From Tubulanus polymorphus (lineage: Eukaryota; Animalia; Nemertea): a DNA stretch of 64,000 bases. The stretch is from positions 5,302,485 to 5,366,484 of the forward strand of contig NC_134027.1 of NCBI RefSeq assembly GCF_964204645.1, read 5' to 3'. Position numbers and translations under genes: made by a program. The notes beneath the pieces were generated by a model, which saw only the letters and a list, made by a program, of their open reading frames with translations, did no database searches and was not told where the DNA came from. Shown here in pieces: positions 1 to 64,000 of this stretch; positions within the stretch are counted from its first letter, which is position 1; each line of letters opens with the position of its first letter.

Positions 1-5
1 TTAAG

Positions 6-568
6 GTAAAAAGACAGGTCCTCTTGAATTCAGTCCACTACCAGATGGAGGTATTGCATATTTTCAATTAGGCTTGTACCTCTGCTTGGTGTACTGTAGC
101 ATTCCTTGATTTACAGAAGTTGATGCTTTGATGCACTTTTTCCTATGCATTATTCTAACCTTTTTAAACATCTCTGCAATTGGAATTGATAATTTGAATG
201 GAAATTGATAGTTGAAAAAATTTGAATGCATGTTGAAAAATGAATATTTGATTTCAGATGAGTCCGGTTTATGGGATGCTTTAGCTATGGCTGATGCTCT
301 TGGCGATGATAACGCAACTGATTCAACTAGTCACAATAACAAAGCCGCCTGTAGTCATCGAATAACACGTAGTCATCATCCTGTAAATGAAGGAGTGGTT
401 TTAATGGACCATATATTTCCTGTAACTAAAACGTTACAGTCAAGTCCACGGAGTAGTCTCGGTGAGCTTTCACTCTCTTTACCGCCTCTGTTGTTTGCTG
501 TGTTTATTCGAAGAATAAAACTATCCCATCTTTTTTTCAGCAACAAAGAAAAGACGGTTAGAACATAA
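6..568 (+). CDS. 3' end (probable last two coding exons, 6-50 and 260-568) of an unidentified gene entering from the left
   Basis: AG|exon|GT at 6-50 (KKTGPLEFSPLPDG) is phase-compatible with the tttcag acceptor at 259, which opens a frame to TAA at 568. AATAAA lies at about 1366. No family recognised. Confidence 0.35.
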
Positions 569-1518
569 AGCACAATAGAAGGGGTAAAACCATCTCTATG
601 AAATGTTTTAGTTAATTTGATATGTAAGGTACACCCCTAACTTAAATGCAAATCAAACATACAGTTAAACTTGGTTCTGTCGTAATCATCACTTCAAGAT
701 GTCATAAAATGTCACTTCATCTCTATTTTTTAGTCTCATTTTTACATGTACATGTATTTCCAATTACATTTACTGAGTGGTAGTCATCACCATAATGATG
801 GTCCCGACTGACAATTTAGGCAAATACTGGTATAATAGCTGTATCTTATTTATTTATAATGTCAGATAACTTATCTCCGAGTGTATGATAATTTTGTATT
901 ATATAATGAAAAGCAAGTGTGTGAACTTTGAAATGACTGTTTTATAATCTATTGCAATGCTTCAGAGTGATTGTGGACTTAAGTGATTTATGAACTGGTA
1001 TAAAGGAAATCAAGTGTATTTTCCTAGATACATGATTAGTTCAAATTGGTAGGTCAATGAAATTAGTCAGAAATACTAATGGTTTCAATATTTCATTGTG
1101 CATTGTCATACCTGTTCCTTTAAAACCTGTTTTACGCTATAGGTTGTCTTCAAACAAGTTTCCTTTTGTAATAGAACAGTTGGCTACCTTTTTATGCATT
1201 TGTGATACAGGCTACTCAGAATGCATGTTTCAGAGCTTCTTGCATTGAATTTTGTGTGATTTAGTTTTTTATTTTATTTTTCACATTGACCATGCAGCCA
1301 TATGTATTATATACATGTACATACACATATAATTGTTTTCTATTTTTAAGCCATAGTTTTACATGAATAAATGAAAAATAGAAATAAGACGTTTTAGAGT
1401 TCTTTATTGTCTAAATGAAGATGTAGATCATGAAATATTGCGGGTTCAAATGGTTGTGGAATGCTTGATTTTCTAAAAGGATCATGATTTTCAAAACTGG
1501 CTGTGCTGCTTTTACTGC

Positions 1519-2000
1519 ACCATAAGGTGCTGCCACTATGAACAGACTCTGGCAATCAACGTGCAGCCTAGGCCTTTTTATGAACACTCGATTAGTATAT
1601 TCGAGTATGCAAAACGTTTTTATGAGCATGGATTATGTCATAATCCGTCATTTTTATGAACATTGGTTATCATAATCGATTAGCATACTCAGCATACTCG
1701 CTCGGCGAGCAAGTATGCCGATTATCTAATCCAACCGATATGGTGTTCTCGGTAGAAGTCGCTGCTGAGTAGGCCATAATTGAATAATTTCTACCTGGCG
1801 TTTTTATCAACCAACATACCCGGTTATGCTAATTGACACTAATCGGCTATATAATCTAAATAGCTAATCTATTTCGATTTTGCTGGTTCATAAAAAGGCC
1901 TACGTTGTGTATAATTGTTGCCCATTGATTGCCAGAGTCGGTTCAGTGTTAGTGTATGAAAGATCCGCTAACGATAAATCTAGCGGCAGCACCAAATGGT
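1519..2000. mobile_element. Nested MITE-like elements: inner 1571-1900 inside an outer inverted-repeat element of about 1519-2000
   Basis: Inner perfect 15-bp TIR GGCCTTTTTATGAAC / GTTCATAAAAAGGCC flanked by TA. Outer inverted arms at 1540-1559 / 1925-1944 and 1519-1538 / 1981-2000. Confidence 0.65.
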
Positions 2001-2950
2001 TTAGCGAAACTGATGATCGATCTCAAGTCGACTGGCTTAAAGCGGCCACTTAAAGTCTAGTGGCCGGCGGTACACCAAGCTCCCTGACGACGTACGATGT
2101 GCAAATCTATAAGTTGCACAAAGAAACGGTTAAAACCGCTTGCGACTGGCGGCAAGGACGTCGCTTGCCGCTACGGGCTGACGACCGGTGCCCCGGACCG
2201 CGCTTACGCGGTGCTGCCCGCGGGTAAAACCAGCCGCTTTTAGATCGAATTAATAATGTTTATCGTAAAAAATACCTCAACCATTTGACCGAATTCGTTG
2301 AATGAAATAAAAATGAATTCCTTGGAAACCTCCTGGAGCCCGATTGGGCTTGAAATGCCAAAACAGATGAAATCGGGTTATCTCCTAAGTCCCACTAACA
2401 TTTACAGTACAGATTCTTGATAACATATATATGACAAATCGCATTAAGGGCAAACGGAGTCAAATAATTGCTTAATAAACTAAAACTAGATTCAGTCTAA
2501 TAGAGAACATATTCCAACAACACTGCATGAGGATCAGTACTTTCAGAAATCAGTAAATCTTGTGATTATTATGTACATCCGTTTAAAACTCTTCCAAATT
2601 ATACACAAAGTCTGATTTTTTAACACAAACATACAAATTCTTACTTTTTACCGCTAAATTATCCACTTACACATTTTGCAATTTTTATTTCTCGAAATTC
2701 AACAAGCAGTGCCTACGCAAGTAGCGCGGTAACCTAAACAAATATAGATGAAATTCCACGAATGTGCTGGCATCGAATGAAGATAAGTTAAACAAGGAAC
2801 TAGATAAAATGTGTAATTAGGACAGATATCTTTAGGACAATCGGCTACTTGATAATATTCCAAATTTAACCAAGTCGTGATATAGAAACTACTTTACCAA
2901 TGGCGATTATAGTTTCGGCTTTATTCTAGATATAATCCACCAGTGAAATA

Positions 2951-5900
2951 ATGGATCTGAACCGCGTGATAATCATCTCAGTCGTGGGAATAGTTGCTTA
3001 TTTTACAGAAATAACTGGTAAGTTAATGGACCTACGGAAAGAATACTTTTCTTCGGGCATGTAATTAAACATAAATCGTATCAACCAAATACTGGTGTGG
3101 CATTTATAACACACATATGAATATGTATACTCTTTCATCACCCGCTTTGATGCAATCAATGCATATGTGCAAATTGAATTGGCACCAACAACATGACATC
3201 TCTTGTAAGAATATTTCGTCGAAAAAGATAAGATTCCCTAATGAAGTAAGTGACTTTTATGAAATAGATTCAAGCGTAATAGACGTGTGTTGTGATTTCG
3301 GCAAACAGTGGTATCGGAGGTCAAACAATGAATGCCCGGTGTATAATGAAATAGCAAAAATACCTGGAGTAGCCGAAACCCAGCAGAACAGTTGCAAGTA
3401 TGTTCATTTTAAGTCAAATGTGACGAGTGCGATCCCATCTTTGGGAACGATCGTCTCTAATGATAAGAACCACGTTCTACTTTGTTTAACTTTTGGTACC
3501 AACTGCAATGTTTTACGTAATCAGGTTCAAAACTAAAACAACAGTTTTGTGGATGTATCAATTGCAGATCAGTGGCGCACGTTTGTTGCTTGAAACAACT
3601 GATGCAAACACGATGTGAACAAGGAGCTGATACGGCAAAATCAGATGGAAGATGTAGGGCCACTCTTCGCACTAAAGACGGTGGTCTGATCATTAGTGTG
3701 AGTTAAATGCTATTAGGTCATATCAATAGGTTCGCATTTAGCGGAATTATACTTGTAAAGATTTCTTATAGATTCTGCTAAATTTGAACCTGAATATACT
3801 TGTAGAAATATTGTCACAATAAATCACAACCATTGCAAAAAGTAAGGAGTATAACATCGTACAACAAGTTTTAACATTGTATTGCGTTGTTGGAATATCA
3901 CATTCCTCCCATGCTTTGACTCATTTTTCTTTGGAAAATGAATTCCGATTGTCAATGCTTCATTTCAAGGAATGCTGCCATTGCTGTAAAGTAGGACTGG
4001 CAGCGAAAAGGGCTGGTCTTTATTGTTCACCGTTACTGGCACCATTGGGGAAAATGTGTGACCAATCGTTCCGAGCATGTTGTGGAGATTCTGCACTTGA
4101 CTTGACAACCGTTGCCCCTCCAAGTAAGTATCAGTTATGGGCTTTATGTGCGATCCAATTAATGGACAAAATGTCCGTCATGTTAATTTTCTCGGTCGAC
4201 GTCTATTTTTGAAATGTAGTAATCTTTTATTTCATTTTGTAGCATTAGCACCCGGTGATATGGACGAATGTAACTTATTCAAAGGGCAACTATGTCAGCA
4301 CAAGTGTATAAATACACCGGCTTCTTATCGCTGCGAATGTAACGAAGGATTTCAATTAAATATCGACGGCATGACGTGTCGTGCAAATGCGCCAGAGAAG
4401 GAAGAAGATAATACGATCATCATTCCCGGCTCGTGTATAGACAATAATCCTTGTGGACATCATTGCGTACAAGTTACCCATAACACAGTGAAATGCTCGT
4501 GTCGAAACGGATATATTCAAGAAGTGACCGCTTGTATTGGTAAGAGCACCGAAATAACGATATAGAATGATTAAATCAACTTTAATTCCAGATTGAAGTG
4601 GTATATGTAATGTTTATTTAGATATTGATGAGTGCGCATCTGATTCGCATCAGTGTCCTCCGGATCAGGTTTGTCACAATACCCCAGGAGCTTACATTTG
4701 CAGACCGACCGTCAACCCTGGATTGAATCAATGTCCTGAAGGCTACACGTTTAATCATGGTACTGGACAGTGTGAATCGACTGTACCCGCTCAGTGCCCA
4801 ACTGGTTTTGCTTTAGTAAATGGAAGATGCGTAAGGTCTGCTCATGTAAACTGCCCAACGGGTACCACATTGAACGAAGCTCAAGGAAACTGCGAAGGTG
4901 ATATAATCAAAGTTTGAATCCAATAAAAGTACCTCAGAATCCAATAGAAATATTTTACATATTACACGTGTCTATATGTACTTTTAGATGTTGACGAATG
5001 TACAACTGATCAGCACAGTTGTACCAAACAACGCCAAACATGTCGTAATACTATGGGTAGTTACGTCTGTCAGTGTACCAGAGGATTCGTGCACAGTTCT
5101 TTAACCCAACAATGCGAAGGTACTGGGAAAAAACCTTTTTAGACAAAGAACTCCACAAGGAATAGGGCATTTTGGAAATAACCAATAATCGTGATATTTT
5201 TGGAATTTTCAGACATCAATGAATGCGCATTGAACCAAGCAGATTGTGTCCAAGGGCAGGAATGTGAGAATACTGTAGGCTCATACGTTTGTACTCGGGC
5301 AACTAACTGTGGCACCGGTTATACCCTTGATCAGGCGACCCAGGAATGCCAAGGTACATTTGTAAGCCTACATACAATCAACATGGTCTAACACATCATT
5401 TTACCTCGACCAAAATACACCTAAATGTTTTTTCCTGCACCGGGCGTGAAATTCTATTGCAGATAATGACGAATGTGCTTTGGGAACGCATAATTGCGGT
5501 AGGGCGTTCACTTGTCGAAATATCCCCGGATCATTCAGGTGTGTGAGGAAGGAATGTCCTCAGGGATATAAACTAGATTTTTCAACTGGAATCTGTGAAC
5601 GAATCATTTGCGAAACGGGATACAAACCTAACAGAATCGGGCAGTGTATAGGTGTGTTAATTGTCCAATTTCAGAAATGAGTAACCCGATCGAAATGTAT
5701 GAGCAATTTCGTCTGTTTATAACTACTGTACTTTACTCTCATATTTCAGACATCGATGAATGTAACGAACCAAGAAACCCTTGTAGTCGGAACCAGATAT
5801 GCGTTAACACGGATGGTTCGTACAAATGTAAAAACCTCATCACTTGTGGAACTGGTTATGAGCTCAATGACGCGGGAAATCGATGCATCGGTTTGTAGAC

Positions 5901-8224
5901 ATTCCACTTTCTTGATCGCGAATTCCAGTAGCGGGTTTCCTGATCCTCTATTGTTTAGCCCTGGTGTTCAATCTTTTAGATATTGACGAATGCAACAGTG
6001 GTAAACACAATTGCGTCGGAAACCAAGTTTGTCAAAATCGACCCGGCACGTTTATCTGTCAGTGCCCGACAGGTTATGAAAAAAATCACAACACACGACA
6101 CTGTGAAGGTAATTGTCAGAATGAATGGAAAACCGATGTAAAGAAAACCTATCTACACCAGACTTCCCTATCTACGTAGCCTAGGATAAACCCAGAGAAT
6201 GGGGTGAATAGTTGTATTTATCTCAAGGAAAAACTAATTCAATTGAATTTTTTTAGATGTGAATGAGTGCGAAAAGTATAGAGGACAGGTGTGCGCCCTT
6301 ACAGCGAATTGTATAAATAATGACGGATCTTATAGATGTACATGTAAAGACGGTTTTCGTACCGCTGGAGATGGCAGAAACTGCATCGGTAATGTTTGAA
6401 TTAAGCCTTATAAACAATAGAAAACCAACATTATTTTATTTCACTGCTATCCGAATAGAATACCGGGAATTGCCCTACACCAACGACTGTCGTAAGTCTG
6501 GGAGTTTTTTCCTGGCGTAACTAACTTGCTAAGTAAAAATTTCGTTTTTAGTTTTTAAGGGGTGCCTATTATATTACATCATATTTTGATTTCAGATATA
6601 AATGAATGTGAGAGACCGGGAACCTGTCAACATAATTGTATCAACTCGTGGGGTTCGTTCCAGTGTACATGTAATGAGGGCTATGAACTAGGCCCTGACG
6701 CTCGCACATGTCGAGGTATTATTGCATTTTCTATTAGATAGATACGGATTTAATTTCCTAAAGTATCGAAACTGATACAAAAGGTTTTGCATATCTTTGA
6801 ATATCTCCTATTGTAAACATTATTCACCAATGTCGGACACGTACGTAAGTCTTGAGTAGATTAAATCGGCGAAATTCTTCCAAGCCTCAGGAGAATAGTT
6901 TTTGTTTTCAGATATTGATGAGTGTAAAGTATGGGGAGGTAGGGGACGATTGTGCGCTGGTATTTGTAATAATAATGACGGCTCATACTCGTGTAGTTGT
7001 CCGGATGGTTATCGTTTACATCCCGATGGAAAAACATGCAAAGGTAAATCTCCATTAAATTGCGAGAATAATGCCCAAATAGCATCAGATATATCCACTT
7101 CTTCAGTAATTGATTGAGTATATATTGAATTGAAAATGAAAGATGTCGCAGTTTTATTTGACCTTAGATTAATTATGATATTTATTGTTAATTTAGTACT
7201 TTAACAATGTATGTTAACTATTGATTTTTTGGAGCACCCCTCCCCCATCATTTGGTTCAGTCTTTAGATTAGGGGTGTCCTCTCAATAGATTATGTGAAC
7301 ATTGTAATTATGTACACGATTTAATATTTATTGAGAAATAAAATTCATACATTCATAAATTCTTATTTTCTGAAAGATATCGATGAATGCACTGCAGGAA
7401 CTGCGAACTGTGTCGGGGAGAACAAGATATGTTTCAACACTCGTGGCGATCACAAGTGTCTGTCCGTTGAGTGTCCGACTGGATTCGTTCGAACCCCAAG
7501 TGCAAATGCCAGAAACAAGTAAGTATCTGTTAAAAAATCTTCTATATATGAATTAATTTGTATCAATGTAATGTGCATGGCTAACTGTTAGATGCTTCCT
7601 GAGAGCTCTCAATGAGGAGACGGGATGATGACGCGAAATTACTAGTTTCATTCAAGTGGGCGACTCTTGATATTATAGGCTAATGAGTCGATGCCGCGAA
7701 GAATAGAATAAGGAATCTGCATTTAGACATGCATTCAATAATCGCAGTTTTTGTAAACCAGTTTTGATTAATTTTTACTCTAAATGCAGATTTCTTTCTG
7801 TTTCTTTCGCAGTAACGTTCGTTGTCAGCGTCGAAGTTTCGTCTGTCCGCAAGGTGATGTGGCTTGTTTGACTGCGCCTCTGTCATATTCGTACACCTTC
7901 ATCACTTTCCCTGAACGTATCCGAATTCCCGCCAATTTGTTCACGATGCGAGGACCAAGCTCACCTCGTCGCCGCCTAGCCTTCGAGTTGAACCTCATAT
8001 CGGCACGTGACCCGTACACGAACGCTAAACGAGTTTCGCGAGATTTTTTTTACTTGAACAAAGTGGGCTCGAACCAGGCCATTATGAGGTTGTTGAGAGA
8101 AATACCAGCGCCTCAAGATGTAGAACTCGAGCTGAAAATGCACATCCGCAGTAATACGAATACATTCTTTGGTACAGCTATCGAGCGAATCTATATATTC
8201 GTGACAAAAAGTGATATTTTCTAA
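2951..8224 (+). CDS. FBLN1: Fibulin (fibulin-1-like), isoform ending in the 1C-like domain III exon 7813-8224
   Basis: Signal-peptide exon [22 protein letters not shown] with gtaagt donor. Anaphylatoxin-like CC modules (DVCCDFG, HVCCLKQ, ECCHCC...FRACC). About 11 exons of cbEGF modules (DIDEC/DINEC/DVNEC). Fibulin C-terminal domain ending [12 protein letters not shown]. Confidence 0.9.
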
Positions 8225-8441
8225 TTAGAAATGTAAACGTTTATCCACTATAAAAATGCACATGTCATGAGAGACGATAACAGTCATATATGTCCCATAA
8301 TGGATTTTTTAATCATTTTGTTCCCTATCAAAGTTACCTAAACTTTGTACTCAAAAGCAAGCATGAGGAATTCTGTAATTATGTATATAGATAATAAACT
8401 GATTCTCATTACCACAGTCTTCTTTGCTTTTTTATTCGTCT

Positions 8442-8679
8442 CAGGGGTGGATACTGAAAAATTGGAAGGCGGCGTGTCCAGAAGAAAAGAAAAAGCATTT
8501 TCATGGTTACTAGCGGGATCCCGCGGTGTTAGATATTTTTTAAGAAATCCATCCGAAAATTTACCGAAAGGATGAGTGTTTCAAATTTACAGATTTTAAC
8601 GAACTCTGTCTAGATGAAAAGGGCAATTTCATTGGGAAGGCAGGGTCTGTCCCAGAGATCTCCTCCTAGATCCGCCTTG
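8442..8679. mobile_element. MITE-like element of a dispersed family with CAGGGGTGGATC...GATCCGCCYTG ends (related copies at about 10536-10642, 37146-37354 and 38283-38520)
   Basis: Imperfect terminal inverted repeats recur at several intronic and intergenic sites. Confidence 0.5.
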
Positions 8680-9053
8680 ATCTGCGTCTGTAAATCCAGC
8701 GTCCGAAAGAAGGCAATTTTGTGATCATAGTTTGGACAAAGCACTTTACAAGATCCAGCAAACTGAAATCTATTTTAGCCTGGTGGCTTCCAAAAGGAAG
8801 GGTTGGTTACAGTCGCGCTTAGTCACATCAATGGATGCATACATCCTATCTATTTTCTACGCGCGAGAAATACCCAATAAGTTGTGTGTATTCTTGTGCG
8901 AGAAAACAAAACAATTGGCCATTGTAAAAAATGTATCAGTATGGTCCGAATCGGCCACTACAATTTTCCATCGTGTTCGGCTTCACTTGCGTAGAACAAA
9001 TAATCAAATGTTATTAATGGTTTATTTTTGATCTATGTATTACTACTTTTTAG

Positions 9054-9578
9054 CGAACAACTGTCGGCAGATGATGGTCTAGTTTGCGGTAAAGCCCAGT
9101 GTCGTCAACACGATATCGACTGTTTGTTGAATCGAACGAATACGGTATCCTGGCAGTTCGTCGCATTACCTTCATTTGCCTATCTACCACAACCATTGAT
9201 CCTGGTCCATGTTCGCACAATTGGGTATTCGGTCTTTCCGAACTTACGCTTTCAGATTACCGATGGAAATCCAGAAGGATTATTTGACGTGATCAAATTC
9301 GGCGATAAAGGTAAAAATAAGTTTTTAAAGCAATGACATCTTAAGTCTTTTTCCGATTGCCTCCCGCTGGTTACCGATACTCCTTTAATCTCTGTACGCA
9401 TATCAAGGTTTCTATTTTGTTTCTGTGATTTGTAGGAGCCGTGAGATTAACTAAGCCAATTGCGGGACCATCCGTGCAGAGGGTTAGGCTGAGGATGGAC
9501 AACAGAAATGCAGCCAATCTTATAGTCTCGACTCATATCGCCTACATCTATGTGGACATATCGAGATATGAATTCTAA
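9054..9578 (+). CDS. FBLN1: Alternative fibulin C-terminal domain III (1D-like), two exons 9054-9310 and 9436-9578
   Basis: The acceptor phase matches the donor at 7518. Translation: EQLSADDGLVCGKAQCRQHDIDCLLNRTNTVSWQFVALPSF...FQITDGNPEGLFDVIK...GAVRLTKPIAGP...YIYVDISRYEF*. Confidence 0.85.
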
Positions 9579-9900
9579 AATGAAACTGATCAGCTTTTTC
9601 CAAAAGAGATTATGTAAAGTCTCTACACTGTAAATAATACGTATTAAATAAAGAATCAAAACCCACTTCGAAGCAGAAATATAAAAGAATCTCATGTATT
9701 CCTATGTAAATTTATTTTATAGCAATAATAAACATGATTCTATTTTAGTCTTGATCACTAAGAAGCACATCTTTTGTTCTAATACATATACCGGTAAATG
9801 TATATTTGATGCACTAGAAATCAAAGAGAATTTTCAGACCCCTCCACACACGCTCTATACTACAAACACGGACACAATGAGGCGCATAATATCACAGCAG

Positions 9901-11484
9901 TTATGGTTGCATTCGTAGAGCACCATCCAATCTGATAACTTCACCATTAAGCAAAGGATTCTCGACTATCATCTGCACAAGATGGCCATATTCATCGGGT
10001 AATCCTAATCTTGACGGGAATGGAATTGTTGATGACAAGAAGTTGCGTACTTTTTCCGGAAGACCAGCCAATAAGGGAGTATCAAATAAACCTGGAAATA
10101 AACGATATACAGTGTAATATATTTTCAAATGTTTCAAATCTATCAGATATATAAATTCTTACCAAATTGAGAATGATTTCATTGAATTCATTCAGGAAAT
10201 ATCAGTTTTTAATGAACAAATTTTATGATATTCATTTGGCATTACTAACCTGGTGCTATAGTACACACACGAATTCCTTGCTTTGCGAAATCTCTAGCAA
10301 TAGGCAACGTCATTCCGACAATAGCTCCTTTACTAGCGCTGTAAGCTACTTGTCCAATCTGTCCATCATAAGCTGCCACAGATGCCGTGTTGACTATAAC
10401 TCCTCGCTGACCGTCAACGTTTGGTTCATTTTTTCCCATCAAACCAGCTGCCAAACGAATCACATTGAAGGTACCAACAGTGTTTACCTGAAATCAGATA
10501 CAATTACATACTCTATATATAATTGAGGTAAATGCAAGGGCAGGTCTAGGAAACTTTGAAGACCTTGGTCCAGAAGAAAAGGAAGAGGCATTTCTTGGAT
10601 AAATCAGCCATGTTAAAGGCCACTAGCAGATCCCACCCTCAGTGTTAAGATTTTTTTCATGAAATTTTGAGAGGAAGAGTCTCAAATTTCTGGACCACTA
10701 TTTGAGATTAGTTCTGTAATGATAGCTCCTAAGGTTTAGCACTCTGTCCAGGTATGAAGACAAATGAAAATCCTTACTGTCAAAACCTTCATAAAATCGT
10801 CTAAGCTGTGAGGAGTTTCTTTGTTAAAGTTGTAAGTTCTATGAGCGATGCCAATTCCAGCACAATTAACAGCGATGTCTAAACGACCAAATTGTTCCTT
10901 TGCTGATGAAAGTGCTGCTAGAACTTGTTCAGTATTGGTGACCTGTGATAGGAAATAAAAGAGTATGCAAATAGTCAGTACATCAAAGTAGCCTGTATCA
11001 AACTGATGTGTATGCAGTTTATGTTATTCAATGTTATCATGGAAACAACTTACATCAGTTGGAACAAATATACATTTATCATCTCCGATTGATTTCGCTA
11101 CTTCATTTCCTTTAGATGCAGGTAAATCACAAACGACAACCTTACATCCTTCCCTCGCAAGTCTTTCCGCTGATGCGCGACCCAGTCCCGAGCCTCCACC
11201 AGTAACCAAACCAACTAAACCCTAAAATATAAAAAAAAAGAACTAATTCAGATCCGTTGCCCGCAATTATTAACCGGTACCGTACAGTGCTGCTATCGGT
11301 TTAAAATCAGATCATTTCTCCTGCCAAAAACATACTAAAACTTTCATTTACTTAATCATAAAGAGGGTATATTTTAATTGATATCATAAGTCTTACGTCG
11401 ATATTGTGATATTTCGGAAATATGTTTTAAACCACACTTTTGAGACATTTTTACCTGCAACTTAGTGATTCTGCCGGCAGCCAT
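9901..11484 (-). CDS. HSD17B10: 3-hydroxyacyl-CoA dehydrogenase type 2 / 17-beta-HSD10 (SDR family, scully ortholog), 5 exons
   Basis: [10 protein letters not shown]|[14 protein letters not shown] (TGxxxGxG), [23 protein letters not shown] (YxxxK), and C-terminus [15 protein letters not shown]. Confidence 0.95.
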
Positions 11485-11981
11485 CTCTTCTAAACCGCAG
11501 TCTCCACACTTCAACTAAAAGTCAAGGTCACTGTAACTACTTATCACAATATCATTGGGCTATCATTGGACTTCGAAAATTAAATCAAATACCACCATGA
11601 ATTATATTTCTTGAAAAATATTAAAACAAAATTTTTATTTGCTTGTTCTTCTAATTTCCAAATGTTATCATCGTCATCTTTACTGTATTCATCCGCGTGT
11701 ACAACGCCCTAACAGTCGCATTATCTACAGAATAAAATATCATATCAAAATAGCATTTCTTATTAATTCTAATGTAATTCATGCTTTCTGAAATAAGACA
11801 ACGCAATATCATTTACTTAATTTTCTTTTAGCGAGGTTGTCAAATGCGCACTATTACGTCATTTACTTCCGCATTCGTTCGTCGTCCATCTTGGAAAATA
11901 CTTCTGTGACACAGTGAAAATTTCTGAATTGTCTGTCATATTTCCCTTCTTTCTTGAGCTCGCCTATTTTCGAGAGTCGAT
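11485..11981. promoter_or_regulatory. Bidirectional promoter region between HSD17B10 and Rab GDI
   Basis: Head-to-head ATGs about 500 bp apart. CRE-like TTACGTCA, ETS-like ACTTCCG and YY1-like CCATCTT cluster at about 11854-11892. Confidence 0.55.
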
Positions 11982-13133
11982 ATGGATGAGAAATACGATT
12001 GCATCGTTTTGGGAACGGGGTTGAAGGTACGTATTTTACGCTCATTATGCTTAAATTGGGGGGTTTAACCAGTCGAAGAGATAAACCCGGCCTCCCCACC
12101 CTCCTGTCGCACTGTCGTCGTCGCCGTCCGGAGGAGTCAGTCATCAGTATCACACTGTCACCTGTCTGTCGGTCAGCACTGTCGCCGCTGGTCAGGATCT
12201 CATTAAATTGAATTCATAGCGTAATACATAAAATTGCACATAGTACATAATTAATGACTACCTACTCACTACTGTCCAAATGTCTTGCTACTGTACTACC
12301 ACGAATCTGAATTGAGTAAGAGTATCGGCACTATCACCCCCAGCCCAGGCTGCCCAGAGAACATTTCCAAAGACGGATTCATTAATGATAAGTTTCTTCT
12401 TTTAGGAATGTATCCTAAGTGGAATGTTATCGAGGTCGGGTAAGAAGGTGTTGCATATGGACAGAAACAATTACTACGGTGGTGAAAGTGCATCGCTTAC
12501 TCCATTGGAAGAGGTAAGCTACTGATTACGATAATGATTACTTACACCTGTTGCTCTTGAAGAGCCGATGATTACAGAATGTAACGTACTTGGAAACAGT
12601 TTCATGTAGCCTGATCGTTTGTTCATTGATCAATTCGGTTTTGCTTATTGCAGCTGTGGAAACATTTTGGGAAAGAAACTGGTGATGCGGACGACTTCCA
12701 AAAGACGTACGGCCGAACACGAGACTGGAACGTCGATTTGATACCGAAGTTTTTAATGGCAAATGGTCAGTGACTTCGAACGATAAACTGACAAATATTT
12801 GTTGAAAAATACTTTTAATAATTTTTTACGAAAAATATTTCAGGACAGTTAGTGAAACTCCTCATCTACACCGATGTCACCAAGTACTTAGAATTTAAGG
12901 TTATCAACGGTAGTTTTGTCTATAAGAATAATAATGGTAGTGGAAAGATCCACAAGGTTCCAGCTGACGAGAAGGAAGCTCTTGCCTCTAGTAAGTGTTT
13001 TCTATGTCCTATTTCTGTGGCATGCGATAAGTGTTGAAAACATGGCCTTTGTTCCGATTTATGATACAAGTGAAGTTACATCGTCTCGTGTCTCGTAAGC
13101 CTGGCTTTGTAAAAAAGGTGACACGTAAATAAA

Positions 13134-13209
<76 letters not shown>

Positions 13210-15706
13210 TAGTATATTTGCAATGGTGTATCTAGCTATTTTTCAACGTTGCGGCTCATTTTGATTTCAATTCTTAGCGTGGGATTTTTGTATTGAAAAA
13301 AGAAGAAAAACTTCATTTTGAATATTGTCAATTTCTTTCAAAATGATATTAAAGAATTATGTCATTGACGAATTGAAGTGCATTTCTAGGATTTAGCGAA
13401 ATGTAAATGGGCCATCACCGATCAAGAAGTATTTAACAGTGCTTCAATGCTTCCCTTCCGCTTTTATCAAAAGCCAAGTGCACATTACTTAGCAATTAAT
13501 ATGTTCTTGTCATGAATGACTCGGGTGATTTGTCCAAAGCTTATTGTTATGGATTGACAAATGAGCCGTTATTTGTATCTATCATGGGTGCAATTCATTA
13601 AAAGTACTTAATTTTGCTTAAGCCTTATTGCTACAAACACTGAGAACTCACTTCTTTTGATCAACTATATCATCTCTTCATGGATAGGCTGAGAGGACCT
13701 ACTATTTTTATTATCTAGTAAAAGAAATCACAAATGACAAGATTACGTTATTGAAACGCTGTTGCATCCTGAGGTTTCATGTAACATTATTTGTTTGTTG
13801 AGGATTGAATTCTAGTGTAGATTATTTATACAGCAATCCCAAATGTACATACTATGCTATAACAATTATCCTACAAGTAAGCAAAGGGTTTTTTGCATCA
13901 ATAGTGTTCCATATATTTTGATGCATTGGCAGTTCTGGGGTTTTCATTACATCTATCAATGCTTCGTGGCTTATTTCAGGTCTTATGGGATTGTTTGAGA
14001 AAAGAAGGTTCCGTAAATTCTTGATGTTTGTACAGAATTACAAAGCCGATAATCCTTCCACGTATCAGGGCGTAGATGTGAAAACAATGACATGTGCCCA
14101 ACTTTACGATAAGTTCGGCGTTGATAAGAATACAGAGGATTTCACTGGTCACGCCCTTGCCTTGTATAGAGATGATGAGTAAGTAACTATCGTTTTTGTA
14201 GGGAGGATGAATGCACGCAGGTCATAGTAGCAATCGCTTAATGGGAAAGGCTTTCCTACTCTGGTGCATTTATTTCATTTTTAAGTCGGATATGGTATTT
14301 AAAGATACTTTATTTTCAGGTATAAGAAAGAGCCGTGTGAGGATTTGATCCAGCGAATTCAGTTGTACCATGATTCTCTGAGTCGATATGGAGATTCGCC
14401 GTATCTATACCCACTCTATGGATTGGGAGAGTTACCTCAAGGTTTTGCACGGTTCGTTGGATAGAAATAATGATCTGATTTTAACTCGTCAAATCTGAAC
14501 GCTAGTGCAGTTATTATCTGTCGTACTTTTTCTGGAATTTGTAGATTGTCTGCGGTCTACGGTGGCACGTACATGTTACACAAACCATTCGATGGGTTTG
14601 AATTCGATGAAGCTGGAAAAGTGACTGGCGTGAAATCTGAAGGTGAAACTGCTCGTTGTGACATGGTTATATGCGATCCTTCCTATGCGCCTGACAAATG
14701 TAAGAAAGTTGGTCAGGTACGTTTTCCATTGAATTTTCCGTTCATTTATCTTTATTCGGAAGAACGTTGCTCTTAAAAATATGTGAATTTATTCTTGCAG
14801 GTTGTTCGAGCGATATGTTTATTGAATCACCCAATTGCCAACACGGGTAATAATCCTGATTCATGTCAAATTATCATTCCACAGAACCAAGTGGGTCGGA
14901 AATCAGGTAATTTTTCAGATACATTATAATATTTCTATCCCTCTTTAATCTTTCTGAATATTTCAGTATAGGGTATATATGGTATATGATTTCAGATATT
15001 TATGTGTGCTGTATGTCCAACTCTCTTCAAGTCGCTTCAAAGGGTCACTATGTCGCTTTAGTTGCTACAACCGTGGAAACAGCTAATCCCGAGGCTGAAC
15101 TTAAACCTGGTCTTGATCTTTTAGGCTCATGTTTAGAAAAGTAAGTGAATAGTCATACTTTTTCAAGGGACTCGAACTTTAGGGGACTGAATAATCTGTT
15201 TGTTATGACAGATGGTTTGTTGTTTCCACCATGAAATAGATCAAATTACCTAATTTGGGATTAAAATCTATATTGTTGTGTATGATAGACTGTTGTATCT
15301 GAGTTCGTGGGTTCGCTGCATTAATAACTCACAGATTAATCTTAAGCTCTCTATACGGGGTGGTCTAATTATACAGTGTTGTTTCTGTTACAGATTTGTT
15401 AGCATATCCGATATGTATGAGCCGATTGACACTGATTCTGATAGCAAGGTAAGTAACATTCAAGCTACCTTTCATCTCTTAATAAAATATAACTTTGATT
15501 AAGATATTTCACTCTGAATCAATTCAACTAGTCTCTGATTGAATATTTGGTCATGTTTCAACTTACAGATATTCATATCAACTAGTTACGATGCTACAAC
15601 TCACTTTGAAAGCACTTGCCAAGACGTAAACAACATCTACAAACGAGTCACCGGTGAAGACTTTGACTATTCGGCACACAAGCAAAAAGCAGTTGAAGCT
15701 AATTAA
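11982..15706 (+). CDS. GDI1: Rab GDP dissociation inhibitor, multi-exon
   Basis: [15 protein letters not shown]|ECILSGMLS...[79 protein letters not shown]. Stop at 15704-15706. Confidence 0.96.
13136..13207. repeat. (TA)n microsatellite in a GDI intron
   Basis: Direct reading. Confidence 0.95.
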
Positions 15707-18061
15707 GAATTTCGTCGGTCGATAGAAAAAGATAATAATCAGTTCTTAATCGCGAGAGGGAGAGACTGGGAATCTTTTGATACTCGGGATCAATAGACTG
15801 ATCTTACTGAAAATCTACAGTCGTGTTCTTGTCTCTAATGATCCAGTTTTGCCGATTGCTTTGTAAAGATTCCTGTTCTTGCTGCTTCAAATTTGAGACG
15901 TATCTATGATAACATACACATTAAAAGAATATATATATATATATATATATGATATAATATACGTATATGATTGAAAATTTCCGCTTAGAACTGACATGAG
16001 TTGCACAACAACAATCAATTCCTTCTTTCATAAGAGCTCGTGTTGAAACAGTGGCTTCATTATATTTATTTTGTCGTGTAAATTTACTTGTTATCAACTT
16101 CAATTTTGATCAAATACGCTTGATCAAATGGCACTTTCTTTTTCATTCCTGTGCATAATAAACAGTGGATATCAATTATCTCACTCACTGATAAGTTTGA
16201 AAATCATTTGATGAATGATGTGGTTTTATTCTTGTCAGAGTATTTCCTGTTTTTACCGAAATATGAGCTGGCTATTTATTATGCGAAGATATTAATTTTA
16301 GATGTCCATGAGACACTCAATTCTTTATATATGAATATGATAAATGATTAGGAAAAATGTAATTCAATTTAAAAACAAGTTTCTTGAGAAAATGTAGCAT
16401 TGTTACTATATTTCATCGGATTTCTTATTATTTATCCATACTTTGTATGAGTGATTTACTAAAAAACAGTATGGAGCTAAATATACGTTATTTTCAGTAT
16501 ACTTTGAATGCAAAATCAATCACTGATAATTTATTTTTCTTTATAGTGAAGTACATTGTATACTTGTAGTTGCTGTTTGTATGAAAAAAGTCAAGATTTT
16601 CTGTTGAAAAGATTGAGTACTATATGTATATGTATAAAGTCTAAACTATGAATAGTTGTTGTGTTTACGTCTCGCACTGAAACCGTATAACTCTGTATTG
16701 TGCAGATTTAAAGCTTAGCTAGAAAAAAATCATGAATGTATCTTGAGGAAGCGTGTTTATGGTAGGTCGAAATTGCTGCAGTAATGTCAGTAGATTCACA
16801 GATGTACTCAGTGCGTGTATGAGATATATATATAAAGAGGTATTTGTTGTCATGGACCTCGAATAGCAGTAGGTGTACTTCAAGATCAGAATAGCCAACA
16901 GTTATAGATTTTAAAAATGGATTTTGTGGACTTGGCAGTAATTGCTGTCATTTTGAGTCGTATAAATTCGTATCAATCTGGTGTTCAGTCTAGGCAATGG
17001 TGGGCGGGATACTTTCTTTAGTGCCATGTGGATGGGGTGCATGATTCTAGTTCAGATATATTTTACATTTTCCTTACTGGTTTAATCTTAAAGCTATTGA
17101 AATACATGAGTTCGGGCTGTTTCTGTCCTGTCAGATAGCAGCGATGCGTTTGACATGTTAAACTGCTGGTGTCTGTTTGCGGTGAACAAGATTTTTTAAG
17201 TTTAACTAACATGACAGTTCAAACATGTTGAGCCATTATGACCTCTATTTGCCCTGTGCAGTGTGGCCAGTCTGCTATTCCTAGTCCCGATCTTTAATGC
17301 TTATTTGTTTGTGTGTGTTGTCAAAACTAATGCTACATACATAATAAGTATTATTGCAGCTTCTTTATGTGCTATGAGTGAATGTTTATGATTACTGAAT
17401 AATTATTTAATTTCACTTAAATTGCATTTATGGAGTAAAAATCATGTATTATACATAGATATATAAATAGCTATTCCAAATTTATGTAAATTTCTTGGCT
17501 AAATACTCTGCACTACAAGTACTACTGTATGTAATAATAAATCGTAAATGTAAATGAAAAAAGTCGTCTGTTATTTATTTGAATCCACTGGGATTGCCGG
17601 AAGATCATTGGCAGAATTCATAGTTATTCCGTGGCCATCATCCAAAAATTAGCGATTACCGGTAGTAAGTAACCTCCTAAATAGATGGCGCCTTTGTTTG
17701 AAAAATTATCGAAACATCGTAGGGCAAAAACTGATAGCACTGCTAATTGCTCCTATTTGCAACAAGCTGATTGTTGTTCGTCAAAAATCAAAAGGTCTTC
17801 AAATCGAGATTATTTTAGAGCGATGGAATGAATGATTGAATCTGTGTAAGTTTGCTTTATTGTGCTCTCGTTTTGCTTCAATCAAGAAAGTAAAACCAAT
17901 TTCAATTCACTTAATTAGTTCATCATGTTAAGATATCTTTTGTTACATTTTCGCCTGTCAATCTCTGCTATTCTGGGCTAGGTATCATTAGGTTATTATC
18001 TCAGCGTGCAGTTCGATAGCTCTTCTTTGTTGATGAAAACCCAAAAGTTACAAACATCATC

Positions 18062-18847
18062 GTGCTTTCCTCCTGCCATTTTCAACTGCGGAATATTAGA
18101 AAGTATCTGTCTACTCCGGCAACTAAGTCAATTGTGCATGCTCTAGTAACATCTAGGTTGGACTACTGTAATGGGTTGTTGTATGGTTTACCGGATTGTC
18201 AGCTAAGTCGTCTCCAACGCGTTCAAAACACAGCTGCCAGAGTTGTTACTAGATGCAAAAAGTATGACCACATTACGCCTGTTCTAAAAGAACTTCACTG
18301 CCTCCCTGTAAAATTTCGAATCAATTATAAAATTGCCTTTTTGGTCTTCCGCTGTACTCATGATAAAGCACCACAGTACCTAAAGGACATGATTGAAAGT
18401 TCTGTGCAAACTAGACAATTACGCTCATCTAGTCATAATCTTTTACGTGTACGAATAATTGGCGTACGTAATTTGTGTAGGTGGCGCTGTGGTACGGTGT
18501 ACGTACGAATAATTTGCGGAAGTTAGCGTACGGGTCCGTACGAGTAGCCACATCGTTTAAAATTGCCCCGTGCAAAATCACAACACGCTGTTATAAATTC
18601 TCAGGGCCTTTTATGTGGAATACCCTACCTACCGATCTTAGGTCTATTGATAGTTTTAACTGTTTCAAGAAGTTTTTAAAAACCAATCTTTTTATCCAGG
18701 CAATTTCGTAGGATTTTTCAGGATTTCGTAGTTCCGTTTTACTTACTGTAGTCATTAGAGTTATTTTTATATATCGTCTTTTAATAGGCCTATACTGTAT
18801 GTGCTTCGGAGCATGTATTTTCACTTTGTACAGAGCACTAAATATGG

Positions 18848-18881
<34 letters not shown>

Positions 18882-18882
18882 A
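18062..18882 (+). mobile_element. 5'-truncated, degenerate CR1/L2-group LINE (ORF2 C-terminus, 3' UTR and AAT-repeat tail)
   Basis: VHALVTSRLDYCNGLLYGLP...LQRVQNTAARVV...HITPVLKELHCLPV and WNTLP...FKKFLKTNLF are typical post-RT motifs of this group. (AAT)n tail at about 18849-18882. The frame is interrupted at about 18446-18558. Confidence 0.88.
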
Positions 18883-21525
18883 AAAAGACGCCTAATGCTC
18901 TTTAGCCTTAATTAGGTGTGTTTTATTATTGCCGTCAAGAACCCCTTGTCAAGTCAGTAACCTCCGTCTGTGGTTTAGATTCACAATCAGCTATTTTCAC
19001 AAATAAGCCAATCCGATTATGAAAGCTTACCACCAATGCTTACGTAACTAACTAAAAAGCCCCCAGACCTCTGTCTCTGACCCTAACCCTTAAATCTTAC
19101 TTGGACCCTTTCTAACCCTAATTGTGAAAAGATCAAAAATAGCGTGAATAACTAAAATAATGGGCCTGCCATATTGGCAAAATATCTTCTTCCTTTATAC
19201 AACGCAATGCGGTGTCTTTGATAAATCAATTATTATAATTTTGATTGCTTCGTTGAAATAGAGAATGAATTTTCTCAGACATATTTTGAGAATAACTGTT
19301 TGTTTTGGTGTATCTGACTTTGAATGATTTTGCACTTCGTTCAGTGGGCCTATCTTTTCTTGGAGAAGGTATGAAATGAGAAACAGGGTTCGTAGTATAG
19401 GGTACAAATTGACTAAATCATAGTGAGTAAATCATAGTGTATATTGTGAAATTTTGAAGAAATAAGAAAAATATAGGGCCCTATGGTTCCCTGAGGAAGG
19501 TCAGAATAGCCCCCTTTTACCCTAGACTTTTAAACGTTTCCTGGTGATGATCTAAGGCACTTGTCTTGCATAGCCAAATTTTACCTTTTCAAATAAGATG
19601 ACAATTCCAAATTCAGGGTTTCACCCCTCAAATAATCCGAAATGCCATTGTATTTATCCAGCAGTTTAAAAACAGTAACTTGGATTTCAGTTGATCTTGA
19701 AATGCCTCTCAAATTTCGGTCGATTGTGCCCCCTCAAAAGCCCCCTCAAATACCCCTCAAATTTGAAAATCATGGTCATGTAGAAACCCTGGAGTAAGTA
19801 CCCATATTCATGATATTCCTCACTAGTTTAGATGTCAGGGTGTTTTAAGGGCTTTGTGCTGCATTGCTCGGGAGTTCTTGGCTTGATTTAATTTACACCT
19901 CCTGTTCTCATACCCTGTCATGTATGTAATCTACTTTACTGAAATGGTTAGTTATGTCAAGTGTAAAGAATATGACCTACTATTCCAACTTTTCAAAAAT
20001 TGTTATTTCATACAATTCCTTGATAAGAAGTATTTTACTGATAGCATTGCATACACAGTACATGTATGCCTATGATTTTTCATTATCTAAAAATGGGTTT
20101 TTGTATTTTGTAAAAGTTGTAGTTTCATCTTGATTACGATATTCAAATTCGTATCCCTTGCTAGCCTATGAATTTTTTTTTAATGTCATGAATGGTTGTT
20201 AAGAACAGATTCGTATATCAGGTATATCAGATCAGTAAAACATTGAATTATCTATGAATATCCTTTATAAGTAATTTTTAACCTTTTGCCATCGTATGTT
20301 AATCAATATAATAATGTCTGGATTTATAAAGCTCTATACTATAGATTCATTGGGTCGTAAAGACTATTCAAAGATATCTTGAGATTTTGTGGGCACTTTT
20401 AAACTTTTGAACCTTTTTAGACAAGAGTGTCAATGTGGTTCCTTGCTAGAATATAGCCAAGGATCATGACAAGCACTTTAAGGATTGGTGGGACTCGTAT
20501 GCGACGGGAAGTCTGTGTTTTTCTGACTTACTTACCAGATACCAGATGTCTCCATACGCTATAGTCGAACTATGGATGTGGAATTATCAGTATAAGTCGG
20601 TGTATGATATTTCATTGTGTAAATTGCAAGGTATTCGTCATTATCTCTTAATTATCTGCCGGAATTGGAGCAGCTATTGAGGAGGATTTGCGAAACCGGC
20701 AATTAACCGCTGTTATACGACACGAGCTCTGGAGGAACTTTTTCCTCGTAGTATGAAACTCACTGTGAAATAGAAAGTAGAATTGAATAGTTTTATTGAA
20801 TAATCAATGCGTTCGTTCGGCACAAATAAACATTCAGTGGCGCCACTTTTGCCCCGCGTATAATTCTTTCTCGCTGCTTGAAAGAGTTTAATGTAACACC
20901 GTGACCATCTATAGGCGGTTCTAATGAATGAATGTGGATGATCTGAAGGTGTTTATATCAGCTGGGTCCCATATGCGTATTGTTCAACCGAGACAATTCT
21001 AATCAGCTGATACATATGACGTGCTTGTGCTATAAACTGTGGACAACTAACATTGTCGTGAATCACCATCTGAATATACAGGGAAGTTGATCAGTTCTAG
21101 AGGGCGGACTATAAAATACTATCTGGTCGTAAAATATGAAAAACAAATTGTCGTCATGGATTGGTCTGACGCTTTCTCAGGAAATACCACCTGGAGTTTT
21201 TTACGCAATGTGGTCGGGGGAAATAAGCCTATGGCGTGGAGTGTCTGCTGATTAAGCTGACATCTCGGTTTATCGGTTTATGATATTGATAAACCTGTAC
21301 AACTCCTTGACCTTTCGGAGATTTAACATGGATTGAATCAATCATATGAGAGATACTCGAGTTAATGGAAGTATGTGCGCGTCATTTCAAATCTGCCAAT
21401 CGCTATTCAAAATACACGTAATGGTTCGTTACTAATCTGTAACTATATATTGATAAGATAACTTTTTATTTCGCAAATAGTTTTAGGTGAAAATTAGTTT
21501 CTGTTTGAGAATTGGTGGTAGCGAA

Positions 21526-22286
21526 ATGGCACTATTTGCTAAAAAGGTTTCAGCGATGTGTCAGCGGAAAACTGTGCAGGGGAAGCGTGAAACAAGAACC
21601 TATATGCCTGGAGGATGGTTAGATAACTGTACAGCGCCGTACATGGGTAATATTCCAGACGCGTGTAGAAATTATAACTATTTATTTCCTCAAAATCGAC
21701 GTGACTCGAGTGTAAAGGATATCAATAGAATATGCACGAGACAGAATGTACAGCCGGATTTAATACCAACAAAAGATTTGAAGACAACGTTAGCCGTCAA
21801 TATCGCACGTGAAGAACAACAAACTCCTTTCCTGAACCGCGTAGTCCAGAATGAAGAGGTGAACTCAGTTCCTATAAGTCCGGTGAGCGAAACGGCAAAA
21901 GTTCTCGGAGACAAAGTGTGCTGCGGATGTGGTCGTATCAAACCGACGTATCTATCTAAAATGTTCCATTCTGTCGACGATTACAACAGTAGTTTCGATT
22001 CTATACAGTTCGATGTGAGAAATTTTGCATCTGCTTTCACCGCTGCACATTTAGACATGTTGAAATCTGCTAAGACAACAGACGACCGACGAATGTCGAC
22101 CGTATCTCAGAATACAACCGCTAGTGAACTCATATTTACAGATAGGACTGCGTCCAGTCCATGCAGCACGAACCCGGACGTTAAAAAATGTATTTGCTCG
22201 CGATGCAGTCGCAAACGATCTAAATGTAATCGTAAAGTACGATTCTCCGATGATCTAACGAATTCATTTTCGCGGGTTGAAATGTG
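21526..22286 (+). CDS. Large exon encoding about 254 aa, probably an alternative N-terminal extension of SNX16
   Basis: Acceptor ttttag at 21486, ATG at 21526, open frame to the donor TG|gtaagt at 22286. It joins in frame to the SNX16 exon at 23273 (TG+G = Trp, then [10 protein letters not shown]). Confidence 0.65.
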
Positions 22287-23282
22287 GTAAGTCAATTTAC
22301 AAAATTATCGTGGATTTCTTACCATAGATTTGATCATCATCGAAGAGAAATAGGTTATCTCTTCAACTGGAGTTAATTCTTTTTCGGGCAGTAATAGAAG
22401 TTGATTCCCGTACAGACATCAAACTAATACTTAGACTGACCAATATCAAAACAAGCAAATAGAAAATACTGTAAGCAGATACATAAATGTAAACGTTGTG
22501 TTGTTTAGTGAAAGGACACTGTGTGAACATCTTAAATCTACCAGGTGCAGAGCGGCATCGTGTAAACATTTATCTTAACCTGTTCGATAGTTAAAAGATC
22601 TTCAGAAAAATCACAGGTTTCGTTTAGAATATTTATTGGCATTTGTTCGTTTTATATTCATTATTAGTCGTTATTTATCAAAAGTGTCAAAGCTTGGTAA
22701 TCTGTTATTTTTAGGATATTAGCTGTGGATTTTTACAATGGCAGTACTGGGTATATGTATTCATTTCATTGGAATTATAAATGACTTCGCTTGCTTTGTA
22801 TTCATTCATTGGATTGCATAATCATATAGGAATGACTTGAAGGCGTTCTTAGCGGAAAAGCTTTTAAAATTCAGTGAGATTTCAGATTATACAGGTCAGG
22901 GTATAAGTGTTTACTGTAGATATATTAAGAAGATATATTTCTTCAACAAATGGGATATTAACATTTCCTTTCATTTTAAATGCATCACTGCATTGGATTC
23001 TTATTGGAATTAGTTTATTATGGCAGTTCTCTGAATTCAGGGTCAGTTGCGTCATTGTTTGCAAACAAACTGGTTGTTTTCAATAATTTGCTTTGATTAA
23101 ATGTTTGTGCCACTTTTGGCAGTTAAACAATAACTAACAAGAGGCTTGAGGTAAAAAAAAATCTTCATGTTGATGCATTAGTATTGGTCTAATTCATTGA
23201 ATACTAGTACTCGTGACTCGATGCATCTTTTCTTGCTGAATTGATATTTTAATTTTGTTTGTTTATATTCAGGGTCGCAAGT

Positions 23283-26190
23283 ATGGATTCAACGAATCCG
23301 CCGAAACAAGTTTACGAAGCTGCTGCTTCGGCAGAACCGCAACAATGTTCTAGTTCGTCTCCATCCCCAACTGATGCTCACATGTCTAGCCCATCTCAAG
23401 ACGATTTGAAGGCATCAATGGCTCCTGTGTTAAGACCGGACCCTGTTAGTAAAATGACTGAATCGATATCCAGTGATCGGTCTAGTATATCAACTGCCCT
23501 CGATGATGAAGAGATTGATGTAGTGGAGACCGGATTACAGGTGCCGATAGTTGGTTATGAAGTTATGGAACAGCGTGCTAGATTTACGGTATGTACCCTA
23601 TACCCAACGGATCTCTAAAAGTTTGTTCAAGTGCTCTTGAGGCCAATATATTCACAAGTCCTTTCAATTCATATGTACGCAGCTGTTCCCTGGATAAATA
23701 TAACAGCTTGTCACTGGGCGGATATATTATGTTCGGAAGAACCACCTGTTAAGGGCTGAAACTGTTTATTTGTTTCTTTATCAAAATGAGCTTTTTTCAT
23801 TGCGACTTTTTTCTTGTTTTTAGGTTTTCAAAGTGCACGTACAACGCAGTCGTCATGAAAACTGGTTTGTATTCAGAAGATACACAGACTTTGTTCAACT
23901 TAACGATAAGGTATAGATATTTTTCGTCAACTTTATTTGTCTGCGTGTAAATGCGTGCTAATCATTTCTGAGATTTTTAAACCGCAATATACAAGCTGTT
24001 TTGACGTCTAAAGGCTGCGATATGAAATTGTTTATTCTTGTATTTTTAAAAACAGTAACACGTTATTGTGTATATGGAGAAATAAGTCTCGGTTTTATAA
24101 TACGAATAGATTCCTTTGAATGAGTATGTCAAAATTAACCTAATTCAGATATCGTGACTAAAATCTAAAACTGTCTGCTGAGGGGAAAAAATATTTTATG
24201 TCATATGTCATTGAATTGTGTTTACTTATTATGTGTATTATATGTTTCCATTGATTCAGTTAAAAGAAATATACCCCGGTTTCCGATTGAGTCTTCCCCC
24301 CAAGCGATGGTTTGGTAGCAACTTTGATGAAAATTTCCTGGAAGAACGAGCAAAAGGTTTGCAGGCATTCCTCAATAATATAACGGGCCATAGAGATGTT
24401 TCACAGAGGTGAGTTGGCTTCCAATTCTGAGCCCTTCACTCGTAAGATGGTAGGACGTGTCCGTTACCAGATTCATAAAAATGACTGTTATCTAGGAATC
24501 TTGTCGCCGTGATGGACACCCCTTTATCCGTAGTATCTCTGATAAATAAACCAAACACCTGATTCATTAGGAAAGAGAATCACGGTCTGCTTTAAAAGAC
24601 ACCCCTTTTTCTCTGATTTCTAGGATCTAGATTATATCTAATTTTTTACCCTTCACAATTTCGGGAATACGGATGCACCCTACTTAGTAAAGAAGGGCTT
24701 TCAATCCAATTCATCCCCAGCCCTAATAGGTATTTATAACTCGATATATCTGTCAACCATATGCATTTTTTGTAGCAAACCTGTGCGTCAGTTTCTTTGC
24801 CTGGATGACCCACCTGGTCCACATGACAGTCTTGAGGAAAGCCGAGTAAGATAACGTTGATATGTTTCGATCAAAGTACATCTTCGATTGTACTATTAAT
24901 TGGCTCAATATTTGTTTTTATAGCGAATTATAGTTTGATCTTTGCATTTTAGGCATTGTGCGAATCCTTAGAAGAGACTGTGTACAACATGAGAAGAGAT
25001 TTACAGGAACGTGATTCTAAGATCGAACTACTGGAAGGCGAGATTGCCATGTACAAGGCTCAAATAGATGCTCTCAATTCTTCACTCAGGTATGTGGTGT
25101 ACAAAATATTTCATATCATAGGCCTACGGAATATGTAAAACTGATGTATTCGATTCATCGAAAAGGCTAATAATAGACGACAAGTCTGAATTTTTAAGCA
25201 TTGAATGTGCACTGATAGTTAGTGGGTTTTGTTTTAGGAAAAGTCGCCTTCACATTACAAGGTACTTCGTGTAGTTGTGCTGTTTTGCTACATCACTAAT
25301 TTGCGCTTTCGTTTACCACAATTTTTGTTATTAGAGAACATTCTTTTTGCTCTGCTACATAGTATTTTTCATCAGAACATCCGTTATTTCTTTATTCATC
25401 ATTTTGATGTTTGCAAAGCCACTTCGTGTCACTTCAGATCTCTGTGTTACCAGACCCAGTGCACAATGCTAAGATTGAACTCTTAAGAATAAGAAAATAA
25501 ATAATTGATTCCCTTCATTTTTGGGTAACTCAAAAAGGTGCTACTGGGCGGAGAATCTGTATTCAAAACACATCTAATCAAGAAACTCAATTTTATTATA
25601 CTCAAGATACAATAAAAGCTATAGACGCGCAGTAGCGGTAGCTCTAGAAGACACGGTAGTACCGGTATATTACCAGTAGTAGAATACAAGGTATAGTGTT
25701 TTTTGTTAATGTTCTAGGATGGAACGAGAATATCATCGACGTCAGCATTCATTATCAGCTTCTAAGGCTCCCAGTGAATGTTCATTAGGTGACATGGAAG
25801 ACACTGATGCTGGTTCATGTATCGAAGCTGACCAATTCCCGATTAATAAAAGACGAACAAGGTATTCAATAATAGTTCTACCGGGTAGACATAAGGTGTA
25901 TAAAGAAATTAAGTCATGAAGTCAACTGATAAACTAGATTTGTAATATGCGTATAATCGATTCCATGCATAATTTCTGAAGTCATAATGTATTTTCGCTG
26001 TTAGAGTTATGAAGCAATTGTAAGATGTCCTCGCAATTCTTTTGTTTTTAGCTCAGAAAATTCTGTCGAATGGGAAATCAATAGAAACATTACACACAAA
26101 GAAACGTTGAATAAAACGCAGCAGAATCATAACAAATTACCAGCACTTGATGGTTCAGGAGATACTTCTTCTTTGTTAGCGCCGTCTTAA
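23283..26190 (+). CDS. SNX16: Sorting nexin 16 (PX domain plus coiled coil)
   Basis: [19 protein letters not shown]...[10 protein letters not shown]...[21 protein letters not shown]...[27 protein letters not shown] matches the SNX16 signature. Last exon 26052-26190. Confidence 0.92.
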
Positions 26191-27489
26191 TGTGAAATCG
26201 GAGGACTATCTGTCTTTGAGAAATTTGTGATATGAATCTGTATAATGTACTAAAAATTTCCACTGGTGCTTTTTATAATCCATCCTATTGTTTTTTTGTA
26301 TTCGGATCTACTACTAGGGTTCTGGAACTGAAATGCAATAGTTTGTTTAACTGCCCAAAGTGCAGCACATATATAAACATAAGATGGACAAAGATATAGG
26401 TTATGGAACACTTGTTGATTTATGTCTTTGAGAGATTTCAGGCAGATATTAATTTCCATCCATACATATGGGCTTTGCAAGGGTTTGATGTTGAAGTGAT
26501 TCACTATTTTTCTAAAGAGTTGTTTTAATGATTTGAAAATGGATGTACATTGTAACTCCATTATGTGATTTGAGTACATAACACTTGTTTATCTTTTATT
26601 AACCACTGATTGTTTCAGCATTTTAAATCGATCTCAACACGGTGTTTAATGCATACAAGTTGTTTCATACCAAGCTAATCCTATTCTGGTAATATCTAGT
26701 GATTGTTTTTGCAGTTTTTAAAATATAGGAATATTTACACTTGCTTAAATCAGTTCGAGTGGTTTGGGAGTTGTGGATAATTGTAGAGAAAAAGTCAGTA
26801 TCTTGAGAAAGTATTACTATGACACGCTTTGTTATCACATTCCAAAGCAATTGGAAATCCTGTCCCTAGTTATTAGTCATAATGAATTGTTTCAAGATAA
26901 GCATGGCACAGTTTATTGTCCAGCAAAGGGCTTTTAAGATTTCAAAAAAACTACTGGACTGAATCATATGATCTTGGTATCAAGCCTTATATCTTCCTAT
27001 ATTTTAAACACTAGGAACCTTCTGTTAGGTACCCGATATACCAGTACAGGACTTACTATTCTGCTTTGTATGTAACACCCTTTATAATATTGAGTTTTAA
27101 TGTTGCCTGTGATTATTTTAATGATTAGCTGTTTTAGACTCTTAATGAGCTCTTCTCATAGACAGTGTTACGCGGTGAAAGGAAAGAAACTGATCATGCA
27201 ATAATTTGTATCTATTAGCTATATTGTTTTGTCTTGTTCATGACGTATCAGTATACTACACTCGTTGACTTGTAATTATGTTTAATCCGTTGCACTGATA
27301 TTGTAGCATATAAAAAGTTTATCCATTCTTTATTAGAAAATAGTGCACCAGGTTCATTGCATTCAAGGTCATGCAACAAGTGACATTGTACTGTAACTCA
27401 CTGTTATAGACACTGATTGTTATACATTTCTGCAATCTTGCAATATGTAACTGAATTTTCAGGTAGATGTCTTCATGTAAGCTGTGTGT

Positions 27490-27649
<160 letters not shown>

Positions 27650-29004
27650 CAATAGGCATGCCTATTTAAACACTATCTGCACATAGTGTACTTGAAAAAA
27701 TATGCTGTATTCAAAAGATAGAGAATTAATTAGAATTGCGTTGATCTCTGTGCAAACAAACCTCTTCAGTATGCTGTTACAGCGAAATGTGCATCTATAT
27801 GAGGAACGTTTTAGAGATCTGATATGTCATTAGTGAAATGAATTGCAACCACATTTTGGTGTTCATTTGATGTATATTTAATCAATTATTTTGTGTAAAA
27901 TAATGTGTGGCCAAATAAATCTATTCATCAGTCTGTGATGGTTCATTGTCAACCACATATATTATAATCATGTCAATAAAGAATGATTTTAAAATTTTAT
28001 ACAAATTGATACATAGATGTTCTAGTTTTTTATATGATTCATCTTGTGGATTTTACAACCAGCAACACACGAGTGGCTAAAATCTAATGACTATATGATC
28101 AGTAGAGCGAAGTCGTGGTTTCACTATCCTCTGACCAGAAATGTATTTAAAACTTTAAATAGGAAATTGTTAAAGTGGGATCTAAAAAGGTAGGTCGTTT
28201 CATAGATAAAACAGCTTGGTAAAGTGTTGGAAAAGCTGAGGGTTAGCTCCAGGCAGCATATTTGTGTACTACAGCGCCTCTGATTAATCACCAAAATGTC
28301 ACACTAATCGATCATGCGATGTTTCTGTCACCTATTATAGTCTCTTCAAACCAGGATGAAATACAACAGATAAGCCAATTATCGTATTGGTATATTTAAT
28401 TCATATTTTTTACAAAATCAATTAATTCAATCGAGAATATATAAGGAAATACAGGTATATCAATTATACGATGTATATGTGAGTAATAATCATGTTGATT
28501 TTAGGATATGAAAAAAATCACAGGTTACGGTATATAAAATCTACAGCACCATTTTAATACAGGATTGAGGAAACTGTCATGAGACATTCATATGAGTTTC
28601 ATATGAGCAACTGTCATGCAATGACATTTAAATTCTTGCATACACTTTGGACATAGATTTTTCATCTATTTCATTGGTCTAGATACAACAAAATCAAGGA
28701 ATCATTGTTTAGCAAACACAAAACAGCAAAAATCTCTACGAATTTTCGTTTTTCTTTATATATTACAATAAAAATAAACCAATTAATAATTTGGTTCTGT
28801 ACACGACTTGACTAGGACTCATCCATTCTAAAACTTTTGTTTTGTAGCGAGCCTTGACCAAAAAATACATCCGTATTGTTTGCCATGACTTCGAACTTAT
28901 GAATAACCTTACAGCCTATTTGTATTACAACTATGAACAAGATTATAATCTCATCCATGTTCGGCTGCATCATTGGTTTCGTTTTTATTCTTATGCACTT
29001 GAAA

Positions 29005-29130
29005 CCAGTTGCACAGTTATGACTTAAGTCCAAAAGTGGTCTTATATCAAAATGGTCTTTAGTTATTAAATTGGCTAAAACCATCTTAGACTGGTCTTGA
29101 ATCTAAGCCACCACCGTGCAACAGGCCCCA
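29005..29130. mobile_element. Short palindromic MITE-like element
   Basis: Imperfect TIR CCAGTTGCAC...GTGCAACAGG with internal imperfect symmetry. Confidence 0.45.
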
Positions 29131-29790
29131 GAGTGAATACTTAAATGCACCGACTGGGATTGGTACCTAGGAATCATCTGCATATTTACAAACACATACA
29201 TTGAATAGAAAATCAGCATTTCAAGAGACAACCTCTCATTATTGAATCATTCATTCATATATCAATTGGTTTATACTGCAGCAATATTTAAACACGCTGG
29301 CCATGTATTGCTTACTCTCTTACCATATATGAACTATCTAATCTATTCATTCATTCTATGCAAAAAAGCATTTTACGTCATTACAGGCACGCAGAAGAAT
29401 ACTGGTGATCTCACTACTTTCTGTCCAGCAGAAATGATTTAAATACGAATATCAGTATACTATCTATAATATATATCAAGTAAATACATAAAGTCAGCAG
29501 TTACGCTAACAATCGAAATAAAAGCTACAATATCCTACAAAATTAAAAATCCTCCATAACCAAACTTTTTATCTCCAATAACTTCATATCATTATCAAAT
29601 TGTTGTATTCAATCCAGGCTAATATGTGTTTATATAGTGTTGTTGACTTACATTTACAAATACATTGAAAATACTGTTTTTTTGGTAGTTGTACTGATGC
29701 GCAGTTATGTCATACTGGCTTACAAATATTACAACAAATATTTTCAAATCTTGAATATGAGAAATTACTAAATCATTTCATTAAGATTTA

Positions 29791-32383
29791 TCATTCACGT
29801 TTGTATCCATTTGGAGGGTTTTGAAGTTTAAACTCAGAGTGCAATGCTGGAGATGATTCTGATTTTGTGTCATCATGATGCTGCCAATGTGACGATGGAG
29901 ATCTCGGAGAGTTATTTTGTGATCGTGTTAATTGTTGTTCAAGTTGAGGAGACTGTGGATGGTGTAGAGTCGGCGCTAATGGAAGATGTGCTTCGAGTCC
30001 ATGCCTTAAACTGTTCTCAATTACAGATATACGTGCAGCTTCTCCAATATGCGTAATCGTGTGCTGATCATGATGTGACGACATCGCTGGTAGTTGATCG
30101 AATTGTTGCTGGTGATGACCATTTTGAAGGTCATGTAAAGGTGACTGCGACATCATGGGTCCCTGTGGTGGCGGAGGAATGCTGGCTGTTAATGGCCCAG
30201 GTGATGTCGAAGGACCACTAGTTAACAACTCATGTCCAGCACCTGAAATAAAAAGTGTAGCTCATAAGCATTCATAACATCATTAAATCAATGCTTTGTA
30301 TGAATTGAGGACATTTTTAGTGTAAGACATGTGCTGTGCAAAAAATAGAGAACTAAAATATGTGCACTTGGAACGAACTGTGGACATGCTTAATGTTAGC
30401 TACCACCCATGACCTAGATATGACCAGAAAAGAATTAGTTTTCAAAAGTCATTTAATCAGAAATTCAAGGGGTTGACAAAAAAGGCACTCAGATGCAGGT
30501 ACCTGAGTATTCTTGATCATGGCTGTAGTAGCCATCATAAGCCGACAGTTGATTGAGGTCCACTTTAATTGAAGGTAATGCTGTAATGGAATTCATGCAA
30601 AGCTAATTGAAGGTGACGTAGCTGACTAAATACCGATGTTAAGCGTTTCGGAAGATTCTACGAAAATCGTTTTAGATAATCTATGATTGATTTTGCGAAT
30701 GGAATAAGGATAAGACAATTATAGGGAGCTGAAGCAGAGGGAATTTGAAAATGTACAAATAAAACTAACCACCAAGTAGCATCTCTTGCAACAAGTTGTC
30801 AACTTTTGCTACACCAAATAGTTTAGCAAATTGAACCTGTTCTATCATCTGCCATGTGATACTTTGTAATGCTGGTAAAAGGAGTAAAACTTCTCCAAAA
30901 CGACCTCTAGAGTCATACTGTCGATCATTGATGTAGTCTTCCAAGTTGATCTGAACCTGATACCTCATGCTTTTTACTTTATTACTGTCTACTGCAGCTT
31001 TTGCTGTAATTATATCATATAATCACGAAATAAAGTATGTAATCTTAATTCAAGGACTCTTAACGGCTGCTCAAATGAACTGCAGATACATACCTGGATC
31101 AAAAAATACAATGGATTTCAGACAGGCAAATTCTGTGTCATCAACTTGAACTTCACGTAGTGGTAAAACTAATTCATCTAAGATACGATTTGCTATACGA
31201 CTAAATTCTATTTCTGTAGTATGCCTCGGGATGATATAATCATTTCCGAGCAACAATAGATCTGAATAATGTATGGATCGCCTGGCAACCCCTAACAATA
31301 AATGTTCCCCGGCATGAGCCCGAAGTAATGCGATCTGAAAGATATTATGAAAGCATTTAATTCTATGTAAATTTAGGAAGATGGCTTTATCAGGAATGAA
31401 AGTTCAATATATCATCTCATTTTCTCTACTGGCATCTGTCAGTACCTGATCATCCAGAGTCAGTTCACAGAATGGTCCAATCTGTTTAGCCCATTCTACG
31501 AGAATTAACAATTGCTGTTTCATAGATTCGCATACATCAATTACTGTGGCGATTTTCTTCTGTGAAATATCTGCTCCTGGAGGCAATGAAGTTGGACATG
31601 CCATCTGAAATAATGAAGTAAAACCGAAATTCAGAGTTGAAAAAACTACATAGCATTCAAAGCAGCCAGGGAAATCTGCTACCAAGCTAGAAGCTGGATA
31701 AGAAGATAACTAAGCATTTTTTTGTAAATTATTCATTGACTCAATGCAAAAGCGGTTTCAAAGCAGAGTAAATTTTACCTCGCATACCTGCCTTGAAACT
31801 AATTCTGCATGGAGCAGGTTTGTCACAGACAGGGCGCTATTCTGCTGAAGTTCCTCATAAGATGTACGTCTAACACTGATTCTATCACGTTCATTCTGAA
31901 CTGCTGGAAATGTATAGAAATTCTATCTTCATTAAATATGTGTCCTCTTACCCCTATATCCTTATACATATATATGCAAAACCATGGATAGAAAATCTAA
32001 CCCCGACTTATACCATGGACTCTAAAACGTTTTCTAGAGTCCACGCTTAAACCTACCTTCTTTTCTCATTCCAGCCCGAAAACATTTTCTCAGGCGACAA
32101 TATCGACATTGGTTTCGCTTATCTTTGTCAACAACACAATTACGTGTAAAACGACATGTGTATACGTGATTTTTCCTGACACTCCGTCGAAAGAAGCCTT
32201 TACATCCATCACAGCTCGCCGCTCCGTAGTGTTTACCTGTAGCCCGGTCTCCGCATATCGCACAGAACTGGTTATGCATTGGGCTGTTGTTATTATTATT
32301 ATTCGGTGATTGAATTGATTGCACAGATTGTGACATAGTCGGCAAATTTGGTAACATGTTGTTGTTCACTGGCTCTCCACTTT
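29791..32383 (-). CDS. HNF4: Hepatocyte nuclear factor 4 (NR2A) core exons; first coding exon(s) lie upstream between 32940 and 37556
   Basis: [123 protein letters not shown]. Pro/His-rich F domain. Confidence 0.97.
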
Positions 32384-35300
32384 CTAGAAAATATAACATC
32401 CATAAAAATCAAGATTCAATCTCTATCTGAATACATTTCATCTACGCAACATGTATTATAGAAAAACTTTATTGAGTTGCGGTCATGGATAATACGCCCC
32501 AAAAAGAGACAGTAGTATCAATCATGTGTTATCTTAATACATATACCCTTTGAGCGTATAGCAGGATTGAACATTGCACCAAGTTCATCTAATTCGGTTT
32601 TCATGAAACCTTTACCCACCCAAATCAAAGTGCAGAGTCTATACCTACGTATAAGACCCTTACCCTAGTCACATTTATTATTGGGATTTCAGGCACAATG
32701 AAGACACGTTCAGTTTTTCTTCCTTCGTCGCAATTGATGATTAAGGATTTACGAGCAAAATTCAGACCTTTTCAGCCAGGTAAAGGTGTGTATTAGTACA
32801 TGAATATAAATTCGAAAAATTCTCTCAAAGAAAAATGCTTTTCTGTTCGAACATTCGAGGTTTAAATCTAAATTCATGATTTATCTTAAAAGCTCTTCAA
32901 AAGAAAGTTGAATATTTGTTCAATCTTTGCAAAACTTACCCCCGTGATAATGAAACTGCATGGTGTCTTTTTGACATCCAAACGGTAATTAATTCAGAAA
33001 TAACAGTGCGATCCTAAATACTTTTCTGTGTCCCCGGCATGTAATTGAAACTGTCATTGTTCTAACTAAATGCAAATAGTAGGTAGCTGCATTACGTTCC
33101 ATGAGAGCGTCTATCGTCCTAGGCAATGACGTAGATTGGTGTCTCGCAATCTGCTTCGCAGGTCATATGATTTCAATCAGGGCCTTTCATGAGTAAACAT
33201 GTCTTCATTTTTATCAATTTGATCTTACCAATATTATACAGTCATATTCTGATTACAATAAGTCTGGGGCATGGCAACATAAAAGTGTGATTTATAATAG
33301 GGTAAAATTCCTCTATCCCGGTCTGTTTGCGAGTTTGCCATACTTCTAATGATATTCATTATCAATATGTCTCGTAAATTAATTTCCGTCTTATCCTATA
33401 TGCTATTCAAGTACTGAATACATTTTTGTCATTCTTCACCCTCATAAAATGGACAATTACCCAAAATGAAGGATTTCGCAAAAATACCCTAGAAATAAGC
33501 ACTCTATGTACGACTTCCATTTTAATGAAATAATCAATTTTCTTTTCTCCCAATGTTAGTCGCAGCGAAGTACAGAATGTTTAAAAAAGATAACATTCTA
33601 GCCTAGTTCGCTTAGAATCTTAAACATTAAGTTCCTGATAAACACTTGAAACGTTATCAATAATTATCAGAAAGTACGATCATATGAATTCAAACTGAAA
33701 TTCACCCACAAATTTATGCTATAGAACCAGAACAGTAAAGATTTTATTTATTCAAAATACAGCAGCAAAATTTATCAGGTCAACATTGATTTACCTTACA
33801 TTCACTACTTTATTGAAAACAACCAATAGACACGCTGTATTTATTGTTTCTGGAATTTAGATTTAACCATCATTATAGGTCAGATAAACGATATAATGAC
33901 TGATCATGATCGAACTGAATTAGCGAAAAGTGAAAAAATAAACACCTCAAATCATATAGAAATTAATGTAGCTAACCTGTACGATGACTATTACGAATTG
34001 CGGTTTTCCGTTTCATCAGTTAACTTTGAAATATGAATCTATAACACTCGATGATTCATTTGGGCTTCTGCTAATGTTAGATACGTCAAAATATAATGAA
34101 TTCAATAAATCATTAACCAAACGGATACTATTGAATACTATGATAAATATGTATTCATGTCATAAGCTTTTTGAGTATATATAATATCAACAAACATGTC
34201 AGGGTTTCAACACGCCCGAACGAAAATGTCATATCTATCTTTAAACAGATTTCCTATTCTATTCATTGGAATAAATGGAGACGGTCTTCAAACCAGATCC
34301 TCTGTAAAATCATATCTTATCTTTCACACTGACATTTTAGAAAGCGAACTAAATCTCTATGTAAATCACTGATAAGATAATGAATTATGAAGTGCATAGT
34401 ACTGGTTACAGTGAGGTAACACTACACTAGCTTATACATGTTCAAACACTGTACCAATGTTTGTCATTTGAAACACATTTTCCATCTATCACAGATTTGC
34501 CACTTGTTTTAATTTTCAACTTGATAAATCAGACTGACTGCATCCGTTCATGTTGAAGATGAGATGAATGGATAGTACAATGACAAATTACGTAATAATT
34601 CGTTATGATCACTGTTGATTCTAGCCACCAGATTCCATATATGAATATGATTGCAATACAAGCCCGTAGCGTGGGGCGTATGCACTGCCATTCCCCTTCC
34701 CCAGCGCAAAATGCTGACCAGGGCCATCTATTAAAACAAAATTATGATATGTTTTTGGACCTTCGAGGGATGAACTGTTTTTGATGAAATGTTATTTGAT
34801 TATAAAAAGAAATTTTCTTTTTTCGCCTAAGAGAGAAAACACTTTCCTCAATAACCTCCTGATTATCAGAATCATTTTGATTGGCCGATTTTAGTATCTT
34901 ATCATTATCATGACCCGAATTGTTAAGACAAAATGTAAATCATCAGAGATGCTTGAACATGCCACGTCACATTGCTTATTAGGGCCAAAATTTTATTGGT
35001 TATAGTCTTTGCGATCCAAATGTATTCATTCATCATTGAAGCTGACAAAAATCGGCAATCATGGTTTTGGCTCAGCAATTTATGGTTTGAAGATAAAATA
35101 TACGGAAATTGACAGCTAGAAAAGATGAAAAATCAATACAAACCCACCAAATCTAAATTGTGTAACACTTTGATGAAGTTATTCCGATAAAACCTCCAAG
35201 TTTTAGTCAACAACTCACTCACGTTCAGTGAAGCTGGCAGTCACAAGCTACACATGATTATTACCAGGAAATTCTATAAAAATCCTAATTCAGTGTCCTA

Positions 35301-37556
35301 ATTCTCTGCGCTCATATGATGTTACAATAAATCCATCTATGTATGTGTGTAGGCCTATTTTTAGATAATGAGCCAGGAGCAAAGTCCCGCATGCAATAAT
35401 TACACAATATTTGTGTGACCAAAAACACAGATTTAAACCAAATGCACAAAATCACAATATAAGAGTATTTTCTCAATTGAATTAAGAATTTTTTTGCCTA
35501 TCAACTACCATATAATTCTACCTCTGCCTTGTTGCTTTTTGAATTTATGAAATAAGAAACAAAATATGAAAAGGTTTATGAAGTCAAATACCGAAATAAC
35601 TTACCCCATGAAAATTTTGGCCATGTGAGAAAGTGTTCTCCATTGATACCATTGTTGCCTTCCATGACTGGTGACAACAGCGTAAATTACTTAAACCTAA
35701 TCTTTAGTAGTATATATTAGCGTTTTATGTTCCACAATCAATTGATTTCTCTCTCTCTCTTTCTCTCTTTCTCTCGCAAATAATGATATTGTACGTCCTG
35801 CTTTTGTGAACAAACAATTTTTACTGCACAAGTTGACCAGGATCTAACCCATTTAACTTTCGATAGTTAGAAACACATGATAAGATGACAATGACACTGC
35901 ACGCAATACGCTTGGTTTCGTAGTTTCTGTCACAGAGAAGTCCAGAGAGATTTGAGACCAGTCCTGAAGAGTTGAGGGCTATCAGTGAATCACAAGTAAC
36001 CAGTAACAGAGCAGTGATTGGCCGGAGACAGTGTGACCCTAATTTGTTATCACCATGTATGATAAAGACACTATAGAAGAAATTTGACCAATTAAAATAA
36101 GTTAAATAATTCAAATTCACAGCATGTATACTTAACGAAATTAGATGAATTAAAAATTCAACGTAATCGTTTGAATTTGAAAAAAACCAAACTAAAACTT
36201 GTTATAAACATTCTGAAGAGAGTTGATGATCGAACAAGTTTTATTTATAGAACAGAAAAACAGAAATAATTCTACATAATTGTATTTTAGCTAAATTCAA
36301 TGTGGTCAGAAAACATCTTCCCAAAAAAACATCAGGCCCAGCTGGCAAAAAATAGATTTTTTAACTATATTAAGACAAAAGTAGGGGAAAACACAGAACA
36401 AAATTGGTACTAGATACAAAATAAAATCATAAACTATTTTTAGTTCCAGTTCAAACAAAAATTATGTTCAATGTGTATCATTCCACATCACAAGCAATGC
36501 AAAAAACAAAAGGTGCGTGTGATTACTGGCAACAGACCTACTTCCATTGACATTATTACAGGAAATGGTTTACTTTTTTCACGTGATTTCAAACCCTCTG
36601 CATCAGGGCATCAGTACTGAACATACGCGGAACAGATAAAAAGATGGTGGTTATTTACATAGAGCTGATGTTGCACCATCATGGATCAAATCAAACTCAA
36701 CAGTTTGGTAGGCTACCACCCATCAAACAAGTCGCCTGAATATTATATATATTATGATGCATGGATACTGGAGGAGTACCAGATGGATTTTGGTTTAATA
36801 CTAAATAAACAAAGCAATGAATTCTTTCACAAACTAAATGACACGAGGCTCGTTATCAGGTGTGAATTCATTGGCTATCAATAGCTTAATCTCTGGATAA
36901 GGTGTTACTCCCTGACACCTGACTATTAATTGGTTGAATGAAGCACACTTTTATTGTGCCCCAGGAGTTTAGAAGCAATTCTCACACTACTTCATGAGGT
37001 TCTAAAGCGCGAAAAATTATTCAACTCAGTAATAAAGTTAAAAACCTGCTGCTGAGGAACTGAGTTCCTGGTTAATAATTAGATTATCATTTGTGACACA
37101 CATGAATGGTCAATCACCGGGAATAATTCTTTGCGAACCGTGAACCCAAGGGTGGTGGATCACCTTTTAAATTTCCTTTCCTTTATTTTCTGGTTTCCAA
37201 CGCTTCACTAATCGTCTAATGTACTTGAGATCAGCTTGTGCCTGTGCCTAAAAATTCCCAGAATTTCTGATAGACTAATTTTTCAAAATTTTCTTTGGGA
37301 TGGCCCGCTGCGCGCAGAGCAACCCCACTTTGAAAATCATGGATCCACCCGCTGGTCCTGGTCTGGTGCCTGGTAGAGGGGACCCGGCGGATTTTGAATC
37401 CGCTCCATCATAATTCTTTTTTTAATAAAAAAGTCGTCAAAAAAGTTTTAGGCCAATCGAAAAAGGCTACGGTTGTTCTGACAATTGCCGAAGAATGTCA
37501 ACATTGTTCTGTATCGTATTACCTTTTCGCGGCTTGTTGACATGTTCTCGCTTCAT

Positions 37557-37764
37557 CGCATTCAGTCGGGATTTTCCTATAGATTTCACGCTTCGGTAAC
37601 CTGGACTTTCGCCTCTAAAGTAGCCGAACAATCGATCATGTGACAGGCATTGACTGGTTCCGCATGCGCGGTTAAACTGAATAAGAAGCGCGCGTTTCCA
37701 CGGCCGAGTGGCTCCATGCGTGTGTGCGGAAAATTCAAAACTACCTAAGCTAGGCCAGCCAGGA
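37557..37764. promoter_or_regulatory. CpG-rich putative bidirectional promoter (distal HNF4 exon / orphan gene)
   Basis: Local CpG enrichment and an NRF1-like CGCATGCGCG at 37661-37670, between divergent candidate first exons. Confidence 0.4.
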
Positions 37765-38570
37765 ATGCAGCAGTCACTCGCAGTAACTGTATTGCATTAC
37801 ATTTCATGAATTTTGAATTAGTGAATGATTACACTATGCAAGATACGCCAACAAGTGTGATACCGGTATCGAGTGCAAAATTTCAAATTCGACTGACTGG
37901 CTTCCGTTCCACACCACACCCAACCAAAAATAAACCAACCCGAACAAACAACCCCCACCCAACCGACCCAGCCGACCTCTCGCTCGACCTCGCCATCGGT
38001 CGCCATCGGTCGCTTAGTCTCACTACTCAGTCCTGACATACGATCATCCACCCGCCCACAAAATGAATGATTTTTAATTAATTGATAATTTAGTCCACTC
38101 GTTTACTGAACCTCTGCAACGCCGGTACTTCTTCGTGGCCGTGGGCAATTTTGGCTGATCATTCATTTTCGATTTAATTCAAATTCCTATTTCAAACGCT
38201 ACAAAATTCTGCTCATACCAGCCAATGCCCACTTCCAACAACCGCAAAAAACCGGCAAGCACCCCGTCCCCGGGGTAGCAGCGAGGGGTGGATCCAGGTC
38301 CAGGGGATGATCCAAAAATGTCAAGTTGCCCTAATCAAAATTTGACAGGAAAATCAAATATGTTAAACTGATACCTAAAAAATCTCAAATTCATAAAAGC
38401 TTCCCTTTATTTCAAAAGAAATTAGTTAATGTTTCCCGATGAGCTTTCTTTCGGGTGCCCTAATATTATTTGGAGTGCACTCCTCCCTAAATCAGATCCT
38501 GGCACATAGATCCGTACCTGTTAAAACTGCATGCATTTCAAGAATTGAAATTACATGTATATTTTTTCAG

Positions 38571-39978
38571 GTTAAAGGAAAAAATCAACAATGGATTCCA
38601 AGATATCGGTACAATCCATATTGGCCACCAACTGATACCAACAGGTTCAGTCTTCTAGACAGCAACATTTCACGAACTATGATTGGGCCAGTTTCACACC
38701 CTAAACCAGGTAAAATGCAGGCCTGCGCCTTCTTAGTTTAGTTTTTTTTGTTTGATGAAATACATTTAGAAATATTCAATTTCGCTATTAGAATATACCC
38801 GTACAACCCTCAATTTTAAGGATTCTATCAACGATGGCGACCTCCACTGATAAATCAGCCTTATATTCTTAGACCCAATTCAACTCGGTAAGCTGAATCT
38901 GAATTTGACATATACAACGAAGAAAAAATGAAAGGTTATTCAAATGGATTGATTGGTCAAACAAGTTTGTATCTTCTTTTTTAGAAACGCAGGCGCACAC
39001 ATTCGTTTCTTTGGACCTCGGGCATCATTCCATTGTTCGGTTAGTCGCTTTCAACCAGCAGTTCCAGGATCCACGCGAAATATCCTGACGTATCATCGGG
39101 CTCCACCCGCAGCGGTAGCGCCTGATACAAACAGAGATCCATCGAAATCATTCAGACAGCGGAATATAACACCATCGCCACCATTCCACGCTTATCCGTC
39201 GTCCAAGCCAAAAAATTCTCAGCATCCTCAAACGAAAGTTCGTCGACAGCTTAGATATCAGCAAAGAGGGTCTTTTTGTCACCATCCAGCACAGGTTGCT
39301 GGCCCCGTACGCAGTGCTTTATACTTTATGCCGAATAATGTGGTTGGTGGTCGATTAAACGAAGTCGGTGCGGGAGGAGACGGTCATCACAATTTAGCGC
39401 CGAGAAACGCTCCTACTTTATCCAACGATTGCGCAGCTTGTCAAAGTTTAGCAGTCGATTCATTGGCAAATAAACTGATCGGACTGCTCGACGAAAGCCT
39501 TATTGATGAAATATCGAAAGAGTATAACAATCTAAACGGCAATAAGGAGTCAGACGCAGTGAATCAACCAAAACGTGCAATTGATGAACCGGTGCTGGCT
39601 CCACAACCATCAAAGCCCGCAGCCACCGATGAACCTGTGTTGGTTCCTGCATCAGATGCATCTGTTACAAATAACGACGAAAATAAGTTATGCGCAAAGA
39701 TTTTAGCGACACTTCCACTCGGAAACGGTTACGATAGCGAGCTGTACCTAGTTCAGACCCAAAATGATGATGATCAGGTTGTTTCCGATGCTCTGACAAC
39801 AGCATCTGAGAAGAATATTCCCGCCGACACTGTTCCATATGAGTCTGTTGTTGATAAGAAAACGCTTGGTTTATTGTGTGATGATCGACGCATTAAAGGT
39901 TGTACATTAGAATGCAAAGACGGTCAGTGGTCCATGCATCTTGATCTGGATGAGACAAACAATGAATTATATTCATAA
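38571..39978 (+). CDS. Uncharacterised protein (Pro/Arg/aromatic-rich N-half, acidic C-half); exons 38571-38709, 38821-38887, 38985-39978; start exon uncertain
   Basis: Three phase-compatible GT-AG exons give about 400 open codons. No family recognised. Confidence 0.7.
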
Positions 39979-40830
39979 AAGATTTTTTCAGTAAATTTTT
40001 ATTGTTTACTAGTTTTGCAATACGTTGTTGTAGTGTGTTAGATACTTATACTTATTGATATGAATAAAAATGACCCGAAAAAGGCCATACTGGTAATGCA
40101 TATATTCGGTGTCATTGAGTTAATTTCATCACTCGATGAGTCAGGATGCCGAAGCAGTACGCGGCCCGAGATCATATTTCTAATTCAGCAGTCACCGTTT
40201 TGGGACCATACAAAATCAATCACTGTTATAGGAAACTCATTTGGTTATGTACGTCGACGCCACATTGGCAAAATTGACGTCATCGCGGCCGGTGCCGAGC
40301 GACACTAACTTAGATCGAACTTTCCACCGATGGCTCTCTGCACAGAAAGCACTTTTCGAAGTGCAACAACCCACCCATGCCGAGCTTTTGTGAGGGGGAG
40401 TTCTCAAGAAGAATGGCAATTTCTGAAAAATAGTACTCAATATATGTTGTGCCCGGCGGCCGGGGTCGACTGAGACACTTTTAAGTCATTTTCCAAAAAA
40501 GAATGAAAATTGTATCCAAGCAGCACTGTTAAAATACTGTACCGCAGGATAACTCTTCAATTATTAAAGAATTTTTTTAATCTCCAGTAAACGGTAAATC
40601 TCTAGCGGTTAAGGTAGTGGACGTGACTGGCAAACTGAATGCGGTTTCTTTTAGGGACTTTGTAAAGTCCTAAACCAGCATATAGCAATACTCTCGAAAC
40701 CAGTCTCAAGCGCTTCCGGTTTGTCGTCAAGGAAAACAATCCTGTTCTTCAAGATCTAGCCTAGGCCCTATATGAAAGAAATATTCCACTGAATTAAATC
40801 TCTGCTTTAACTGAGTCAGAAAGACACAGA

Positions 40831-42945
40831 ATGGCGAAGGCTGCTTTGAGTCAGAATGAATTTTTCAGCCTGCTGTCAAGCATTGATCAGGTATCATTGA
40901 ATTAATTAAAAAGAAAACAAAATTGCATGACGACAAATCAAAAAATTGGTCGTGTGCAATATTATTCCTCATCATTTCTCGTGCAATTTTCTTTTTTTTG
41001 GCTTTCCAGTTTCCGTTGGCTTTGACCTTTTTTCCGACCGATTCAATCCAATTTCTTCCTTCCCTTGCCAGGGCCCAGTTTACAGTTAGTCTGAATACCA
41101 GTCGTTGACGTTGTTACAGTTCCCTACAACGAGGAACAATGGCTAGGTACTAGACTAGGGCCCAGTTTAACTCCAATTCACTATGTGTACAATTTCAGCA
41201 AACAAACTGCGCCGCAAAGAAGATGGAAATCGTTTCTAAATCAAAAGGTTACTTCAATGCTGAACAGGTAGGTCAGATGTAGAATAATAAGTCCATGTTT
41301 TTACGCATGAAAAAACATACAGTGAATCCGATTAAGAAGGGTGAGTTTAGACTCCACTGACCACTGAGCTACTGGATGCACAAAAATGGTCACTGCCTTT
41401 TATAGAAACTACAATACCATCTCTAGAGATGTGTAATTTTGAAAAATTCTCTGGAGGACTACCCCAGATCCACCTCGTGACACAGGGGCTCGCATTTGAA
41501 GTTTAGGGGTGAACTGTAGCTTAGATCATCAGATATCCAAGGTACTATATAGGCCTATATAAAAAGAGAAGGGTACCTTGGATATTTGATGATCTAAGCT
41601 ACAGTTCACCCCCAATATTCAAATACGAGCCCCTGTGCCTCACGACTTCAGCACTCGAACTCTATCTCTTTTGAACTGTTGTGGCTTTTTCATTGACTTC
41701 CCAATACAATTTTTTATCTTTCTTAAAATCATCTACAGGCTGCATGGTTACTTCAATCAATTCCCATACCTCAACATAAACTTGGTGCCATAAGAATTTT
41801 AGAACCAGTGAGTATCTTTCTTTCTCTGTTCCAAATACATCTCACTTTGTGTGAGGTAATGTCCGAACTGATTCAATTGTTTTTCTTGATATTTGGCAGC
41901 GACTATGCCACATGACATGTGACGAAGCGCGGCTTATTCTGGCTACATTCACGATTCATAATGATAAACTAGTGGCTCTAAATCACATCAAGCGGTAAGT
42001 ACCAGGTCCTGATGTCGATAATTGACATCCCAATTTCTATTCTTTTTAAGACCTGTGTACGAATAAAGAAATAAGTGTCAAAGGATGATTTATCATTTTT
42101 ACAACAGGGTGCTCTCCGATTGTCAGACACAGCTAGGATTAGAGTACATTATGAGTGCGTTTCCATTTGAACAAGACAAACTGAAAGCTGCTTCAATCCT
42201 AAAAACGGTAGCATACACATATTCGCTGTATTATATCATCTTTACATCCTCTACTCGGTGATTTATAGCTGTTCAATGTTTGAATCAGGTTCGCTCTGAT
42301 GCTGCTGATAGACTATCTGCTGGTGGTCATCAAGGATACGGTGCTTTAGGGGGACTTTATACTCAATCCAGACCTCTTGTGCCTCATCTCTATGGTCCAT
42401 TGGAATTACAGTTTAGGCAGTCTCCCGTAAGTTTTATCTTATAAACTCTTAAAACTACAGTGGAACCTTGGTACAATGAATCTGTTCGTTAACAATAGTT
42501 TGTTACATCCAGTTTGAAATTATTGAATTGTCTTATTTGGAAATTATTGAATTGTCTTAATTGTCTTATTTAGGTTTGTAATAACCTATATACCGTTATA
42601 AATCCAGGTTCCACCGTGGCTTGAACTTTGTATTTCACAATAATAATGTTTAAATCTATTATAAGATTTATATTTATTACTGCAATTTAGGGCCATGGAG
42701 CCATTGAAATCCCTCCACAAGCTCAAGCTGGTGTTGTTCCATCGATATACACCGGACATCCATCCTACGCATATCCGAAAGATAAATCATACATCGAAAC
42801 TAGAGGATATCCAGGAGCACCATCCTTCCTTGATGAAGACGATTATGTACGATTTTTACCATATTCAGGAGGAGCTCCACCTTTGGGATATCACTCTGGT
42901 CAACCAAACCCGGTCGGGTTTCCGAACTTAGAGGCAACTTACTGA
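40831..42945 (+). CDS. DUF4476 (PROSER1 N-terminal-like) domain protein, 7 exons, 261 aa
   Basis: Exons 40831-40890, 41199-41267, 41739-41807, 41900-41994, 42108-42207, 42289-42426 and 42691-42945 are all phase-consistent. SKGYFNAEQAAWLL...KLGAIRIL...ILATFTIHNDKLVAL resembles the recalled PROSER1 N-terminus (GYFSSEQ...FTFSKDKLVAL). Confidence 0.8.
41481..41637. repeat. Fold-back / MITE-like inverted repeat (about 65-bp arms) in intron 2 of the DUF4476 gene
   Basis: 41481-41545 is the near-perfect reverse complement of 41573-41637. Confidence 0.85.
42458..42616. mobile_element. Tc1/mariner-type MITE remnant in intron 6 of the DUF4476 gene
   Basis: TA-CAGTGGAACCT ... AGGTTCCACCG terminal inverted repeats. 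Confidence 0.55.
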
Positions 42946-43593
42946 GAATTCGAAAAGGATGATCTTAATTAAAATATGATGTTTTTTTTTTCATTAAAAT
43001 GATCTCTCCAGGTGTTCAGATCATGAACACCAATTGTGTATAAATTGAACTGAGCTGATTCAAAAACATTCATATTTACAAATTTTCCAAAACTTCCAAA
43101 TTTTACCAGTAGGAACTTTCAGCTATATTGTAAATTGTTCAGTGTTATGTTTGTATATGTTATGATGTAGTGCTAATAAGTTTTAACCCAAGACATGTTA
43201 TTGTTATATAATAATGAGATTTGAAGAAAAACAAAGTAAAGCTGTGATAATGTATATTATTTTAAGCCATCTTACTACTTGAAGATATACTTCTTATTAT
43301 GTAGTTAAGTATATTATTTACACCAATGATTGTATAGGAAATACATAATCGTTGTAATCTATGTTAAACATAGCAATAATGTTTGATGATATGTGGAATA
43401 AATGACGAAAGGAAAAATCCTTTTGTTTAAATTATTTTCTACTCGTTTTTTTAATTTATTTTGCAACGTACAACAAATAATGAGGACTGGTTTTAGATTG
43501 ATTTCTCGATTCTGCAGAATTCCATGAAAGAAGCAATACATTACGCGGAATTAGATATAACCAATGCAGCCTAACAATTTTACTTAAAGCTCT

Positions 43594-43702
43594 GGGGTCG
43601 GTTTTATAGACTGGTATTAACTTTAACCCGGGGTTAACTCAATTCATTTTCAATTAAGTTAACCAACGGTTAGAGTTGACACCAGTTTATAAAACCGACC
43701 CC
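43594..43702. mobile_element. Palindromic MITE-like element
   Basis: Perfect 15-bp TIR GGGGTCGGTTTTATA / TATAAAACCGACCCC, with symmetry continuing inward. Confidence 0.75.
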
Positions 43703-46006
43703 TGGATTATAACAGTTCGCAGAAAAGACCAAGATATCAAATATAGCTTTAAATTTTTTTTATCAGGTTTCTTTAATTCAACATATAAAATGCATTACAG
43801 AATAAATGCAGAAAAAGATTTTTGGAAACAGGATCCAGGAGTAAAAATCTTCCTGATTTTCACAAAAAAACGCCACATCAAAATGTTCGCAAAGAGATCG
43901 ATAACAAACAACCAATCAAAACCATTACATCATCAAATATAATAATGAACATTTTCATTCTTAATCAACAACTAGACAACTCTGCGTTTACAATCAAACA
44001 CTCTCCACAAACTCTTCTATTTCGCAATCGCTGTTTGCATCGATGCTGTTACAATTTGATGTATACATAAAATATACATAATTACACCTTTAGTTGTATA
44101 AAGTGTAAGAAATCTTGCATATTCTCTTAAACAACCTATCGTAATAAAATGTTCTTTGTTCATTTGAAAAATTCCCAAGTATTTTTTTTTACTCTGTGAT
44201 GTTCCATGACTGAAGCTTACCACAACATATAATGGATACATACCTGGTATTTATGCTTATATTGTATAATTCTATGTGTTACACTTGGGAGTATTATCAT
44301 TCATAAATACATTATGCCTAAATACAGATACTTTATAGATATTTTGGCAGTTCCAAGTGATACAATATGCAGGTATCCGTAGTTAGCTGTATCTATTCAA
44401 ATGTGTACAACCAAATAGCACAAATCATTTCATTCCTAAACCACCACATCTGAAAAGCGTACATCTTTCACAAAAAACCTATGAAACTCTTTTTTTCAAA
44501 ATGGGACAAAAATCCTGACAATAAAATGATTTTCTTATAAAAAATGACAAACAGCTTGCAGTGAAATAACCAGTGCAACACCATACCGTTACTTCAATAG
44601 CAGTCCTCGTATTTCAGTCTAGAAAGAGTTCATAATGTCTAAATGATACATCAATTTTGGCATCTCATGTTCAGGGATATATCAATGCTAGGCTGCAATT
44701 AACTTTTTTAATATGACAGTTTAGGTTTGCATATGTCGTTAGTGACTGGTATGGAAGCCTAATATTTACAATTTTCAAGCACTTACTTTTAATCCTATCG
44801 AAAACGGTTTACAATTTTACATACATTACTTTAGACTAATTACCATTTCAAAATACATTTCCATCATGCGTCAATTTTGATTCAAACATTACAAAATTTA
44901 GATATGAATTCACTTGTTCAGAGTTCAATTCCAGTATAATTTTTTTCTAATCCCAGCACTTAGCTAATTGGAATTTTTTTTTCGAATCATCATAATCATA
45001 ATTATTTCAAGGTTGCCTTTTGAGCCACTGAAAGGCCTGTTGTTTAAGCCAACATAGCAAACAGTCCATTGTGCTACAAGCCTAAAATCCTAAATTTTCA
45101 ATTTGGAAGGATATAATACATGAAATTGATGATGCCTGCTGCTAATCAACAGTACATTCAAGCATAAAACATGTCATGATTGGCCCGTCTTTATATGACT
45201 GGAGTCCCGACTTACCATTTCTCTTACATACACGATTTACAGTGAGTACTCACCAAGAACTAAATTTTTCATGAAAATTGATTGAAAAAATTGAAATTCA
45301 ACTTTAAGCCTTAATATACTTTAATCAACTTTATCCTTAACATACTTAAATGTTTTTTTGAAAACTAGGGAAAAGTCATAAAGAATTGTTTGATTACTCA
45401 TTGGGTTTCAAAAAATACGAATGGTTTGGAGCATCACTTGGTTCTCTACATTGTTCGTCTTCTTAAATGATTCTTTTCAAGTGACAGAAAATTCTACCAA
45501 CATTGTATGGAAACGCAAATCATGCCAAAAAATCATTTCCAATTCTTAAGTATACTCACACATTTAAGTACTGGTATTTTGAATTTTGTAAATTTAGTTC
45601 TTCAATACATAAAACAGGCGTAGAAAAATATATACCAATATCCAATTTAGAGTCTAATAAATTTTGGATTTAAAAGCTAATATTATTAAATCGGTCTTAT
45701 ATTAAGTATTATTTTTTTAAAAGTCAACTAACATGTGTAACAAAAAAAAAACAAAAAAACACAAACAACAGTCGTAGTACATAGAAAAGTAGGCTATTAA
45801 TTGTCAGTAAACAAAAAACTTTGTATGACTTCCGTTAATTTCAGATATGATGATAAATACTGCTCAATAAATATATGCATACTATAAAATTTCTTTGACC
45901 ACCATTGGTTTTTTAATAGTTAAGATCTGAAATCGTTATTATTTCGTAATGTGATAGAACCCGAATATGTACCTTATACGTGTCGTGTATTCCCTCAAAT
46001 CTAGAT

Positions 46007-46702
46007 TTATCTAGGCATGAATTGAGCGTGTATTGGATAACCAGCTACAGGAGCTCCATACGGATTCTGGGCGGGCGGAACATTAGGGTATGGACTTCTC
46101 ATCGGATAACTTGACGGTCTAGCATACATATACCCTGGATTACCGGGTACCATTTGACTCGGAGGTATACTACCGGGGTAATGTGAAGGCGCACTAGCTC
46201 CTGGATACATCATACCACCATTATTCAGACCAGCAGCCGCAGCGGGTTGGCCGCCGCCCGGAGCACTGCCTGCTAAATACGATGCATAATTCGGACCAGT
46301 GTTCTGTAGAGAACGTTGTTGGTAGCTTGCAGCAGGTGTGACTGGATAAGGAACATTAACTCCACCTCTATAAGCTGATATACCATTCACTTGTTGTTGC
46401 GGTAGGTAGCCAGGATACGACGTAACCGGCAGAACACCAGCATTGACAGTTGGTCGCGATTGATACAAACCTGCTTGATGAGCAGGGTATGCCTGACTAG
46501 GATTTACAGCATATCCCATACTAACAGGTGTAGTTGGTCGTGGTGCTGATGGACCTGTCGGGGGATAAATACCAGGACTCTGAGCGGGCAGACCGGATGA
46601 CATCATAGCAGGTCCAGGATAACCCATTGCTTGATATGCCGGATTTGGCGCGATTTTATCTGTCGCATTCAGAGGAAGGCTTCCGGGTGCATAGTAATTC
46701 AT
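46007..46702 (-). CDS. Pro/Tyr/Gly/Ala-rich low-complexity protein, FAM168-like (tentative), single coding exon, 231 aa
   Basis: Acceptor at 46713 just upstream of the ATG at 46702. MNYYAPGSLP and YPMRSPYP...NPYG resemble recalled FAM168 motifs (MNPVYSPGS, YPVRSAYP). A long AT-rich 3' UTR follows. Confidence 0.6.
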   Translation of the reverse strand: MNYYAPGSLPLNATDKIAPNPAYQAMGYPGPAMMSSGLPAQSPGIYPPTGPSAPRPTTPVSMGYAVNPSQAYPAHQAGLYQSRPTVNAGVLPVTSYPGYLPQQQVNGISAYRGGVNVPYPVTPAASYQQRSLQNTGPNYASYLAGSAPGGGQPAAAAGLNNGGMMYPGASAPSHYPGSIPPSQMVPGNPGYMYARPSSYPMRSPYPNVPPAQNPYGAPVAGYPIHAQFMPR

Positions 46703-47531
46703 GATGTTGAGCCTAGAAATACAATAGATAACGGAAAACATGATCGAGAAATACGCTTGCATCTGATGCAGTGAATGTGAAATAATTAATAGAGAAAAAA
46801 GTAACGCTTAAAGTTAAAGTCAGTCTGCACCATCTTTTAGTCTGGCAGGCATTAATGTCTATATTCAAAATAAAAATCAAATAAACCCTCACCTGAATGG
46901 AGTGTATTAATTAGTTTTACACGTGGTCATGTGTGGTCAGATTTTCGGTATGTCAAAAAACAACTACAAAAGGAGAATAGTGCAAATAAAAAAATGCGTT
47001 TGGTGGCGCCACCTGTACCGGTATATTTTACACTTTAAACTCTTCTTAAACAGCTTTCACTGAATACTTCAACCAAGATCATGTCAACCATTCAGTCCCT
47101 CTAAATCTGTTCCAACCTAAATTCGGCTTAACATGATTTGAGACGTAAAAAACGACGGTGTAATTACCTAAAACGTGAGAAATATACTTGACAGATGATA
47201 TCAATCCAATGTGTGTAGATGGAGCCACTGGGTTGTATCTCTGCCTTTGATTGGTCGAAAACCGATACAATTCAATTTAATTTTATTGATAGTCTTTCAT
47301 TACACACATAAAAATTCTTCATTCGTTGTACATTTTTCCAAAGGATTAAGGTTTCTTTGTATCCATAACTAATAAATAAAGTGACTCTAAAAGAGATATA
47401 GTAAACGGCGCAGTGTAATATTTTTTGGTTTTGTCTAAAACCCGCGATCGGCAACGGAAATGGACTGCGGTGAAATGAGCACTGTACCGTTTGGTACTGA
47501 CATCTGTCGGTGGTCACTAAGATAAACAATA

Positions 47532-50500
47532 ATGGCGGACAGCGGAATGGACAGTTCTCTCAATTTGAGAGATGGATATTCCACTACAAGTAACGTAGCT
47601 CAAGAAGGTTACGATGACGCGCAGTACGTTATGTACGAGACAAACGTTTTAAACTTAGACAATGATAATGACAATGTTCCATTGACATCAGAAAGTCATT
47701 TGCAAGATGATCCAGCCAGTGAAATCTCCCTGCCTGGTCGACTGGCAAATGCGAGTAGTGCTGCAAGCAGTGCAAGTGTAAATTCCAATGTTTTGCTTGA
47801 TGAAAATGACACAGGCAAACCGACAAAAGAGGTGTGCTTTTCATTTATGAAAACCTGATATTAATTACTTAGCTGGCTTTCGAGTTTCGTATTATGACAC
47901 CACACATCAGCCTGCTGCTGAATATTGTTAATTGTTTTCCTGTTTGATGAATTCTAGCTGTCACCTGCCGGAATATTGGATGAGGAAACAATTGCACAGG
48001 GTCTCTCAAATCTAGGCAGATCAGCTGATGGCACTCAACAAGTCTTCCTACATTTGACTATACCTGTAAGCTCTTTTCAAGAAAAATAGATTGTTCATTT
48101 CTTTTGCTGAATATCATAAATCTTGATGAATTCCTTTCATTTTTTTCAGGGGTTTAACTTGAAAGATTTGAGCATTTTAGAAGAATACATCCATCTTCAA
48201 AGAATTGAAATTCCTTATAATGAAATATCAGGTAAAATGGCTGAAACAATAAGTTTATCTCTAACACAAGTCATTTTGTTATCTGTGTTAATTGTAAAAT
48301 TTCAGATCTTACATCACTGGGCAATATTCCATTCCTTTTGGAATTGGACGCTTCAAATAACAAAATAACAAAGCTGCTCGACTTCAAGGCGCCACGAAAT
48401 CTAAAAGAAGTCGATTTATCATTCAACTTGATTGAAGAAATGGCTGATCTGTCAGCACATCACTATCTCATGAAATTAAATGTTGATAGTATCCTTTTAA
48501 ATGGAGAATATTTCAATCGAAATAAGTAGAACAAATTTATCGAAACACCACAGGATGTTTTCTATGTATATATCAATTATTGAATAGATGTTCTTTAACT
48601 CGTCAAAGATAACAATATCCAGAAAATTCAGGGATTACAAAATTGCATGAGATTAAAGCATCTAAGTTTGGCACACAACCAGATAGAAAAAATAGAAGGA
48701 CTTGATAAATTGCCAGTTACCTATCTTAACCTTGTAAGTTGTGTTACTATATATCCAGAAATCATCTTTTAAATTTATAATTCTGTTTTTTTTTTTCTAA
48801 AGGTTAAATACCTATTGTGTTTTCATTTCCAGAGGTACAACAAAATTAGGAAAATTGAGCAAATGACTTCTCTGAGATACATACAGGTATAAGATTGAAA
48901 GAGTGCGTTGTCAAGAATATTCTGTTTTTCATCAAATCTTACATTCTTGCGCTTTGATTTCTATGCAGACCTTGAATCTATCCGGTAATAAAATCCGAAG
49001 TTTGAAAGGGTTAGAAGACCATCCTTTCCTGGAAAATATTGATCTTGAGTTTAATGAGGTAATGCATATTTAAGGTATTAAGCAGAGAATTCATGTTACA
49101 GCGTATAAAACCTTAGATGAATCTTTATTTATTTAGGTGATTGATATTGCCGAGATACAATATGTGCAAGATTTACCCATGTTACGAAACTTGAATTTAC
49201 TACGAAACCCAATTCAAGAACTTCCAGATTATCGCCTGGCGATACTATTCAGGGTACAAAAACTCACCGAACTGGACAGACATCGTGTTGATGTTGAAGA
49301 AAAAGTATGTAAAATTGCACGTTCTAAAAAGTTAGATATTTTTAGAAATTTTATTCTTTGACACTTGCTACTGCAGGTTGCAGCTGTCAACATGTTTAGT
49401 CCCCCTATGGAAGTTGTTGCTGCTAGAGATCACATTATGCATGTCGTTTATTCTTTTCTCCAACCGAGCAAAGTTCTGGAATGGTGAGTGTCCATAAAAG
49501 TTGATTCCGAATATTCATTACTTTCTGGAGGTTAAGCAGTCGATTTTTTTTTCTAGCACATTGCCAAGTATTTACACCCCCTATCCAGTTTTAGTCCTAG
49601 TTGGACCCGAAGGTTCTGGAGCTAAAGAACTCAGTTTGAAATTGGTTGAAGAATTTCCCGAGTATTTTGGTTATAGGTAATTGAGAAGATCGCTTATCTA
49701 TAGGATCTGGAAATTCTGAGAATAAGAGTTTTACTTAGATATTTTGGTATTTCTATTTCAATATTTCTAGTGTTACTCACACAACTAGGCGACCATATCC
49801 TGGTGAAACAACTGATAAAGAATATCACTTCCTATCATTGGATGATTTTGAAGAAATCATCAAATATGTAAGTTGCGCTACTGTAAGTAGTGTTTCTTTT
49901 TATTTCGTAAATTACCACAATTGTTTGAAATCTTTTGATAGGGTCGATTTCTGTATACATATCCATATCTCGGGGAATGGTATGGCTTGACAATTGACTC
50001 AATGGAAAATGTGGCTAAAGAAGGTCTAGCCTCAGTCGTACACATGGAACTTGAGGTAAATAAGACCAGTGCATCTCTTCAGTATTTATCTATTGTAAAT
50101 CTCTTGTAAAACTCTTTCCAATTATTGTTATGATAGGGTGTATTGACCTTGAAGAATTCTCACTTTGAACCTCGATATGTACTTATAATGCCACTGGACA
50201 AACAAGTGCACGAGCGAAGGCTCAGAGAAATGGAGATATTTAGTGAAACAGAAATTGATCACACGTTGAAACGATCAGAATTGTATGTGAAATACAACCA
50301 AGAAAATCCAGGATTCTTCGATATGTTTGTTAAAAGCGGTAAAAAGCATGTTCTTTAGATCTTTTCATGGTGCTAGCTAACAATCATTTCGTAATATTGT
50401 CAATAACGAATATTTTGTTTAACGCAGATGACATCGCTGAGGCATACACAACATTACGACGATTGGTGTTGAATTATCTCGGAATAGGAACAACGTCCCC

Positions 50501-51618
50501 CGAAGAGGAGAAACCCGCACAATCTGAGCAAACTGAACAAGCCACTGTTGATTCTACTGCTGTTATTCCACCATTGTCAGCCTATACACTGCCAAAATCG
50601 TGGCCTAGATTACCAGACAGCGCCCCAGCTGGACTCTCCAGTCTGGTGACTTTGCCACCAGGAACTGGTAGAGGTATAGTGGTGCGTATATTCTGTGTGC
50701 TCCATATAAAGTTGAAATGTATGAGAAATTCGTTTTTTCATAGATAATCTGAGAATGAAATCTTTGATCTAAATCGATTTTAAGGAGGAAGAATCGCTTA
50801 AAAGACGACAAAGTGCCGCGAAAGATGCAGTGACTGGTCGAAAACCAAGTCTTTATGAGGAGCTATTGAATAAGTGAGTATTCATAGTAGAATAGTCACA
50901 CTGATGTGCTCATAGATAATAAGGTTAAAACCCACTTTAACCTTATCATGGGCCATACAATTAATTAGGGGCAGCTGCGCCGAGAAATTTTGGAAAAGTG
51001 CCCTTTTTGCAAATGTTATTGTAACAAGTATCCAATAGAACTGCCCCTCCCAAAATTCAAATGCTAGGTATGGCCCTGCCATTAACCTAACCTGATTCTC
51101 CGTCAGGTCTTTCGATTTTAATTGATAAATTATATTTGCTTTTAATCGTTGTATATATAGTAGGTTTTAAACTTATTAGACCTAAGTGAGTATTCATTCA
51201 TAATCATTAGTACATTTTAAACTGATGATGTAAATGAATTATTTTAAGAACTCCACAAACAGCAGGCGAAGAAGGACGACCGAAATCATTACCAGTTGAT
51301 CCGAATCAAGACATTGATGCATTACCTGCAGTTTCACCCGACTCTAGTGTAGATAAATCAGGAAGTAGCAGTAGTTTATCGAATTTATCATCGGCTCCAC
51401 GAACACTCAGCCCTTCATCCCAGAACGGTGAACATCCAATTGATCCATTCAAAATGCCATCAGAATCTGGAGATAAAGCATCGACCCAAGGCAGCCCCTC
51501 GAGACCGATGGCCGCCGGCAAAGTACACCATCATGAATCATCGAGACCATCATCGCGACCTGGTTCCGATAGACACAAAGTTTTACCACCGATTCTGTCT
51601 ACATCCGGAGGACAATAG
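47532..51618 (+). CDS. LRGUK: Leucine-rich repeat and guanylate kinase domain-containing protein
   Basis: SDS22-like LRRs (LELDASNNKI, VDLSFNLI, LSLAHNQIEKIEGL), LRR cap NPIQELPDYRL, GK domain (VLVLVGPEGSG, VTHTTRRPYPGE...YHF, WYGLT) and a Ser/Pro-rich tail to TAG at 51616-51618. Confidence 0.93.
48489..48608 (+). other. U12-type (minor spliceosome) GT-AG intron in LRGUK
   Basis: 5' splice site GTATCCTTT. Branch site TTCTTTAAC at 48591-48599, about 10 nt before the AG, with no polypyrimidine tract. Splicing restores the LRR frame. Confidence 0.85.
50951..51078. mobile_element. MITE-like insertion in the last LRGUK intron
   Basis: TIR GGGCCATAC / GTATGGCCC plus inner AGGGGCAG / CTGCCCCT. Confidence 0.55.
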
Positions 51619-52076
51619 ATTTCATGTTTAAATGAATCAAAGCTGTATGTGATTTTTGAACTTTCAGTCCAGCCAAGGCGATTAGATCAATATCTAATTA
51701 TTTGTTTAATAAATTTGATTATTTATGTCAATAATATAGGCCTATGTATAATAAATGGAATGTATTAATTATCGAAGTAAAATTTGTCTGTGTTCTACTT
51801 TCCTGGTGGTAAAATCTCATCTGTTTTGCAATTTGAGTCATGAATTCCAGTTTTCATGTACATAGGAGAAAGGATAGTTGGTTAACCCTAGCATATAATA
51901 TTCCTCGCACCATTCTACCATGAGTAGTCGGTCTAGTATCTAGCCATTGTAGGGGAACCTATACATCCTCTGGTATTCGGACTAAATTGAGAGAATCATG
52001 AAAAATTCATCAAATTTTTCTATTTTCATAAATTTATTCTATTTACATAAATTCACTCAAACGCACACAAATCAAA

Positions 52077-52477
52077 CTATTCTTTTTTCAACAAGGCCCG
52101 TTTTCCTTCGCCCCTTTTCACTTTACCCTTTCCTCTTAATACTCTTAATCGTTCCATCTCATCGACAAAATCAAGATGTTCATCCCTACAAAATAATATA
52201 AATGTTTTACAGTAAGATTACCTGACTACATAAACAGAATTAAGGGCATCAATTAGCAAAAAACCTACCTATATAAACCATATGCACGTAATTGTTTCAT
52301 TATTTTGTCTAATTTCGGATGATCTGGATACCATTTCGTAATCTCTTTATTATGATGATTTGGAAGTTGGCTGAATATTTTGACAACTTTCATCGATTTA
52401 TCATTCGTTGTACGGCTTACTTCATTGAAAATGCGCGCAGAAAGATGCGCCATTCTTTTTCCATAGTTAGATGCCAT
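52077..52477 (-). CDS. MRPS33: Mitochondrial ribosomal protein S33 (mS33), 2 coding exons
   Basis: [16 protein letters not shown]...SMKVVKIFS...WYPDHP...LRAYGLYR|[30 protein letters not shown]. Confidence 0.93.
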
Positions 52478-53136
52478 TATTCATTAACAACCCTGCAAAA
52501 TAAATCATACGTTACATAAAAACAGTGTTAGGTAAGAAAACAATCGGAATAAATTTAAATGAAGTTTGAGAGATATAGTTCAAAATTAGGTGAAATAAAG
52601 TACTATTAAATTGAGAATTGAATTGAGGTTGGACTGCTGGCTAAAAAAAATCCACTGGGCGAGCAGCCGTCTAGTTTTTGGTACTTACCACTAATTCTAA
52701 TTCGAACCAGTAACATAGAAAGAGGGTCAGAATCTTAAACTGTACAAAGTTTGGTTTGTTTTAGCACAACTCGACAATAATAAAATCAATCACACAAATC
52801 CAATCAACCACAAGAATCGCCACCATAAACAATTCAATTCAATATATCTCAAGGTCGTCGCGCCTTTCGTAAATTTGAACTTCTACGAGACCCACAAACT
52901 TCACTTTTCCTTTATTTCTGATGACGACGCTCGATTTATTAGCGTAACGTAAAATAAGTTTCGGTAGGTCACAGTACTTCTTATCAGATCATTAAATCAA
53001 TCTAATTAATAAAATAGCCAGCAGTGACTGACTCTAAATAAGTTTGTTTTTTTGTGAAACAAAATGGCTGCTTTTTCAACTGCATGTAAAATTGAAATCT
53101 GTTTAGTTTTTGTAACTTTCAGGAACAGCCGCAGTA

Positions 53137-54600
53137 ATGAATGGTTGCGTTATCAAGAACAGTCCAATCGCTGTTGACTTTTGGATAGTCCGGAAACTAC
53201 CAGCGCATATTCGATTTTTCTTCTTGAGCCATGCGCATGGCGATCATACAAGCGGCCTACGATCGTCTTGGTCGAACAAAATTTACTGTTCAGCGACTAC
53301 CGCAAAAATTGTGCGTCACAAGTATGATATCGATGAAAAATACCTCCATCCACTATCGGTCGGAGAAAGTCATATTATTCGTATCAATGATAAACCAATT
53401 GAGACAATGACAGTTTCTTTGATCGATGCGAATCACTGCCCCGGGGCGGTCATGTTTTTATTCGATGCATACTTTGGTCGTGTTTTATATACCGGTGATT
53501 TTCGATATACTGAAGCAATGTTTGGAGTTGACAGTCCATTGAGTAGCTCTCCGCAAATTGACACGCTATATTTGGATAATACGTACAACGATATCAAGTG
53601 TAAATTTCCGAAACGTTCTGTGGCGAAACGTGAAGTTTTGAAGTTGGTAAATGAGCATTCAAATTCGCGACGTGTTATTGCTATGAATGATATCGGCAAA
53701 GAGGATCTCATCGAGGAAATTGCCAAGCAGACAAATGAAAGGATTCATATTGCTGCTCATCGGTACGAGCTCTATCAAGCTATAGATTTACCGGATATAT
53801 TTACGATCGATGAATTTTATCATTGCGTTAGTTTAGTGCCAAAATGGAAAGTAAGCGTAAAAGCAATAGAAAACTGGAATCGTGAACAACGCACAATTGT
53901 AATTTATCCTACCGCATTGTTTGAAGGCTTAGATTGCAATCTGTTTTCAAAATGTTCAGAATTCGTTCATATTGTTGCATTCTCAGATCATAGCTCGTAC
54001 GATGAACTTCATCAATTTGTCCAACGCGTAAAACCCAAGGAAATAATACCAATCGTAAATTATGAAAAGTCAGTTTACGGAGTGGACTGTAGACAACGCG
54101 CTAATACGGATTGTTTCAAACAGTATTTGGATCCTCGACCGCAAAGAGAATTCTTTACACCGGCATTCATGTACGAACCGCAAGTCCGAATTAGTGTCCA
54201 ACAGCAAAATACCAAGAAGACATTGATGAAAGTCAAAATGAGGGGCAAACGACGATCACATCCACCGAAAGGAATTGTATACGGCACTCCAGAGAAGATT
54301 CCTCAAACTTGTCTTACAGTTTCAATTAATACTCCTGACAAAGTTCCTGTTGTTCTGGATCATGAATCAGTTGCTGATCGGCACATCACTCCACCGCCAA
54401 GAGTTAAAGTCAATATACAAACATTTTTTAAAGGTAGTAAAATTGACCGAATCAAATCTGTAAATGATGACAATTTCATGGACCCTGCCGAGAGCAAAGC
54501 ACCGACTCTTATTTCTAAAATCGATGAGTTGGTACCATTCATTGTATCTGAACCAACAATTATTAAGCATTATGAATCACTGTGCTTACTGAGGAAATAA
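53137..54600 (+). CDS. DCLRE1B: 5' exonuclease Apollo / SNM1B (MBL plus beta-CASP), single coding exon
   Basis: MNGCVIKNSPIAVDFW, FFLSHAHGDHTSGL (HxHxDH), DANHCPGAVMFLF, LYTGDFRY, LYLDNTY, FSDHSSYDEL. Confidence 0.92.
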   Translation: MNGCVIKNSPIAVDFWIVRKLPAHIRFFFLSHAHGDHTSGLRSSWSNKIYCSATTAKIVRHKYDIDEKYLHPLSVGESHIIRINDKPIETMTVSLIDANHCPGAVMFLFDAYFGRVLYTGDFRYTEAMFGVDSPLSSSPQIDTLYLDNTYNDIKCKFPKRSVAKREVLKLVNEHSNSRRVIAMNDIGKEDLIEEIAKQTNERIHIAAHRYELYQAIDLPDIFTIDEFYHCVSLVPKWKVSVKAIENWNREQRTIVIYPTALFEGLDCNLFSKCSEFVHIVAFSDHSSYDELHQFVQRVKPKEIIPIVNYEKSVYGVDCRQRANTDCFKQYLDPRPQREFFTPAFMYEPQVRISVQQQNTKKTLMKVKMRGKRRSHPPKGIVYGTPEKIPQTCLTVSINTPDKVPVVLDHESVADRHITPPPRVKVNIQTFFKGSKIDRIKSVNDDNFMDPAESKAPTLISKIDELVPFIVSEPTIIKHYESLCLLRK

Positions 54601-54814
54601 GAATTAATCATTCTTGGTGGTACAAATGTACACGTTGCAAAAATAGCAAAAAATAAATTTAGCACTTTTTCATAAATTTTATTGATTGTCTATTTTATTG
54701 TTTCTCCAAGATATCTATTTGGATAATGTGTACAAAAAAGAAATGAAATCTATTTACAATCTATTTTACAACATTTGTATAAAATGCAGCCCAGAGAACT
54801 AAGCGCGTAACTGT

Positions 54815-56896
54815 CTATGATGAAGTGGCAGCATTAGCAGCTTCTTCCTCTTGTAAAACCTCCTGATATTGCATTCTCCAATGTTCAAGATGAATGTCAT
54901 CTCCATAAATCTGTCGAGGAAAATGATGTCATCAATATCACGAATTGAATGAGCCGAAAGGATAAGTACAGATATGAATACCTACCCTGCATACAAATTG
55001 TAAAACTTTTCTCTTCGTTGTTTCCAATGCTGCACGTGGTCCCCATTTGAGTTCATAACTAGGAGGATCGCTTTGAGGATTTCTGATGTACTCGATATAA
55101 GCCTGACGAACAAATTCCTGCGTAATCAGCTTCTTGATATCCCCGAAAACGAGATGAGTTTTTCTAAAACAGGGGATGTAATAAAATTTGTTTATTCATA
55201 AAATGGTGGATACATTTGTGTTGAGAGTGCAAAATAATCACCGAAGAGATGATAAATACCATACTTACTCTATATCTAATCCAAGCTTTTTCAATGTATG
55301 CCACATAAGAGCTAAAATATGATGGGGAAAAAAGCTGTAAGAAGGATTACGGGAAAACTGGGAGATGAAAGATTGATACTTACTATCTGGTGCCACATTA
55401 CCATTCATGAATATAATACTTAGTACGATCAATAATAGACCAGTTTTCTGGTGGTCTTCATCAGACCTTAATGAGATGGCAAAAAATCACATATTACACT
55501 TTTCATCAAAACAACAATAATCGGTACATAATTCTGTAGATCAATACTTTACCATTTTAAATGCGTTTTGTCTTGGTCTGGATCCGTCCAAAATCGATTC
55601 ACTAAAATGTAGCTTTTCTGTTTACTAGAATCTACTTCTAATACATCAATTCCGAACACCTATGATATGAAATCAGTAACGAGTCTCAATTTGATTATAG
55701 CACAATGAAAACCAGAGAATGGAATATTGGCACTCACCAGATGTAGCATAACAAAACACAGGGTTATTCATAGTGAAATTCAGTTCATTTCATTATTATC
55801 ACTTCAAATGAAATTTGAATGTGATTTTTAGGCTTCCAAATCCGAAAATAATCAAACGAGTCATTGCATAGATATAAGATTCGTTTCTCTCAAGTGTGTT
55901 GTATTGATTTCGCTGAAAATTGATTTATTGATGAGAAATTTAATTCGAACTTAATTGGAATGTAGAAGAAATTGAAGTGCTGTAACCCAGTGCCACTAGC
56001 AATCCTAGCGGATTATCGCTGAATCCTCGCTTGCCACTCCAGTGTTGCCAGTATCCCATTGTGAAAGTACCTACATTTTTCAACCTTTGCTTAGCTTGAA
56101 GAAACATGGCATCAAAACCACGACTTTGCTCCTTTAGAATATTTTTGTTGATCTCTACAAACAACAAGAAGAGGGAAGAAATCATTCAAATTTTCGATTA
56201 CAATATTTAAAAAAAACTTCTATGCAACTAAAATCATCTCAGAGTAGTATTTACCAAGTTTTTTTATTGGAATTCTTTTGCTGTCCATTATCAACATATA
56301 TTGAACTATCTCATTTATCTGAAAAAAAATTAACAAACAGACAGCTGATTATCAATGTTGACTTGCAATTCCAGACCACTCGAATCCAATTTCGGTGACG
56401 GCCGGTGGTCGTAAATTATGCATACCCTTCTTTCTACTTCTTCCTGGCTAAAAGATGCAATTGCTCGTTCTGCTTGGGTAAGCGATTGACTTTGTAATGT
56501 ATCCTCATCATCATCCTGCAAGGAACGAATAGTCACGTTTCATTTTTGGGTAAAAGTGCAGATCCGCACCTCTCGTGATTGACGCAATCTACTGAATGGC
56601 AGAATCCAGGCTTAAAATCTTTCTAGTGAAGATTTAAAATCAACCAATGGCAATGTACTGAATTGCTGATGACATTTTGAATCTGAAACAATGATATTTA
56701 ATGTAATTGATTGAACCGTTTACACGGAGAGGTGCGGATCTGCACTTTTACCCATTTTTGATAATTTCGTCGGACGATTGTGGTAATTAGTACGTCAAAT
56801 CAGCAGTGGAAAAAGAATTAACCTGTTTTTGCCTCACATTTCTATTACACTTACTGAATTTTGCGTAGCTTGCGTTGATTTCTTTTGTCTTGGCAT
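54815..56896 (-). CDS. NSMCE3: MAGE-homology-domain protein NSE3 (SMC5/6 subunit), about 9 coding exons
   Basis: Assembled translation includes [31 protein letters not shown]...[81 protein letters not shown]. Confidence 0.92.
56547..56754. repeat. Inverted repeat pair (about 30-bp arms) in NSE3 intron 1
   Basis: TGGGTAAAAGTGCAGATCCGCACCTCTC and its exact reverse complement at about 56727-56754. Confidence 0.85.
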
Positions 56897-57702
56897 GGTC
56901 ACAGATTTGAAGGCCGGACAGAACTCCTGGACCGCTTTAAATTTGTCTTTAAAACACTGCGCCAACAGTTGTACTCACTTACCAATTCAATATAACATTA
57001 TTACACGTTCTTGCCGAGGGTTGCTCCAATTCAACACTACCACTGGCAAGTGAGTGTTTAAGCACAGGATGGGAAAACGGCCGTCTCCGTACTCGCCGTG
57101 TACCTGACATTCATACCTACATTGATTTTTGAAACAATCACCTGGACAGATTCAGATTTGATTTAGGAAGCGTGACCATTTTGTATTGATCGAGTGACCA
57201 AAAAGAACTGACAATAAACAAAGCAGTGGAATAATTGTGTTATGATTATAATTTTTATTGCATAAAATGTGATAAATGTTCACATTAAAAATACCTGCAG
57301 TGCAAAAGGTGTTCATTAGGTTCCATTCAAGATTTTAACAATTCATCTAAGCATTCCAACAATATCACAGTGTCCATAGCGCATGTATATGTATATATAG
57401 TATATAGATATTCTTACCATTATTCAGAGGTAACAAATTACGTCTATAGCATTAATTCGAAATCATCTTAATACATGTATCATCCTACAAAGCAGCTTGC
57501 TTAGGGTTGCCTATATTGAGTAAGCCAACATTGCATGCAATGTAACAGTGCATGAAAAGGAGGATCAATTAACATGCAAACAACACCAAAAATCCAATAG
57601 TTGATTACTTATAATAATAAGACATCACAAAATAGTTGATCATAATAAGTAAAGCATCTAAATAAATATCTGAAGCACATCATTTCCTTGGGGGTTTTCA
57701 AT

Positions 57703-60472
57703 CTAAGCTGCCACTTTCAAAAGATAATCGTTGCAATTGACTTTGTCACACAAATTGGTATTGCAGCTGTCTTTCACTGGCATATTGCAGAATTCACAGT
57801 TTGGAGGACAAACAGGCGTGGTCAACTCTAGACCATTTGACAACCAGGTATCAATGACCGCGTCCACAAACCTAGAATCGAGTGAGAACATTTAAACATT
57901 TGATCTTGATGAAAAGTTGATTGTAATCCTATGGTAGGTACAGAGTCTCAGTTACTTACTTATTCATCATTTCAAATGAATGATGAGGCGATGGAGCCAA
58001 GCGAAGACGTTCTTCACCAAAAGCAACAGTCGGATAATTAATAGCTTGCACGTAGATACCGAACTTATCCATCAGATCATTCGATAGCTTTGTACTCAAT
58101 GCAGGATCACCAACCTGTGTGTATATATATAAAGCTATGTTAAGTTCTACCCATTGTCTGAGGGCCGGGGCATTGTTGCATTAACAATATATTGCTGATT
58201 ACTTACATGAATTGGAATTATATGACTGGGGCAGTGAATGACAGGAATTCCAACGTCCAACAGTCGTGCTCGAATGTACTTCACATTTAGCTGCTGTAGA
58301 CGTCGCAGCTCTTTTCCTGTTTCACCTTTCAAAATCTACAAATCATCAATACATTGATTTTCAGTTGAAAATTGTTAATTAATTTCTCTGGATAGTCACT
58401 ACGCCCGTCCAGCGTTTAAACATACCCGAACAGATGCTAATGCACCGTACAAAACAGTTGGTGGCAACGAAGTGGTAAAAATGAATCCAGAACAGTAACT
58501 TCTCAACATATCAATCAAAGCCGCTGATCCTGCTATGTAACCTCCTATGTTACCGAAAGCCTTACCTAGTGATAAGAAAAGAGACGCCATAAACAATCTA
58601 TTTAACATACATCGTTAGTAAAGTCAATTTTCAAATTACATACCAAGCGTTCCTGAAATGATATCCATTTGATCTAATAAGCCATCACGTTCACCAATAC
58701 CAGCTCCGGTTTCACCATACATACCAACAGCATGCACCTCATCTATGAATGTAATGGCTCCGTATTTATGAGATACGTCCAACATCTCTTTCAATGGGCA
58801 GATCATGCCTATAATACAAGAAAATCAATTTGTTTCATTCCGTCTCGATATTCAAAACGAATTTCATGAATGAAACGCACCGGTCATAGAATGAACTGTC
58901 TCAAAGGCAACTATTTTCGGCACATCTACATCAACTTTCTGCAACATCTCTTCCAGATGAACTGGATCGTTATGCTTGAAAATATGCTTGGGAACGTTAC
59001 TGCTTCGAATCCCTTGAATCATTGATGCGTGATTCCCAGCATCAGAGAAAATATGGCATCCTGTAACGTTATTAAGACAATATTCATACATACAATTATG
59101 ACCGTTGCAACCAATTGAAAGATAGATGCTAGATTTCAAGCTGAAAAACACTCACCAGGAAGGGATTTAGCCATTGTATGAAGAGTTGTATCATTAGCAA
59201 CATAACATGAAGTGAAAAGCAGAGCCGCTTCTTTCTGATGAAGATCAGCTAACTCACGTTCTAACTCCTCATGCATCGGCGTGTTACCCGAAATATTTCT
59301 TGTTCCACCCGATCCTGAACCATGCTTATTCACTGCTTCCCTGAAAATGTAAAAGGGTTTTATTATCTAACTGTAAATTGAACATTCTCTAAACGCAATG
59401 GTGTCAAATGACGTCAAACAACTATGGCAATGGGAATGAGTCCATGGTGATATCTTTACTTACACAACAGCTTCTTTAACAGCGGGATGCCAACTCATAC
59501 CAAGGTAGTCATTACTACACCACACTGAAATATCCTTCGTTTTGCCAGAATGCTCCTCAGCAAATGGGAAACGACTGGCATCACGTTTTACTTTCTTGAA
59601 CACACGGTAAGTATGATCCTTCTTCTTCAGGTCGATTTTATGCTGGAAAAACTTATCGTAATCAAAAATTCCAGATTCGCCACCACTGAATCCACTGCCA
59701 CCATCCCCCTTCTTTATGAAATCGAGAGGTATTGGTGGAGGTACAGAAGCGGAGGACTGTTGACCTGTAACTGCTCCTGAAAACAGACAGAATACAGTTA
59801 ACAATACGGTCAAACGAAATATACCGGTAATCAAAATTTTACAAAAAGCAAACCTGTCATATCAACTTGATTATCAAGCGCTTTGGTCCCTAGCTCTACA
59901 TTGTTCCCGGAAACTGGGCAAGCCACAGATTCATCTACAGGTTAGAATAAAGAAGGCAATTTATGCAAAATTCTTTTAGGTTACCTCGATTTTTACTCAA
60001 AATAGAAATGAAATGTTCATAACGCAAGCGCCTTAGGGACGTAACTATCAAATGAAAATCATTGAGGTTATTCTGAATTTGTAACTCAGAATAAACTAGT
60101 TTGTTGGCGGATTTACTTGTTACTTTATCCAAAGAAGATTTCACAGTAACATCATCAACAACAGTAGTCACTTTCATTTTGTCGGATAGAAATGGACATT
60201 TCCCAGACTGGTCCTTTTCAGCTGTAATGTATAAAATGATGATATCAAATCAGTGAAAATCTTCCCTAAAACAAACATATTTTCCAAAAAACATAGGCCT
60301 AACTCATTAAAATACCTTGCAGATTTGGAGAACTATCCGTCACGTATGAAGCATATTTGACCATATGCCCCATAATTGGACATTGGTCAACGTATTTCAT
60401 CACCGCTGTAGCATGTTGTCTCAGCATCGGCTTTGGGACAACATTTAGAAACGGGCATTTCAATACATTCAT
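57703..60472 (-). CDS. ALAS: 5-aminolevulinate synthase, mitochondrial; non-coding exon 1 at 63911 to at least 63990
   Basis: MNVLKCPFL...DQCPIM...GKCPFL (heme regulatory motifs), [48 protein letters not shown] (PLP lysine), and C-terminal CxxC. Confidence 0.97.
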
Positions 60473-60492
60473 TTTAAATCCTACAAAGAGAC

Positions 60493-61014
60493 AAAGATGA
60501 ACCAGTCTTTCCAGATAAAGATATCTTCAATGCACCAAATTCAATTGTATGACAGAAAGATCTTTGGTCAAGTATTGTTGTGGCATTAACAGAGATAACA
60601 TAATTATAGTAAGTCAATGAGGGTTCAATTGAGATCATTTACCATTCTAATCTATAAAATAGTAAATCACCTCTGCAGATATCACAGATTTCACTCAACA
60701 TCAGACAGTTCATTTCTAGTGCAGTATAAAAAAAGACAAATCAATAATTTAAAAAAAGAAAATTAGTTTAAAGATGAACCAGTCTTTTATATATCTTCAA
60801 TGCACCAGATTCAATTGTATGACAGAAAGATCTTTGGTCATGTATTGTTGTGGCATTAACTGAGAGAACATAATTATAGTAAGTGAATGAGGGTTCAATT
60901 GAGATCATTTACCATTCTAACCTATAAAATAGTAAATCACCTCTGCAGCTATCACAGATTTCACTCAATATCAGACAGTTCATTTCTAGTGCAGTAACAA
61001 AAAGACATCAATAA
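60493..61014. repeat. Tandem duplication of a unit of about 250-280 bp in ALAS intron 1
   Basis: About 60493-60748 and 60771-61014 are near-identical by eye. Confidence 0.9.
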
Positions 61015-62996
61015 TCAACCAAAAAAAAAAAGTTTCTACAAAATATCAATACAGAATAGATCCTTTTCTATAGGGAGGCCTGCCCATCAAACATTATCAA
61101 CAATTTTGTAACAACCTAAAAATCCTATATGAGGCAAATAGTACCTACCACAAAACTGATTCCAGACGATATAATGTCAGTTAATCAACCTATAGATCTA
61201 TAAACTAATGAATAGACTACTAGCAGGCCTATTAGAAACAGTCACCCCTAAATGCAATCTAAACTTATAATGACACATGAACTAATTTTGAACTTGCTAA
61301 CAAAAATATGTTTGTTAACGAAAATATATTTGTTGAGTCAAGCATAAGACACTAAGATTAATACAATTTTCAGCTCACAGAAGTTTCCACCAAAAACCTA
61401 AGCAAAAATAGTCTTTTCTTCAACAACTCTTCAGATGATATCTTTTTGAACATATTCTATTTCATTTCATAGCCCATACTCATAATCATAAAAAGCGTTA
61501 TGTGCAAGTTTTCTGTTGCTGTATGAATGTTGCAGCAGAACAGTATGAAATGTTTATTCTCAAAGGCAGATGTTCCCTATATTTCTTACATCCAAGATTT
61601 TGCTATAGGCTGCCACCTTTGTTTATGAATAGTAGTTAGATAGAAACTTCCACCCAGACAAATCTGTAGAATAAGTTCATGGATATCTTTCAAAATGATC
61701 ATTACTAGATATTTTGCCCAAAATACCAGAGAAGTTCAAGTGTCTGGTCACCTCAGATCTCATTTGGCTATTAGCATTTCTATACATGTATCATTCAAGT
61801 GGAAAAATCTTACGTTCTTATGGTCTGATCTGAGTTTAGACTATACAATTCATAGCATACGTTGGACAATTTCTAGGGTTAGAGAAGAGCGAATGTAGTA
61901 CAGTACAAAAATGGGTCACATTGTCTGTAACACCACAGACAGGTTACTGACTACAATCCCATTTGATAACAAATGTGCTACCCCTAAATAGACCAAAAAT
62001 TTGTTTGTTCGGCTTTACGTCGTTCAGATCTTGGTTTCCCAAAAGACTAATTGGATTATTCATTCGACCTGATGGCCTTTGAAGTGTTGCGCGCACGCAC
62101 ACTGTAAGCAGCCAGCATTCATTTCAGGTTCATTTTCTGAACCTTTGAATAAGCACAACTTTTGAATACAAAATAGTATGGTACTTGTATGAAAAATATG
62201 TTCAATAGAACAAAATATGTTAGGCCTACCCCTAAATAGACCAAAAATTTACGTTCCTATTTTCTGAACTTTGAATAAGAAATACTCACAAAATCTTCCT
62301 ATTGAATTCACTGAACCTTTGAATACAATAATAGTACAGTTCTTTTATGGAAAATGTGTTCAATAGAATCATTCACGATGGTTTAACATAATTCATGACA
62401 TTTGAATATCAGGATTATTTTATGATGTGCCCAAACTACTCGTATATACTTAAGGGAAATCATTCGAGAATGAATGATTGCAGTTAAAATCAAATTATTT
62501 GTTACTATATCAAAGCTCAAAAAGCCAGCTTAGTATAATAATAATTCATACAAAAATAGCAAAATGAATACAGGCATATGGTGCTGTCTGGCAAGAGCGC
62601 TAGATATTAGGGGCATGCCTCGCGTCTCATATGCAACACACAAATGCATACTGAACGTGCACAGTTGCACGTACCGTTAACTAGCAATATTTTCTGAATA
62701 TAAGTATCCAGGGATATGACGAAGAACACAAAAGACATGTCCCAGTAAGCCGGTCTATTTAAAAAACAAATTGAGGTTCAATCAGAAAACAACACTTTTT
62801 GTTTTAACTGCATCTACCCCTAAATAGATAGATAATGATGTCTGCTCGGATATGACTGACATCCCCAGTGGCCTAAATAAAACCTACTTATTAGTCCTGA
62901 TATTGAAAACAACATAATAATAATACCAACAAATCCCAGGGTCCTAGACAGAGTATAAAAATAAGACATAAAACGGAAGGAAGCTATCTACCTTCC

Positions 62997-63445
62997 TTTC
63001 AACCTGACTTAAGAGCATACCGGGTGGTCTAGCTTGGTCAGTTTTGATGGTACATACCTGATAAAAGTGTCATTAGGGCCAGAAAGGACTGGCAGTTGAC
63101 ATAATACATTGTCTTTTAATCCATTTTAGAATATATTGAAGGATATCAAAAAAGTATGCATTGAAAGGGGTTAATGAGAGGAAAAGAGACTCCATGGTTT
63201 GAAAGTTTAACAATATGTTTCCAATGCCTACCAACCGAAGTTTGGTGTGTAGGCATGAAAACATATTGTTAAAGCGGTGAAGTGAAGCCTTTTTGGATAT
63301 CCTTCAATACAGTTTCAAATGGATTAAATAATGATGTTTTAAGTCGACTACCGTCCTTTCTGGTCCTAATAAGACCTTTATCAGGTATGCACTACCAAAA
63401 ATGACTGAGCTAGGCGACCTGATGTGCTCTCAAGTCAAGTTGAAA
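62997..63445. mobile_element. Diverged MITE with about 100-bp inverted arms in ALAS intron 1
   Basis: About 62997-63100 is the imperfect reverse complement of about 63343-63445. Confidence 0.7.
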
Positions 63446-63960
63446 TAGACATTACCAGATTTTAACCACAGCATAATCCTAGTTGTCGCTCTGCTAAACA
63501 ATGCGGCCAATCCTCTAGAATAGTTGTGTAAGTATCGTTATAGTTTTCATGCTTATATTTGATAAGTTACTATCGTTACTATAGAAACCATATGCACTAC
63601 TTATTGATGAGAAAAATTGATTGTTAATAATCAAAAGGAATCACCGAAATAAATTGGGACCAGAACTGAGACTGACCATGTCCATATGTAGTTAGTTACC
63701 TAATCGTTGGTGGTAAGCTTTTTATAATCGGATGAGCTTATACCCTGTGGTTTGTGAAAATATCCGATCGTGAAACTAAACCACAGTCAGGTTACTGACT
63801 ACTAAGTACTATTAGTATTAGTCCATATGCTGACAAAAATGATTAAAACTGACAATTGATACAAATACAAGGAATTTGACAGTTTTTTTGTACCAATAAA
63901 TCAAGCCTACCTTTTGAAGTCAAGACTTAGAGGCTGTCGTTTTTACAGAGGAGCAGAGGA

Positions 63961-63990
63961 GCGTGTACCCTTCACTGAGAGCGACACTGC
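63961..63990 (-). promoter_or_regulatory. Iron-responsive element (IRE) in the ALAS 5' UTR
   Basis: Minus strand reads GC A GUGU C GCUCU CAGUGA AGGGU ACAC GC: CAGUGN loop, 5-bp upper stem, unpaired C and paired lower stem. Confidence 0.85.
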
Positions 63991-64000
63991 AATGAGGCCT

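Follow-up and report, generated by a model that had tools for sequence, protein, structure and literature searches.

A canonical iron-responsive element predicted at the front of the ALAS mRNA of Tubulanus polymorphus

The ALAS mRNA of Tubulanus polymorphus, which we take to be a nemertean and hence a lophotrochozoan protostome, very probably carries at its front a canonical iron-responsive element (IRE) that likely lets IRP1, whose binding we infer, block ALAS translation at low iron. The element occupies 63961..63990 on the minus strand of the window, the 64,000-nucleotide stretch of DNA analysed here, and was identified by its sequence, its fold, a SIREs-style scan, and its conservation in a second ALAS mRNA (L020). 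A sequence-only reading had claimed this fold, including an upper stem with two G-U pairs, and both the sequence and the minimum-energy fold bear it out. What makes the element interesting is its protostome host, which was not visible to that reader from the letters.

From the base upward, the hairpin consists of two G-C pairs, an A bulge, a four-pair lower stem, a C bulge, a five-pair upper stem, and the loop. The bulged C (C8) is located at 63983 above the lower stem, the upper stem is formed by 63982–63978 with 63971–63967, and the loop CAGUGA spans 63977–63972. The pairs of the upper stem are G-U, C-G, U-G, C-G, and U-A, giving two G-U wobbles. The minimum-energy fold of 63993–63958 is this hairpin, with an energy of −9.9 kcal/mol. 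Folded as part of the spliced leader, the upper stem has pair probabilities of 0.63–0.73 at 37 °C and 0.86–0.94 at 15 °C, and the two G-C pairs at the base are weak (0.27 and 0.08).

The hairpin passed the SIREs-style scan with zero mismatch and two G-U pairs, the latter being the upper limit allowed by SIREs. The scan used the published rules for motifs 1 and 2 plus G8, recoded here rather than run on the SIREs server, and in this form the SIREs check proposed along with the sequence-only reading gave a positive answer. Judged by the definition in SIREs and PMC8466369, the loop has the C14-G18 cross-loop pair, A15-G16-U17, and the form CAGUGH; the bulged C8 lies five pairs under the loop; and n07-n25 is a U-A pair with no G at n25, within a stem that has the maximum of two wobbles. 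Position 19 is A, which is permitted by CAGWGH but less preferred than U or C; A is also present at this position in the Ciona ALAS IRE and has a published frequency of 0.16 (6 of 38) among the classic IREs (PMC8466369). Overall, the geometry agrees with four of the five IRE features given in PMC8466369 as well as with the SIREs rules. No other hairpin on either strand of the 64-kb window combines C8 with complete pairing in the upper stem, and a looser version of the scan added two imperfect G8 matches on the opposite strand.

The hairpin lies in ALAS exon 1 (63911..63993, minus strand), a non-coding exon without ATG that is 83 nt long as far as the contig reaches (84 letters in run X4 and 48 in run X5). 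Contigs from four of the six listed runs (X3, X4, X5, and X6) were compared with the window. Those of runs X4 and X5, which come from one sample, join 63911 to 60480 and skip 11 introns, on which the RNA nature of these two runs is based, as none of the listed runs is annotated as RNA; runs X3 and X6 are unspliced and look like DNA. Intron 1 (60481..63910, minus strand; 3430 nt, GT-AG) is accordingly absent from the contigs of X4 and X5 and retained in those of X3 and X6. It is followed by exon 2 (60316..60480, minus strand), which has 8 untranslated bases, the ATG at 60472, and the start of the mitochondrial presequence (Preseq_ALAS, PF09029). The coding region (57703..60472, minus strand) comprises 11 coding exons for 592 amino acids with matches to PF00155 and PF09029, and the joined exons are identical to the database protein P0078. 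In run X4, a single contig extends from 63993–63911 across the junction to 60480 and then through all coding exons, so that the IRE falls, in sense orientation, within the 5′ UTR of the mature ALAS mRNA. The ATG-free segment, the donor at 63911, and the acceptor at 60480, 8 nt before the ATG, had been predicted from the letters, and the contigs of both X4 and X5 join exactly there. No alternative letter is listed within the IRE in the runs covering it (X3, X4, and X6, representing two samples). The gene is single-copy, with one match in the genome; the nearest other named relatives of the protein are from molluscs and annelids, and its presequence contains three Cys-Pro motifs at residues 5–9, 30–34, and 60–64.

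The run X4 contig starts at 63993, three bases ahead of the hairpin, and the run X5 contig ends at 63957, 4 nt short of it. Position 63993 is also the A of TCATTG (63990..63995, minus strand), an initiator-like motif by our presumed form of the initiator consensus, and it is a likely transcription start. If so, the leader is about 91 nt long and the IRE is at +4 to +33, 58 nt ahead of the AUG. Contig ends cannot prove starts, but the transcript probably begins inside the window near 63993, and not beyond it as the sequence-only reading had considered, because the ATG of a neighbouring head-to-head PHD-finger gene is 132 nt upstream of 63993 and allows only a short space in which a cap could lie further out. 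This neighbour, presumably PHF8/KDM7-like, runs from L004:2125 onward on the plus strand, 125 nt past the window end, with JmjC-like exons further along. Between the two genes there is a TATCGAT motif (L004:2048-2042), which we take to be DRE-like.

Three ALAS isoforms are present in the database, two of which have N-terminal extensions encoded within intron 1. A possible alternative exon at 60671..60715 (minus strand) would add the 17 residues of isoform X1 and is likely a cassette because a pyrimidine-rich TAG acceptor precedes it; another at 63456..63490 (minus strand) would add MLWLKSGFK of isoform X2, either as a cassette or as an alternative first exon. The splice context of both extensions suggests cassette exons, and no joint for either exon was found among the 15 of 24 contig joints listed. 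The 5′ exons implied by these isoforms could bypass the IRE. The end of intron 1 also contains a tandem duplication of approximately 270 nt (window approximately 61010–60520), the second copy of which encodes the isoform X1 extension; an acceptor, an ATG, and a donor resembling those of the second are present in the first copy. A dispersed repeat of approximately 100 nt lies at 63700–63805 in the same intron and is matched at no fewer than 42 other places in the genome. Elsewhere in the window, a DNA-repair metallo-beta-lactamase (DRMBL; 53116–54600, plus strand) has an unbroken frame of 494 amino acids amid an intron-rich region.

Conservation was examined by scanning metagenome contigs for an ALAS motif, which yielded 27 loci: 7 intron-free, mRNA-like contigs with a leader and 20 genomic pieces. 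One mRNA-like contig, L020, has a canonical IRE in which all upper-stem pairs are Watson-Crick. It shares 20 of 22 IRE bases with Tubulanus, and both differences convert a G-U pair into A-U so that pairing is kept. The two ALAS proteins are 79% identical, and L020 is sister to Tubulanus ALAS with an SH-aLRT of 100 in a 68-row tree from a quick IQ-TREE search, for which unnamed proteins of up to 520 aa, four named proteins of lesser length, two isoforms, and three locus duplicates were omitted and one long protein was trimmed to 600 aa. Fourfold sites are equal at 68 of 197 positions (27% expected at random), which is near saturation, and the 3′ UTRs cannot be aligned; the IRE is the sole significant match between the 5′ leaders. 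The distance between the L020 element and the 5′ end of its contig is at least 54 nt. These comparisons argue for an IRE conserved with its pairing in an orthologue, as seen in two sequences (one of the 27 loci and one of the 7 mRNA-like contigs).

No IRE, even with G8 allowed, was found in the leaders (61–379 nt) of the other six mRNA-like contigs, three of which belong to an annelid clade, two to an arthropod clade, and one to a long branch, nor in any of the 20 genomic pieces. The 5′ UTR comparison proposed with the sequence-only reading thus gave one clear case of retention and six leaders without the element. Most genomic pieces stop short of the start codon or first exon and therefore say little, and the negatives from the mRNA-like contigs are weakened because contigs readily lose a hairpin so close to the cap, as in the run X5 contig that ends 4 nt short of it. 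As a whole, this is a result against wide retention in protostomes, weakened by truncation. A near-match in the annelid-clade leader of L026, where CAGUGA is in an imperfect hairpin approximately 25 nt before the first ATG, was rejected for failing the IRE pairing rules; it is possibly an eroded element or a product of chance.

How often such a hairpin arises by chance was estimated with 20 Mb of simulated window-like DNA. The core, defined as C8, a stem with at most two G-U pairs, and the loop, occurred 38 times, corresponding to 0.24 expected per window and approximately 2e-4 per 92-nt leader, and the core with a four-pair lower stem did not occur. On these numbers the core alone is unremarkable in 64 kb and its location within the ALAS leader is the rare part. 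Folding energy was not better than that of shuffled sequences for the ALAS IRE (z −1.09) or for a control IRE of Tubulanus ferritin (z −1.00), so IREs are not told apart from shuffles by fold z-scores. The Rfam check suggested with the sequence-only reading came back negative: with IRE_I (RF00037) and IRE_II, no match was found at the ALAS IRE at E up to 10 under all settings tried, and the gathering cut-off was not reached. Since the same models also missed the L020 IRE and the ferritin control, this negative is uninformative. A genome search with RF00037 gave 2 weak matches among 82 scored of approximately 93,000 candidates and recovered neither the ALAS nor the ferritin IRE.

The stem was then compared by eye with those of the classic IREs in Table S1 of PMC8466369 at 12 positions (n07, n09–13, and n20–25). 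At 9 of these 12 the Tubulanus ALAS IRE equals the ALAS IREs of human, cattle, and Ciona, a count that was repeated against the arms these three have in common; the figure is 5 for aconitase, 4 for ferroportin, and at most 3 for the others. In an enumeration of random valid stems, which ignores possible biases in stem composition, the probability of reaching 9 is 0.006 and that of reaching 7, the by-eye value for L020, is 0.05. All differences between the chordate and Tubulanus stems preserve pairing. At n09-n24, the pair is G-C in chordates, G-U in Tubulanus, and A-U in L020, and at n11-n22 it is C-G, U-G, and U-A, respectively. The 9/12 match, the kept pairing, and these two paths with Tubulanus midway favour descent over convergence for the stem likeness, as far as a few sequences can tell. 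The vertebrate ALAS2 IREs (human, cattle, and zebrafish; PMC8466369 Table S1) share with the Tubulanus element the enzyme family, the 5′ leader, C8, the five-pair stem, the CAGUG loop, and probably a position near the cap; they differ in having one G-U pair rather than two and lying approximately 30 nt rather than 58 nt from the AUG, and the Tubulanus gene, in which the IRE is predicted, is a single, unduplicated protostome gene. The Ciona ALAS IRE (PMC8466369 Table S1), a 5′ IRE in a single ALAS gene, has a core that is equal at 16 of 19 positions by eye, including A19. The ferritin IRE of Tubulanus itself has C8, a five-pair stem, the CAGUGA loop, and a 5′ leader location in common with the ALAS IRE, but because the stems are equal at just 3 of 12 positions by eye, the latter does not look copied from it.

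The genome appears to contain the protein partner. Of two aconitase-family loci, the one on contig C12 best matches IRP1, and the other looks like mitochondrial aconitase, with no IRE found in the 20 kb around it. Compared by stretches, the C12 gene has TTDHISPAG, ARGTF, SSRDW, GPKRP, and HLRQ, which points to an IRP with RNA-contact stretches; the numbering of the contact residues in them, other than S371, K379, and R269, is presumed. It is the only IRP-type gene found. At the IRE-contact position of mammalian Asn685, it has Ser (L052:6993-7187, minus strand), a substitution reported in sponges too (PMC7034838). One of three ferritin genes (L050, C11) has a C8 IRE with a CAGUGA loop (L050:3690-3650, minus strand, loop at 3671), in contrast to the ferritin IREs of annelids, brachiopods, and arthropods, which have G8 (PMC8466369); a TATA-like motif lies upstream of it. 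In the 10 kb around each of the other two ferritin genes (L049 and L051), no strict IRE was found. Seven globin matches in the genome show only that heme proteins exist.

IRP1 responds to iron through an Fe-S cluster switch: with iron it is aconitase and releases the IRE. A complex of IRP1 with an IRE near the cap blocks loading of the small ribosomal subunit. In its iron-free form, IRP1 contacts C8 and the loop bases AGU, and translation is repressed when the IRE bound in this way is a 5′ one (PMC2896125; PMC8466369). In Tubulanus at low iron, IRP1 without its Fe-S cluster would bind C8 and the AGU loop of the ALAS IRE, and the cap-near complex would stop the small ribosomal subunit from loading on the ALAS mRNA; with iron present, IRP1 would become aconitase and let go of the IRE, and ALAS would be made. 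Porphyrin synthesis would be held back while no iron is available for insertion, and by analogy with known IREs, Tubulanus likely makes heme more slowly under iron shortage. The three Cys-Pro motifs of the presequence may add heme feedback on ALAS import, in which case a single ALAS gene would combine controls split in mammals between ALAS2 and ALAS1.

Two other explanations were weighed. The IRE may be real but weak or vestigial, such that iron has little effect on ALAS. Poor binding by IRP1 would fit the two G-U pairs that Tubulanus has where L020 has A-U, and weak binders may not regulate (PMC8466369); however, a U-G upper-stem pair is also found in chordate ALAS IREs, and both changes in L020 keep pairing. 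The same would hold if most ALAS came from transcripts lacking exon 1, as the three database isoforms with different N-termini could imply, but the spliced contigs show no leader other than exon 1 to exon 2, and we consider this explanation unlikely. It is more improbable still that the 22 conserved bases act at the DNA level as a promoter-proximal element of a promoter shared by ALAS and the PHD-finger gene, or match by chance, the hairpin being incidental. Although the element lies a short way downstream of an initiator-like motif, where two head-to-head genes share a tight promoter, its counterpart in L020 is well inside the contig rather than at +4, and the two sequences differ at paired positions with pairing kept. 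Likewise, the non-significant z-score and the chance expectation for a whole window would be compatible with coincidence, but the expectation for a 92-nt leader is far lower, and the orthologous chordate gene carries an IRE.

The reading of the hairpin as a functional IRE of ALAS has to be placed against earlier surveys. Piccinelli and Samuelsson (2007) are said to have found ALAS IREs confined to chordates, and Duncan et al. (1999) reportedly included some protostome ALAS mRNAs among those sequenced. Tunicate and sea-urchin ALAS IREs have since been published and the IRE has been proposed to be older than the ALAS1/ALAS2 split (PMC3904948), and the Ciona ALAS IRE counts among the classic IREs compiled for reference (PMC8466369 Table S1). 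The question raised by the sequence-only reading, whether the ALAS IRE predates that split, is hence already answered in print. Its statement that ALAS1 lacks an IRE holds for mammals and not for all vertebrates, as an IRE is predicted in three of four teleost ALAS1 leaders (PMC3904948). In published surveys, the solid ALAS IREs are from deuterostomes: those of Ciona and sea urchin are invertebrate, 5′, and of high quality (PMC3904948 Table S3), whereas Tubulanus is a lophotrochozoan. Elsewhere there are medium-quality SIREs predictions in single species, namely honey bee and Nematostella, one of them from genomic DNA (PMC3904948); the Tubulanus element, by contrast, is canonical, present in a spliced contig, and kept in a second species. 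Our literature search brought up no published ALAS IRE from any nemertean, mollusc, or annelid, with a mollusc entry possible in the supplement of PMC7850002, a chiton genome paper that screened mollusc transcripts with SIREs and whose main text does not contain "aminolevulin".

The mechanism itself is textbook, and the new part is a well-supported lophotrochozoan ALAS IRE, so that what is gained is a dating on the tree and not new biology. With a canonical, spliced-in, conserved lophotrochozoan element whose stem is chordate-like and not ferritin-like, it becomes testable whether ALAS adopted its IRE once in early bilaterians or several times by convergence. We lean, by a modest degree, toward one element inherited from the protostome-deuterostome ancestor, kept in nemerteans and lost in many protostomes, with Tubulanus retaining, as G-U pairs, the middle steps of two compensatory paths. 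If this is true, iron control of heme synthesis is far older than both blood cells and the duplication of the gene in vertebrates.
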